A DNA stretch of 63,964 nucleotides, the filler included, from Stramenopiles sp. TOSAG23-3 (lineage: Eukaryota): NCBI GenBank assembly GCA_900128585.1. It is 4 parts of 4 records of this genome, joined end to end, with 100 filler letters (N's around TTAATTAATTAA, not from the genome) between each part and the next. Parts side by side here need not be neighbours in the genome. Positions count along the whole stretch, not along the records: positions 1 to 29,746 come from LT642233.1; 3 more parts are not named here. The stretch is one strand, 5' to 3'. Under the pieces are notes generated by a model. That model saw nothing but the letters and a program-made list of their open reading frames with translations. It had not been told where the DNA came from and searched no databases. The position numbers and the translations under genes were made by a program. Every line of letters begins with the position of its first letter. Positions within the stretch are counted from its first letter, which is position 1. Positions 1 to 63,964 of the stretch are shown here, piece after piece.

Positions 1-1924
1 AGCTGCCAAGTGCCACCATTATTGGGCCGTGCTCGACTATAATTTCTTCGAGATGTACGGCAGAAGATGACGGCACGTCCGTGCCACGTTTGCGTTCCTT
101 GCTAACACTGGATAATGCATTTATCGTTTGGTGCACTGCCTCGATTGCACTGTGCTGTGGTGTTTGCATTTTTGAGATGCGGGGAGGTATGTTTCCAAGC
201 AGTGTATTTGCACAAGCCAGCCCTGACGTGCAAGTGCGTTCCACATCCTCTCCCCCCTCCATCATGACCACCAACCTTCCCCCCGCAAGGCCCAACAGTG
301 GGTAAAGTAGGTGAGCAAAGCCTTCTGGGGTAATTCCAGCTTTTCCTTCAGGCGAGTCAAAGCCTCCACAAACAACTATCAAATCTGGATTGTATGCCCG
401 AGCGGCAGGGATCAATAAATTGTCCCATGCGTACAAATACTCCGCATTACCCATATCACAGTTAGACCATTCTACGTTCATGTTAAATCCGATCCCCTTC
501 CCCTCGCCAATGTTGTTGAAACTGCCTGGGTCTTCCGCACCTTTGGGGTCCCCTTTCAAATGGATCGAAAAATATAGGACCGAGGGGTCGTCAAGAAATA
601 TGCTCTGGGTTCCCTTTCCATGATTGTTGCCCCAATCAACGATCAAAACTTTCTTTACGTCCGGTTCATTTTCAATTGCAGACTTAACGGCAACAGCGAC
701 TGAATTAAAAAAGTGTGAACCAGGTGTAAACTTTGGTCCCGACTGATGGCCTGGGGGGTCCACAACTACAATTCCACAGTTACACTCACCGACGACAACC
801 TTGTTCAGGAGATCAATCGCCCCTCCTACACTAAGCATTGATGTCGCAAAAGTGTCCTGCTTTGTGTGCTTCAAAGAACCAAGATATCTATCGTTCGTGC
901 CCTCTTCTTTTGTTTCAAACCTGTCAGTGATTTTTTCGACCTGCTCTTTGCTGTGAACCAAAAGGACTTCGTCCAACGTTGCTGCCCGGGCGGGCACCTT
1001 CGCGAGGCGGTCAAAAAGTCCAGCAGTCTCGAAGGCGGTGGCGATAGAGATAAGGGGTGGTGAACCATCCCTGCCTTCCAGACCGGTATGGAGGCTCATC
1101 CGCTCGTCCAAGACTATGCCAACAACTCTACGATCCCCCGAAGCTTTAAATTTTTCCTGAAATATGTTCGACGCGGATTCCGCCGCCTCCATGGCTTTCA
1201 AATCTCGCTGGTAGTGACCCAGTGCCATCTTCTGCTCTTGAGATCCTGTTGGATCGGCCGACTCCCTTAGACTGGATTCTAAATTCCGAATTTTTGTCTT
1301 GGTTTTTTGAAAGCGAAGCATCCACGAGTAATTGTTGTTACTGTTTAGCTGTAAGAATCTGAAGTTTGTTCCTGCGCTACTGGACGTGGTTTGCTCGACC
1401 ACCTCTTCCCCTTCTCCAACTTGTAATTTTGGGAAATGGTGGTTTTCTGTTACAATTCTAATGCCTAGCGTCAGCAATGTCAAACTCGTCTCGTAAAATT
1501 GAAGCAAATGCCGCATATCTGGCATCTTGAAGTGCAATACCAAAGACGGGTCTGTTCCTCCTTTCAAGAGCGCTCCCTTCAAAAAATTAGTGTTGTCTCT
1601 GTCTAGGGGGAAAAATGTAAGCAAGTGATCGACCCTCTCGGAGTGTGCGACTGCCACGCCACGACTGCGAAAGTCTTCTCCTTTCTCAAAAATTTGGGCA
1701 CGGCAACCGTAAATTTTTGCGGCAACAATCGGTATTCTAATGTCTATTGAATCTCCGATACAGATTAAGCAGTCTCCGCTTTTAAATCGAACATTTTCCA
1801 AAAGAAATTCCGGATTATCGCTGCACGTTTCAGTCGCACTTTTATAGCGTATTTTCAACAGTAGGCTGTAAGCTTGAGCAGCTGCCAACCTTTCAGCTGT
1901 ATACTTGTCGGCTGGGGCCTGCAT
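1..1924 (-). CDS. Degenerate class I SAM-methyltransferase-like domain fused to a catalytically degenerate class II histone deacetylase domain (3'-partial, runs off the window)
   Basis: Manual translation from ATG at 1924 gives 641 stop-free codons to the window edge; it is absent from the ORF track because no stop is reached. HDAC-like motifs: GIVLDERMSLH, ARAATLDEVLLVHS, DPPGHQS, GSHFFNSVAVA, KVLIVDWGNNHGKGTQ, DDPSVLYFSIH, GEGKGIGFNMNV, YNPDLIVVCGGFDS, LAGGRLVVMMEGGE. The N-terminal CLICIGDSIDIRIPIVAAKIYGCRA...GIRIVTENHHF resembles the DLGxGDGRIxIxAAKxYG...GxRIVS methyltransferase pattern. Confidence 0.85.
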   Translation of the reverse strand, partial: MQAPADKYTAERLAAAQAYSLLLKIRYKSATETCSDNPEFLLENVRFKSGDCLICIGDSIDIRIPIVAAKIYGCRAQIFEKGEDFRSRGVAVAHSERVDHLLTFFPLDRDNTNFLKGALLKGGTDPSLVLHFKMPDMRHLLQFYETSLTLLTLGIRIVTENHHFPKLQVGEGEEVVEQTTSSSAGTNFRFLQLNSNNNYSWMLRFQKTKTKIRNLESSLRESADPTGSQEQKMALGHYQRDLKAMEAAESASNIFQEKFKASGDRRVVGIVLDERMSLHTGLEGRDGSPPLISIATAFETAGLFDRLAKVPARAATLDEVLLVHSKEQVEKITDRFETKEEGTNDRYLGSLKHTKQDTFATSMLSVGGAIDLLNKVVVGECNCGIVVVDPPGHQSGPKFTPGSHFFNSVAVAVKSAIENEPDVKKVLIVDWGNNHGKGTQSIFLDDPSVLYFSIHLKGDPKGAEDPGSFNNIGEGKGIGFNMNVEWSNCDMGNAEYLYAWDNLLIPAARAYNPDLIVVCGGFDSPEGKAGITPEGFAHLLYPLLGLAGGRLVVMMEGGEDVERTCTSGLACANTLLGNIPPRISKMQTPQHSAIEAVHQTINALSSVSKERKRGTDVPSSSAVHLEEIIVEHGPIMVALGS

Positions 1925-2756
1925 TTTTTTACTGCACTCCTTGGAGTTACAGAAATGTCCTTGTATAAACACGTCCCAACTGAAGGTGTATTTGTGCCAA
2001 AGTGACTGCTCAACCTTGAAGAAATATGTCCTGCTTCGGGAAGGCGGAGGCAGCCAGAGGAAAGTTAAGGTACCGGTACCTGTACAGTATCCGTTCAATG
2101 TTTCTTGCAAAACAGATTCTACTTTTTGTTGGTCGTCGGTAGTAGAAAAAAAATAAAGAAGAAGATAATAATAAAATAAGAAGAAGAAGCTTAAAATAAG
2201 ATATAGATGCTGCAGCGATATATTAGTGTCTATATAATACCAAGTACCGACAGATACGGGAACGAAGTTCAGGAGTTATTATTGTTGAGGTGTGACTACA
2301 ACAACTGGCAGACACGGGTGTGCCGGTTCGAACTACTTGAATACGGTGGTCGTGGAAACCATTTGGAAAATATTGGTAGTAATTGAAGACGACGTGCCAC
2401 ATCACCATGCTGCAGCTGTTTGTTGCGGTCTTGAGTCTTGAGGCGTTCCATTGACTTCTCATGCTGCTGCTGCTGCCAATCTCAAATCTGAATTTCGTCA
2501 GCCTTGTTGTTGTAGTTTTATTTTGATCTAGTGAATATTATTTAGACCTTGGTAATAATTATTTCACGATGAATTAACAATTTTTCAACGGTTTCAACGC
2601 AATGCTTTGAATACAATTTTTCCTTAACAATATTAATTGCACAAAAGCTCTTCAATACGTTCAAAATACTTGAAGTTCTTCACAGTGTGTTCTCCCGAAC
2701 AAGTCAAATTCATCGTTTTGAGAGCAATAGTTTCGACCTGTAAGAAGTCACCGCCC

Positions 2757-4731
2757 ATGAAGGTTCAAAAAAACCCGCTTCAGGTGTCGAAGCCGAAAAA
2801 GTTGCCTAGGGCTTCCAGTGCAACAAGTTTTAAAAAGCAGGTCTCGATAACGATGCGAAAAGTGAGCGCCCGGTCGTCTGAAAGCAGTAATGACGCTAAG
2901 GGTCAAATTACGTTTCGCCGTGTAGTTGGGATTAAGGAGATTTTGATACTGGTAGTCGCGCTTACAATTAGTGCGCTGCATACGGTTATCATCGTTTTAT
3001 CTTCCATATATAGTCCGAATTTTTATCGGAGGTGGTGGTACGCGGCCTTTTTCATTGTTTCAGCAATTGCCTACTTTGCCCTGGTGGTGTATTTTTTAAT
3101 CCGTTGGAAAGTTATTGCCGAATGGTGGATACGAAAACAGCTATTACTGGCAGGAAAATCAAAAAATAGAAATTCGGTGATTCCGACAAAATCTTTTTTC
3201 GCTGAAAAGTCTGCCCTTGATCAAATCGTTTGTTAATGAGCTGATGGAGGACTACTGGCAATTGTACGCTCTCGTGACCGTGCACTTGTGTACGCTTCCA
3301 ATTGAAATTACGACCGTATTTTTCTTCATCCTTGTGGGAGAAACTGCGTACAGGTTTTATATGAATTCCAAGGCGCTGTTTCCCAGTGGCAACAAGCACA
3401 TCACGGTTCACGAGAGGGACACGCAAGTCACCGTAGACATGTTTGTCGACGTTTTTTTCTTAATAGTCCCCCTTGCAATGTATCGTTTCGTCGTGTTCGT
3501 GGATCTGCCTGTACAAGATTTGTTTTTGCTGACGTTTATGCCAACCGTTACTGTCTTCACTAAAATAAAAGAATTGATCGAAGATGCCATCTGCATTAAT
3601 GCCGAAACCTTAATTGCAGAACACCAAGAAGCGCTCTCCGAGAGACGGTCTCGGCGTAGACAAAGCTTGTTTGGGAATCTGTCCTTCAACGAAGCAGTTG
3701 CTGTTAACCAAAACAGGTACTTTCCGAAGAAAGCCAAAATTGCCGTGGCGTTGCTCTCGTTATTTTACTGTTTGTTTACAATGACGCTAGCAATATTTCA
3801 ACTGGCTTCTTCTGGTGCAATGACTAAAGCTTGTAATTCCGAACAAACCGAGCTTATTTGGAAGAATTGCCAAGTGAAAGTATTCTTTTGTCGATCCTTT
3901 TTTGAACCATCGTGCAACTGCGCCGTGCTGGATGTGAAGAAGCACAACATTACAGAATTACCAGATAAGTTTACGGGTTTAAATGCATTGCGAAAGATGA
4001 CGTTTCGTGATGGACCGTTGGAGAGCTTGCCAGAGGGGATGAAGGGGTTTACATCAATTAGTGAATTGAATGTTGCGTTTACAAATTTGCAAGCCTTTGA
4101 TGTAGATATCAGTGGCTGGGAAAAATTAATAATGTTCCGCTTGCGGTACAACAAAATGAATCGCCTGCACCCTTCCGTTTGGGTTCATAAAGGACTGATT
4201 AATTTAGTGCTGAATGATAATGTTGGCCTGAATTTTCCGAGTGACCCCGCGGCAGTGTACCTGCCGTCGTTGAGTCTCATTACACTACAGAACAATAGTG
4301 TCATAATCCCCAAATCGTTAAACAGTGAACAACTGCCTTTGCTGAGATGGCTTTATGTCAACGGGAATACCATAGCTTCCCCCGCGTTTCTGCTACAGAA
4401 TAATAAACGTTTGACTATGGTAGGCGTTTCGAGATGCAATTTGACTAACTTGCCGTTTTCGGAAACGGGGGCTTCGCAACTGCAGTATTTGGATGCACGG
4501 GACAACAACATTACGCACATTAGCAAATCTTTAGAAAATGTAGTTGCAGCAGGTGGGGACGATAACTTTTTCTTCGCTAGAAACCCGGTGTGCAAGTCAA
4601 ATGAGGCTTTAAACTGTAAACCTTCATGTTCCAAATACTGTTGGGGAAAGAAGCATGCGGCCTTTAATAAAGTATGTGACCCAGGATGTAATACACAAAA
4701 GTGCGAGTATGATTGGGGTGATTGTGTTTAG
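2757..4731 (+). CDS. Multi-pass membrane protein with leucine-rich repeats and a C-terminal LNR(Notch)-like module; split by an apparent frameshift near 3181-3236
   Basis: ORF 2637-3236 (first ATG 2757) has two TM helices. The overlapping +1-frame ORF 3217-4731 (TTG start) continues with TM helices, a CNCAVL cap, LRRs (LPDKFTGLNALRKM, LQYLDARDNNI) and CDPGCNTQKCEYDWGDC. Confidence 0.7.
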
Positions 4732-4841
4732 ATGTCTTCACAAATATAAATACGTGTACTAAATTATTTTTATTTAAGTGTTTTTTTGTTTTTAGATTCT
4801 TAAAAAATAAAAACTCTCCTATCCCAGGCAAATCCCAAACA

Positions 4842-5831
4842 TTAAGTAGCCCCGACCGATCCCTGGAGTAACCTGCGGCGTCGCCCCAAGCTGACTGTTC
4901 CTCCGCCTCCGCCACTACTGGGGCTACCAAGTCCAACTGACGTGCTCCCAACTGTCGTTGAACCACCACCTGACGTGCTGGGCGGCATGCACGCCGCAGC
5001 AGATCCTACGCACCAATCGAACAAAGCATCAACGTCGTTTACAATAACCAAGCCATCGTACCCATGAGTGTTGTGGCAGGTTATGGGGGCCTTAACCCGA
5101 CGAGATGTACCTCCTACAGTGTACTCTGGTTCCGGGAGGCTGAGTTCACCTACGTCCAGGCCAAGTGCGGGATCTACGTCACAGCAAGTCCCGACTGTCA
5201 TGGGCATTCGGACCAGTTGGCACAAACCACTGTTGTACGAACTGTGTCCTGAATTGCTGCAGTCGAACTCGTATACGGAATGAGTTGCAGTCTGAATTGG
5301 GTTCTGTGGTGAAGCGCTGCTCAACGTTGCAGTCTTCAGGTTTGGTGTCCAGGGCTGGGTGACATCAAAATGGTTCGTTCCCTTCGCCACTACCAATGAA
5401 TACTTACCAGATTGCCCCAATCTATGGAAGCATTTGTTGCTGTCGGTAAGGGCTGTTGACGATGATGATGGCGATACCGAAGTGGATCCCGAAGAGCTAC
5501 TGCCCGAAGTGGGGCTCGAAGTGGATCCCGAAGAGCTACTGCCCGAAGTGCTCCCTACTTTCCCTACCGTAGAGGCAACCGAAGTGCTTCCTACCGTAGT
5601 GCGAAGACTATGTATTGTTGTCACTTTGGCACTGGCTACTTTTCTTACAGTATCTGTCTTGGCTGCTCTTCTTACAGTATATTTCTTGGCTGCAGTAGTT
5701 TTTGTGGCTGTTTTTCTTCCAGTACTTTTTGCGGCTACTTTTTTTGGACCAAGAAGATGCCACGTCCCCTCGGCAGCAGACGCACTGCCTACGGCAGCCA
5801 GCACAAGTGCACAGACAATAGTGACGCGCAT
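4842..5831 (-). CDS. Secreted protein: signal peptide, K/T/A-rich and Ser-rich linkers, Cys-containing domain, C-terminal RRRRLL motif
   Basis: 329-aa ORF with a clear signal peptide MRVTIVCALVLAAVGSASA, followed by low-complexity linkers and a globular region with several Cys. Confidence 0.75.
   Translation of the reverse strand: MRVTIVCALVLAAVGSASAAEGTWHLLGPKKVAAKSTGRKTATKTTAAKKYTVRRAAKTDTVRKVASAKVTTIHSLRTTVGSTSVASTVGKVGSTSGSSSSGSTSSPTSGSSSSGSTSVSPSSSSTALTDSNKCFHRLGQSGKYSLVVAKGTNHFDVTQPWTPNLKTATLSSASPQNPIQTATHSVYEFDCSNSGHSSYNSGLCQLVRMPMTVGTCCDVDPALGLDVGELSLPEPEYTVGGTSRRVKAPITCHNTHGYDGLVIVNDVDALFDWCVGSAAACMPPSTSGGGSTTVGSTSVGLGSPSSGGGGGTVSLGRRRRLLQGSVGAT
5478..5550. repeat. Coding tandem duplication, 39-bp period
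   Basis: CGAAGTGGATCCCGAAGAGCTACTGCCCGAAGTG at 5478-5511 and 5517-5550, encoding TSGSSSSGSTS twice. Confidence 0.9.
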
Positions 5832-6820
5832 AATTACTTGTTCAAACTTTAGTTTTAAGATTCACTCGTCTCGGGTGTATGGTGAGTGCTCTGGACCGCG
5901 TTGAAAACACGAAGGTGGCTAACTCTCTTCAAAAAAAGTGGTATCGCCAATTGATTACTCATACAAATACGAAAATGAATGTGTTGTTCGGTTTTCTCTT
6001 TACATTACACACCAGCGGCAGTGCAGTCGATTATCCCCCCCCCCTTTTTTTTACCTTCATTTTTGGTTTTCTGCTGGTTCACTTTATATTTAGAAAGAGG
6101 TCGTATCATTAATGCTGTGTTCATTTTGGCTCCTCCCATTCTTGTATATACCTGCATTTTGATTAAACGATAGGTAATAATAATATTACAATACTTTCAT
6201 ACATATTATAACTACAATATTATAATGTAGATTTTCTCCTTCGTATTCCTATATTAGAGATTTCGTAGTCTGTATGGTATCTTCTATAGATATCTTATTC
6301 TTCATTCACTCAAGTTTCTGCTCATAAACTTTAACTCCAACACTTATATAAATAGATTGAACCTCCTATCAATAAGTACAATTATTATCTATACTAGGAA
6401 CAAACAATAAGCCAATCACATTTTAATATGTCAGGGACAGTGCAGAGGTCAAGTGCCATCAAGGCTGGTGCTGGTGAATAGTATTAATATATAATACGAA
6501 GTAAGTACCGAAGTTTCATAATAATTGGAATAATCGATCCTCTTTAAGAAAATGAAGAGGAGCGAGGAGGTGTTATTTATATATAAATATATGCAAACCT
6601 CAAAAATGTAAAATAGGATTATTTTTAGACGGAATAATTATAATAGTATTACTTTCACATCTATCTTTTTTAATAATAATATAGGAGGAAAAGAGAATCC
6701 AAAGTTTTACTCGAAAATTCTTCAACGGTGTGTTTCAGGTGCGCAAGAATGAAACGTTCTTCGATTCTTTTTTTTCTTTAAAGCTGGGAAAGAAGTTATA
6801 GAAAACTTATCGGGGGGACC

Positions 6821-9262
6821 ATGGGGCAAGGCTTGAGTTCAAAGGATTCGATCCCTGCCCATCAGCTGGAATACAGCCACCGCGATGAATATGGGAACGC
6901 GCAGAAATTTACTAGAACCTTAAGCCACAATGAACGGTATAAAATACACTCCAAAGCCGATGGCAGAGGCAAGATCACCATGGGCATCCACCGAACATTA
7001 TTTCACCATACTAGCGCAAAAACAGTTGGGAAAGGCCACACAGTAAATAGGGGGAAAGGCGGTGTAGGCGCTTTTAAGAATTACGGGGATACCACCGATA
7101 AATATGGGAGACCATTGACCGCGTTAGAGCTCCTTAAAAAGGCTGAAAATGACAGAAAACTTGAAGCGATTCGAATGGAAAGGAAGAAAAGGGAAGAAAT
7201 GTACCAGAGCGTGAACAACAAGTATTCCAACATTAAGCTTAATGCTTCACAACAAAAAGCTGAAGGGGACGAACCCGCGCTGGCCGCGTTCAATCGCCAG
7301 CAAGCTATACTGGAGGCGAAACAGGGCTTACAGGGAAAGGCAAAGTCGGCGGGAAGGGCAGGCATGAGAGCGCTAGAGCAAAGAATAGCTGAGCGACAGC
7401 GGCAACACCAACAAGAAGAAGAGTCCAAGAAACCGCCCGTCACGAACACCTTCAGCAATTTAAACAACGCGGGAGTAAAAACGTCTCCTATCCAAAGAAG
7501 GCGTTATTGGAATAGTCGGAACGATAGTAATACTGATGGAGCAGGTGATCAAAACGCTGGAGATGGGGTTGGGGAAAGAAGAAGTTCGAGTCCCTATGTC
7601 CTTGACAGTGGGCAATTTGCCAGCGAGCAACAGCGGAGACCACTTGCGGCACCATTGAAGCTTCCAGCAAGGGCTAGACCGAGAAGTGCGGACAGGCAGC
7701 AGCAAAGCCATCAAAGTATTGGAGACAGGTTTAGACAGCTTCAAAGGTCGCAGAGCCAGACTGCGGCCACCTACGGAGAGCACGATTATAACAGTACCTC
7801 CTATGACAGTGGTTATGCTGAAGAAAGCAGCCAATCTTCGGAGAGCGCGCAGTCGCGTGCATATAGACGACGAAACGAAAGACGTAATGGTGTGGGTGCA
7901 ATAGACGCAGCGGTTGGATCCCACTACAATGCCCAAATCGCTGCAGCAGAAAACGTTGCGAATGCTGCTGAGGGGCAAGGACCTAACGTGCGTGCCAGAG
8001 TAGCCGCGCTGCCGCATGGGTGGGTCCAGTATTGGGATCCGAACGAGCAAAAGCATTATTATTACCATGCGGTGAGCAAAAAGTCCCAATGGGAGGTGCC
8101 TGCACCGGTTGCAAAATTAGACACCTACAAGAACGCTTCCTTCCGCCGAAAGCGGTTCAAACTTTTGTGCGAAATTGGGGCGTGGAACTCCATGAATGTA
8201 AAAGGTCAACAACTGAAAGTACGGCGTAGGGACATGATGGAGGACAGTTATAACCACATCATGCGAATGGACTACAACAATTTAAAGGCGAAAATGAGAA
8301 TTGTATACGAGGGGGAAACGGGTATTGACTCGGGGGGTCTAACAAAAGATTGGTACTTGGAAATTTCACGCCGCCTCCTGTCTAAAGAGTCCCAGCTCTG
8401 CTTGTTCTTGGAGTCAACAAACAACGTATACGTCATTGACCAAAGGTCCAAAATTGCAAACCCGGACTACATTAGGTACTATCGATTTTATGGAAGGCTT
8501 TTGGCAAAAGCAATTTTTGATAGACAAGTAATGGACGCACCCTTGTGCTCAGCGCTGTGGAAAAGAATTATTGGGAAAATACCAGACTTGGAAGACGTGA
8601 AGGAAATTGATAACGTATACTATACGAGCTTGAAGTGGATTCTTGAAAACGATATCACTGATGTCGTAGATGAGACCTTTTCTGTAATGAGAGAGGAGTT
8701 TGGAGCATATGTAGTGGTTGACTTGGTGCCAGGAGGGCGTGAAATTGCGGTAACAAATGATAACAAAGAACTGTACGTTCAAGCAGTCGTAGATTACGTC
8801 TGTGGGGGGTCTGTTGAAGACCAGCTTGCTGCAATTGCAAATGGTGTGTACGAACTTGTCCCAAAAACCACTTTGATAAAATTTACAGCTGCAGAAATCA
8901 AAGAGCTGGTCAATGGTAAAGACGTCGTTGACATCAACGAGTTGAGGGAAGGCGTGCGCTATACTGGTGGGTTTGAAAACGGAGAGCATAAAACCCTTGA
9001 ATGCTTTTGGAAAGCCATGGAGTCCTTCTCGAATCAGACGAGGGAGCAGGTCTTGCGCTTTGTCACTGGTACATCTAAAGTTCCTCTTGATGGTTTTGAT
9101 CCGCCCTTGACCATAACCAGGACGGAAGAGCCCATCGAAACCTTGCCAACCGCCCACACTTGTTTCAACCAACTAGTGTTGCCAGAATACCAATCAATTG
9201 ATCTCCTGGTTGAGAAGCTCATGTACGGTGTTAAGCATGCAGACGGGTTCCACCTATCGTAA
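6821..9262 (+). CDS. NEDD4-like WW + HECT E3 ubiquitin ligase
   Basis: WW domain LPHGWVQYWDPNEQKHYYYHAVSKKSQWEVP; HECT motifs GETGIDSGGLTKDWY, VLRFVTGTSKVP and LPTAHTCFNQLVLPEY (catalytic Cys); C-terminal GFHLS. Confidence 0.95.
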   Translation: MGQGLSSKDSIPAHQLEYSHRDEYGNAQKFTRTLSHNERYKIHSKADGRGKITMGIHRTLFHHTSAKTVGKGHTVNRGKGGVGAFKNYGDTTDKYGRPLTALELLKKAENDRKLEAIRMERKKREEMYQSVNNKYSNIKLNASQQKAEGDEPALAAFNRQQAILEAKQGLQGKAKSAGRAGMRALEQRIAERQRQHQQEEESKKPPVTNTFSNLNNAGVKTSPIQRRRYWNSRNDSNTDGAGDQNAGDGVGERRSSSPYVLDSGQFASEQQRRPLAAPLKLPARARPRSADRQQQSHQSIGDRFRQLQRSQSQTAATYGEHDYNSTSYDSGYAEESSQSSESAQSRAYRRRNERRNGVGAIDAAVGSHYNAQIAAAENVANAAEGQGPNVRARVAALPHGWVQYWDPNEQKHYYYHAVSKKSQWEVPAPVAKLDTYKNASFRRKRFKLLCEIGAWNSMNVKGQQLKVRRRDMMEDSYNHIMRMDYNNLKAKMRIVYEGETGIDSGGLTKDWYLEISRRLLSKESQLCLFLESTNNVYVIDQRSKIANPDYIRYYRFYGRLLAKAIFDRQVMDAPLCSALWKRIIGKIPDLEDVKEIDNVYYTSLKWILENDITDVVDETFSVMREEFGAYVVVDLVPGGREIAVTNDNKELYVQAVVDYVCGGSVEDQLAAIANGVYELVPKTTLIKFTAAEIKELVNGKDVVDINELREGVRYTGGFENGEHKTLECFWKAMESFSNQTREQVLRFVTGTSKVPLDGFDPPLTITRTEEPIETLPTAHTCFNQLVLPEYQSIDLLVEKLMYGVKHADGFHLS

Positions 9263-9436
9263 ACAAACGCCGCCGCCAGTAAGTTTTGATTCCGTCTGTT
9301 AAAATTACAGCTTCATATCATGTATAAAACTTAAATTATAATACACGGGAAGAGCTACGAATTATTATTTTTTGTTTTTCTAACACATGTGTGTGAGTAT
9401 TCTCCCTGCCTCTCTGTCTCTCTCTCTCTTCCGCTT

Positions 9437-11299
9437 TTACTTTTTATTCCAAATGCCAGCTTCGTCAATCGCGCTTCTTAATGCGAAGTTAGGTATCAAG
9501 TGCTTCGAAGGTAATTTTGCCCCTGTCAATGGGCTCGTATCGTGGTCTGCAAGCCATTTTTGAATAGCTTCTTTTTCGTAAGTGTGGCCATCCATGCATG
9601 TAACCGGATCATTCATTATATCTTGGGTAATTGGACAAATAAAAGCCTGCAACTCCTTTGAGATTTTAGGAGATAAGGGTTTCTTCTTTTCTACGTTTTG
9701 GACCGGGGAATCGTCTTCTCCCCTACGCTCACAAACTTCATAAAAGGCCTTGAATCTACTTTCTAAATCGTCTGCAACTTCATCGCTTTGCAACGCGTCA
9801 CGAAAGTTTTCGCTCAGTTTATTTCGCTCCGTCACAACGCCTCGCATTTTATTTGCGGTCGCGGTCGCGGCTTCTTTTTCTGAGCAATCCAAATCTGTCT
9901 GCTCCTCCTGCGCAGCTAGCGAGGTCTCTTGGTGACTCGCGTCCGCTTCGGCGTCTGACTTTTCCTCCATTGGCGCTTCGGTTATGGGGATATACTCCTG
10001 TCCACCTACCACAACAACTATGTCCTCTTCGCTATCTCTCCTGCCTGCTTGCTCTGCTGCACTTTTGCTATTTTCCTCATCGTATTTCTCTTGGAGCTTG
10101 CGGGCCAATTCCTCGTCTGTACCACTCCAATTGCCCTCGTCGCATTTTTCTTCATAAGATTCCGTAGCTGGGGCACCGGCTTCATGCTCCTCCTCTCTAT
10201 CGTCCTCGCCTTGACTGTAGTATCCAACTGCGTCTTCCCCTATCCACCGCAACAGGAATTTTCCAACAACACGGGTCGCTGCACAATCTATTGCATTTGC
10301 ACGATCAGAATTTTTTCGCTTTGCATCGGCCCCATTTTCGAGCAGCAATCTGCACACACCTAAATGCCCGTTGTTCGCCGCCACCATCAGTGCTGTCGTG
10401 CCACGATTATTCGCTGACTCCACGCATATTGCCCTTTGCAAAAGTGATCTGCATACAGTCACATAGCCCCTTTTTGCAGCAAAAGACAAAGCGTTTGCCC
10501 CGTTTGAATTCTGAAGAGAAACGTCTGCATGCTGATCATCGAGAAAAAACTTTACACACTCTTGGTTGGCACTGTCAATAGCTGCCATCAGCGCAGTTAT
10601 ACCAGTAGAACTTTGAGAGTTCACGTTTGCCCCGTGCATTGTCAGCAGACGGCAAGTTTCTGTTTTTCCCTCTGCGGCAGCAATAATAAGAGCTGATCTG
10701 CCGTACTGATCCTCTTTACCGATTTCCGCATCTCCTTGCTCAATCAGCAGCTCGCACACGCGCGTGTGCCCCCCCCGTGCTGCTGCCATCAACGGGGTCA
10801 TCCCACTGTGCGTCCGCGCGTCGACGCACGCCTGAGCGTTCAACAACAAACGGCAAAGGTCTATTCGACCTATGCTTGAGGCAAGATAAAGCACTGTTCT
10901 CCCCGACCCTTCCCTAATTTCTGTGTTTGCGCCTTTTCCTAACAGATTCATAGTGATATCGGAGTGTCCTGCTAATATAGACACCATCAAAGCATTCTTA
11001 TGTTTGTCGTTTTGAATATCAATGCTGCATTCAGCTTCCAAAAGCATGGTGCATATGTGGTTGTGCCCCTGGTGGGCAGCCTGCATTAACGCTGTCGTTC
11101 CGCGCTCGCTTGTCAGATTCACAGGTACTGCGTAATCAAGCAGTACTTGTAAAATATGTTCATTGCCACTTTTTGCAGCTATCAGCAAGGCGTCTCGTTG
11201 CTCAGCCAATGACGGTGTTCCATGTTCCAATATTTTTTCAACAGCTTCGTGGTCACCCGCCTTCGACAAATGCGACAAACGTGGATCAATCGTGCACAT
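9437..11299 (-). CDS. Ankyrin-repeat + U-box E3 ubiquitin ligase with an MIU-like ubiquitin-binding motif
   Basis: About ten ankyrin repeats (GTTALMQAA, GMTPLMAAA), DEELARKLQEKYDEE, and the U-box FICPITQDIMNDPVTCMDGHTYEKEAIQKWL...TSPLTG...LIPNFALRSAI. First ATG is at 11299 (the ORF track starts at TTG 11338). Confidence 0.93.
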   Translation of the reverse strand: MCTIDPRLSHLSKAGDHEAVEKILEHGTPSLAEQRDALLIAAKSGNEHILQVLLDYAVPVNLTSERGTTALMQAAHQGHNHICTMLLEAECSIDIQNDKHKNALMVSILAGHSDITMNLLGKGANTEIREGSGRTVLYLASSIGRIDLCRLLLNAQACVDARTHSGMTPLMAAARGGHTRVCELLIEQGDAEIGKEDQYGRSALIIAAAEGKTETCRLLTMHGANVNSQSSTGITALMAAIDSANQECVKFFLDDQHADVSLQNSNGANALSFAAKRGYVTVCRSLLQRAICVESANNRGTTALMVAANNGHLGVCRLLLENGADAKRKNSDRANAIDCAATRVVGKFLLRWIGEDAVGYYSQGEDDREEEHEAGAPATESYEEKCDEGNWSGTDEELARKLQEKYDEENSKSAAEQAGRRDSEEDIVVVVGGQEYIPITEAPMEEKSDAEADASHQETSLAAQEEQTDLDCSEKEAATATANKMRGVVTERNKLSENFRDALQSDEVADDLESRFKAFYEVCERRGEDDSPVQNVEKKKPLSPKISKELQAFICPITQDIMNDPVTCMDGHTYEKEAIQKWLADHDTSPLTGAKLPSKHLIPNFALRSAIDEAGIWNKK

Positions 11300-11971
11300 C
11301 TTCTTACGGAATACCGGCGACAACGCAACGGACTGCAAATTCCAAACTACAGATAAAAATGTCTTAGCACAACAATTGGGGTTTCAATCTTGTAAGGAAG
11401 AAGAGAAAATACAGCTAAAAAAATCCTACTTAAAATTCTCTTCTTCTTGTCGCAACAAACTAAAATCGACATTATTATTTTCGCTCAATATCTCATCATA
11501 TTTATTTTATTTATTATTTTCATTCAACAATAATAAAATAATAAAAAAATATTAATAATAAAAATTCCTCCCTTCCTCCCCCTCTGTTCCTGTTGTTCAT
11601 TTGTTCATTTTTTATTTTTTTTGATTATTATTAATTATTTTAGTTTAATAATGACCTTGTGTTGGTGGTGGGAGTAAGAAAACAAAAAAGACTTCTTTTC
11701 TCATCATTTTCCGCCTCATTTCAATGATGTGACAATATTAAAAGTCATGACTCAAATTGACCAAATAATTCTTCTTTGCTTTCTTTGTAACGTCTTCTTT
11801 TTTGTTGTGTGGAACCTCCAAATATACGAGACTATATATATTGCCTGTAAAATAGTTAGTAATAATCTGTACTTAATAAATTATTTAGTATATGGTAGTT
11901 TCACGTCGAGCATTTAAAAATGAAAAAAGAACTTCGTGTTATTTATTAGACGACGAAGTTTTTAAATTAGA

Positions 11972-13393
11972 CTACATATCCTCCACTAAATTTTTGTCTG
12001 GGTTTTCCGCAAATTGTTCCCCAGTTGCAAGTTTGTTAAGCCAGACTGTGGCAAAATTCTCTGGGTACGATGATTTACCAAAGTATTTTGTAATCGGTTG
12101 ACCTCTGTACTTTGCTGTTACTCCTCCTAACACTGCGTCAACGATTTCGAAACTAAACTCGTCGGTGTCTGGCACGGATCTAATCGCTACGTCCGGGGTT
12201 AGCATAATCCCGGACATCGCTTCGTAAGGTTCTAATTTTTTCTGTACTTCGAACAATGTGATGACACCGTCTTGTTCCGTTCCTGTTTCCGACCCAAAGT
12301 AAAAAACATCATCGAAAAGAGTCAGCATAAATACGCCGCCGCCCAGCGGAGCTGTTCCGATTTGTGTCACTTGTTCCACAACAAAGTCAGAGCAATCTCT
12401 CGACACCAATTTTTGCTTCTCAATGAAACTATAAGGCACACATTTCCAAACACGCCACAATTCTCTTCCATTTATCCCATCGCCTGCAGAGAAGTAAAGT
12501 TTATCCCAATACCATGTGAAGCCTGATGGCATGCTGCTACCGGGCCCAATGCTTATATCTTGGGTTAACTTTGTGATGTTTCCACCTACCTGCGTTATTC
12601 CCGCCTCTAAATCTTCGTCTAGCCCGTTCGTTTCCCAAAGCTCAATTCCATAATCAGTTATATTTATCCTTTTTTCTAGCGAGTCAAGATTTTGGTGGTT
12701 ACTAATGTTAACGGGAAAACCTTGCTCGTTTAAATAGGTTATGACAGTTTTTGTATTGTTCGCCGCAAAATACATCTTGTACTCAACCCTGGGGTCTGAG
12801 GTAGTACCATCACCAGCCTTCACAAGTACCCCAAAATCGTGCGGATCCGACCCTAATTCCCCAGGGAAAATGTCTGTCTTCATCTCAGTGACTCTTGTGG
12901 TGACGTTGCCGGAGGTATACGTATAGTGATGCCACAGCTCGCGGCCATGGGTGCAGTCGTCCGCGCTGAAATACATCCGCCCATTGAAAAAAGTAAAGTC
13001 ACGAGGATTTGAACTTCCCGAGCCCGGGCAAATGTCTATTACCATCTTTGTGCCACTGGGGGTGCCATCGGTACTCCAAAGCTCTACGCCTAGGTCGGTC
13101 TCTGCAGTAAAATACAACGTAGTGTTACACTCAAAAAAGTATGAGGGTGTGCTGCTCTTAGTCCCATTATAAATGTCCTTCAACAGCCAAGTTCCTGAAG
13201 AGGTGCCGTCTGATCGCCACATCTCGATTCCGAACCTAGGAGTGTCCGCTTGAAAGTAAAATATTCCATTAACTCCAAGCGACCTTTGGGGAACATGTTC
13301 CAGCAAGTACCCATCCACTTTGCAAAACACTGTACAAACAAAAACTGCAACTACCCAAACGCATATTCTCAAGTCTGTGTGTGAGGACGACAT
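11972..13393 (-). CDS. Secreted ELWxxDGT-repeat (beta-propeller) protein
   Basis: Repeats GIEMWRSDGTSSGTWLLKDIYNG, GVELWSTDGTPSGTKMVIDICPG, FSADDCTHGRELW, GIELWETNG and FSAGDGINGRELW. A hydrophobic signal peptide follows Met at 13393. Confidence 0.85.
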   Translation of the reverse strand: MSSSHTDLRICVWVVAVFVCTVFCKVDGYLLEHVPQRSLGVNGIFYFQADTPRFGIEMWRSDGTSSGTWLLKDIYNGTKSSTPSYFFECNTTLYFTAETDLGVELWSTDGTPSGTKMVIDICPGSGSSNPRDFTFFNGRMYFSADDCTHGRELWHHYTYTSGNVTTRVTEMKTDIFPGELGSDPHDFGVLVKAGDGTTSDPRVEYKMYFAANNTKTVITYLNEQGFPVNISNHQNLDSLEKRINITDYGIELWETNGLDEDLEAGITQVGGNITKLTQDISIGPGSSMPSGFTWYWDKLYFSAGDGINGRELWRVWKCVPYSFIEKQKLVSRDCSDFVVEQVTQIGTAPLGGGVFMLTLFDDVFYFGSETGTEQDGVITLFEVQKKLEPYEAMSGIMLTPDVAIRSVPDTDEFSFEIVDAVLGGVTAKYRGQPITKYFGKSSYPENFATVWLNKLATGEQFAENPDKNLVEDM

Positions 13394-13909
13394 TCTTTCT
13401 TCGAACAAAAACATGTGCCCTTTCAAACATTCAAAAGCCTGGCAAAGAAATAAACAAAAAATTAAATGAGGGTTTCGTTTCAAACATTGTTCAAAACTTT
13501 TATCAGTCCATGTAAAACAATGTGCGTGTCAATAATTGCAAGTAAGTTGGAAATTCAGATTTAGTCTCATCATCATTATTATTATTAGACGACTTTTTTT
13601 CTTCTTTCTTCTTCTTTGGGGCACTTGGTACCGGTATTAATAGTCTATTAATACCGTATCTCCTCCTCCAGCAGTTGTTTTGCTGTTAATAGAACCACTA
13701 TTGATAGTATACTACACAGCATGGGGGGAGGATTTAATGTTCTCTTTGTGCAGGTGGTTAATTATTTCCTGTACTATTACAATGTTATAATAATTTTTAT
13801 TGCTTGTCGTCGATACATAGCTCTACAGAGTCTTCTAAAAAAAAGGAAATACAGAAAGATGAAACTCCCTCTTTTACGAGGAGGACTGTGGTGTGGTGGT
13901 GTGGTGCTT

Positions 13910-14020
13910 TGAAGAAGAAGAAGGAAGAAGAAGAGACAAAAAGAAGAAAGAAGAAGAAGAAGAACAACAACAACAACAACGAAGAAAGAAGAAGAAAGAA
14001 GAAGAAGAAAGAAGAACGGA
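13910..14020. repeat. (GAA)n/(CAA)n microsatellite tract
   Basis: Visible imperfect GAA and CAA runs. Confidence 0.9.
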
Positions 14021-14293
14021 AAAAAATAATAGAGAATAATATACAGCTGTAATAATAAAATAATAATAAAATAATTTAACAAAAAAGATACGCACATCCA
14101 TTTCCAATAATAATATACTAAAAAAAATGAGATTAATTGTGGGAAGTATAATATTTACAATTATATAGATAAACTATAACGTGACAGAAGTAATTTTTAG
14201 AGAAGTTAAAAATAATATGGAAAATAAAGATTCGTTTAATTTGAAGTAATTTGTTGAAGGAAGAAAAAAAGTGTATAAATAATAGGGAGGTAT

Positions 14294-15220
14294 ATGATGG
14301 TAGAACTGTCTCCAAAAGTAATTGCTTTCATCTTGGGTTGTGTCTTGGTAGTCACAACTACCCAGTACTTCTTTGATACGTCGTGGTCCTCGTCGAAGGG
14401 GAATAGTCCTACGAATGCGTCAAATTATTACGGGGAACCAAATGCTGAGTTCGATTGGTGCGAAGAAAATTACGAAATTTCGGAGTACGTTGCAGAGTTT
14501 GTAAACACAGTTACCGGTTTCCTCTATTTCTTGCCGACCATTTTCGGATTTATGTTTCACAAGAAACTTTCGCTGAGTTCAAAACTGTTGCTTTTTTTTG
14601 TTTCTTGTATTGGATTTGGAACAGTGCTTTTCCATGGCTCGTTGCAGTATAAGGCTCAGCTAATTGATGAGTTGCCGATTTACTACGTGATTCTTGCAGG
14701 GAATTTTATGCTGTGGTACCGTGGGCGAAAGGGGGATAGGACCTCCGCATATTGCTTATGCTTGTGGGCGGGAGGCTTGTCTGCCATTCTCCTGTTTACT
14801 AACCGTACAAATTACTTGCACACGGTAGGTCGGGGTATTATGTCGTGCTCGTTTAGTTTAATGTTCGGCTATATTTTCTCGGCCGCTGCTGCTGCACTGA
14901 ACGAAATTGCTTCTGTCAAAAACCAAGGCTGCGCTCAAAGTGGGAAAGACTTGTTTCACCTTGCCTTTTTTGAATTTGTTGCCGCAATATTCTGCTGGAT
15001 CTTCGACAACTCCGCATGTGCAATCGTCCAACGCAACCCATTTTATCCAATAACAGCACATGCACTGTGGCATCTGCTTACCTCTATTGGGCTCTACAAG
15101 ATGTTTCTAGTTTTGGAGTTTATACATATTAACAGCCAAGAAGAAGCTGCGAATCCATCCGAAATAAAATGGATATGTGGAAATTTCTTGCCCATCTTGA
15201 AAAGCGAGAAGCAAGACTGA
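14294..15220 (+). CDS. Alkaline ceramidase (ACER/YPC1, CREST superfamily)
   Basis: DWCEENY, AEFVNTVT, GFGTVLFHGSLQYKAQLIDELPIYY and HALWH motifs, with multiple TM helices. Confidence 0.92.
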   Translation: MMVELSPKVIAFILGCVLVVTTTQYFFDTSWSSSKGNSPTNASNYYGEPNAEFDWCEENYEISEYVAEFVNTVTGFLYFLPTIFGFMFHKKLSLSSKLLLFFVSCIGFGTVLFHGSLQYKAQLIDELPIYYVILAGNFMLWYRGRKGDRTSAYCLCLWAGGLSAILLFTNRTNYLHTVGRGIMSCSFSLMFGYIFSAAAAALNEIASVKNQGCAQSGKDLFHLAFFEFVAAIFCWIFDNSACAIVQRNPFYPITAHALWHLLTSIGLYKMFLVLEFIHINSQEEAANPSEIKWICGNFLPILKSEKQD

Positions 15221-15552
15221 AATATGTGTCGGTACACATTATTCCAATAATCTTTTGCAGGGAAATGAATTAGAAGCAGCTGAAGGGGAAAAGGCGGGCG
15301 CGCAATTTGAAATTAATTACTATAAAAATCAAAATATTTGAAAATTACCTCTCTTATGAGTATGATTCAGAGTGTCTTTTTTACTTTTTTGAAAGATTGA
15401 AAAATTCAAAAATTGTTTTCACCTCTCTCTTTTTTTTTAAATAATATTATCCTTGAGAAGTGGTTTAACATCAAATTGATGAATACCAGAAGTCTTATTC
15501 TGGAACAAGGAGGAGTTTGGGTTCTTGAACGGTTTTACCTTCTTTTTTCTTT

Positions 15553-15572
15553 NNNNNNNNNNNNNNNNNNNN
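15553..15572. other. Scaffold gap (20 N)
   Basis: Run of N. Confidence 1.
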
Positions 15573-15697
15573 TAAACAAATTATAAAAAAAACAAATTAT
15601 CATACTCTAACAAATTATATAATGTATGCTTATATTCAAAATGTATATATCTCTATTAGAGTCTTAAAGCATACTTTAATATAAATAATAGCTTTTT

Positions 15698-17395
15698 TTA
15701 ATATATCTCTGTCCGTTTCGATTTGGGCTTCTTTTTTTCTGCGGCGGTGGTATCCTTCCACAACCTCGTTGCTGCAGTGGATCGCATGTAACTTGGAACC
15801 GGCTTGTCATTTCGAGGCTCAGGTTTTCGTTGTACTAGTTTTGATTTGAATGGGTTGGGTTTTTCGTTTCGCTTATTTACGGTTCGCCTCTTTCGGGGAT
15901 TTCTTTTTTTTGGTTGGCTGACTTCGGATTTCCTTGGTTTTGTTTCGGCTGAGTCCCTATTTGCAGCAGCATATGACTGGCGAGGTGAACGGTTCTCAGA
16001 TTGTTCGGTCCGTTTCGCATTGGAGTAGTGGCTGAGGACGTCTTCTTGCGGGTCAACCTTCTGTCCCGCAAACATGTTGTTTGCATTGATATTTATATCA
16101 ATGTTGAACGCATCATTGTCATCTGGCAAAGCGCTCCTGTACGGTGCTATTACACCGTGGTGAGGAGACAATGCATTCGAGTAAGAAGGCGGCTGGGGAT
16201 TCTGTTGGTAGTTCTGCTCGTAGCCATGCAACATTGGCTGTTGATGATGTTGTTGATTTTGCATCACATAGTCCTGAGAATTTTCCTGGCTCGAGTAGTC
16301 TCCATAATTGTACTGAACGTGCGGAACACCATTAAAGTCTACATTTACCGATGCAGTTACTTGTTGGTTATTAGGGTAGAACTGCTGCTGTGGCATGCCC
16401 TGCATGTTTGGTCCAGACCCGTACATGCCCCTATGCATGTCTAGAGCCGGCTGGCTTTGCTGCCCTTGCTGAACCTCCAACCACGGTTGCAAAAAGTTCT
16501 GTGGCACAAACTTGTTGTTGCCATTGTCGTGAAAGTTTTGCTGCTGGTGGTGTGCGTCTACCTTGCGGTGCAGAGACGGCGCAAACCTAGCGTTTTTTTC
16601 TGCCGACTTGATCAAATCTGCTTTTCTTTGTTCCCATGATTGCACGTGTTTCGAAAGTGGCGAGTTTGGGGAGGAAAATTTGAACGCCAGCTCCTCCTCA
16701 TGCTCCGCCCATATGTACGATTTCTCGTCTTGAGACTTTTTAGGCTCGTTTCTTGGAGTTGAAATAGGGCTTGGTGGCCTAAAGCGCGGGCTTTCTAAGG
16801 CATGCACCGGTCGGGGCGATCGTGGGGATGATTCTAAATTTTCAATCTTCCCAGGGCGTTTTCTTCGCTCCCTGGACTGCTGCAAAAAATTGTTTGCGGA
16901 CGGCTTTCCAGCCTTCGCCCTTGCAAAAGCACTCCCGTTTTTGCATTTCAACCGCGCCACGTCGGTATCATAGCCTTCGTCCACCTGCCGCTGATTCATT
17001 TGCCAGTAGCCCATCATCCATTGCCAAAACTTCAAATTTTCGACCTTTTTGCCTTTTGCCAATGCTTCAACCGGGACGTTTTGCTTGATGTTTGCTTTGT
17101 TAAACGCCCTGTTCAATATTGAATAGTTATTCATCAGTTCATAATCATTTTTGGCAGTCCAATTAACTTTCTTCCAGTCGGCTCCAAAAGCCGACGGGTG
17201 AAGCATGTGACAAAGCTGGCAGTGTGCCGCACCATTGCAAGCATCGGTCAGTGAAGAGAAGGAGGTGTTCAGCGTTCGGTTTATCCACAGAAGAATGACT
17301 TTATTGGTAGCCCGAAAGGCGGGATCCGAGCCGCCTATGGTACCATTTCTCGAAGAACGGATTCTCCCTTGTTTCCTATTCGAAAATGCGCTCAT
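15698..17395 (-). CDS. EB1/RP-type calponin-homology domain protein with a long disordered Q/N-rich tail (microtubule-associated)
   Basis: ILLWINRTL...CNGAAHCQLCHMLHP...KKVNWTAKNDYELMNNYSIL...VPVEALAKGKKVENLKFWQWM matches the EB1 CH domain; VPSYMRSTAA lies near the C-terminus. First ATG is at 17395. Confidence 0.82.
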   Translation of the reverse strand: MSAFSNRKQGRIRSSRNGTIGGSDPAFRATNKVILLWINRTLNTSFSSLTDACNGAAHCQLCHMLHPSAFGADWKKVNWTAKNDYELMNNYSILNRAFNKANIKQNVPVEALAKGKKVENLKFWQWMMGYWQMNQRQVDEGYDTDVARLKCKNGSAFARAKAGKPSANNFLQQSRERRKRPGKIENLESSPRSPRPVHALESPRFRPPSPISTPRNEPKKSQDEKSYIWAEHEEELAFKFSSPNSPLSKHVQSWEQRKADLIKSAEKNARFAPSLHRKVDAHHQQQNFHDNGNNKFVPQNFLQPWLEVQQGQQSQPALDMHRGMYGSGPNMQGMPQQQFYPNNQQVTASVNVDFNGVPHVQYNYGDYSSQENSQDYVMQNQQHHQQPMLHGYEQNYQQNPQPPSYSNALSPHHGVIAPYRSALPDDNDAFNIDININANNMFAGQKVDPQEDVLSHYSNAKRTEQSENRSPRQSYAAANRDSAETKPRKSEVSQPKKRNPRKRRTVNKRNEKPNPFKSKLVQRKPEPRNDKPVPSYMRSTAATRLWKDTTAAEKKKPKSKRTEIY

Positions 17396-17959
17396 AACTA
17401 ATGTAACCAATGCCCGCAATCAGAACGATTTCAATCGTAATGCAACCGAGAAAGTGAGAAATAATTTTCTTGCGCTTGATCTAGTCAAACCAGATATATT
17501 CGAACCTTCCGATACAATGCTGTTCTGGAATTAAAACTATGAAACGAATTCAATCCTTATACAGGACACGATCAGGTATGGTAACGCTAAATAAACTGAA
17601 TGGAATGAGCGTACGTACGTTACGGTACACAGTGTTGAGATGTATATTATAAATATAAAATATGCAATATGAAGTATTCACAATGGCGTTTCATCATCAT
17701 CATCAGAGTGGGGATAATAGGCTCCTTGCCTCCTTGTTGTTGTATTTCACTTTATTTGTGAGGTAATTGTGCCATAAATGATTTTATTCTTTCTTACTTT
17801 TCTTTCCCGTCAAAATTAATGAACAGAGAAAGCGAATGTATACGATTCGGATTGGGAATACACAATATCGAACGAAATTTTAGTAGTACTTCTTTTCAAA
17901 CGCATTTGATGACACACAATTGAGGTCAGAAAAATACACAGTTCTGAGCACGACCCGAG

Positions 17960-20302
17960 ATGAAGAAAGGGAGCGACGCATGCTCGCATAGCAGCACGTT
18001 GAATTCCTTGCGCATGCACTCGCGGAAGTCGAAAGAACGAGTCCATCAACCGATTCGTGAAAAAGCCGATGTGCTAGCGATCAGCATGGTAATGGCCAAA
18101 CAGTACAATTTAGAAAATACAAAAATTAGAAAAAAAGTTTTGCCGAATATGCTAAAAGCCATCGGAATTTTTCGAAGCCTTTCCAAGGAAACATTGAAAA
18201 ACTTAGCTGAACACTTTGTGTCGAAGAGCTACCACAACCATGACAAAATCATTCAGCAGGGCACGGTTGGTACAAAGCTATTTATACTGCTCCATGGGAT
18301 CGTTGGAATACATGTCGAGGGCGTCGGTGTTGTCAACCAAGTGTACCCGTATGCAGCATTCGGTGAGAGAAGTTTATTGATGCACCAGAAGACTAGCGCG
18401 ACCTGCTTTGCGTTCGGCCCCTGCTTGGTTGCGCATATTACGAGGGAAATGTTTGACGAAGTTCTAGGCGGAATGGCAGCTGATCTAGAGTCTATGACGA
18501 GGTTGCGAAGTACCATCCAAGACTCTATGAAATCAAAAGATGCCAGAATGTCTGGTGTAGATGAACGGGTGATGATGCGGATAGGAATGTTCCAGATGAA
18601 GTTTAAAGCCAGGTTGGAGCTGAAGCGCCGGAAGAAGGCAGCATTGCGGAAGGAAACTTTGAAGAAATGGTCTAAAGTCGCTTGGTTAACCCGTTGCATC
18701 GCAATATCTCGATCTTGGTGTTTCCGAAAAGTCCGACCAGATACTATTGGAAAGGTGGCGACCTGTTCGTTCGTCAAACGTTTCCAAAAGAACGAGAAAC
18801 TCTACGTTCAAAAAGAGTGGGCCAAGTACTGCTACATCATTTTGCGAGGAACGGTAGAGCTTCGCGCCAAGCCGCAGCGCACCAGCGGAAAACACGCCGC
18901 GCCGTCCCGCCTGTTGGCCAGCCTGGGTCCCCGAATGATATTTGGCGACCTAGAGATTGTCCCAGACGGAGACGCGCCAGGATACCGCAGGCGCTGCTGC
19001 ATGGCGCGAACAGTAACCTCGTGCGATTTGCTTCTCATTCCGTACGAGGCCGTCCTTTGGGTCCACACTGTATTGGCCCACTACGAATCGTTGGCGCAGC
19101 GGGAGAGTCTGGACGACGGTGACGAGGACGAAGAAACGACTCGTAATGAGGAGCCGCGGGTACCGCGCTCAATATTGCGGGGAGGGCGGCCACTTCCAAA
19201 CAACCAAGAAATGGAATGCTTTGAATCGATCCTTCGATCCTCCGTGAGCATTATCGATTCTGGTGGAAGCAACTTGAAAAATAACCTAGGCTGCGATATA
19301 GGCGGGCCGTTGAAGTTGATGAGGAACCATGCTATTTTGGACAGTCTGCCATCGATTGAAGAAATACTGTGTTGCCTGTGCGTTCGCCCCAAAGTTTATC
19401 GGCCGCGAAGCACGGTGACGGTCGACCACCTCGTGTTCATCGTTTCGGGGACGTGTAATGTGCTGCTCAATGGAAAAGTGGTCTCCAAAGTAAGCGATGG
19501 GTCCGTATTTAGACGAGACCAAAAAGAGGATGTGGGTGTGGAACTTATCTCAGAGACAATTGTCGATATTCTGGAAATGGAAATGGCAAACTTAGACTTG
19601 CTCAACATGTTGGCGATAAAACAGCTGAACAATGCCATTTCGCTGCCGAAAGTGTGGCGAAAGGTGACGTCCCAGATGCCGACCATGGTCCCCGAAAAGT
19701 TCTCCATGAAAAGGCCACTTTCTCGTGACCCATGGATGCAATGCCAACGGGCAACCAATCCTGTACGCGCCCCCCCGACGTGGATTCCGCAGAGTCGGCC
19801 GAGGGCAAAATCCCAACAGTCTAGTAGACGGGCGGTGAATCCGAGAACGAAAAGGGTGTCCCAAAAAGAGGTGCAAAAGGTGATGAACGCGATGCAGCTG
19901 CCAAGCATGTTCCTAGTGCCAAATAAGAGTGCTGCTTCCGCAAATGCAGGTCCCAACCGTCCGCAAACGGTACCAGAGCCGCAATATGAGAAAGGCCCCG
20001 CTATCGCTGGGTTTGCTCCGGGGGGGGACAAAGCGGTAAGTCTCAGAAGACCCAGACGACCGAAAAGGCGGCAGTCGGCCGTCATGGATCTTCAGCAAAA
20101 ATTTCGTGCACTGCGACGGTCGGGCGCTCTTCGAACGAAAAACGTGGTAGAGGGCATGGCCATTTCTTCGTTGAACACACGAAAGCATGTTGTATTGAAA
20201 CTGCGCCCAGTCTCGATTGTCGTCCCCGCAAAACCGATTGCATACAAGTTTCCAAATCGAAAAAAGAAAATTAACCCAAGGGGAAACATGAAGATTTGGT
20301 AA
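17960..20302 (+). CDS. Cyclic nucleotide-binding domain protein (2-3 CNBDs, basic C-terminal tail)
   Basis: IIQQGTVGTKLFILLHGIV...AFGERSLL; YCYIILRGTVEL...IFGDLEIV; a third degenerate copy LVFIVSGTCNV. Confidence 0.8.
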   Translation: MKKGSDACSHSSTLNSLRMHSRKSKERVHQPIREKADVLAISMVMAKQYNLENTKIRKKVLPNMLKAIGIFRSLSKETLKNLAEHFVSKSYHNHDKIIQQGTVGTKLFILLHGIVGIHVEGVGVVNQVYPYAAFGERSLLMHQKTSATCFAFGPCLVAHITREMFDEVLGGMAADLESMTRLRSTIQDSMKSKDARMSGVDERVMMRIGMFQMKFKARLELKRRKKAALRKETLKKWSKVAWLTRCIAISRSWCFRKVRPDTIGKVATCSFVKRFQKNEKLYVQKEWAKYCYIILRGTVELRAKPQRTSGKHAAPSRLLASLGPRMIFGDLEIVPDGDAPGYRRRCCMARTVTSCDLLLIPYEAVLWVHTVLAHYESLAQRESLDDGDEDEETTRNEEPRVPRSILRGGRPLPNNQEMECFESILRSSVSIIDSGGSNLKNNLGCDIGGPLKLMRNHAILDSLPSIEEILCCLCVRPKVYRPRSTVTVDHLVFIVSGTCNVLLNGKVVSKVSDGSVFRRDQKEDVGVELISETIVDILEMEMANLDLLNMLAIKQLNNAISLPKVWRKVTSQMPTMVPEKFSMKRPLSRDPWMQCQRATNPVRAPPTWIPQSRPRAKSQQSSRRAVNPRTKRVSQKEVQKVMNAMQLPSMFLVPNKSAASANAGPNRPQTVPEPQYEKGPAIAGFAPGGDKAVSLRRPRRPKRRQSAVMDLQQKFRALRRSGALRTKNVVEGMAISSLNTRKHVVLKLRPVSIVVPAKPIAYKFPNRKKKINPRGNMKIW

Positions 20303-20897
20303 ATCTGCCACTTAAAAATATCATAGCCAAAAGATCAAAACTCCCTGAGTACATGAATGACTATTTTTCCTCTTACGGCGCGGAGGTTGTAGATTTGGAC
20401 ATTGAAGTTGACTATGATTCGGGTATAACAATAAACAACGTGAAAGTAATGGTCAACTTTGTCACCACTTATCAATGCAAACAACGAATACAATACAAAA
20501 ATTATAACGCTTGCTTCACAAGGAACGTATGGGATTGGGCCATGTTTGTTTTTATCGGCAACAACTGATGGCAGAACCCAGAGGAGGCAAACGTATTTGG
20601 AATGGCTATGGTATCAAAGAGAAGAAACCTGCAATTCCGAACATAACTATAATTTATCATTGACAACAATTAAAGTGTGTGTAATTAAATTTATGTACGA
20701 AACAACACAGGTGTGTGGTATTAAAATTGATTTTTAATCTATTTTTTTTATTGCGAAGTGCAAATTTTTGAAAATAAAGGGTGACGTGCCTGAGTAATAT
20801 TTCTTCTCTGGCCTCTGGCTCTCACAAAGATGACGTTTAGAACCCTTTTTTTAACACTAGTATTATGTTATAAGTATAAAGATTGTAGAGTAATTTT

Positions 20898-20948
20898 AAA
20901 GCAAATAGGAAGGAGACGTATTTAAAAGCAAATAGGAAGGAGACGTAT
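20898..20948. repeat. Tandem duplication (24-bp unit, 27-bp period)
   Basis: AAAGCAAATAGGAAGGAGACGTAT at 20898-20921 and 20925-20948. Confidence 0.9.
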
Positions 20949-21923
20949 AGTAAAATACAGTTGGCACGAACCAAACCGGTTTGTGTGGAATTGGTTCTAA
21001 GTTCTAATCTACGAGGTAGTCCTCATAATTATGTCGTTATCTTTTTTTACTGGGGATTAGTGGGAAAGCAATCAACCCATTTCCAACTCGCTTTCTTGCT
21101 TCATAAATTAAGGGTTTATTATTTCTATGATTCATATCATATTAATTATATATTAAATAATGAAGGAATATATAAATATTGTTTTCATGAATGTACATTT
21201 ATACTTACTTCTCAAAGAAGACATCATTCCTTCAAATTGTAGTATTTATCTGTTATATTCTTTCTTATTACGAAATAAACGAAAAGGGGTATTTTACATA
21301 ATCACAGCATTGACTCACTTGTTAGTTTACAGAGGAACGTTGAAACGCTAATTTACTGGACATTCATTTTTTTAAGTATATTAATATGTATTCTAATATG
21401 TCTATATAAATTATATATAATGCTATCTACCTGTTAAATATTCATTAAATGGAAGAATTAATAAAAGTAGGATAATTATTTTATATCCTGAGATCCAAGA
21501 AGCGAGAGAGATCATTTCTTTTTCCTTTCCTACCTATTATACCTATTATACCGGTATAAAAGTATAATAAACAAATAACAAATAAGACTATGTAGGAAGT
21601 AGTAGTAGTACGAGAACTTGAAAGAAGAATTGGAGAACAAAATATTTATAATATTACAACAGCAGCAACTAACAGCTGATTTAACCGAAGAATTTGTTTT
21701 GTTGTTATATGTGTTGTGTTGTACGAATGTAACGACTCTCTCTCTCCTCTTTTAACTTTTTGTTAATAAGATATATATGTAAAACTATATTGATTGAAGA
21801 AGAAGAAAAGAAATGTATTGTTGTTAAATGAAAGGAAGAAAAGAGGAGGAAAAACATCACCAGTACATAAAATAATTCAAAAGTAATCAGAACGCTCTTG
21901 AAAAGAAAAAACAGTTTGATAAG

Positions 21924-22871
21924 ATGGACGCCTACAAAGTAACCAAACGTTCCATTTTCAATCCTGAAACTGGTTCCTGCTTCGACCGCACCGCCAGTGT
22001 AAGCGATGCTATTCGCCCAGGTGGTCACGACCAACCAGTCAATGCAATCGACGTCTCTGCATTCAGTTTCTCGAAAACGACCAGGAGACGGGGTAACAAG
22101 GATTTCCAGAGGAAAGGCACTGGGCTTGCAGGCACCGCCGGTAGCTACCAGCGCAAAGTGTTGAAAGAACGGGCAGAAGAAGAAGCCGCACTTACCCAAG
22201 TATCCAAACCTAAACTGGTCCGTTACGCATTCCAGCCGCGCGCAAACCCGCCGAACAGTGAGTTCCGTCGTTTCTACGAACGCGGTGACCTTCCCATTTC
22301 AATTGATCACTCTGGGTCTCAACCAAAAATCCAATGGAAAGTTGATGCAGAGAAACTAGACTATCACCACTACCTACCTTTGTTCTTCGACGGTCTGAGA
22401 GAACAAGAACACCCATACGACTTTCTGTCGTTGGAAGGTACGTTGAATTTGCTCGAACGTGGGGGTAGTAAAATCTTGCCAGTTGTACCGCAGTTGATCA
22501 TTCCCATCAAAGTTGCGTTGAACACACGTATTCCAGGCGTAATGGTCCGTGTGTTGCGCGTGCTGAAGAAGCTAGTTCTTGCCGACGTCGTTGGCGCCGA
22601 AGGGAATCCCACATACATGCCCCCCGAGGCCCAAGGGTTGATCGGCCAGGCCTTGGTACCATACTACAGGCAAATTCTTCCCATCTTTAACTTGTTCAAA
22701 AATAAAACGACCAACATTGGAGATGCGATTGATTACCATCAGCAAAAGGATGAGGATCTTGGAACTTTAATTGATGAAACTTTGGAACTGTTCGAGATGT
22801 ACGGAGGCGAGGACGCATTTATCAACATCAAGTACTTGATCCCAACGTACCAATCCGTTATTGTCAACTAA
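21924..22871 (+). CDS. PACRG: Parkin co-regulated gene protein (axonemal inner junction)
   Basis: [59 protein letters not shown] and [18 protein letters not shown]. Confidence 0.96.
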
Positions 22872-23691
22872 TGGACCGGGCAGAAGGTGAACAAAAACAA
22901 CGACGAGCGAATGATTCAAAAATAGATACCGAGTTTATTCTATCGTCGTCAACATGTAAAAAAATGAACGCTTGCAATGTAAAAAAGATAATGGTATGGA
23001 GAAGATGAAGAAGGAACTTCTTTCATTCTTGACCACCCACCCCCGTTAAATAGTAGCAAAACGTGTCAATTATTTTAGTCTTATTATTCTTATTTTATCC
23101 TTGGTGTATTTTATATACTACGGGTAGTACGGCACACGGTACGGTACGGAACCAAATAAATAAAACCGTTTAAATAACTACAAATAAATTGTATACACAA
23201 TATCATTATTTCCTATCTATATTTTTCTTCCCTCCTCCACCATTCACCAGTCATTCTTCTTCCAATTAAAAAATTATTATTTTTTATTAAAAATAAAAAT
23301 TAATCATCAACAGCACATCATCATGTACTCAGAACAACAAGAGAAGAAAGACAAAAAATATTTTATTTACTTCTACCAGTAGATAGTCCCCGTCCCGACC
23401 AACCCACCGCCCGCCGCAACAAGCCAAGCGAAGAAGGCCTAACCCAACTTCGTACTGTCGCCACCGTTACTTTAATAATTCCTCGCCGATTATGTCGTCT
23501 ATCGACCGTCCGTACTACGTATTCAAATTTGCTGCAGTGGACACATAGAGGGCAGAGTTTGCGTATCAAGGGAACCAGATACCAAGGCCTCGGTACTGTT
23601 CAAGTCCGTGCAACAAAAAGTTAGTGACGGTTATAACCTGTAAGTAGCGCGTTTCTCCTTTACCCCTACCTTATCCGTCTTTAAATGCGAA

Positions 23692-23779
23692 CCAGTTATG
23701 ATGATTGAAGTAAAACTCTAGAATTACACTGTACGGGCGTTGCCCTGGTCAACTAGTATAGCTTATCCGGCTGAACGGG
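23692..23779 (+). ncRNA. Candidate box C/D snoRNA guiding 18S rRNA 2'-O-methylation (SNORD45/U45-like target region)
   Basis: Box C ATGATGA at 23698-23704. Guide CTCTAGAATTAC at 23716-23727 is the reverse complement of the conserved 18S GTAATTCTAGAG, followed by 1 nt and a D'-like CTGT. Box D CTGA at 23771-23774. Imperfect terminal stem CCAGT/ACGGG. An alternative D box lies at 23805. Confidence 0.65.
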
Positions 23780-23886
23780 ACCATCTTGATGTAAATTTCC
23801 AAGGCTGAACTATTTATTCGCTAATACTCCTTTCACAGCGCCTAGCAAACTCTAACTAACCATAACACTTTGTCCAGGCAACCAAA

Positions 23887-24729
23887 ATGTCACTTCTGCA
23901 ATTGACCGGTCGTTCTTTTTCAAGAATAAGGCTCTCTGTGAAGGGGTCTTCTTTAAGGTTTAGGGGTGTCCCGGCGTTTCTGGGGAGACGGTCGGGTCGC
24001 ACGAAAGCGTTTAGTAGTTCGGCCGTTGTGTTCAGGCGGTCACTGCCTCAAAGCTGGGGGCTATCGTCCCTGAAGCCTTCCTCATCTAACCTAAGTGTTG
24101 AGAGGCGATGCTTTGCGGACGACGCTAGTCGTCAAGTAGATGAGGAAGAATATGACAGTGACGACGACGAATTTGAAGACGAAGAACTAGACGAACGTGA
24201 GTGGCACCTCGTCTATGAAGGTGCCATGAGCGGACCGCTGAAGCGGATCAAAATGGTCTCCATTACTACGTGCACGCTGTCTATGCTTACCATGCCTCTG
24301 TTGGCACTGTATGGGAACCAAGATGTTGCCCTTGCAGGTAGAGTGGCTGTTGCATTTACTGCCGGAATTTTTGGCATGGGCACGACTGCATTCGTGCATT
24401 TCATTGGGAAAACGTACGTTTCGGAGTTGTGGAAAAAACTAGAGTACGAGGAGGGTGAAGACATTGAAGATCTTGACCCTGATGAGATTACTACCCATTT
24501 AAGGGCAGAATCGTTTTCCCTGTTTGGAACGAAAAAAGTCGTTGAGTTTAACTTGGACGATGTCCAGCAAGGCGATTCTCGACCATTCTGTAGCTTTAAA
24601 GCCCATGGTAATAATTATTTTCTTCATCACGAGCCTGAAGCTTGGATTGATGGGGAAGAAGGTTTGATTGAAGAACTGTTTACCCGGCCAGTCGATTCTG
24701 TCGATGACAGTGGCGCTGGTGGGAAGTAA
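23887..24729 (+). CDS. Mitochondrial TMEM70-family (TMEM70/186/223) membrane protein
   Basis: R/S-rich presequence, LVYEGAMSGPLKRIKMVSITT, two TM helices ending HFIGKTYVSEL, and RPFCSF...YFLH. Confidence 0.75.
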   Translation: MSLLQLTGRSFSRIRLSVKGSSLRFRGVPAFLGRRSGRTKAFSSSAVVFRRSLPQSWGLSSLKPSSSNLSVERRCFADDASRQVDEEEYDSDDDEFEDEELDEREWHLVYEGAMSGPLKRIKMVSITTCTLSMLTMPLLALYGNQDVALAGRVAVAFTAGIFGMGTTAFVHFIGKTYVSELWKKLEYEEGEDIEDLDPDEITTHLRAESFSLFGTKKVVEFNLDDVQQGDSRPFCSFKAHGNNYFLHHEPEAWIDGEEGLIEELFTRPVDSVDDSGAGGK

Positions 24730-25100
24730 GTGTAGCTCGTCTGTAAATAAAATGTTGTAAAATCTTGGACCCAAGCCAATTATCATAAAAGTCCTATGGA
24801 AGGAGTAATAAATGAAAACAAAATAATGGCTGTTTATTTTTAGTAACATATCTTAAGTTGTTGCCGGTGGGATCTCAAACCAGAATTTTTTTAAAAAGTT
24901 TTAAATGATTTAGACGGCGCACCTCCACTTTTTTACAAACCTTCTTCTGGCCACCTTTTTTACAACGATGGGCTTTGACACTCACGGCTACAATAAAACA
25001 CTTTTTTGCACCGTGCGCATCTTTTAAATTTCTGTCCATTGGCTGTGAAGTTTTTTCTCTTCTTTCTGAGAATTGGCACAAAAAACTATTTTATTAAGCT

Positions 25101-25655
25101 TTACGATCTCCGCTTCTTGAGTGTACCGTTCAACCACTCCAACCCCTCGTACAACCCGTCGCCGCTTAGCCCAGAGCACCCCTGTACAAACCAAGGGTTT
25201 GAGCTGTGATGTTTCAGATTCAAGCCGTTCATGATCTCAGTCGTTGACATGGCGCGCGGCAAATCTTGTTTGTTAGCATACACAAGAATTGCAGCATCTT
25301 TGAGCTGATGCTCCCCTACGATTTTATTCAATTCTTCCCGGGCTAATGAGACACGTTCCAAATCGTTGGAGTCTACGCAAAAAATTATCGCGTCTACACC
25401 ACTGTAATAGTGATGCCAAAGCCCGCGAAGGATGTCTTGGCCTCCAATGTCCCAGCACGTCATGGTAAGATTTTTGTACTTGAACTTTTCGACGTTAAAT
25501 CCAATTGTTGGGGTAGTTGTGATAACTTCTCCCAGCTTCATTTTATACAAGATCGTAGTCTTTCCTGCAGCGTCAAGGCCAACCATTACAATTTTGGCTT
25601 CTCTCTCGGACAAGGCAGCGATGGACTCGTATATTTTTGAAAGTAGGATACCCAT
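25101..25655 (-). CDS. ADP-ribosylation factor family small GTPase (ARF1-like, divergent)
   Basis: MG start, [31 protein letters not shown] and GLYEGLEWL. Confidence 0.95.
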
Positions 25656-26287
25656 TTCGAAGCTTTTTTGAACGAAAGTGATTTTCTTAACGAAGATTTT
25701 GCGTAAACTGTTGCAGTCGCTTGGTTGTATACTTTATTTTCTGTTGACAATTTTATGTGTGTCGTGTTATTTATTTTTTGTTTGTTTTATATTTGGAGAA
25801 CATTTCTTTTTTATACTTACACATATATTGGTGGGTAAACTTTCTTCAAGGTTGAAAAGGACCAGTGTCTGTTGTTGTGTTGTTGTTTTGTTGGGTATAA
25901 TACTACTACTGCGAGAAGAAGAGGAGGAGGTGAAAAAAAAAAAGTGGTGGTGAATGCTGTGCCAGGTACAGGAACGTTCCTTCTTCTTTCTCTTCTGGGG
26001 AATCTTTTTACGGCTTGCTGCTGCTGTTGTCCTATTAATATTTTCTGTTTGATGGCGACGACGGATGATTGAAGTGCGTGCGTGATGGTTTTGTCACTGC
26101 TGTGTTTATGTATTAAATATTTTTTTTCCATTCAAATAAAATAACCTCTCTCTCTAAAAAAACAAATTATATAACAGTATGCTTTAAGACTCTCATTTTA
26201 TATCAACCTCTCTCTAAATATTTTTAAAAAATATATCAATGCCTTTATCCCACCAACGTTATCATTATATTCTCGACTACTTTCCAT

Positions 26288-27748
26288 TTACATATTTCTT
26301 AGAGATATTTTTCCGCTGTTTAGGCCCTCTAATAGTACATCAGACCCACCGATATATTCGCTCTTCATCCATATACTTGGAACGGTTTTACTCCCTGTTT
26401 TCTGGTACAAACGTTTCAGGATGTTTTCCCCATCCTTACGGGTATCCAATTCCACTATCTGCACTTTGACGAATCCGTTCTCAATCAATGCACGTTTTGC
26501 TTTCTTGCAAAACCCGCAATAAGTTTTGCTGAACATAACTATTTTGTGCTCTTTGACAAACGAATCAATATCAATTTCTTCACTCCCAGGTTCTTTTTTA
26601 GGCTCGTCCTTTTGTTTCTTTCGAGCAGCAGTATCCTCAGGGACTTCAGCTTTACTGCCTTCATCCAAGGGCACGAGGCTCAGGGCTCTCAAAATCCTCT
26701 CAAACTTTTCAAAGTTATCTACAAAGCCATCATTTGCATTGGCCTTCTTGGAATGAATAAGGTTTAAAAGGCCGGAATTTCGATTCTTTACGAACACATC
26801 AAAGTTTCCTGTCGTCTTCACTTCTTGCAAAAGTCCAACTCTTACACCCACCTTTCCCTTCAAAAGGTTTCCCAAATGCTCCGCCCTAGCTCCGTACCCG
26901 CACGAGCCACAATACACTACCAGCACGTCGTTTTCTTTTTCCATTTTTTTGCGATTTGCAGCAAACTTTGCCTCGGACGCTTTCTGCTTTGCTAGCAAAA
27001 GTTCCGCCCGTTGCTCCGTCCAGTACTCTTGTCCGTTCTTCGCCCTTATACTTCCATCGTAAATACGCCAAAACGCCTGCGGCAATCGTGGCTGATGGAA
27101 CTCTCTGTGGAAGGGCGCAGGGAGAGACCAACTTGAATACACAGGGAGCTGCAATCCTGTAGGCTCTGCGCTGCAATACTGCCTTGCCTTCGGTTTTGCC
27201 AAATACTGCTGGTGGTACAGCTCCGCGTAATAAAAAGTCTTTTGCACCGCTATTTCTGTCGTAATTTCACCCATGCCGCCAGCTTTCAGTATTGCCCCAT
27301 ATGCCTGTTTGCTGGCTTTTGCAAGCACCATGTGTTCTGGGTCTTCGGTGTATATTGCACTTCGGTACTGAGACCCAACGTCACCGCCCTGTCTCATTCC
27401 CTGGGTGGGATCGTGGCACTCCCAAAATCGTTTCAATAAATCAGAGACAGACACTAAATTTGGGTCGAATACGACCTGGGTGACTTCCGTGTGGTTCGTT
27501 AGGCCGCTACAAACTTGCTTATAAGTTGGAACGTCCGTATCTCCCCCACAGTACCCAACAGCAGTGCTAAAAACACCAGGCAAACGCCAAAAACCTTTTT
27601 CAGTTCCCCAAAAGCATCCTGCACCAAACCATATTTTTTTAAGGTTGTCCGGAAACGGTTCTCTAAAGTTATTGTTTTTCAGAACGTAGTGTTTCTTTCC
27701 TTTCGCAGCTTGGTCAAGAAAACTGGTAGCCGAACCCATAGAGGACAT
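26288..27748 (-). CDS. msrA: Methionine-S-sulfoxide reductase MsrA fused to an Rdx (SelW/SelT/SelH-like) domain and a glutaredoxin
   Basis: MsrA: FGAGCFWGTE, HDPTQGMRQGGDVGSQYRSAIY, FYYAELYHQQYLAK. Rdx-like: VVYCGSCGYG...TTGNFDVFV...LIHSKK...GFVD. Grx: FSKTYCGFCKKAK...TGSKTVPSIW...IGGSD. Confidence 0.92.
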   Translation of the reverse strand: MSSMGSATSFLDQAAKGKKHYVLKNNNFREPFPDNLKKIWFGAGCFWGTEKGFWRLPGVFSTAVGYCGGDTDVPTYKQVCSGLTNHTEVTQVVFDPNLVSVSDLLKRFWECHDPTQGMRQGGDVGSQYRSAIYTEDPEHMVLAKASKQAYGAILKAGGMGEITTEIAVQKTFYYAELYHQQYLAKPKARQYCSAEPTGLQLPVYSSWSLPAPFHREFHQPRLPQAFWRIYDGSIRAKNGQEYWTEQRAELLLAKQKASEAKFAANRKKMEKENDVLVVYCGSCGYGARAEHLGNLLKGKVGVRVGLLQEVKTTGNFDVFVKNRNSGLLNLIHSKKANANDGFVDNFEKFERILRALSLVPLDEGSKAEVPEDTAARKKQKDEPKKEPGSEEIDIDSFVKEHKIVMFSKTYCGFCKKAKRALIENGFVKVQIVELDTRKDGENILKRLYQKTGSKTVPSIWMKSEYIGGSDVLLEGLNSGKISLRNM

Positions 27749-28135
27749 TTAAAAATTCCCCTGCAAACAAACAGCTTCTTGCTTTTCAAAAGTCTTCAAT
27801 ACAGTTCCACAACAGTTCCGCCTCCTCTTCCTATCTCCACGCATTTTTTTCCTTCCATTTCACCGTTTAAAACAAATGAGATTCAAAACGTTATTATTTA
27901 GAATTACCGTTTGATTCGAGATGGTTTTTGTTTTTTTTTTGGAGGAGAGGAGGAGGAGGAGGAGGGAGGGGTCCTATGGTGTTTCGTTGTTAGCTCGATG
28001 ATCTCAGTAGAAGAAGAAGGAAGAAGAAGAAGAAGAAGAAAGCTCAAAGTTTTCATTTCTTCGTATCGGTATTATTATACAGCTACTAAACTTTAAAAAT
28101 CCTTAATTTTTGAAGCCACTGCGTTTGGATATTTG

Positions 28136-28819
28136 TTAATCGTAAATTGGTTCCTTTCTTAACGTAAAAATCGAAATGAAAATGAGCACGACGCATGCCA
28201 TTAAGCAGAAGCTAAGGAACACTTTGAACCCTTTCACAGCTTTTTTCAAATTATTTGCTTCTTTTTTCTCGGACGCATTGCCTTCTTTTCCTGGGGAGCA
28301 GCACGTGATCACTAGGGCTTGAAAGTACACAATACTCACGGCGACAATAAACACCAGCTGGACCCACGACTGAGGGTTGGAGCCTTCAAGATCCACCCTC
28401 GCCCTAAGGCGAGCGAAGACTATCAAGATTGCCAACATTGGTATTTCTTGCATAACACCGTCCAGCATTTCTATAGTATATTTTATCTTTGACATTAATT
28501 TGTTCTTTGAATGCTCGTGGTCATCGTTGCCACCAATGCCGTTCAGAGGCTGCGATTCTTGCTCATAACGGTACTGTTGCAGCTCGCTCATCTGCTTCGC
28601 GAACGAAATACAATAGTAAAGCACAGTGAGCATGCACACAGCTTGCATTGCCGGGGATATTGGGGGAGCCTTGTAAAAATCAAGTTGATAAAGAACTGCG
28701 TTCTTTTTCAAATTTATCGGGTTAGGGTCTACTTTTGGGTCCGCCCTGGCTTCGGCGACACTGCCAAGGCACCCAAGGGCAACCAAAACCATGAAAGAAA
28801 AAACAATCTGGCGGGACAT
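28136..28819 (-). CDS. Uncharacterised membrane protein (signal peptide + about 4 TM)
   Basis: 227-aa ORF with a signal peptide and hydrophobic segments; contains ISPAMQAVCMLTVLYY and PMLAILIVFARLRA...PQSWVQ. Confidence 0.7.
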   Translation of the reverse strand: MSRQIVFSFMVLVALGCLGSVAEARADPKVDPNPINLKKNAVLYQLDFYKAPPISPAMQAVCMLTVLYYCISFAKQMSELQQYRYEQESQPLNGIGGNDDHEHSKNKLMSKIKYTIEMLDGVMQEIPMLAILIVFARLRARVDLEGSNPQSWVQLVFIVAVSIVYFQALVITCCSPGKEGNASEKKEANNLKKAVKGFKVFLSFCLMACVVLIFISIFTLRKEPIYD

Positions 28820-29746
28820 GGTCGAAGGAGTTGGTTTATCTGCGTGGTTGTGCGTTTAAATGAACAAACTAGTTTAAATCTATTGCATATCGAGCGTGTG
28901 TCAGTCACGAAAGAGCAAGATTAGTTTTTTAAGTTAGAAGTACATGTATGGGAAAGTGCCTTCTTCAAGGTAATGGTGCCAAAAACGACTGCTAGATAGA
29001 AGAAACAAGGAGGGGGAGAGGAGAGAGAAGAGAAAAAGAAGAAGAAGAAGAGAAAAAGAATATTATTTTAATAATCTAAAAATAATAATTATTACAACAA
29101 CAACAACATAATATTATATAACAAAGCGATTCATTTTTTATTTATTTTTTTGGATAATTATTGTATACACTGTATAGCTTATATTATTATACCAATTTAG
29201 TATTCCAGTGCGTGCATTGAACTCCTCTTCTCCTCTCATAAAATATAACACAAGGAGTCCCATTGTAATTGAGTGTACATTTTCATTATATAGAGAATCT
29301 ATAAATAAATAATGAAAAAAAAACAAAAAGAACCCCAGGTATTATATTAAGGTACCGTACCTACCTACCTCCTATAATACCAAGGGTAATGGAAGGTTTT
29401 AATACAGACAACCTTTTGGTATAATATTAATACCTTAAGGTATTTATACCGTAGTCGTCTACGAGGACTCTCATAGAATTTAAAATATTTACATGAAATT
29501 AGGAGGCTTAATAAAGTACAATGAGGAGTGGACGGACTCTTGAATGGAGGAATGGAGTGAATGCATTTATTTTGTATTTAAATAGGTATTATATTAGTAA
29601 ATAGTACATATATAATATAGTCTAAAATAAAGGATAGGCACGACACACCACACACAACAACAAACAAAGAAGCTCCTCACTCCCAATTATTTCTTTTAAA
29701 ATAAAATACGAGGATAATTAAACTAATATAAAAAAGCAGCCCATCA

Positions 29747-29846
29747 NNNNNNNNNNNNNNNNNNNNNNNNNNNNNNNNNNNNNNNNNNNNTTAATTAATT
29801 AANNNNNNNNNNNNNNNNNNNNNNNNNNNNNNNNNNNNNNNNNNNN
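29747..29846. other. Artificial contig linker N44-TTAATTAATTAA-N44
   Basis: 100-nt spacer with stop codons in all six frames; identical to the spacers at 59510 and 61738. Confidence 0.98.
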
Positions 29847-29847
29847 A

Positions 29848-32685
29848 CGTATTGACAGAAAATGGAAGCGATTGGAACAGCGCAAAAAAAGAAAAGAGCG
29901 TGAAGAACAATCGCAAGTGAAGATGGCGCAAGCTCACGCCCGCTTTGACGTATTTCTTGTTACGGTTGCGACGAAGCAACCATCATTTGAAAACATCGTT
30001 AGAGAATTTGAAAAACAGGAGAGCGAAACCTCTGAGAGGGCCATGCCAATTCATTACTTTTTCAGTACAATAGAGAAGCTAATCAGTGAAAAGTTAGGGA
30101 ATGATACGAAAAAAGCAATAAAATTTGTACTCGATCCCCAGGGGGAGGGCGTTGTGCACACTGAAGAATTTTTTTGGGTTTTGAATAGGCAGTATCAAAC
30201 ACAAGATGGGAAGCAAAGTGCGAAAAAAAGCAAAAAGAGGGTGGGCACCGTAAAATCGGAGAAAATAATATCGAGGGATAATGCTAACATACCATATGCA
30301 AGCTCGCAGCCTATGTCAGAGGAATACGCTGTCAGTCCGACCAACAACGTGCCGGCAAAGCTTGAAGCAGGTATGGAGTACCCTCCTGAAATTGATATAG
30401 AAACTGTTAGGGTGTATGTAATGGTAGTCGGCGCCTCGAATTTGGACATCAGGAAAAAATACCCTAGCCCCGACACGTTTGTTGAAGTAGAATTAGGGGG
30501 TTACCAAGGAGTCACCCCAACAGTATGGCGAGAGCCCAACCCCGCATATTGTCACCATTTTACATTTCCAGTGGTCAAGAACTCTTCGTCCGCAGTGCTT
30601 AGTCTAAAGTTACGTTTGGACAAAGGAAAAATGGAGAATTTCGTACTCGCAACTTTTCAGAGCCCACTACGGCATTTTGACAACAACTTGTGCAATGATG
30701 TTTGGCTCCCGATGGTAGATTCACGCGCATTGAAACAGAAAAAACGAAAGAACACTAGCGCAAGCAATCCCATGATTCACTTGTGCATTCGTGTTGTACA
30801 CTCAGTCGTTCATATCGACGATATTCGAGAATCGCCCAAAAATTTCATCAATGCCGACTGGTCTTCTAAAAGTGGCCAAACGGGCCAAAAAGCAATAGCA
30901 CTGCTCCATGAAAGTACTATACTAATTGTCCCGCCACTAGCCGCAGGACATGACACGCCTGTCTTCCATCCTGTTCTCGGTTCAATGCCCCTATGGAATA
31001 CCTCTGTATCGAGCAACGTTCGTGAAAATCACTACGAGCATTTAGAACTAGCAAGCACCGACGGGGAGCTATTTATCCTAGAGCCAGCAAGCATTTTAGA
31101 AAAATCAGAGGGATGGATGAAAGCAGTCCTGCGCTCAAGGCATCACATCAAGAGTCGGCTGTGCCTCCCGAACAAAAAACACATGGTGTCCATGGACACG
31201 ATTGGCGGTGTTGATACCCGTTTTCAGCGGGCTTACGAGCATTTTCGATTGGGTGAAGATGCTTGCCCAAACACTCTTTTCGTCCGGTGCACTCTGGCCG
31301 TTAGCAAGACGCGCTGTCCAGGGTGGCTCTTGCTAACGGACACCTCGCTGTATTTCTGGGGGGATGTAGGGATAACAGCCCAGAATGTAGTAATACCATT
31401 GCTGGATCTAATGATGGTGGACGTTCATAACATCTCTTTCGTTCGTGCGCTTCACGTGTACACAAACGCTGGGCTATGGAGATTCACAGGATTTCCATCT
31501 CCAAGTATAATCAAGCAGCGAATCATGGAAAGAATGTTTGTCTTGATGGAGAATACGATTGGCCGATCTCAACTTTATGATCGGCGCAAAAGTGGACTAA
31601 CCTTTCCCGGTATAAGTCATGCACCGTTTTTAACATTGGATGAAGGCAACCCCAAAAACAAAAATAGAACGACGCCTAGAAGACCAAAACTGAAAAACAA
31701 GGCGGGGAGAAAAACTCCACGAAGCCGTAACACAACGGCTTTGCGAAAATCTCCCAGACCAGCAAAACAGTTTGCGGCATTGTCTCGCGAAGCCGACGCG
31801 CGTTCTATGGTTGCTTCGTTGAACGAAATTTCCGCTGACGACTTTAGCATAGTGCGTGTGCTGGGAAAATCCATCGGTAAAAACAAAGGGTTTGTGGAGG
31901 AAATTATTCATAAAGTTACGGGAACTAGGAAGTGCATGAAATTCATACCAATGCACAAAGCCGTCACGGAAGAAATGGCTAGAGAAATTGGAGTGTTAGA
32001 GCATATTATGCACCCTTTCATACTGAGTTCCCAAGCCCTCTTTGAACTACAATCTTCTATTGCAATCTTGAGCAATTTCATCCCCAGAGAAATGAGGACT
32101 CTGGTGTTACAGCATTCTTTGACAGAGAAAGAGGCATCTTTTTATATTGCAGAGGTACTGTCTGCTGTACACCATCTTCACTCCCTAAAGGTGGTTCATC
32201 GAGGTATTGAAATCGACAATGTTCGGATAAAAACAGATGGGCGAGTAAAGATCGTGGACGTGCGCTATTGCAAATTTATGGCCGAAGAAAAGACTTACAC
32301 CCTGGCTGGTACTACAAGATATATGTCACCAAATCGTATCTCTGGAAGCGGGCATGGATTAGAATCTGACCTGTGGTCACTTGGCATATTTTTGTTCGAA
32401 TTATTGAAGCTGCAGATGTATAAAAACATTGTATCATGTTCGTACACGATACCCGAATCATTTAGCGATACTGTTGCTGATTTTATCTCAAGGCTCCTTC
32501 TTCCCCAATACTTTCCTGTGGAAAACGATGGGTTGCATCTTTGCACAGCAGAGCAAGCCATGGATCATGTTTATCTAGACGATATAGACTGGGATAAAGT
32601 CTGTGAAATGAACGACGTTGTTCCTTTTGTGCCTGTCGGTTCGGAAACGCAGTGGAAGAAAAATGAAGCATTTTATGAGTGGTAG
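29848..32685 (+). CDS. C2 + PH/GRAM-like + AGC-type pseudokinase (5'-partial)
   Basis: The frame is open from the contig edge. C2: VRVYVMVVGASNL...PDTFVEV...NPAYCHHFTF. GRAM-like: CPGWLLLTDTSLYF...VVIPL. Kinase fold with HRGIEIDN, VDVRY, TYTLAGTTRYMSPN and SDLWSLGI. Confidence 0.82.
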   Translation, partial: RIDRKWKRLEQRKKRKEREEQSQVKMAQAHARFDVFLVTVATKQPSFENIVREFEKQESETSERAMPIHYFFSTIEKLISEKLGNDTKKAIKFVLDPQGEGVVHTEEFFWVLNRQYQTQDGKQSAKKSKKRVGTVKSEKIISRDNANIPYASSQPMSEEYAVSPTNNVPAKLEAGMEYPPEIDIETVRVYVMVVGASNLDIRKKYPSPDTFVEVELGGYQGVTPTVWREPNPAYCHHFTFPVVKNSSSAVLSLKLRLDKGKMENFVLATFQSPLRHFDNNLCNDVWLPMVDSRALKQKKRKNTSASNPMIHLCIRVVHSVVHIDDIRESPKNFINADWSSKSGQTGQKAIALLHESTILIVPPLAAGHDTPVFHPVLGSMPLWNTSVSSNVRENHYEHLELASTDGELFILEPASILEKSEGWMKAVLRSRHHIKSRLCLPNKKHMVSMDTIGGVDTRFQRAYEHFRLGEDACPNTLFVRCTLAVSKTRCPGWLLLTDTSLYFWGDVGITAQNVVIPLLDLMMVDVHNISFVRALHVYTNAGLWRFTGFPSPSIIKQRIMERMFVLMENTIGRSQLYDRRKSGLTFPGISHAPFLTLDEGNPKNKNRTTPRRPKLKNKAGRKTPRSRNTTALRKSPRPAKQFAALSREADARSMVASLNEISADDFSIVRVLGKSIGKNKGFVEEIIHKVTGTRKCMKFIPMHKAVTEEMAREIGVLEHIMHPFILSSQALFELQSSIAILSNFIPREMRTLVLQHSLTEKEASFYIAEVLSAVHHLHSLKVVHRGIEIDNVRIKTDGRVKIVDVRYCKFMAEEKTYTLAGTTRYMSPNRISGSGHGLESDLWSLGIFLFELLKLQMYKNIVSCSYTIPESFSDTVADFISRLLLPQYFPVENDGLHLCTAEQAMDHVYLDDIDWDKVCEMNDVVPFVPVGSETQWKKNEAFYEW

Positions 32686-33079
32686 ATTACAATTGATTGT
32701 TGTGCTGTGTCTATTGTAATAATAACTAAAAAAAAGGAGCATGAAAAATAAATACCATACTACACCCCTACGAATAAAAAACCAAGTTATCAACTCCAGC
32801 GCAAACAACAAAGAAGAAGAAGCAGGAACGGAATGAAGAACGGCAAAAAATGGATTATTTGTTGTTGAGAAGAAGAAGACTGTTGTTCAAATATATATAA
32901 ATACGAAACAAAAATAACAATAAATAATAATAAATAATAATATATAGCAAATTAATATTATTCTTTGAATTGTTTGTGTCACATCCCAAGTGCATAAAAA
33001 ATAGGAGATGGATAAAGTCACATGCTTTTCTTCAAGTCTTGGTCTAACAAAGAAGCAGCATAAAGCGGGTGTTCTTTGA

Positions 33080-34957
33080 ATGTCTTTTCGTGTCAGAGGA
33101 AATACCCCACCGGATGGGTCACCCCCTTCCCCACACCGCCACCAGCTTCGACGCTCAGTGTCCGCGGCGTACAATATATCACAACATCAGAGTGTTGCGA
33201 AGAATTTTAATACAGATGCGAAATTTGAGACAGAATATGAAGTGGTAAAGGAACTTGGTGAAGGTGGCTTTGGGAAAGTCTTCAAGGCGAAAAATGTTGT
33301 TGACGGAATGACTTACGCAGTAAAAGAATGTCATTTCTTTTTTGACGTGGGTGCAGACAATAAGGATATGGAAGCACTGCGAATAAAGGCGTTGCGAGAG
33401 GCACAAATGATCGGCAAGTTAGACCATCCTAATGTGGTCCGATACCACAGCTGTTGGGTAGAAGATTTGGGTCTTCAAGTTTGCGACAACGATTCAGAAG
33501 ATGAATTCAGCGACGAAGATTGCATGTTTGACGCAGAGGATATGCCGGAGGACGACAATTTAGGCCTGGGGTCACCGCCATTACTTGTTCGACAGAACGG
33601 GCAGTTTGAAATGGGTTACGGCACCAATAATCAAAACGTTTTTCGGCTGCGATCTGGGCGCCGTCTATCTCCAGTTGCTGACAGTGATGTTATTGAAGAC
33701 GAGCGCAGCACGGAAAAAAAGCCAGTAATGGCCCGGCAACCTTCTCAAAAAAGTACTGGATCGAACAAAAGTTTGAAGCACCAGTTGAACCTGTACATTC
33801 AAATGGCCTGCTACGAAACAGACACGTTGAAGGAGTTTCTGGAGCGGCGGGCGACTATCTCGCGCGAAGAGAACCTGTCTATACTGAAGCAACTCTTGTC
33901 TGGGCTGGTATACGTTCATCACAGTGGTTTGATCCACAGGGATTTGAAACCACCAAATATTTTTCTGATTTATGATGGTAAGAGAAAATCACAAAATGTC
34001 AGGGTGTTGATTGGCGATTTTGGGCTTGCGATGAATACCTCTCGGCCAGTGTTGGCAAGGAAAGCGTCGAAGGCTTTTAGGCGACTGAGCGCTTTGGGAA
34101 ATTTGTCGTTTTCAAGCGTGGGCAGTGAAAGTCCGGACAAGGCTGGAGCTTTGCAAAACCAGTCTTACGATGCAGACCTTTGCGTTGGCACGGAAACGTA
34201 CGCTGCGATCGAGCAGTTGGAGGGTAAATCAAACATAAGCGATCGGGCTGATATATATTCTCTGGGAATAATTATGACCGAATTGTTCTGTCAATTTGGG
34301 TCGTACATGGAAAGAGGGAAAGTGATTGACGATGCGCGCACCAGCGCCATACTACCGGTTGGAATGAGAGAGAAATTCCCGCAAGAGTCTGAACTTGCAG
34401 TGAGAATGTTATGCCACACACCTCGAAAGCGGCCAAGCGCAGAGGAAGCACTGGCATCCACAAAAAAACTTATGAACGATTTGCTTGTTTCTCGTGCCGC
34501 AAAGACAAGTCAAGACAGGAAACAAAAGGTGCTCGCTATTGCTGAAAAATTAGCGCATCGGACGAAGAATATGTGTTTAAGTCCTCCTGCTGCTAGCACT
34601 GTGCCTGCACATTTTTCCGATCGCAATAGTGAAAAGCCTACCAAGTACTTGAAAAGCTCTGATTCTATAAGTATAAATGAGATAATCTTTGAAAACAATG
34701 AAGGGCGGAATTGTCGAACATTTCAGGGAATTGTTGGTTTAGACAAGGCAGGAACAGCGACCGTTATTGTGGAGTGCCAGCAGCAAGCATCCCCGCAGGC
34801 GTTTACCTATAACTTGACCGCCATGTTGGCGCCGATGCCAAGCTTGCACGTTTCAAAAGAGGCAAAGTTCTCTAAAGAATCAAGCGGGATTTTAGTCTTT
34901 TCTATTGGGGGCGGGGTGCCCCATGGTCGCGTAAGCTGGCAACTGATTGGCAACTAA
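33080..34957 (+). CDS. eIF2-alpha kinase family (HRI/PERK/GCN2-like) Ser/Thr kinase
   Basis: LGEGGFGKVFKAKNVVDGMTYAVK, HPNVVRYHSCWVE, an acidic kinase insert, LYIQMACY, IHRDLKPPNIF, IGDFGLA, GTETYAAIEQ and DIYSLGII. Confidence 0.9.
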   Translation: MSFRVRGNTPPDGSPPSPHRHQLRRSVSAAYNISQHQSVAKNFNTDAKFETEYEVVKELGEGGFGKVFKAKNVVDGMTYAVKECHFFFDVGADNKDMEALRIKALREAQMIGKLDHPNVVRYHSCWVEDLGLQVCDNDSEDEFSDEDCMFDAEDMPEDDNLGLGSPPLLVRQNGQFEMGYGTNNQNVFRLRSGRRLSPVADSDVIEDERSTEKKPVMARQPSQKSTGSNKSLKHQLNLYIQMACYETDTLKEFLERRATISREENLSILKQLLSGLVYVHHSGLIHRDLKPPNIFLIYDGKRKSQNVRVLIGDFGLAMNTSRPVLARKASKAFRRLSALGNLSFSSVGSESPDKAGALQNQSYDADLCVGTETYAAIEQLEGKSNISDRADIYSLGIIMTELFCQFGSYMERGKVIDDARTSAILPVGMREKFPQESELAVRMLCHTPRKRPSAEEALASTKKLMNDLLVSRAAKTSQDRKQKVLAIAEKLAHRTKNMCLSPPAASTVPAHFSDRNSEKPTKYLKSSDSISINEIIFENNEGRNCRTFQGIVGLDKAGTATVIVECQQQASPQAFTYNLTAMLAPMPSLHVSKEAKFSKESSGILVFSIGGGVPHGRVSWQLIGN

Positions 34958-35043
34958 CATAGGAATAACTTTTCTCGTTACGGGTAGAGAAACGCGGCAT
35001 TTTTATTTATATAAACTTAATGACTACTGAAATTAGTGCTGAT

Positions 35044-36600
35044 CTACGTTGAACCGTACCTGCCGTGCCGTTCATCATCTCCACTTTCAAGAGGAACATA
35101 TTCTTGATTGTCATGGTTGATTGTGGTATTATTAACTTCTGCATCATTTTGAACTCTTCTCACAATTCCAGCCCAATCCGATTTCCAAACGTACAGGGAC
35201 GATAACGTCGTGGTTATCCCGTACCCAAAAGCAAGAGCCAGCCACAGTCCAAACAACCCTTTGGTTTGTTCCAAGTGAAATGCAAAGAAAAACGCGAGTG
35301 GTATGCAGCACACCCAAGCCCCCAAAACAAAACTTAATGCAATCGCCATTGGGCGCCCTTGCGCCCCAAGGGTGGCCATATTAATGTAAAATATTACCAA
35401 AGCAAGGTATCCGAGTCCACATAAAGTTGATATTTTCGTCGCCAGATGCCAGACCAACGGATCGTTAGAAAACAAATGGCCGATTTCAACGCGCAGCACA
35501 ATGAACGTCAGAGCGATTAAGGTTCCAATCCCCCCCCCGCACACAGATGCGATTTTTATGACTCGCTTTGCTCCCTCAACATTGCCAGCACCAAGGTAGA
35601 ACGCAACGCGGACTCTAGTAGCACCACTGACAGCCCACATCATGCTCGTTAGTACCCAAACAAAATTCAGCATGGAGTTGTGCGTTGCAATGGATATTTT
35701 GCCAATCCGAGCAGCCAAGATTGCTATGAATTGTAATTGGCCATCTTCTAAAAGCATCGAGAGGCTCAGTGGGAGCCCGAGCAGCAATAACTTTTTCATG
35801 CGCTCGATCGTTATTCCGGTGCACGCACCATCTTCAATAGCTTGAGGCGGTGATTCAGACATGTCTGACAACGGGATTTGGGCTTTCTTGTGCTTTGACA
35901 TCAGGTGTCTCACAATCGCAAAGCCGCCGATACAGAGCACGCAGCGACTGCCAACTGTTGCCATCGGAGAGCCAATAAAACCAAACCCTGCCCAGTCTGG
36001 GCCCCAACCATAAAGAAAAAGAGCGTTGAAAAGTAGATTGAGGCAAAAACAAGCCATGGACAAGACCATTTGAGGCATAGTCACATGGTTCGATACAAGG
36101 TAAGAGTTGAACGCCTGGTACCAAAGGAAAGGGATAAATCCCACTGCCAAAGTCCGCGTGTAGCTTGTTGTCAGTGCAGTGAGCTCCTCTCCCAACCCTG
36201 AAAAATAGTCTAATATCTGCCCTGCCCAAATGTACGACAAAACAATTGGCATTCCGAACAATGTCACCAAGCACAGGCAAACGTACAAGTAAGATTTTGC
36301 GAGTCGGAAATTTTTCGCCCCCAAGGCCTGGCTAATCAATATTTGTCCTGCACTGTTTATCCCTTTAACTATCAACACGTTCATGAGCGAGTTGTATATG
36401 TTTCCTAGCGAAGCAGCGCTGACGTACGTCGTGGACTTGGAAACCGAAGTTGAATTATCCAGAGGATCAGCCCTATTGTAATGGCCAAGGAATGAAATGT
36501 CTGTAAGCCCCATGCCTGTCTGTGATATGTTTGTTATCAACACAGGCCACACAATCGCAATCCATACAAAAAATTCCTTCCGCAGCGCCGAGGACCCCAT
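35044..36600 (-). CDS. MATE family efflux transporter
   Basis: About 12 TM; TDISFLGH, SQALGAKNF, GFGFIGSPMAT, VRVAFYLGAGN and GLFGLWLAL. First ATG is at 36600. Confidence 0.92.
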   Translation of the reverse strand: MGSSALRKEFFVWIAIVWPVLITNISQTGMGLTDISFLGHYNRADPLDNSTSVSKSTTYVSAASLGNIYNSLMNVLIVKGINSAGQILISQALGAKNFRLAKSYLYVCLCLVTLFGMPIVLSYIWAGQILDYFSGLGEELTALTTSYTRTLAVGFIPFLWYQAFNSYLVSNHVTMPQMVLSMACFCLNLLFNALFLYGWGPDWAGFGFIGSPMATVGSRCVLCIGGFAIVRHLMSKHKKAQIPLSDMSESPPQAIEDGACTGITIERMKKLLLLGLPLSLSMLLEDGQLQFIAILAARIGKISIATHNSMLNFVWVLTSMMWAVSGATRVRVAFYLGAGNVEGAKRVIKIASVCGGGIGTLIALTFIVLRVEIGHLFSNDPLVWHLATKISTLCGLGYLALVIFYINMATLGAQGRPMAIALSFVLGAWVCCIPLAFFFAFHLEQTKGLFGLWLALAFGYGITTTLSSLYVWKSDWAGIVRRVQNDAEVNNTTINHDNQEYVPLESGDDERHGRYGST

Positions 36601-37098
36601 ATCGGTTCCTTGGTTTTGCGACTTTTTTTTCAAAATAAATGAAACAAGAAGCCGTGGTGCAATAACCTCCTACTATAATTATTTTTCAACCCGCTTCTGC
36701 GTTCCTTCATTTGCAGAAGTTTTCCTAGAATATAAATACGTCGCGTAAAAATGATATAATGCGCTTTGCATAAAAAATACATTTGTAGTTATAATACCAA
36801 GTATAATAATTGCGATAATAAATATGATGATTATTTTTTTATTAATAAAATTATTTTTTTCGTCTTCTTCTGAAGATGATGATAAAATATATAGAGGATG
36901 GATGATATTAAAATACCGTACAGGTACCCGGTACGGTAATAGTACCGGTACGGTAACTGTGGTAGTCTACCGAACGGTAGATTGATATGATGATGATGCA
37001 GCGAAAAGAGAGAAGAGGATAATAATATTATTAGATTTTATTATGTTATTAGCTTATATATAGCGTATAAGTATTAGGACTTCTCGTACAAAATGTAC

Positions 37099-39540
37099 TT
37101 ACGCACCTGGACCGGCGATCATTACTGCAAGCAAGACTACCCCTAGCATAATGCCGTGCCACTGACGCACAATTACACCGAGAGCTCGAAACCCCATTTC
37201 GCTGTGATTCGACATGTAAGAATAGATGAAATTGTTTGAGTTCGCGTGATACTGGAGTGATAGTTCGTACAAAGTCAAAGGGAATTTGTTGTGTTTGTCA
37301 ACTTTTGAAAATCCTGCTTCGCCGTTCTCATCCAGTCCGCCCCCGGCACCCGCAAACCTAGCCTTTGTAACTAGTTCCTTTTGTTTATCTTGGCAGTATG
37401 TAAGGTACGCTTGAGTTAATCTTTTGCATATTTGAAAGCAAGACTCGGTCGTTTGCCCTCCTAAATAAACGCAGATGAACAAAATAACACCATTGATGAA
37501 AACCCCACAGAATTGTAGAAGGTTGCTCTTTTCGAGGACATCAATGTTGGTCATAGAGTACGTGGAGATCAGGGCTCCAATCAAAGACGTGACAACTGCT
37601 GGGGAATAAATCCACTTTCCAAGAATTTTGCTTGACGAATCCACCATGCATCTAACTTTATAAAATGTGGTTACATGCTCGCCTGCAAGTTCACGGTCCA
37701 GGGTAGCATGATGCATCACGTACATTGCGAGTGAAATCTGCATGTAGACGTACAGGCCAATGGTGTGCCACACAATTTGCACAATATACAAAAAAAAGAT
37801 CACCGTCAGCATCCCAAGGCTTGCCCATGTAGTAGAGTCCATAGTGGCCGTGGCCGTCCCCACAGACAACCACGAAGCGTTGTAGAGAAGGGAAATCACC
37901 AGCCCTGCTCCTTGGCCGTAGTAGATGCATCGCGTAAAGCGCCTTTGGCCGTAAAACTGACTTTCTCGGTTGCGGAGCTGGAAAACAATCAGGCGCTTTA
38001 AAAGCTTGTCGCGAAACAAAACCTCCCCCATTGCGTATTGACAGTATCCAGCAAACATAAGTATAAACGCTTCCCACACTGCCTGTGGCGCCCCAGCAAC
38101 ATCGAGCGTGAGAATCAGGCGCAACAAACCAAAAACAAAAACACATACAGCTGTAACACCACTGCAAGCGTGGCGCTTCATTTTGTTGTCCAAGCAGTCG
38201 ATCCCATGTACTGTTAAGAGCAACTTCCATCTCTTGCCACCCCATAATTTATACAAGTCCTCCAGCTCATCGCGCATGTCTGGCTCGGGGTATTTTTCGA
38301 TAAGCTCCAATGGCGACAGATCGTCATCAAACCGTTTCTTTTTCTTTTGTGTAACCTTCTCTTTAACTTTGGCGACCCGTTTTGGTTTTCGTTTTGGAAA
38401 GGCGATTCGTTTCTTCTTCCCCATTTGCACTGTTGTCGGCTCGGGGGCCGTTTTTGGTCGGGGGTCATCGTCTTCCAACAAATAATCCACCTCTTTCTTT
38501 AGTTCAGCTTGCATCAATCGCGGGGATGCGGTGTAAGGTCTTGCATCAGCCTGGTCTCCGGGTGTAGAGGGGCGCCCCCCGCCCATTTTGTGAAACTCTT
38601 CGATCTCTTTCACGCGTTGCTCACTCAGCACTTCCTTATCCTCTTCTTCTGCACTATCTCGTTTTGGGTCTTTCTTTGTCTTCCCTTCCTCGTCGTCTTC
38701 GCTGGAATCTTCTTCGCTGGAGTCTTTTTCTGACTTTTCACCATCGTCCGAGCTACTTTTTTCCCCATCTTCCTTCTCTTCCTTTGCCTCGGGGTGGTCG
38801 TCGTCTTCTTCTTCTTCTCGAACTTCTTTGACTGGGCTGAGAATGCTCCCTTGTACATCTTGATCGTCCTCCGAATCCGATTCTGCAAAAGCCACCCTCC
38901 GTTCACCGCTGGAAGGACGGGACATTGGTTTTGCGCCTGCAGATTGAGGCCTGATTGAGCTTGCTGAGCTAGCACGAGACGACGATACGACAGAAGAAGA
39001 GCGAGTAGACAAAGAACCAGCGGACTTTGGGCGGACATTGTGGATAAGCTCTTGGTCTGGCGGGGCTTCGATGACGCTGGCAGAGACTGGTCTCGAACGG
39101 GGAGGACTTCGGCTGCGCCTACTACCCCGGCTGCTCGGCCGGCTCCTGCTAGATGTTGGTCTCTGGGACTTTGCTAGTTTTAATTTTAATGTCTCGGTAA
39201 ACGTTTGCATATCCATCAATTTGAGCTGTAAATCGTTGAACTCTAGCGTCCTCGACCGCAACGCGTCCTTCAAGCGGTCTATTCGATCCAAGTATTTGTC
39301 ACAGTCTACCTCCAGGCGATCTTTGTCCTGCTTTAAGTTTATAATTATTTTCCTAAACTTTTTATTCTTGTACTTTAGCAGTTGGGCCTCCGCATTTCTT
39401 TCATTAATCATGTTCGCTTGCTCGTCGCGAGCTTTGTAAAGAGCATCGTCGACCATGCGAAAAGCCGCCGCCTCTGTAAGCATGACCTTTGGGACATTGA
39501 GCTTCTTAACGAGGCTAGGCAAATTGGGGTTTGGTTGCAT
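37099..39540 (-). CDS. Coiled-coil/low-complexity N-terminus plus a C-terminal 7-TM domain resembling gustatory-receptor-like/DUF3537 (7TMIC) proteins
   Basis: 813-aa ORF with seven hydrophobic segments in the last ~375 aa, including ILFICVYLGGQTTESC and YMSNHSEMGFRALGVIV before the last helix. The CDS is secure; the family is inferred. Confidence 0.65.
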   Translation of the reverse strand: MQPNPNLPSLVKKLNVPKVMLTEAAAFRMVDDALYKARDEQANMINERNAEAQLLKYKNKKFRKIIINLKQDKDRLEVDCDKYLDRIDRLKDALRSRTLEFNDLQLKLMDMQTFTETLKLKLAKSQRPTSSRSRPSSRGSRRSRSPPRSRPVSASVIEAPPDQELIHNVRPKSAGSLSTRSSSVVSSSRASSASSIRPQSAGAKPMSRPSSGERRVAFAESDSEDDQDVQGSILSPVKEVREEEEDDDHPEAKEEKEDGEKSSSDDGEKSEKDSSEEDSSEDDEEGKTKKDPKRDSAEEEDKEVLSEQRVKEIEEFHKMGGGRPSTPGDQADARPYTASPRLMQAELKKEVDYLLEDDDPRPKTAPEPTTVQMGKKKRIAFPKRKPKRVAKVKEKVTQKKKKRFDDDLSPLELIEKYPEPDMRDELEDLYKLWGGKRWKLLLTVHGIDCLDNKMKRHACSGVTAVCVFVFGLLRLILTLDVAGAPQAVWEAFILMFAGYCQYAMGEVLFRDKLLKRLIVFQLRNRESQFYGQRRFTRCIYYGQGAGLVISLLYNASWLSVGTATATMDSTTWASLGMLTVIFFLYIVQIVWHTIGLYVYMQISLAMYVMHHATLDRELAGEHVTTFYKVRCMVDSSSKILGKWIYSPAVVTSLIGALISTYSMTNIDVLEKSNLLQFCGVFINGVILFICVYLGGQTTESCFQICKRLTQAYLTYCQDKQKELVTKARFAGAGGGLDENGEAGFSKVDKHNKFPLTLYELSLQYHANSNNFIYSYMSNHSEMGFRALGVIVRQWHGIMLGVVLLAVMIAGPGA

Positions 39541-40322
39541 TGTATATTACCTGGTTAGTTCGTTTAACAGACACCTGCCTGCCTAGTGGTCAGAACGAAT
39601 AAATTCTTTTTGAAAGCAATGTATACTGACAACAGATATGTTGGTTGTCCATTGGCAATTTCTGACTTGCAAACACATACGCCAGACTGAACGATACCTT
39701 ACTTGCTACAGACTATAAAAGGGGAAGAGATGTTGATCATCATCATCATGAATTATAATGCGTTGTGGTAGTCGTCGTGGTGTAGTATTATTATAACAGG
39801 AACACAGTATAGAAGAGGAAGATTGGAGGGATTGTTGTCCTCGCACTCTATCGCAGCAATGGCGTGATAACACTCAAATAGCAAGGCTAATTAATATCTA
39901 AGGATTATAATTTCATTCCATTTTTATTTATACGTTACGAAATTGAAGGAGAAGAAATACATAGTAAAACAATAAAGAGTAATAAACAGTAACCCAGTAA
40001 TAAATAAAACAAAATCCATATATATACATGATATCCTTAAATATGAGATTTGAAGATGTGGTCTTTTTGTTGTTGTGATTTCCGTCCTCTCGGCGGTTAC
40101 GTTATTTAATAATAATAATAAAACCGTGGAACGACTATTATTATACTGTATGTTCCCCAAAAGGCTCTGTCTCACAGAAGATTGCTAGCAAATCCAGTGA
40201 CAGGGCACGTTCTCCCCAAAGAAACGCTAGAGTTCGGGTGGTTATACAGTAGACTAAATGCAAATTTTACTTCAGGCACAGATAATACCGTAGAGTTAGA
40301 TAAGCCGGCACCGCCACGCAAA

Positions 40323-41957
40323 ATGGCCAACCTAGAGGGCAACCCAGACCGTTCCTTTCAAGCCTGGGAACATACGCTGCTGAAGCCGACTGCTGCTCCT
40401 TTCTCTTTCACAGAGCGAGAATTTATACAGAATCAAGAAAAAAATGTTTGTCAGCCTAGTGTCCCTGTGCACGTACCTAAGTGCGAGGAGCATGTGGCAA
40501 CCGATAAATCCGATAAACTGTTAGATGTTAGGGCCGAAACTAGAAAATTGAAAAGAATGGGAAATATTTTAAACCAATATGTACAACTGTCCCTTAACTC
40601 TCGGGGAACGAAACAAAAAGGTGACACCGAGGTGAAGCAAGCGGAACCCGCCTGCAACGTAGCGGAGCCCCATGAGTTGGCTCCTGGTCCCAACGAAACA
40701 AAAAACTCGGAAGCAAAGATTACTGTTAAACATAGAAAGATGATGGCAGAAGTTGCGTCTATACAGCGGCAGCACAAAGCTGTATTTTTGAGAGGTGGAA
40801 AACAGTTTTCGCCTCGTTTTTTACTGACGCAAAAAAAATGGGAGTACGCTGTACAAGAGGCCGACCAGGAGGGACAACAGTATCACGCTAAAGACGGGAC
40901 AGTTCCTTTAAACGTTTACCAGAACAGCAACAAAGACGATTTCGTCTTAGGGGTGTTGGCAACCGACCCTTTGGTGAAATTCAAAACAAAACACAACAAG
41001 CCCAAACCTATAGTAACGAAAGCGGCCCCTCGCCCAAGGCAAATAGAATTCGAAAAGAAATTTGGCGTATGTCCCGAGATTGATGGCGAAAGAAGCCGCG
41101 ATATAGTTCCACGGCCTCCTAAAATGACAAGCAGGCACCGCCGGCCGCCTTTTCTATCTTATGATAGAGGGCACAAACATATATTTATCACCGAAGCTGA
41201 TACGCATCCGCCCAATCGGCAACATGTACGAGGAAAAGAAAAAGAAGCCCCTGCAACAGTCACTAAATGCATTAGCTTCGAAGAAAGTTTGCGTGGCAAA
41301 AAAACAACCGAAGAAAGGGCTCTTCTCATAACCGATAGGGTTCTAGAAAGGTTAATCAATGTCAGGCGGAACCAACTAGCAGACCAACCAACGGCATTTA
41401 AGGTGGATGAAATCAAATCTGAAATAGAACAAGTTCAAGGGCCAGAGAAAGCACACATTCGTGTTGAAATGGGGTCGTATTTGCTGAAGAAAAAACTGGT
41501 AAACAAATTTGTACGTAAAGTAAAGCATAAAGCAAAGAAACAAGCTTTGCTGAGCATTTACGGAGAAAGGAGTAAATTGTACCGATCAGAGTACAATAAA
41601 ATCTGCAAGGATGCCCAGGAATACTTTCGTTCTGCATCGACGCCGAAAGAACCTGAAAGCAAGGTCTCCGCTTCGAATTTAAGGGAGGAAGCGGCAGCGG
41701 CTCTAAAGCCCAACATGTTGAAGACGATTGACTCGTTGCACACCACAAAACAACACGGGAAGCTTCAATTGAGCGACGCCCTACACAAAACAGCGTTGCA
41801 TCTGGTTCACGCGGGTGATGAAACGACACTTTACGCCGTGATGTCTCTAAGTCCTGGCACTCTTAGGAAATTTTTGAGGTTTAAGAAACATTTGGAAGAT
41901 GAAGAAGAGAAAATGGTGACGCGAAGGGAAGAAATTATGAAAATATTTATACCTTGA
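40323..41957 (+). CDS. Hypothetical basic protein
   Basis: 591-codon open frame with coding-like composition between AT-rich spacers. First ATG is at 40323; no motif recognised. Confidence 0.7.
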   Translation: MANLEGNPDRSFQAWEHTLLKPTAAPFSFTEREFIQNQEKNVCQPSVPVHVPKCEEHVATDKSDKLLDVRAETRKLKRMGNILNQYVQLSLNSRGTKQKGDTEVKQAEPACNVAEPHELAPGPNETKNSEAKITVKHRKMMAEVASIQRQHKAVFLRGGKQFSPRFLLTQKKWEYAVQEADQEGQQYHAKDGTVPLNVYQNSNKDDFVLGVLATDPLVKFKTKHNKPKPIVTKAAPRPRQIEFEKKFGVCPEIDGERSRDIVPRPPKMTSRHRRPPFLSYDRGHKHIFITEADTHPPNRQHVRGKEKEAPATVTKCISFEESLRGKKTTEERALLITDRVLERLINVRRNQLADQPTAFKVDEIKSEIEQVQGPEKAHIRVEMGSYLLKKKLVNKFVRKVKHKAKKQALLSIYGERSKLYRSEYNKICKDAQEYFRSASTPKEPESKVSASNLREEAAAALKPNMLKTIDSLHTTKQHGKLQLSDALHKTALHLVHAGDETTLYAVMSLSPGTLRKFLRFKKHLEDEEEKMVTRREEIMKIFIP

Positions 41958-42096
41958 GAGATCCTATTAAAACAAGAAAATTGGCTGTTATTTAAGGCAA
42001 GAGATCCTATTAAAACCCAAAATATTTTACACGTATAGTGTGTTATTGCTCGTTGATTCTAGCTTTTGATTTTAAGGGTATTTATTTGCATTTAAC

Positions 42097-44250
42097 TCAG
42101 GGCTCTTCGCACCCGTGGCTATTGTTCAAGCACATGATCCTTTCAGTGCACAAAGTAAGCATCTTTCGAATTGACACCGACTCCAGCAGAACGTTTGGGA
42201 CAGAAAGGGAAAACTCCGCCTTGCAGATGCTACACTCAGTTTTCCCTGATATACACTCGGAACAAAATGTGTGACCGCAGGGCACCAGTGCTCTAGGCTT
42301 TGCGAATATTTCTCCACACTCGGTACAAAGGCAGTCCGGCCTTAAAACCTGCTTCAACTTGTCCATCTCTTGTTCCTCCGTGGCATTTAAGGGGTGCACA
42401 CAATTGCACGGCTGGTCATCTAGCCTACCGCCAGGGCTCCCGTTGCTACTCCTGGAGATGTCTTCTAACTCATTCAACCATTTTGGTGTTTGGCACGCCA
42501 TCGAAGGAAAGTCATGGCAACGGCTCGCTTCTTGCAGAACGGACGAATTCACGCAGCCTTCTCTCAAAACTTTGTTAGACTTTGTGTACGCTAGCAGTTG
42601 ACTAGATATCGACTCTATTTGGCAGTGCAGCATTTCGATTTCCAAGCTGAGCTTGCGAGCATGGCGGTTGCCATCGCCGGCCCCTTCCGCCGGCAGGAGG
42701 GACCGCGGCCTGGTGCATTCTTCCATCCCAATTGCACTTTTGAGCTCATTATCTTTGCAGTTCGGGCAGAAAATGTCCTCATCGTTGTTCCAAGCGCAAA
42801 ACTGTGCTTCTGCGGCGTTGTTCACTAAATTCAAGACTTCCTCGCTATGTTTTTTTTTCAAATCTAAAATCTCCACTTTTTGTCGCTTCGTTACTAGCTC
42901 CAATTTTCTTACCTTTACCACTTGTGCATCACTCTCCTTCTGGAACGACAAGCGTTGGGCCTCCATCATCCCCATGAGTTTTTCCAAATTCCGCTCTTTC
43001 TTGGAGTGTGCGCTCGCAAGTGTATTGTTCTTTTGTTTGTGCGCGTTTAACCTCTTGGTCAAGGATTCTACCTCATTTTTGTATTCCATCAGGTCTTTCT
43101 GGTAATTTTCTTGCAGTTCTTTATGTTTTTTGTGCAGCGTTTCCAAATGGCCCTGCAAACTGATTTGTTGTTTTTCTCTCCACTTTATAACCATGCGGTA
43201 CTCCTTCAATAGGTCCTTTGTTGGGTCCACTTTTTTGGTTTCCATGGACATTGCTGGTGACGCCATGTACTTGCTAGAAAACGCTCGTTCCTTTTCCTTG
43301 CCATTCTTTCCCCTGTCTCCCTCCAGACCTTTAATCGATCGCATGGCACCATCGGAAGAACGCTTTCCCGGCTTACCGGAGTCTTTCGGGACAGTAATGG
43401 TCATTATTGTGTCGTGCCGGCTCACAACGTGCTTTCCCCGGTCGGGGCTGGCGCTGTTTTTCATGTCGTCGTCGCTGTCACTAGTGCCCTCGATGCTGCT
43501 GCTGCCGTGGTCTCTCCCTGAAGAAATGTGCCGGTCGTCTAAAATGTATTTTTGGGACGCATGCCCGTACAACTTGTCCTTCCCATCGCTAGGGTTCCTC
43601 TTTTTATCGTCTTTTTTCCGTCTGTTGGCCAGGTAATGGTTGCTATGCTCCCGCTTTGCCACTTTCTTGCGAAGACCAATTTTAGGAAAACTTAAAAGGT
43701 TCACAGCAGCAGCGGCGGCGGGCCTATCGGAAGCTTTGGTGGACCGGCCGTACTCGCCTCTGCGTTCGTGCCGACCAAACTTCACTTCCTCGTCTGTCGA
43801 CTCCCCCGAGTCGCTTTCGGTGAAAAAATCGGAAGTCGAAGAGGAGTGAGAGGAAGAATCGCCCCCTTGGAATCGAACCCGATTATTTTTGTCTTCTAAT
43901 GACCTAATGACTCGTTTGCGCAGACTGATGTCATTTTTGACCTCTTTCGTCGTTTTCCAGATCATGTCTTCCTTTTCTCGCTCGCGTTTGGCCAACCTTT
44001 CTGGGCTACACTTTTGATATTCTCGCTTTTTGTTTTCGCTTTTGTTCGCTTTCAACCTTGTAGTGAACATTAGGTGGTCTTTGCCCACCACAAACGGCAA
44101 TGACATCTGATGTGTCGTCTCTGCGACTCTGCGTTTGTAGTGACCTCGGAAGGACTCTTCTAGCGTGGTGTGTTTGCGCTCCCCCGACGTCTTGAGCCAC
44201 TCTTTACTCTCTGCAGCAGCCAGCCCCCTGCAGCTCTCCAGGAAGGCCAT
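42097..44250 (-). CDS. Coiled-coil protein with a C-terminal C3HC4 RING finger
   Basis: CTECGEIFAKPRALVPCGHTFCSECISGKTECSIC followed by VPNVLLES, with a central heptad-rich region. First ATG is at 44250. Confidence 0.85.
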   Translation of the reverse strand: MAFLESCRGLAAAESKEWLKTSGERKHTTLEESFRGHYKRRVAETTHQMSLPFVVGKDHLMFTTRLKANKSENKKREYQKCSPERLAKREREKEDMIWKTTKEVKNDISLRKRVIRSLEDKNNRVRFQGGDSSSHSSSTSDFFTESDSGESTDEEVKFGRHERRGEYGRSTKASDRPAAAAAVNLLSFPKIGLRKKVAKREHSNHYLANRRKKDDKKRNPSDGKDKLYGHASQKYILDDRHISSGRDHGSSSIEGTSDSDDDMKNSASPDRGKHVVSRHDTIMTITVPKDSGKPGKRSSDGAMRSIKGLEGDRGKNGKEKERAFSSKYMASPAMSMETKKVDPTKDLLKEYRMVIKWREKQQISLQGHLETLHKKHKELQENYQKDLMEYKNEVESLTKRLNAHKQKNNTLASAHSKKERNLEKLMGMMEAQRLSFQKESDAQVVKVRKLELVTKRQKVEILDLKKKHSEEVLNLVNNAAEAQFCAWNNDEDIFCPNCKDNELKSAIGMEECTRPRSLLPAEGAGDGNRHARKLSLEIEMLHCQIESISSQLLAYTKSNKVLREGCVNSSVLQEASRCHDFPSMACQTPKWLNELEDISRSSNGSPGGRLDDQPCNCVHPLNATEEQEMDKLKQVLRPDCLCTECGEIFAKPRALVPCGHTFCSECISGKTECSICKAEFSLSVPNVLLESVSIRKMLTLCTERIMCLNNSHGCEEP

Positions 44251-45098
44251 GGTTGGAACTGTGGTGAAGTGCAGGAACAGGCAACTTGTTCTATAGCTTT
44301 GGCGGTCGCAACACTGCTCTCTACAACCACTGCGGAATATGTCCCCTAAAATGTAGCCGCTTCTCTCAGACTGGTTGCTTTTTAAACCCAAAGTATGGAC
44401 AAACGTATGCCAGCCAGTTTTGCCTTCACAATGACGAGAAAAAAAAGAGTTAGTCGTTTATTACTGTTTCCTCCTCCTCTTCTTTTTTTATTATTATTAT
44501 TTATACTACTGATCCTCCTTTGTTACTTGTTATTATCATCATGTCTTCTTCTATAATAATAATATACCAAATGCCACCTTTTATCTTGGGGAACGATTTC
44601 CATACTATCTAGATGTTAAATTAACTCCTCAGAAATAGTTAATTAGTTTGCAACAGACTAATACGTAAAAACGTGATTATTAAGGAATATGTTCTATATA
44701 AATATTTACCACTTCGTCTTACTAATTATATATAATATACAATTATTCGCGATCCGACAAAATAATATGATTGAAGTAGTAGTTATCCTTAATATAAAAA
44801 GTTTCGGAGGGAGTACTGCTCGCGCAGTTTTTTTTAACAACAGGCAAATAGTATTAACTATGTCACATCACACACCATCATTCTTTTACGGTAGTTAGTC
44901 CCAGATATTGATCATCGGTATTTATACATACATGAATATAAACCAAAATTGTATATTATTATATTAAATAACAGCCAATTTTCTTGTTTTTATTATATTT
45001 TATAATTAAATAAAAACAAGAAAATTGATATAACATATGATAAGATAAAAAAAGGTGGAATAATATATATATAATATAAAACATAGAGGACGACGTAC

Positions 45099-46172
45099 TC
45101 ACAGTATGCCATAATCGTTAAAACTATGTCTTTGAATGCGATGTTGAGAAGATTCAGCAGAGGTGACGGATTTCCCATCACAGTCTGTGTTTACAGGGAC
45201 AAAGAAATCATCTTCGTCTTCAGTCAAAACATCTTCTTCCAGGCCATCCGAGCGCCGTGCAGCTTTCTTAATCCTTCCCGCCATGACACCGACAATACCA
45301 AAAAACGCAAAACTTAGCGAACTTGTGGCGACGTAAAAGCTAGCTTTTGCGTTGCACCTCGCTTGGGAACGGTCTGGAGAGAAAAACGTCGGGCATGAGT
45401 CACACTCGGCGGAACCAAGGGCAGAGTACTCCCCGGCGTCGCACTTCTTTGGCTCGGCGGTGTTCTCTTCCGCGCACGAGTGCCCGGCGATGCATTCGAC
45501 GCACGCGTTCTTGTCACTGCCCCCACTGCGGGGGTTGAAAAGGCCAGCAGGGCAAGGAGTGCAGGACGGTTGCCCGCTCGCATCTGAAAAAGTGCCCTTC
45601 GGGCAAAGCGAGCAACGGCCACTCCCGGCTTCACTAAAGGTTCCTGGAGCGCATGGCTCACAGCGTGTGCCGCCAACAGAGAAACTCCCCGAGGGGCAAA
45701 GAAACACGTTCCCCTTCTTGTCCACGGTCTCCCCCTTCGGGACCCTGGCCCCGCTGGTGCCTCCCAAGTGCGCCGTTGCCTTCTTAATCAGATCATCTAC
45801 TACGTTATTCGATGCATGGTGCGTGTCTCGCACACTCACGTCGCTACTGTGATGGGACGGCTTGGCGGGGTGCGCCGGGGCGCCTTCCCTTGCGCTGTGG
45901 TCTTTCTTGTGAAGGTGGGCCTCGCTCGGCTTCCCGCTGTGGCTCTTCTCCCCGTGGCCCTTCCGCGGTTCTACTACTTTGGAACTCGACGAGGCCATCA
46001 AAGAGACACTCTTGAAGCGGTGCTTGTGCACCGCCGCCACGATTTTCTCCCCTTTATTATGTACAGCAGCCGCTCGGACCGGTTTCGCCCATTTCCTACT
46101 CGCACCATTCACAAAAACGAAAGAGCAAAGAACGGCAACAAGCAAGACGAACCAACTTGCGTGTTTTCCCAT
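45099..46172 (-). CDS. Type I membrane protein with GCC2/GCC3 (ephrin-receptor-like) Cys repeats
   Basis: Signal peptide, His-rich linker, CPSGSFS/CAPGTFS/CPKGTFS/CPAGLFN repeats, one TM, and an acidic tail ending DYGIL. Confidence 0.85.
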   Translation of the reverse strand: MGKHASWFVLLVAVLCSFVFVNGASRKWAKPVRAAAVHNKGEKIVAAVHKHRFKSVSLMASSSSKVVEPRKGHGEKSHSGKPSEAHLHKKDHSAREGAPAHPAKPSHHSSDVSVRDTHHASNNVVDDLIKKATAHLGGTSGARVPKGETVDKKGNVFLCPSGSFSVGGTRCEPCAPGTFSEAGSGRCSLCPKGTFSDASGQPSCTPCPAGLFNPRSGGSDKNACVECIAGHSCAEENTAEPKKCDAGEYSALGSAECDSCPTFFSPDRSQARCNAKASFYVATSSLSFAFFGIVGVMAGRIKKAARRSDGLEEDVLTEDEDDFFVPVNTDCDGKSVTSAESSQHRIQRHSFNDYGIL

Positions 46173-47488
46173 GGTATGAACGGAAAGGAAATGAAAAAAA
46201 CCTTTCGTTTCTATTTATTGTTCCGTAGTAACTGACTATTCAATTAATTGTAAACGAAGACGCCAGAACTTTCTCCGCGCAAGCCTTCGTCACTCTCAAT
46301 CCTAACCTACTACCATTTCGCCAATTTCGCTTTTGTGTAAACGTTAACTGTTGTTAAAACACTTTTTTTTTTCTTTTTTTTTTTTTCCTTCTTCTTTCGA
46401 CGATGTCTCTATACTACTTCTATATTAATTTTTTTAGTCGTCTAATTGAAAAAAGGAATATAATAATCGCTCGTTCCTCCTGGCCTCTCCCTCTTTTTTA
46501 TTTTAATAATTATTCTTTTCCTATTCTTTACTTACTTCGTAATTTTTAGATTTTAATTTCTTCTTCATTATCATAAAATCAGTATACTAATAGTACATTT
46601 TATCTATTTTTACCTATTCTAATAAATATAATAAATCAAATAGCATTGATTTGTACAAGACTACTATAAGAATACCATTGGAATCCGTTCCCCCACTTTC
46701 TAAGAAAGTGATCCCTTCCTTCCCTTCCTTTCCTTTCCTTCATTGAATATTTTATTAATTTAGATTGATAGGATTCAGTACTAGTCATAAATGTCTAGTT
46801 AAGTACGTAGTCTACGAGAAGGTCAGGTCGGACTTTACTTCTCCTTATTTAATTGATTTAAATTTTAATACATAATCATAGCATAGAACTAACTTGATTT
46901 TCATAGAATACATTCACATACATAATAATAGCATCCGATCGAATAAAATAATCTATACCAACCATTCACCCACCCATCTCTATTCTAGCTGCTATATGCT
47001 TTGATGTACAATTTAAATTAATACGTAGTTAGTCGTTCTATATAAACGTATTATAAGTGTTACACCACATCTATTATTTTTTTAAATAATCAATATAGGG
47101 TAGGTACGTATAAATAAATAAAAATACAATTTTGGTAGGATCGATCAACAACAACAATAGATATTATTATTTATACTCGATTTAGTAGTATAGGTAGTAC
47201 TATATTTATTTATTATATTCGCCCCATCATCATCATCATCCAATGTTCAACAACCAACAACAAAACAAACAAACAAACAAACAAACAATGGAGAAAAAAA
47301 ATAAAGAATTATCATACGAATTCATTCTAATACTCCTATAATTGTACAACAAGGAATCAAACAAATCCATTCATTCTTTACGAAGGTCTACATTATCACC
47401 ACTAGAAAAGAGTGGCAAGGTTTTTAATTAACGAGCGGCCACTACTACAGCGCATTTCCCTGTTTCTTTCCTGTCGTTGACCACCATC

Positions 47489-48949
47489 ATGGAGAAGGAT
47501 ACCGCCGCCGCTAACCCGTCGACTCAGGTATCATCCAAGAAACGGAAAGCAAAGGGGATTTTGCGGATGTCTGGGGAAGAGTTTGGGTCCTCGTCGGGGG
47601 AAAAGGTCTCCAAGGGAATTACTATTTCTTCCCCGGCGTCCACACCGAAGCGTCAAAAGACCAACGCCCACCTAGCGAACCGTCTGGCCACCCCCAAGCC
47701 TACCGGGAACAGCAACCTGTACAGCCCGCTCCCCATGCAGACGAGCCTCAACTTGGACGGGGAGGGGACGCAATCGAGCAGTTTGATGATCAGCACGCCA
47801 AGCGCGTCAACGTCGACGGAGGAAGACTCGGAGCAGCAGTACTACCACTACACCCACACGCCAAAGAGGCGGAAAGCCAGAAAATCGCGGCATAGCTCGG
47901 GGCGGCGGAAGAGTAGTTTCAGCAACGGGGAGAGCTCGGGGCCCAGGTCCAGGAGCGTTAGTTTTTCCGACTTTTCGGACGGGTCCGAGTCCGACCGGAG
48001 CAGGTCAAACAGTTTTGCGGGGCGGCAGCGTTTTGGCGGTGGGATACCAGAACTTTCGGCGTTTACAGCGTCGGGGTCTCCAGAAAATGTACAGAAAAGG
48101 AACTCTCAGGGGATGACGCCCTTGCTCCTTGCCTCCCGCCGCGGCGCCGTCGAAGACGTCGAGAAATTGCTGAAATTGAAGATAGGGGGGGATGTAAATT
48201 GTAGGGACGACCGGGGGTTTAACGGTTTGATGTACGCGGCCCGCGATGGCTTTACCAAAGTCGTGGAGGTGCTGATAAAGGCCGGGGGGGCGGATGCGAA
48301 CTCCGTGTCCAAGGAAGGGTTCTCTCCGCTGATGTACGCAGCCTTGTGCGGGTATCCAGAGACCTGCAAGGCGTTGCTGGCAGGGGATGCAAAGGTGAAC
48401 GCTTCCGACAGCACGGGGTTCACCAGCTTGATGGGTGCGGCCCAGAACGGGCATGCGGGAACGGTTGACATGTTGCTATCGCACGGGGCAGATCCCAACG
48501 GGGTGGATTCAAACGGGTACTCTGCGCTGGTCCACGCGTCCCTGCATGGGTGCTTCCAAGTAGTGGACCCGTTGCTGAAGCACGGTGCTCGAATAGACAT
48601 GCGGACCAAGTTTGGGTCCACGGCCCTGATGCACGCAGCGCACGGGGGAAAGGCGGCCAGCGTTGGGCGTCTTCTGAACGGCGGGGCCAATGCCAAACTA
48701 AAAGATGCCGCGGGAAACACTGCTTTGAGTCTGGCAGCCCGGTCTCTCCTGATCAACCGGACCGAAGCCTTGAAGGGAAGTTTGATCGAAACGTTGAACC
48801 TGGTCAAGCCGGTCAGCGACCCCCTGTCCCTCGATGTACGGCGCAAAATTGTGCGTATCATTCTGATGTCGTCAAACAAGAAGAAGGTACCGGTAGGAGT
48901 GACCACCATAGATGGCGGGGGAGCCGGCTCGCAGAAGAGCAGCCAGTAG
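47489..48949 (+). CDS. Ankyrin-repeat protein with a Ser/Arg-rich disordered N-terminus
   Basis: About seven ankyrin repeats (GMTPLLLAS, GFSPLMYAA, GFTSLMGAA, GSTALMHAA). First ATG is at 47489. Confidence 0.9.
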   Translation: MEKDTAAANPSTQVSSKKRKAKGILRMSGEEFGSSSGEKVSKGITISSPASTPKRQKTNAHLANRLATPKPTGNSNLYSPLPMQTSLNLDGEGTQSSSLMISTPSASTSTEEDSEQQYYHYTHTPKRRKARKSRHSSGRRKSSFSNGESSGPRSRSVSFSDFSDGSESDRSRSNSFAGRQRFGGGIPELSAFTASGSPENVQKRNSQGMTPLLLASRRGAVEDVEKLLKLKIGGDVNCRDDRGFNGLMYAARDGFTKVVEVLIKAGGADANSVSKEGFSPLMYAALCGYPETCKALLAGDAKVNASDSTGFTSLMGAAQNGHAGTVDMLLSHGADPNGVDSNGYSALVHASLHGCFQVVDPLLKHGARIDMRTKFGSTALMHAAHGGKAASVGRLLNGGANAKLKDAAGNTALSLAARSLLINRTEALKGSLIETLNLVKPVSDPLSLDVRRKIVRIILMSSNKKKVPVGVTTIDGGGAGSQKSSQ

Positions 48950-49523
48950 AAGAAAGGCCAGGGCATGCGCCTGAACTGCCGCACCCGCATGCATGGATGG
49001 CGTGTGTTATGTTTCCGGGTTTGTAGCGGCGGTTAAATTAATTTATATTAAAAAAAATTCAAATTCAGTTCAGAGGAGGAAAGAAAGAGATTTTAAAAAA
49101 ATCCAGAGCGTGCGAAGAAAAATACGAAACACTTATTAACTTCCTAAGTAACTTTACGAACTCCAAAAGCAACTAATTGTACCAAAATGCGTAAAGAGTT
49201 TTGAATATTTCGTACGTTTTAATTAAAAAAATTTATACAACACAAACGTAAAATTCTTAAGTTCTAAGAATTTCTTAAAAGTGAAAATGAGAACGGTGTA
49301 CTTCTTCGTATAACTTAACACGAATAATACACTCCAGCGGTAACGTCAACAAAAAGAAAACCTTTCGGTGGCGTCACTTACTCAAAATGTATATACATAC
49401 TCTTGTAGAAAAACACCAAGAATCTTATTTGCGTATGTTGGGATTTAGAAGCTTGTTTACAGTTTCACAACCAAGGCGCACTGCATTCTTAAATTTGCGT
49501 CTTCGCGAATTCGTAAATTCTTG

Positions 49524-52274
49524 TCAATACAGTATTCTCCTGCACTTGTCCGCCCCACAAAAGCAAGGGTGCGACTTTCCGTGAACTTGGCCCTTCGTGT
49601 ACCCATAATCCCACGTTAATTCTGACCCCGCTTTGATGTCCGTTGAAGCAAAGAATGCTAGCCTTGGGGCACGTACGTCGTGGCTGTCAACGTAGACGGA
49701 CTGCTTCTCAAGGTTCGGCTCGCAGCAGTGGTTGATAAAGCGTGCGACACCACCGTACCATTTGGCGTCAATGCAAAGCATGTCAGCGTCATCGTTCACA
49801 TCAATATCTTCAACAGCGATTTCACCAAGCTTCTTCTGGAACATTTTTCGCCAGAGTTGTGCCCCGGCTTGTTGCAGTGGCCCCCGGCGATGCAAAGGCC
49901 CCCCTTGAGGCTGCGACGCGGCTGGCGTCGAGTCTGGAGACGCTTTCGCGCTAATCTTCTCGTCGGAAGCTGCAGCTTGCTTTTTCTTCGATTCAATCTC
50001 TGCCATTAGCAAGCACCACACCGTGTCCAGGCTGAGCAAATACTCGTCCCCCATTTCCGGGCTGGCCCTTCGCTCCGCTTCCTGTTCCGAAATGATCTCG
50101 CCGACGTACTCGCATACAAAAGTTCCTGCTGGTATGTCGACAAGCGTTCGAACGCCCCAACCACAAAGCTTGGTCTTGAAAACTTCCAAAGGAAGCTGTA
50201 TGCCCCGGCCAACGACCCTGTTCTTGCACCGGCTCTTGTGGCATTTGCAACGAGAATTGCACTCGTATATAACATCACGCTGGCGAAGCAATTGGCGCCG
50301 CCGGTTGTACGCGAAGCTTCCATCGTTTGCTTTGGCGCACGCGCATTTCTCCGGGTCCCGGCAATCGTCTTCGCAATCACAGCAGCTGACAAGGTTGTCC
50401 GGGTGGTCATTGATGACAATATGGCTTTCCCCGAGCACGGACTCTTTCACGTAGTGGAACACGGGCGGGGGCTCTTTCTTCCGAAACGAGTTGCGGCAGG
50501 CTATGGGCCGGGCCTCACGACCGTTGGAGATATCAGCACACACTATGCCGTCCTTCAGTTGTTTTTTTGTGACAGGGTGGTAGAATTTTTTCCATTCCTC
50601 ACTCGGCGACGAGCTTTTGCTGTTTTCTTTTGCGCTCTTCAACATCTTTAGCACGGCGCTCGCACATCGTTGGAGCGGTTCGAGCGGGGACGGGTCGCAC
50701 AAGTAGCACGACCAGTCTTCGGCATTGCTCACGTCCGTGACCGTCTGGGCGCCGAAATTCCTATGAATGCAGTTGGTGCAAAAGACCTTTGGGCAATGGT
50801 CGCAGCCCATGATCTGCCCCCCGTCCCCACACCACCGACAGTACATTTCCACACCATCGTCAACATCGAAGCTTCCTTCGTTGTACACGTGGCGGCATTT
50901 GTTACAAAATATTACCTGAAGCTGTGGGTGGACGTGGATTTGGTTCTTTCTCTTCAGTATATCCCCGCACGACGTGCAGTGTACAATTGTCGTGGGCCAC
51001 TCGTCAGGGACCTCTTCGCTATGCTTTTCAAAAGTTTCCATCCACTGCGGTTTCTGGTAATTTACACGGCACCCAAGGCCCATGGTCCATGGCTCCATCA
51101 ACCGAAAGTTGTACGGGCGCTCTCGGGTAAAGATAGAGGTGAACTGCTTCGGGGGGGGCTCTTCGCTGTCCCGGTTGGACAGATTATTATGTACATCGGT
51201 ACCCCCCTGACTGGTCCCGGCGCGCATGGACTTCTTTTTTTGGCGCCTTTTTACTTCTTTCTTAAGCTCGAACTTTAACCACCCTCCCTTTATACTTTTG
51301 TGGCCCTCGCTTAGCAGGTGTCCTTTTAAGCCCGTGCGCGGCCCGAACGTTATCACAACTGGCACCCGAGTCTCCATGGTTGGTTCTTCTTCTGGGTAAA
51401 TGTGGCACAATAAGTCTGCAAAAAAGTCCAGGCGATCGCTACATCTCGTGCTTTCGCACAAATAGTCCACTACACATTTTATTTCATCCATGCTCCCTAT
51501 GTCCTTCGGGGGAATTGATTCCTCTTCTGCTACTACTACGTCGGTGGGCCCGGGTTTCCCGCCGCACGAAACAACCGCAGCTTTCGTTTTGATCCTTTTG
51601 CTGCGACGGGCGACGGGAGGTTCGGAGGAGGACTTGCTGGACGACCCGACGATCCCATCTTGGTCAGCCCCACCAGCTGCCGGCTTGCTATATGACAACG
51701 TTTTTCGGAGGAACACGTTGGTGTCCAACGTGCACCACTGGCGTAAAACGGCAGCGTCTACTCCCACAAACGCTGAAAACTTAGCAAAAACTGGCGGCAA
51801 ACTCCTGATTCCAAAGACACCTTTGATTATACTTTTGAATTTGAAAAATGTTGGAATGTTCATTCTAACGCGTGCTTTCAGCAGGTCGCACTTGCGGTCT
51901 ATCCTGAACTGCTCTCTATCTGCGCGGTACCCTAGCACGCTTCCTATGAACGACGAACACTTTGCCTTGCCGTACTCTTCAATGAGTGTTTTTCGAAGCG
52001 CGCCGCAGAACGCGTACGGTTCGCTGGGCAAGTTGTCTTCCTCCTCTTCGCTCGAATCGGAAGATTCGGACGATTCTTCGTCAGATGATGACGTTTCGCT
52101 GTCCTTCTCCTCTGCATCATCCCCGTCACGGTGTCGCTGTTGTCCCGCTCCTATCTCCACCGAGGGTGTTTCTTCCTGAGCCATCTTGTCATCCGCCAGG
52201 CACTTTGCGCTTTCGTCTTTGCTCACGACATCAATTTTCTCGTCTTGGCCCCGTTTTCGTTTCTTAAGCGTCAT
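49524..52274 (-). CDS. ADD-domain + pre-SET/SET/post-SET histone lysine methyltransferase (SUV39/G9a/SETDB1-type, likely H3K9)
   Basis: ADD: HCTSCG...HPQLQVIFCNKC...DGVEMYCRWCGDGGQIMGCDHCPKVFCTNCIHRNFG...WSCYLCDP. Pre-SET: DISNGRE...CCDCEDDC...IYECNSRCKC...CKNRV. SET: GWGVR, FVCEYVGE, ARFINHCCEPN, ELTWDYGY. Post-SET: CFCGADKCR. Confidence 0.93.
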   Translation of the reverse strand: MTLKKRKRGQDEKIDVVSKDESAKCLADDKMAQEETPSVEIGAGQQRHRDGDDAEEKDSETSSSDEESSESSDSSEEEEDNLPSEPYAFCGALRKTLIEEYGKAKCSSFIGSVLGYRADREQFRIDRKCDLLKARVRMNIPTFFKFKSIIKGVFGIRSLPPVFAKFSAFVGVDAAVLRQWCTLDTNVFLRKTLSYSKPAAGGADQDGIVGSSSKSSSEPPVARRSKRIKTKAAVVSCGGKPGPTDVVVAEEESIPPKDIGSMDEIKCVVDYLCESTRCSDRLDFFADLLCHIYPEEEPTMETRVPVVITFGPRTGLKGHLLSEGHKSIKGGWLKFELKKEVKRRQKKKSMRAGTSQGGTDVHNNLSNRDSEEPPPKQFTSIFTRERPYNFRLMEPWTMGLGCRVNYQKPQWMETFEKHSEEVPDEWPTTIVHCTSCGDILKRKNQIHVHPQLQVIFCNKCRHVYNEGSFDVDDGVEMYCRWCGDGGQIMGCDHCPKVFCTNCIHRNFGAQTVTDVSNAEDWSCYLCDPSPLEPLQRCASAVLKMLKSAKENSKSSSPSEEWKKFYHPVTKKQLKDGIVCADISNGREARPIACRNSFRKKEPPPVFHYVKESVLGESHIVINDHPDNLVSCCDCEDDCRDPEKCACAKANDGSFAYNRRRQLLRQRDVIYECNSRCKCHKSRCKNRVVGRGIQLPLEVFKTKLCGWGVRTLVDIPAGTFVCEYVGEIISEQEAERRASPEMGDEYLLSLDTVWCLLMAEIESKKKQAAASDEKISAKASPDSTPAASQPQGGPLHRRGPLQQAGAQLWRKMFQKKLGEIAVEDIDVNDDADMLCIDAKWYGGVARFINHCCEPNLEKQSVYVDSHDVRAPRLAFFASTDIKAGSELTWDYGYTKGQVHGKSHPCFCGADKCRRILY

Positions 52275-53539
52275 TTTCACTGAAACACCGCGACGCGAAA
52301 TCAGAAATCAGCGGGTAGAACGAAGGCCCAACCCCAAGACGTTAAAAACGCAAAGCCTTCGTATATCGAACTCGTAAAAATAATAAAACGGTTGGACGAC
52401 TTTACTACTTTTCAATTGAATCGTTCTTTGAAGCGGAATGGATTCACTTTGAATAGAAATAGAAATAGATAGAATATAAATAAAAACATTACCACTTTTG
52501 ATTTGGTTTTTTAATTTTAGAGGATCTCTTGTGTCATATTCTGTATATCAATACCGGTGGTGGATGATGGATATAATAACATATAGAGATGGTGTTTTTT
52601 TATTATTATTATTATTTTGATTGATGATGATGTGTGATTCTACTTTTACTTCTCTTTCTTCTTTCTTCTTTCTTCGTTCGATTTTATTTAAAAAAAAATA
52701 ATAATAAAAAAATATTTTTTTATTAGATTTGTTGTGATTGACACTTTTGTTGGAGGAAATGAGTCATTATTAAGGTAAATAATAATTGATAATATAATGT
52801 AAATAATAATAGTATTTTTTATACACTAGGTATATTATATAATAATAATATTTTAGTTTTTATTAATACTATAAAGATATATATACCTTAACATCGACTA
52901 AGTGCAGCTATTAATAAGTCTTCAAAGACCACCAAAATAAAAAAGACGAAATAAAGAAGAAGTTGAATGATGAATAATAAATACTACGAGGTACGAACTA
53001 ACTAAAAATAAAAAGAGAGAAAGAGAGAAGAAGAAGAGAGAAGAAGAGAAAAAGACGACACTCATTTTATAAGATGACAGATATTATAGATCGAATAGAC
53101 ACTAATTAATATAATAGCAATGATAATAATAATTCTTTTCTTCTTTTCTTCTTTTCTTCTTTTTATATAGAAATATTATAGAGAGCTTTCTTCTTCAATA
53201 TAATCCACATGTGGATAATAGATAGACGACTATTATTAAAATAATAAATAAATATATTATTATTATTATAATTAATAAAAAATGGAGAGAAGAGGATAAA
53301 TAAAATAATAATAATAAATAAATAGGAAGAAGAAGAGGACGTGGTTTTCATTTTGTTGTGCTTTAATGAACCAATTGATTGTTATGCATTTCTAACCGTC
53401 CCTCCTTGTTCATTTGAAGAATTTAACGCAAAGAAAGAGACAGGTAAATATAGCTATATATCTTAATCTAAACCTGGAGGTCCCTGTGTTCGTATAGTCG
53501 TGCCCGTATACAGCCGTGCCCTTAGTAAACGGTATCATC

Positions 53540-56500
53540 ATGGCGGACGAAGTGTCTTTCGTGGCGCCGGACAATCTGTGCGGGCAGACGTTGCTGCGGT
53601 TGGTGGCCCGGGGATCGTCGATAATGGCAGAGCTGTTCCGGCTGTCCCAAAACATCCCGCCCGCGTTTCAGCCGACGGGTGGGCGCTCGGACGAGGCGGA
53701 GCGATATGCGCCGGTCCTCTTCGATTTCCGGTACTTGAAGACGCAAGAAATTTTTGAACGCCAAGTGAACAAGAACGTCGACCTGCAAATTGTCGACGAG
53801 GAGCTCAGCGAGACTTTGGAGGACATACTGAAACGGTTCTACATTTTCTTCGAAAGTATTCACAAGTACAGGTGCGACCTTGTGAAGTACATACAGGACG
53901 TGAAGACCGGGTTCTACCTGCAGCACAGCATCGACCTGGTGCTGCTGGACAAGGACGGCCGCCAGCTCCTGTGCGAGGCCGTGTACTTGCTGGGGGCGAT
54001 CTTGCTGCTTTTGGACCTTCGCATCCCGGGGCCCATCCGAGAGAAGATCATCGTGGCCTACTACCGGTACCAGGGCGAGTCGCGAATGACCAACTTCGAG
54101 GACGTTTGCCGCCTCTGCAAGGCGACCGGGTTCATCCCGGGCGGGAAGGTGCCCTCCGGGTACCCCGAAGATTACCTGGCCCGGGTGGACATAGACGAAG
54201 ACGTCGTCGACATGGTGATCGGGAGGCTCCAAGCGGACGACATTTACCTCCAGACGCGGGCGTTCCCGTCCCCCCGCCACCGAAGCGTCGCCCTCGCGAC
54301 GCAGTCGTGCATGCTGTACACCATCCTCTACTTCACGCCCAGGACCCTCCACAAGGACCGGCACAAGATGCGCGAGATCGTCGACCGGGCCTTCAACGAC
54401 AACTGGATCATCACGACCTACATGGGGGTGACTATCGACTTGAGCATAGAGTGGGGGCGGTACAAGGCCGCGAAGGAGGCGCTGGGGAACACGACGGAGA
54501 CGGACAACGTTGAGAACGTCCAGCGGAGAAACGCGAAAGACTTCATCGGGGTGGAGGCGGAGCTGGACCAGTTTTTGATGGAAGGGGTTCTCATAGAGAC
54601 GTACGTCCTCGACCACATCAACCCGCTGCTGAACACGCTGCGGAAGGCCAACGTCTCCCTCCGCTGGCTTCTCCTGCACCGTCGGGTCGACGCGCCGTAC
54701 ACGTCCGTGTTCAGATCCGACTCGAAGCGCAAGAAGTGGAACGACATCATCGTGAGCAAGGGCATCCCGGTGGAGAAGATCATCTCCATCCTGTTCAAGA
54801 CGGCCCAGCTCGAGTTTAAGCTCAAGTCCATGCTGAATGTGATTTTAGATTCGAAGGAGCAGCGCTGGTTGGCCGCCCGGGAGCAGGTGGCCGCTCGAAT
54901 GGACGAGCTGGCCCAGTATTTCACTGGGGGCATGGCCCTGACCCGGGTGGAGAAGGATGACAACTTGCAGGCCTGGTTCACGAAGCTTGCGAGTGACGTC
55001 CGGTCGTTGGAATTCGGCCAGTCCCAGCTCGCGGGAAACGTCGCCGGGCGAAAGATTCAAAACACCATCTCCGCCCTCGAGGACGTGGAGCGCTTTGAGG
55101 AGATCGACACCTCCCTGCAGATCAAGCAGTTTCTCTTCGAAACCCGCGATTTGCTGACGCAGATGGTCCGCATAGTCAACGTTACGCCCACTGTCGTGCA
55201 GACGCTGGACACGATCTCCGACTTTTCGTACGCGTGGGAACTAATCAATGCGTACGTCCCCCAGTTTCACGCGCGGGTCCGGCGGGACCCGAAGGCCGTG
55301 ATTTTGCTGAGGGCCGTCTTCCTCAAGTTAGTCTCCATCCTCGACGTCCCCTTGACCCGCATCGTAGAATCGAGCAGCCCGGACTACGAGAGCGTCGCGG
55401 ACTACTACAGCGGGGAGCTCGTCGCGTTTGTCCGGCGGGTGCTCGACGTCATCCCCCGGTCAATTTTTCAAAATCTGTCTGACATCATTTCGATCCTGAC
55501 GAACCGGCTGCAGGCCCTTCCGCTTAAGCTGGAGACGGTCCGGCTGAAAGTGGCCTCGCAACTGGAGCAGCGGTACGAGCTGTCGCAACGAACGCACCAG
55601 ATCAGCGTTTTCTCGGAAGGCGTGCTGGCGATGGAGGAGACCAAGCTCGGCATGATAGAGGTGGACTCCCGGCAAATACTGGACGACGGGATACGGAAGG
55701 AGCTGGTGCGGCAGATTTCCAACGTGATGCACAACGGTATCCTGGCCCTCGACGTTAAAGGGAAGAAGAAGAATTCCTCCTCGCACGAAGTCGAAGCGTG
55801 GCTTCGGCGGCTGAAGCAGTCGCTGGAGGGCTTCAAGAGCGCCGTGTCCTACATCCAAGACTACATCAGCATGTACGGGATGAAGATGTGGCAGGAAGAG
55901 TTCTCTCGCATCATCAACTTTAACATCGAGCAGGAGTGCAACCGGTTCTTGAAGAAGAAAGTCGTCCCGGAGAGTAGCATATTTTGGAAGCGCGCCATAC
56001 CTATCCCCCGCCTCCTGTCCAACGACAGGGTGACGGTCAACTTCATGGGGCGCCTGGTGCGCCACTTGGAAATCTTGACCGAGTACAAATCGACGATCTA
56101 CGCCATGGAGTGCAGCGGCTGGTACGACCGAAGGGGGAACGAAGTGGCAGGGATAAAGCTGTTCTCGCTTCTTAACAGCAGCGTTGGGTCCCAGGGCCTG
56201 TACGGCATCGACCGCCTCCTGTCCTTCCAAATAGTGCACAAGCTGAAGTCGTACTTTAAATTCGTAAAGGAGGCGACGGCGAACTACGTGGACGCCTTGT
56301 CGGACCTTCGCTCAAAGCTAAAGCCCCAGCACACTTTGCCGTCGCAAAACTTGTCGGTGTACCAGCGTGGTGGGGTGGAGAAACTGTCTAAGCTCTGGCC
56401 TACGATGCTTAACTTTGTCCAGTCCATAGGTCAAGCGCAGCTCTTGCGCCGTTCGGTCGCGAACGAGCTCCAATTCTCATGCCAGCTTGATTCTAACTTG

Positions 56501-57073
56501 CTCTCCCAGGCCATCGACAACTTCAACAAGGGGCTGATGGCCGATCTGAGGCAGCACTACAAGAACCCGGACGAGAAACCCGCGCCGTCCGCTGAAAACC
56601 CGGTCTTGTTTGAATTCTCCAAATATTTGGCAGCGTCGGGGAAGCACGACCCGCTGAAGACCATATTTGTCACCTCGGAACCCATGTACTCCGTGCCGAT
56701 CACCCTCTTTCTGCTGTCCGTGTATTGCGTTCAGAACCTGGTGTACGACAAGAACCTAGTGGCCCTGATACGCCGCTCGGAGTCCCAGAAGGTAAGGATG
56801 GACGGGGCCGTCATCATCGTCGGAATATTGACGATTCTTAAGCAGTTTCATAGCGAATACATAATGGATTACATCATGTACATGGGTCAGTTCATCAGAA
56901 AATTGATGCACGTTAGCATGTCCGCCGCCCAGTCGGGAAAAATTGTAAAACCCTCTGCCGAAACGAAAGGGGCAATTGTCATGCTCGAACATTTGGTACA
57001 CTTTGGCGGGTTTTCACGATCCGTGTTGAGTGGAGCGATCCCCCCGAGTGTACTGGACCTGTTGAACCTGTAA
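53540..57073 (+). CDS. WASHC5: WASH complex subunit 5 (strumpellin)
   Basis: NLCGQTLLRLVARGSSIMAELFRLS, HRSVALATQSCMLYTILYF...MREIVDRAFNDNW, QILDDGIRKELV and MWQEEFSRIINFNIEQECNRFL; about 1180 aa. Confidence 0.96.
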   Translation: MADEVSFVAPDNLCGQTLLRLVARGSSIMAELFRLSQNIPPAFQPTGGRSDEAERYAPVLFDFRYLKTQEIFERQVNKNVDLQIVDEELSETLEDILKRFYIFFESIHKYRCDLVKYIQDVKTGFYLQHSIDLVLLDKDGRQLLCEAVYLLGAILLLLDLRIPGPIREKIIVAYYRYQGESRMTNFEDVCRLCKATGFIPGGKVPSGYPEDYLARVDIDEDVVDMVIGRLQADDIYLQTRAFPSPRHRSVALATQSCMLYTILYFTPRTLHKDRHKMREIVDRAFNDNWIITTYMGVTIDLSIEWGRYKAAKEALGNTTETDNVENVQRRNAKDFIGVEAELDQFLMEGVLIETYVLDHINPLLNTLRKANVSLRWLLLHRRVDAPYTSVFRSDSKRKKWNDIIVSKGIPVEKIISILFKTAQLEFKLKSMLNVILDSKEQRWLAAREQVAARMDELAQYFTGGMALTRVEKDDNLQAWFTKLASDVRSLEFGQSQLAGNVAGRKIQNTISALEDVERFEEIDTSLQIKQFLFETRDLLTQMVRIVNVTPTVVQTLDTISDFSYAWELINAYVPQFHARVRRDPKAVILLRAVFLKLVSILDVPLTRIVESSSPDYESVADYYSGELVAFVRRVLDVIPRSIFQNLSDIISILTNRLQALPLKLETVRLKVASQLEQRYELSQRTHQISVFSEGVLAMEETKLGMIEVDSRQILDDGIRKELVRQISNVMHNGILALDVKGKKKNSSSHEVEAWLRRLKQSLEGFKSAVSYIQDYISMYGMKMWQEEFSRIINFNIEQECNRFLKKKVVPESSIFWKRAIPIPRLLSNDRVTVNFMGRLVRHLEILTEYKSTIYAMECSGWYDRRGNEVAGIKLFSLLNSSVGSQGLYGIDRLLSFQIVHKLKSYFKFVKEATANYVDALSDLRSKLKPQHTLPSQNLSVYQRGGVEKLSKLWPTMLNFVQSIGQAQLLRRSVANELQFSCQLDSNLLSQAIDNFNKGLMADLRQHYKNPDEKPAPSAENPVLFEFSKYLAASGKHDPLKTIFVTSEPMYSVPITLFLLSVYCVQNLVYDKNLVALIRRSESQKVRMDGAVIIVGILTILKQFHSEYIMDYIMYMGQFIRKLMHVSMSAAQSGKIVKPSAETKGAIVMLEHLVHFGGFSRSVLSGAIPPSVLDLLNL

Positions 57074-57263
57074 CATTTAAGAATACGAGAAGTTAACATT
57101 ACGTACGTCTTAAAGTTATGAGTGGCATAAACGTAAATTCTTAAAACGTAAGCTTATAAATTTGTATTTGTATAAAGAGCACCATTGAATTGGCCATTCC
57201 CCAACCCCGCGCGCTCTCACTTCTCCCACCTACTGCCCCCTACAGCATTTGCACTCTCGTAGA

Positions 57264-58667
57264 TCACTCGTTCTGGGGCCTGTTGTACTTTTCCTCGATG
57301 AAGCACAGCACGCACACCAGGACCAATCCAATGGTAACTGTCATGATCAAATTCATCGAAGTCCCGCTCTCTACATTGTTCAGGAATATGGTAATGCACG
57401 AGGTTGCGTTAAGGAGAAGCACCAGAATTCCCGCGGACATGCCCTCTTTCAGGGGGTAAATGATCTCTGCCGAGAGTTCGTAGAACAGCGGTGTTGACAC
57501 GCCAGAAAAAAAACCACTTAAACAAATCGCGAGCACCAGCGCAGCTTCACTTGGCCGCGCACTGGCGCTACCCCAGATCATCACAGTGAACCACGCCGTC
57601 GATAACAGGCAGCCGAACAGGCCAGCAATTATACCAATCTTAAGTCGGCGCGAAAAAAAGTTGTCGATGACCCAACCACTTAGAAAAGCCCCTATATTTT
57701 GGGCAAAACCATTTCCAAACCCGATCGTACTGGCGACATTCCTATCGATTCCAACAGGCACCAGAATTGACTGGAACAGACTCCCCCAACCTGATTGCAA
57801 ACCGGAGAGAATCGATGCGGACACAATCAGAACCACAAAGGAGCGATTTTTGCCAGCAGCCAAAAGCTTTTCTAACCACGTCTTTCCCGATGTTGATGTT
57901 GGATCGTCTCGTTTTGCCAAAAGCTCTTCGGACCGGCTGACCTCGGCCGCCCGGCTTGGCGGGAATTTAGGGTGGGCCGGCAGATACACCATTGCGCATA
58001 CAAGTGGGACCACAGAAAGGCCAAGGCTAAGCCAGAATATATTAGGCACTTGACCTGGCTCGAGTGTTAACCACTGGGGGTTTAAAAACCCAATCGTGGT
58101 TCCAAGGGCATTTGCAGTCGTTGCAATTGCAGTAGCCGTGGTACGTTCGTTCTCAAGAAACCATATTTTTGAGAGAGCCGTGACGGTTCCCATAAAAAAC
58201 GGCCCGGCCGCTGCAATAAAAATTTGCCCTCCGTGATAGCACACGAACGCCAGGTCTGACTGTACAAATGCAGTGTGGCCCGCAGCATTGGCATAAATGA
58301 TGGGAACGCATCTCAAAATGTTCCCCAATAGCACGAGAACAATGCCAATCCAGCAGCCTTTTTTAAACCCCTCCGGTTGCTCGAGCAGCCAGGTCTGGGG
58401 ATAGAAAGTCAACACCCCTATTATGGGCCCCCAGTTCAACAAAAGGTCGAGAGTATCGTGATCCATTTTGTCTCCAAAAAAGGACTGCATCGTGGCCTCA
58501 TCCGTCGATGAGAATGAAAACCAAGAGAGGCACTGATTGCAGTTGCTCAACGAAAAATAAAACAAAATAAACCAACGCCACGGGGTGCCTCTATAGACCA
58601 CCGGCTTGCTGCCCGGCTCTACCCCACCGTACCGTCCCGATTCACCGTTCAATAAGTGCGCCTCCAT
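57264..58667 (-). CDS. MFS transporter, SLC49 (FLVCR/DIRC2)-like
   Basis: YRGTPWRWFILFYFSL, LSKIWFLENERTTATAI, PKFPPSRAA and PLFYELSAEIIYP; about 12 TM. Confidence 0.9.
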   Translation of the reverse strand: MEAHLLNGESGRYGGVEPGSKPVVYRGTPWRWFILFYFSLSNCNQCLSWFSFSSTDEATMQSFFGDKMDHDTLDLLLNWGPIIGVLTFYPQTWLLEQPEGFKKGCWIGIVLVLLGNILRCVPIIYANAAGHTAFVQSDLAFVCYHGGQIFIAAAGPFFMGTVTALSKIWFLENERTTATAIATTANALGTTIGFLNPQWLTLEPGQVPNIFWLSLGLSVVPLVCAMVYLPAHPKFPPSRAAEVSRSEELLAKRDDPTSTSGKTWLEKLLAAGKNRSFVVLIVSASILSGLQSGWGSLFQSILVPVGIDRNVASTIGFGNGFAQNIGAFLSGWVIDNFFSRRLKIGIIAGLFGCLLSTAWFTVMIWGSASARPSEAALVLAICLSGFFSGVSTPLFYELSAEIIYPLKEGMSAGILVLLLNATSCITIFLNNVESGTSMNLIMTVTIGLVLVCVLCFIEEKYNRPQNE

Positions 58668-59509
58668 GCTGACGACGAGTTGCTATGGCGTATATAAGTA
58701 TGAAAAATAGAATGGAACGGTTTGGGCAAATGGTGTTTTGAAGGCTTACCTTGCTGTTTGCAAACTGTGTTGACCACATCATGTGGTGGATTTTTGTTGT
58801 TTGCTTGCCGTATGTATACGAAATATTATTTTTGCTTTTATTATTAGCTAATAAAATATTATTTTATTTATAATATTATTATATCGATCTTCTTCTTCTT
58901 CTTCTTCTTCTCGGTGGTGAAAATTGGTTTTTTTCACCTAATAAATTTCAGTACGTATTATTACAGGAATTAATGGTGATTTTTAAGTAATACATATAAT
59001 TAGCATAGAAGTGTGTTTTTATTTCAAAACAACAAATGGTTTAGTTTATTTTCACTACTATACCAATTGTTATAGGCTAATGTATATTACAAGTACGATA
59101 TTACAAGTTTTTCCTTTTTTTTGCATTACTTACGAGAGTACGTAGTACCGGTATTTCTATGATGGTGGATGCTGTGTTGTTACGGTACTGTATAATAATC
59201 GTTTTTATATATTTTTTTTATTATTATTATGATCATTCTCTTCTTTCTTCAGTTTCAACATACGAGGATAGTCGTCGTCTATCTAATTAGATCCAACCGG
59301 TTTCCATTTCCATGTGAACAATCTATTCCAATAAAACAAACACACCCCACAGTCGCAGTCTGTTTCCTTTTCCTTTTCCAATATATGATATACGTATTTT
59401 ATTATCATTTCATCTACGGCAAACGCATTATTGTAAACAACAATACAAAACACTGAACAAGAAGAAGACGGTCGGTCTTACGTCCATATTTAACACAAGA
59501 AAAAAACGA

Positions 59510-59609
59510 NNNNNNNNNNNNNNNNNNNNNNNNNNNNNNNNNNNNNNNNNNNNTTAATTAATTAANNNNNNNNNNNNNNNNNNNNNNNNNNNNNNNNNNN
59601 NNNNNNNNN
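59510..59609. other. Artificial contig linker N44-TTAATTAATTAA-N44
   Basis: Same 100-nt spacer. Confidence 0.98.
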
Positions 59610-59911
59610 CCAGCTTTAAAAAATATAATTAAAAAAATAACATATTATTTTATAACTAATTACTATGAAGAATATATTTTATTTTTATAACGAAATTATG
59701 ATGATATGATGGATGATTGATGAGATAAGTGATCTTATTATTATGTTTAAAGTAAAAAGAAGTAGTAAGTAATTTATACAAATAATATTGCATTGAGTTT
59801 GCGCACTTTTTCTATTTATCCCATTTGTATAATTTGTATACATGTTCTTGTTGTACAAAAGTACTCAGGTTGTATTTAAACCGGGAAAGGTGTTCGTAAG
59901 CCAGTGCAACG

Positions 59912-60565
59912 ATGAGTGAAGAAAAGGAACGTGTAGAAGCAATGAGTGAAACAAAGAGCGAAACAAAGGAACCAGAAGAAGAAGTGGTCGTCGTCGCAAC
60001 GTCCTCGCCGCCACTACCATCGCCACCCGTCATGACCGCGAGAAACGAGGAGACTCTGCCTGCAAAATTGTGCATAGGCCCGACCATAGAATTCCCCCCT
60101 ATAGAAAGTGTTTGTATGAATGGCGATGGGAAAGCCGTGGGGGACATGCAAGATAAATTGGTGCTGGCGCTAATGCCAGCGCTTCAAGACTTAATGTATG
60201 CAGTGGAGAAGCAAGAGAGAAGGAAACGCAAGAAAGTAAGAAAAGGAAAGAAGCAACCGTACGATATAGACCCACTCTCCTTTCTTGCACAACACTTACT
60301 GAAAAACAATGTCACCTACAATAAGATGGACCTTGAACGGGCGCAACATGTCGGTGATGTCGTTGGTGCCTTTAACCTGAAAGCGGGACGGCTCCGCACC
60401 GCCCAAGAATTCTCTCAGTCCGTCATGGTCAAATCGGAGAACAGATATTACCACAAAGTCCAACGGGCACTTGCGATCAAACAGGCCCAGATGGATGCTT
60501 TGGCTGCCAGAGAAAGGCGTAGTCCAAAAAGTCGAAGACGCTCATTATCGCATTCGAAAGAATGA
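59912..60565 (+). CDS. Protein with a Dpy-30/RIIa-like docking-dimerisation motif (possible flagellar protein)
   Basis: LVLALMPALQDLMYAVE...IDPLSFLAQHLLKNN resembles the Dpy-30 motif with a basic insert. Confidence 0.65.
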   Translation: MSEEKERVEAMSETKSETKEPEEEVVVVATSSPPLPSPPVMTARNEETLPAKLCIGPTIEFPPIESVCMNGDGKAVGDMQDKLVLALMPALQDLMYAVEKQERRKRKKVRKGKKQPYDIDPLSFLAQHLLKNNVTYNKMDLERAQHVGDVVGAFNLKAGRLRTAQEFSQSVMVKSENRYYHKVQRALAIKQAQMDALAARERRSPKSRRRSLSHSKE

Positions 60566-60984
60566 GCTGTTCTTCGCGCGCACGTGCGCAAAGATTTCAT
60601 TTGTGCTTCTATTTTATCATTCTTAACATATTATATATAAAAGGATCCCTTTTTTCTCGGTTTTCATCTTTTAGATGACAGGCACAGGTATTTAATACTA
60701 CCCAAACGTACTTAAATAATTATCTTACTCCTATCAAAAAAGGCGCCGGGCAGTGATTCGCCACTCGCCACTGTTCTTCTTCGTTCTTCCACCCATCACC
60801 ACCGCCGTCGTCGTAAGACATTTATTATTAAAAAAACAAATTATAGTTTGTTTTAAGACGCTCAAAAAAAAAAAGAAGGTAAAAACGTTCAAGAGCCCAA
60901 ACTCCTCCTTGTTCCAGAATACAAAAAAATAGCAAGACATGTAAATAATATATGTACTGACATACGGAAACTGACGCTCCCAGC

Positions 60985-61737
60985 ATGAAATACGGTGCTG
61001 CAGTCTGCACGTTGGCACTTACTGTGCTGACGTTCGCAAAAGATATGAACTCTTCGAAGCATGTCGCGACCTTGTCGAACGTAGGGTTACCGAAGGATAC
61101 TAATGGCAACTTGCTGATAACGGGGGAAGCGAGCGTTTTGAACGATGGGGGTGGCAATTACTACTTTTACTTTAACGATTGGGGAGGGTGTCCTGGCATT
61201 GACTGCTGCAATACCTCTGCGGGGTGTGCGTCTTGCTGCTTTGCGGAGCAACCGTACGTCGACCGTTGTGTTTACACGGACAACCACTCTGTCGTGGTAT
61301 ATCTTACAAATAATTTTGTAGATTTTGAGTACAAAGGAGTTGCTCTAGGACTATTGAACCGGTTGGCCGGGGTTGAATTTCGGCCACATGTTGTTTATAA
61401 CGAGCGGACGGGCACCTACGTAATGTGGTACGAAGATAGGAACTCACAGCAGAAAGGCTACGCCGTTGCGACTTCCAAATCACCGTCGGGTCCGTTTCAA
61501 ACGATCAAAAACTCTGTAAAAATGCACGGCAACGGGAGGGGGGATGGGAGTGGGGACTTTAGTTTGTTTGTTGACGATGATGGCCGAGCTTACCATGTTC
61601 GAGACGGATTTGTGGTGGAACTCTTGGACGAAAACTTCACGGCGGGAACGGGAAAAGTCGGTGAATTCAAGACTCCTAAACCAAGTGAAGGGCCAACATT
61701 TTTCAAGCGAAATGGTACTTATTATATTTTGCCGGGA
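60985..61737 (+). CDS. Secreted glycoside hydrolase family 43-like five-bladed propeller (3'-truncated by contig end)
   Basis: Signal peptide; FRPHVVYNERTGTYVMWY, YAVATSKSPSGPF, GDFSLFVDDDGRAY and EGPTFFKRNGTYYIL. Confidence 0.85.
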
Positions 61738-61837
61738 NNNNNNNNNNNNNNNNNNNNNNNNNNNNNNNNNNNNNNNNNNNNTTAATTAATTAANNNNNNN
61801 NNNNNNNNNNNNNNNNNNNNNNNNNNNNNNNNNNNNN
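61738..61837. other. Artificial contig linker N44-TTAATTAATTAA-N44
   Basis: Same 100-nt spacer. Confidence 0.98.
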
Positions 61838-61883
61838 GAAAGTGTCGCTGGTTGTGTTTCGTGCGTTCTTTTTCCTCGTGCGC

Positions 61884-62525
61884 TCAAGCGCAGGGCGACC
61901 GGGCGACTTCCTTCATCATGATTGGGGTAGTTGGTACGTCGGCAAAACTTCCAATGGTCGTTGTTTGCTGGGATTCGATCTTGTCAACGACGTCCATGCC
62001 GGAGACAACCTTTCCAAACACAGCGTAACCGGCAGAGGATGCCGACTTGTCCAACGACGCGTTGTCCACCGTGTTGATGAAAAATTGAGAGGTGGCACTG
62101 TCCGGGTCGTTCGTCCGTGCCATGCTCAGCGTGCCCCTGGTGTTCAGGTCGCCGGCCTCATTTTTGATCGGCGAGCCTTGCCCCTGCTTCTCACTGGTGT
62201 TTTCGTGGTAAAAGTCCGGAGTGAAGCCACCGCCCTGGACCATGAAGGACTTGATGACGCGGTGAAAGATAGTGTTCGAATAGTATTGCTTGTCCACGTA
62301 TGCAAGAAAATTTTTCACAGTGATCGGGGCCGTTGTCGGGTTTAATTGCGCGATAATGGTCCCCCCGACGCCAGCTGCACCAGCAACCGATATTTTCACG
62401 CAGACCGCGTCTCCCCCAGCCGCCCCAGCCGCCCTGGGAACGGCACGCCGCACCGAGTTCGTTGCTGCCACGGAGAACACGCACATAAATGCCACAAGCA
62501 CTGCGGCAAAACGTTTGTACATCAT
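61884..62525 (-). CDS. Cyclophilin-type peptidyl-prolyl isomerase, bacterial PpiA-like, with signal peptide
   Basis: APITVKNFLAYV, IFHRVIKSFMVQGGG, IKNEA...NTRGTLSMARTNDPDSATSQFFIN and GYAVFGKVVSGMDVVDKI. First ATG is at 62525. Confidence 0.92.
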   Translation of the reverse strand: MMYKRFAAVLVAFMCVFSVAATNSVRRAVPRAAGAAGGDAVCVKISVAGAAGVGGTIIAQLNPTTAPITVKNFLAYVDKQYYSNTIFHRVIKSFMVQGGGFTPDFYHENTSEKQGQGSPIKNEAGDLNTRGTLSMARTNDPDSATSQFFINTVDNASLDKSASSAGYAVFGKVVSGMDVVDKIESQQTTTIGSFADVPTTPIMMKEVARSPCA

Positions 62526-62774
62526 TGTTTGCGTCTGTATGAGAAACACGATAGGAAGTCTTCTTAATAAAATGGCATATGGCAATGGAAGGAAGAGAAA
62601 CGGAAGTCATTAAATGTTTTTAAATATAGAATGAATAAAGATAGATACTTCAAAATGTACCCGTATGTTTGCAGTTTGCACCACCACCACCGACCACCTG
62701 GTTGGTTATAAATGTGTAATGTTGTAGTAGTAATAATATAATAATAATAATACGGTAGACTACTAACTCCTCCC

Positions 62775-62970
62775 TTCTTTCTTCTTCTTCTTCTTCTTCT
62801 TCTTCTTCTTCTTCTTCTTCTTCTTCTTTCTTCTTTCTTCTTTTTCTTCTTCTTCTTTCTTCTTTCTTCTTTCCCTTTTCTTTCTTCTTTCCCTTTTCTT
62901 CTTCTTCTTCTTCTTCTTCTTCTTTCCCTTTTCTTTCTTCTTCTTCTTTCTTCTTCTTCTTTCTTCTTCT
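62775..62970. repeat. Long (TTC)n polypyrimidine microsatellite
   Basis: About 195 nt consisting essentially of only T and C, with TTC periodicity. Confidence 0.95.
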
Positions 62971-63050
62971 ACTTATTCCCTTGTTAACTATAATGATCTA
63001 CAACTACATACAGGTAATAATATAATAATTAAAATCCTTTCTTCTTCTCA

Positions 63051-63964
63051 TTATGGAAAAAACCCAGACCCTCCATCCCCATCGTTCCCACCTTTTAACG
63101 GGAAAATGCCGAGAATGTCCTTGAGGAGTATGTTCCAAACGACCTCGATGATGACTTCTACAAGGATAAGGACAATGATGATGAATTCGAGGCGCATCCC
63201 GTGGGTCTGTTCTTGCTGGGATGCGAGGAGGTCCAAGAGCTCCCGTATGATCTCCATCCGCTGGTTCATCACCTCGATCCGCTTGTCGATGTCCAAGTAC
63301 TCGCGCACGCGATGGTACGTCGGCTCGAACCGGTCTTCGTCCCAGAACACCTCGGGCGTGTCCAAAATGTCGCTGTACAGGTTCACGGAGTTGCGCACGA
63401 TAAAAAGCTCCCCGATCTTTTTGGCGATCTGAATCTGGTTCATCTCGATCTTCCCCGTCGCGGCCAGCTTGCGAGGGTACTCCTTGGTCGCCTCGATCTT
63501 CTCGTCGACCGTTTCCTCGTGAAGGGTGAGCTTGACGGACTGCGCGAACGCCAGGGAGACGGCCATCTTTTCCCCCAGCTCGACGGTCCCAAGCACGGCG
63601 TTGTCGCTGTCGAGGGCGGTCGGGCGGGTCGGTTCGGGTCCACCATCGCGTTCCCGAGACGCCTCGGCCGCCCGGCCGCCGAAGCTGGGCCCGTTCTTCT
63701 TCTGCGGGGCGTACTCGTACGTGATGTCGTCGCTCTCCCGCTGCGACCCGGGAAGGGGATCCTTCGCCGCCCGGGCGACGATGCCCAGAACGCTCCGCTC
63801 CTCGCCCGCGCTGAAGTTCCACAGGACGACGCACCCGAAAGGGAACAAAAACACGTGCTTCTCCACCAGGGCACTGGCATCCTCCCCCCCTCGGGGCATG
63901 ACCGAGGCCCGCGGGGTCGCTGAGCCCTCGCCGAGCAGGGAGCCCCCCCCCCCCCCCCCCCCCC
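63051..63964 (-). CDS. RMD1/RMND1/Sif2 (DUF155) family protein, 5'-partial
   Basis: VFLFPFGCVVLWN, AVSLAFAQSVKL, KKIGELF...VNLYSDILDTPEVFWD, YLDIDKRIEVMNQR and RLEFIIIVLILVEV. The frame stays open upstream of 63899 up to the terminal poly-C run. Confidence 0.92.
   Translation of the reverse strand, partial: GGGGGGGSLLGEGSATPRASVMPRGGEDASALVEKHVFLFPFGCVVLWNFSAGEERSVLGIVARAAKDPLPGSQRESDDITYEYAPQKKNGPSFGGRAAEASRERDGGPEPTRPTALDSDNAVLGTVELGEKMAVSLAFAQSVKLTLHEETVDEKIEATKEYPRKLAATGKIEMNQIQIAKKIGELFIVRNSVNLYSDILDTPEVFWDEDRFEPTYHRVREYLDIDKRIEVMNQRMEIIRELLDLLASQQEQTHGMRLEFIIIVLILVEVIIEVVWNILLKDILGIFPLKGGNDGDGGSGFFP

Follow-up and report, generated by a model that had tools for sequence, protein, structure and literature searches.

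The minus strand at the left end of the window (the whole 63,964-nucleotide stretch of DNA analysed, in which contig C6500, one of 7088 in a 28.4 Mb assembly, occupies positions 1-29746 and the other positions are separate sequence joined by N runs) encodes a protein, P0002, in which a degenerate methyltransferase-like domain is fused to a class II deacetylase (HDAC) domain that has selectively lost its catalytic site; relatives with the same fusion keep theirs. The homologies, the open frame, the intact relatives and the selective loss are read from the sequences. With moderate confidence, we regard P0002 as a maintained, non-catalytic, homodimeric pseudo-deacetylase scaffold that presents two methyltransferase-fold binding modules. 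A scaffold was among the roles suggested in an earlier note on this DNA, and it is the best reading of the intact frame, the selective loss and the predicted homodimer.

How could such a protein arise? An aKMT/FAM173-like domain, its motif I already degenerate, would have been joined in an ancestor with a Zn-dependent lysine deacetylase of class II. Along the P0002 lineage, the Zn site, general acid, catalytic Tyr and substrate tunnel of the deacetylase would then have disappeared, while its core, K+-site ligands and dimer face stayed. Two pseudo-deacetylase domains would pair back to back, like the tandem domains of HDAC6 and HDAC10, and the dimer would display two methyltransferase-fold modules to a protein client, possibly with residual SAM/SAH binding. 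Both the client and the scaffold role are what we infer from the features described below.

Gene, deacetylase domain and relatives

2..1924, minus strand: intronless gene, codons 1-641 of 673 aa (translation and full-length homologous loci)
113..1132, minus strand: class II pseudo-deacetylase domain, aa 265-604 (Pfam PF00850; PDB matches; dimer-model pLDDT 82)
740..760, minus strand: DPPGHQS (aa 389-395), with R389D and H394Q, general acid/base lost; H393 kept (translation, alignment)
713..721, minus strand: GSH replacing GFC (aa 402-404), tunnel Phe lost, new His404 (translation, alignment)
611..637, minus strand: DWGNNHGKG (DWGNNHG, aa 430-436), with D432G and H434N at Zn ligands, and N437K; D430 kept (alignment)
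353..367, minus strand: GGFDS, third Zn ligand D523 kept; next loop four residues shorter (alignment)
248..259, minus strand: EGGE (aa 556-559), catalytic Tyr replaced by Glu559 (translation, alignment)
2..112, minus strand: start of a poorly conserved tail, with the basic patch KERKR at aa 609-613 (low conservation)

Translation from 1924 to 2 gives 641 residues with zero stops, bearing out the stop-free frame of at least 641 codons described earlier. The frame leaves contig C6500 at base 1, 32 codons short of its end; the full-length protein has 673 aa, and the proposed extension to the C-terminus is supplied by two loci, L010 and L011, which carry the whole gene including the stop codon. 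The gene is indeed absent from the ORF track, probably because the frame runs off base 1 of the contig: an ORF listing in which open ends are allowed recovers it. A longer N-terminus, to 2275 (the stop-to-stop frame), was rejected because L010 interrupts the extension with a stop codon and L011 shortens it; since the relatives also share the same Met, the gene likely starts at 1924. Neighbouring genes are long, uninterrupted and eukaryotic, among them those for a HECT ligase, PACRG and a ceramidase, and the labelled sequencing runs that contain the stretch are marine or aquatic. A look for 18S in the assembly found none. Codon usage is uninformative, an off-frame control scoring equally high. 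RNA-library contigs from three studies match 111-282, 234-571, 591-759 and 769-1083, all in the HDAC half, with 0-1 mismatches; they support transcription weakly, as they carry neither strand nor level and the runs were selected via this stretch.

The altered residues are not an artifact. The P0002 cluster has 13 members, from NCBI, ENA, JGI and EukProt, of which 8 span all four HDAC motifs and one more spans EGGE; none of the 11 members compared differs from P0002 at the motifs, so the same substitutions do occur elsewhere, and neither the 13 cluster proteins nor L010 and L011 contain a stop or frameshift. This recurrence across other assemblies and in both loci rules out sequencing or assembly error as the cause of the substitutions.

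The HDAC part matches Pfam Hist_deacetyl (PF00850) at 161.9 bits against a cut-off of 27.9 and aligns over some 335 residues, broken only by short deletions; its best PDB matches over aa ~265-605 are HDAC6, Clr3, Hda1 and HDAC10 (5edu, 5td7, 5ikk, 6z6f). The class II scaffold with changed key residues that the earlier note recognized thus stands, and all the motifs that it listed (CIGDSID at 55-61, DPPGHQS, GSH, DWGNNHG and EGGE) are present as written. Pfam finds this single HDAC stretch and no other domain in the part of the protein encoded in the window, to which the full protein adds merely 32 residues.

The full substitution set is R389D, H394Q, F403S, C404H, D432G, H434N, N437K and Y559E. 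In the alignment, the E-x-P-x-R and G-x-F-Y-P loops are also lost, and the A-x-G-D-P-L loop is lost or shortened, with four residues missing before the G-D-P-L position. P0002 keeps H393, D430 (the relay partner of H393 and a K+ ligand), S453 and the third Zn ligand D523. Of the two His relay pairs, whose roles are taken from PMC11532494, H393 and D430 are both kept and H394 and N437 are both lost. Active enzymes are marked by a double His, GFC, an Asp-His-Asp Zn triad and the Tyr of (E/S/G)GGY (PMC11532494); P0002 fails at the double-His motif, the Zn triad, GFC and the GGY Tyr. H434N alone would not disable the enzyme, because active Legionella deacylases carry Asn at the Zn-His position (PMC11532494). 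By its sequence, the HDAC part is a pseudo-enzyme, and we infer that it is inactive. Would it still bind its former substrate? An acetyl-lysine reader, another role suggested earlier, is unlikely to operate via the canonical tunnel, since tunnel-lining residues are lost too: F403, the Phe of G-x-F-Y-P and Tyr559 are gone, as are the G-D-P-L loop and the Zn site. The chromatin link that the note had drawn fares no better: the basic patch at aa 609-613, a possible nuclear signal, is the sole hint of it. HDAC6 and HDAC10 themselves act largely outside chromatin.

An exhaustive search of 1.84 billion representatives returned 8067 matches, of which the best 150 were listed; among 280 proteins gathered, the N domain occurs only in the P0002 cluster and in P0142. 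P0281 (661 aa) is the full-length member of P0142, and a second cluster, P0300 (645 aa), has 17 members. Both P0281 and P0300 have the same architecture as P0002 and intact RPPGHHA, GFC, DWDVHHG, GFD and EGGY motifs. They are in effect one intact lineage because their HDAC domains are 92% identical; either is 47-48% identical to P0002 in this domain and 42-48% in the N domain, which is conserved about equally. The sampling thus comprises one dead and one intact lineage. A further protein, P0299, has the N domain followed by unrelated sequence; it is probably a frameshifted assembly and was left out of all HDAC counts. A metagenome scan of 136 stretches gave four loci, three of the source species and one of the P0300 type, and viral contigs, phages and plasmids gave no relative (one plasmid match at E 3). 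A word-index search with P0002 aa 1-265 found only P0002 itself among 3041 candidates; absence from such searches is weak because relatives at 42-48% identity exist yet escaped them.

P0002, P0281 and P0300 form one clade (100/98), in which the P0002 branch is three to four times longer (1.72 vs ~0.47 and 1.25 vs ~0.41 in two trees). A recent duplication of an HDAC from its own genome was rejected: sisterhood with three intact class II HDACs gives AU p values of 0.027, 0.0006 and 0.004. One copy of the fusion family, and no intact copy, was found in this genome, whose assembly is possibly incomplete. On sequence grounds, the architecture of the family is a degenerate methyltransferase plus a deacetylase, and the dead HDAC, as sampled, is a loss in one lineage. 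The label of double pseudo-enzyme given earlier to the architecture does not hold for the family, because two other fusion clusters keep the HDAC site.

The predicted dimer and its possible partners

386..454, minus strand: dimer-interface helix aa 491-513, “alphaF”, boundaries self-assigned (predicted dimer)
275..334, minus strand: dimer-interface helix aa 531-550, “alphaG”, boundaries self-assigned (predicted dimer)
167..196, minus strand: dimer-interface loop aa 577-586 (predicted dimer)

The homodimer is a prediction, made with two copies of aa 262-610. It scores 0.73 against 0.01 for the best of three controls, its runs agree on at least 88% of contacts and its pLDDT is at least 81; the mark is reached by 17/29 eukaryotic solved pairs, 1/7 of those without an older solved relative and 0/30 single chains, and the pass may be a memory of the solved HDAC6, HDAC10 and Clr3 structures. 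The predicted interface residues (497-514, 538-550 and 577-586) would map to the face formed by alphaF, alphaG and LH, elements that we assigned ourselves; pairing via this face has been described for HDAC10, HDAC6 and Clr3 (PMC5454378). Identity with the relatives is 15-16/26 at the interface and 134-137/314 in the rest of the domain, a non-significant difference (p 0.22 and 0.07), and the interface helices, at 42/69 vs 117/271 elsewhere (p 0.01), lose their advantage when the active-site loops are excluded (p 0.14).

If P0002 pairs through this face, must its partner be another P0002? The dead domain could instead act as a prozyme, pairing via the same face with an active class II HDAC of its own genome to stabilize, target or inhibit it, much as the HDAC10 pseudo-domain might if it acted in trans. 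This alternative is unlikely, if the least so of those weighed here. Candidate partners exist, the genome having 14 PF00850 matches, with canonical motifs in 10 of the 13 others (the other three are fragments or have no motif call); the dimer face is that used by pairs of active and dead domains; and the TbPRMT1 enzyme and its prozyme provide a precedent (PMC10211241). However, the own-genome paralogues L002, L003 and L004 match the interface at 8, 12 and 9 of 26 positions, near the mean of 9.5/26 over 179 unrelated class II domains, and an intact copy of the same family, as noted, was not found in the possibly incomplete genome.

The methyltransferase-like domain

1844..1897, minus strand: N-terminal helix aa 10-27, common to the relatives (12/18 identical to P0281 or P0300; a helix in the model)
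1430..1804, minus strand: degenerate class I SAM-methyltransferase domain, aKMT/FAM173-like, aa 41-165 (profile homology)
1742..1762, minus strand: degenerate motif I, CIGDSID (alignment with relatives and the aKMT-like set)
1685..1687, minus strand: Glu80, aligned to the Post-I acidic residue; kept in 3/3 clusters (alignment)
1601..1603, minus strand: Asp108, aligned to the conserved Asp after strand 3; kept in 3/3 clusters (alignment)
1133..1429, minus strand: poorly conserved linker, aa 166-264 (19/99 identical)

The earlier note saw in the N-terminal part a methyltransferase with a degenerate SAM-binding loop. The homology is upheld by profile comparison: hhalign of the N-domain profile against 85 aKMT-like proteins, a set assembled after a likeness to this family had been recognized, gives 94.6% (E 6.7e-8) and a score of 52 (60 column shuffles reach 19 at best) and covers strands 1-5. 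Size-matched aKMT-like subsets give 85-90%, against 31% for FkbM, 0.5% for Methyltransf_31, 0.4% for PrmA and 0.4% for PCMT, making the aKMT/FAM173 lysine methyltransferases, by these profiles, the closest among the five families tested. In a reverse HMM search of 523 sequences, the N domains and four own-genome methyltransferases rank above all others, and no shuffle in 2000 reaches the HMM score for any of the three N domains. The single PDB match to the profile is a methyltransferase (3evz, E 0.017), and ESM Atlas matches, all methyltransferase-like or unnamed with scores of at most 0.89, are leads only. Pfam and NCBIfam give no methyltransferase match to the N domain.

The fold itself is predicted. 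A single-sequence AlphaFold model of the N part has a pLDDT of 35; a three-sequence model, at a pLDDT of 58, contains five alternating core strands and helices. With the latter, Foldseek gives no significant match (best E 0.049), and in a fold search the best Z, 6.0, belongs to a chain of the enolase family; the 50 matches listed include no class I methyltransferase. The methyltransferase match that the note had looked to for this region comes from the profile (3evz). The last two strands of the fold may lie in the linker at aa ~187-205, where a hairpin appears only in the pLDDT-35 model.

What has become of cofactor binding? Motif I reads CIGDSID in P0002 and SLGMKGD or SVGTKGD in the relatives, vs DLGSGDG in aKMT-like proteins: its Asp is replaced in every cluster, none of the three keeps the G-x-G spacing, and P0002 has also lost the second Gly. 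The degeneration of motif I is older than the loss of the HDAC site because all three clusters share it. G57, D61, E80 and D108 are kept in 3/3 clusters, at N-domain identities of 42-48%; Asp108 is at a position that we take to contact adenine. The replaced motif-I Asp is presumably the equivalent of the one that was mutated in FAM173B. That FAM173B mutant is inactive (PMC5828452). From the alignment, SAM binding has likely been lost, with Glu80 and Asp108 kept, and residual SAM/SAH binding is possible given the four retained residues; the degenerate loop seen earlier is confirmed and its consequence for binding is probable.

We give little credence to the opposite possibility, that the N domain still uses SAM to methylate lysines despite its unusual motif I, with the dead HDAC contributing only dimerization and targeting; in the intact relatives, such a domain would methylate lysines freed by the fused deacetylase. 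The four residues kept across clusters that are 42-48% identical, the closeness to aKMT-like proteins (85-95%, with the other families at or below 31%), and an N domain conserved about as much as the HDAC domain between the dead and intact lineages are what one would expect of an enzyme, and LphD and RomA, as separate proteins, deacetylate and methylate one lysine (PMC11532494). Against this stand the replaced Asp and broken G-x-G in every cluster, the second Gly missing from P0002, the inactive FAM173B mutant (PMC5828452), whose mutated Asp is presumably the equivalent one, and the lack of a Pfam or NCBIfam methyltransferase match. An extension of this idea, similarly improbable, sees the family as a lysine switch from acetyl to methyl within a single chain, with the deacetylase half of P0002 now serving a still-active methyltransferase as dimer scaffold or new metal site; if true, the deacetylase of the intact relatives would free a lysine, which the aKMT-like domain, with SAM bound via Glu80 and Asp108, would then methylate.

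Selective loss, known pseudo-deacetylases and meaning

Among 179 class II domains, chosen as references for intact PPGHH and D-x-D-x-H (columns that are therefore conserved by construction), 77 columns are conserved at 80% or more; P0281 and P0300 keep 74 of them and P0002 keeps 53. The columns lost in P0002 comprise 13 of 19 in the active site or tunnel and 11 of 58 others (Fisher p 1.2e-4), a split that we drew on structural grounds after viewing the alignment; counting each deletion as one event, a stricter measure, gives p 2.4e-4 for the concentration in the active site. The 8 active-site substitutions average -1.4 in BLOSUM62; the 11 others average +0.5 and are mostly conservative. By sequence, then, the loss of the deacetylase site is selective, not uniform. 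The earlier note had named intact orthologues, with neutral decay only here, as evidence against its reading: the intact relatives exist, but the decay does not look neutral.

Could P0002 nonetheless be a redundant gene that drifts toward a pseudogene under relaxed selection, having lost its active site first and with the disabling mutation still pending? The long branch (1.72 and 1.25 in the two trees), several other intact HDACs in the genome and RNA support that comes in fragments would fit. So would polymorphism: P0002 and L011 differ at 7 nonsynonymous and 4 synonymous positions (p 0.22 against neutrality) and L010 and L011 at 8 and 5 (p 0.15), so nonsynonymous variation is not under its neutral expectation; the neighboring HECT gene, in the same comparisons, has 0 nonsynonymous and 0-1 synonymous differences. 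Within-species variation, in these small numbers, does not show present purifying selection, and between P0002 and its intact relatives synonymous sites are likely saturated. Yet 673 codons are open after more than one substitution per site, where uniform decay to the P0002 level predicts ~43 stops; the pattern of loss is selective, the loop deletions are in frame, and the 13 cluster proteins and the L010 and L011 loci are free of stops and frameshifts. Drift toward a pseudogene is accordingly doubtful.

Least probable of all, and very much so, is a repurposed site in which H393, H404, N434, D523 and E559 form a new metal or ligand site for a new hydrolase or binding activity on a substrate other than acetyl-lysine: nearby replacements are polar or acidic (R389D, C404H, Y559E), D523 and H393 are kept and N434 has a parallel in active Legionella deacylases, which tolerate Asn in place of the Zn-ligand His (PMC11532494), but D432 is Gly, the general acid is gone and the new residues are conserved in no second sequence.

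How does a non-catalytic scaffold of this kind compare with known systems? With the class IIb-type HDAC6, HDAC10, Clr3 and Hda1, P0002 shares the core, the K+-site Asp and Ser and, by prediction, the back-to-back dimer face; unlike them, it has a single HDAC domain, has lost the general acid, one Zn Asp, the tunnel Phe residues and the catalytic Tyr, and has gained an N-terminal methyltransferase-like domain. It resembles the C-terminal pseudo-domain of HDAC10, which has no working Zn ligands or catalytic residues, diverges fast and pairs through alphaF, alphaG and LH (PMC5454378), the last as predicted for P0002; the HDAC10 pseudo-domain is, however, fused to an active domain and is without loops L1-L5 and helices alphaA and alphaB2-B3 (PMC5454378). 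P0002, by contrast, is full-size and carries no active domain in its chain, and its close relatives keep an intact site. Class IIa HDACs have His in place of the catalytic Tyr and keep the Zn site and the His pair; P0002 has Glu in place of this Tyr and lacks the entire site and tunnel. What P0002 has in common with these class IIa “pseudodeacetylases” (HDAC4/5/7/9) is a replaced catalytic Tyr and, presumptively, non-catalytic roles (PMC12747566, PMC11532494). As in aKMT and FAM173A-B (ANT-KMT, ATPSc-KMT; 5fa8, 5jwj, 5bxy), the N domain keeps the Post-I Glu and the Asp after strand 3; unlike in these enzymes, motif I is degenerate in three clusters and the domain is fused to a deacetylase. FAM173A/B are mitochondrial, and aKMT is of broad specificity (PMC9006661). 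The genome also carries a canonical aKMT/FAM173 member, L018.

The earlier note did not recognize the architecture, and neither, as far as it is accessible, does the literature: in the available text of sources mainly outside subscription journals, we found neither a fusion of a deacetylase with an aKMT- or DOT1-like domain nor a class II HDAC that is fully dead and stands alone, and the accessible portions of PMC3145265, PMC10211241 and bioRxiv 10.1101/2021.11.30.470311 mention no such fusion or dead HDAC. P0002 is a variant of known pseudo-deacetylases inside an apparently undescribed, narrowly distributed fusion family, which as sampled here spans two lineages of uncultured marine protists. 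The pseudo-deacetylases described so far fall into two groups: dead domains that share a chain with a live one, as in HDAC10, and class IIa enzymes, which a single substitution has weakened. P0002 is a full-size deacetylase domain in which the whole site is lost, with relatives at ~47% identity that retain it. Together they make a natural live-versus-dead pair, in which the purpose of an HDAC fold without catalysis and the order in which its site was dismantled become testable.

Genes and non-coding sequence beside the pseudo-deacetylase gene

Window 2637-4731 (+): leucine-rich-repeat membrane protein that also has an LNR domain, upstream of the pseudo-deacetylase gene
L010 10408-12021 (+): downstream neighbour, just past the end of the window contig, in a locus holding the whole pseudo-deacetylase gene

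When the LRR/LNR protein is compared with three other copies over 495 codons, the codon differences (11N/4S, 22N/4S and 17N/6S) are mostly nonsynonymous and in part clustered within the repeats; this excess suggests diversifying selection. A 50-base deletion near window 3218 breaks the frame of the window copy; the copies at L010 and at a further locus, L012, are free of it. Sequencing run X19 carries a 31-base insertion at window 2348-2349 and, upstream of it, several small indels, all non-coding.

In the downstream neighbour, a long N-terminal region precedes an intact-looking C-terminal class I methyltransferase domain, which may resemble that of the cap hypermethylase TGS1.

Other multi-domain proteins

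Elsewhere in the window, methionine sulfoxide reductase A, an Rdx-family domain and glutaredoxin are joined in one protein (26288-27748, -), and an ADD domain of the ATRX/DNMT3 type is found on a Pre-SET/SET methyltransferase (49524-52280, -).

Canonical relatives in the same genome

L002 (G000:C6002) 1426-2505 (+): intact class II HDAC paralogue
L018 1195-1890 (-): canonical aKMT-like methyltransferase

Similarity in the HDAC paralogue ends shortly past EGGY, and a search of the other frames found no continuation; this gene may be truncated or mis-assembled. The methyltransferase has the motif DLGSGDG, and its top PDB matches are 5bxy, 5fa8 and 5jwj; it can serve as a natural positive control when the degenerate N-terminal domain of the pseudo-deacetylase is assayed.
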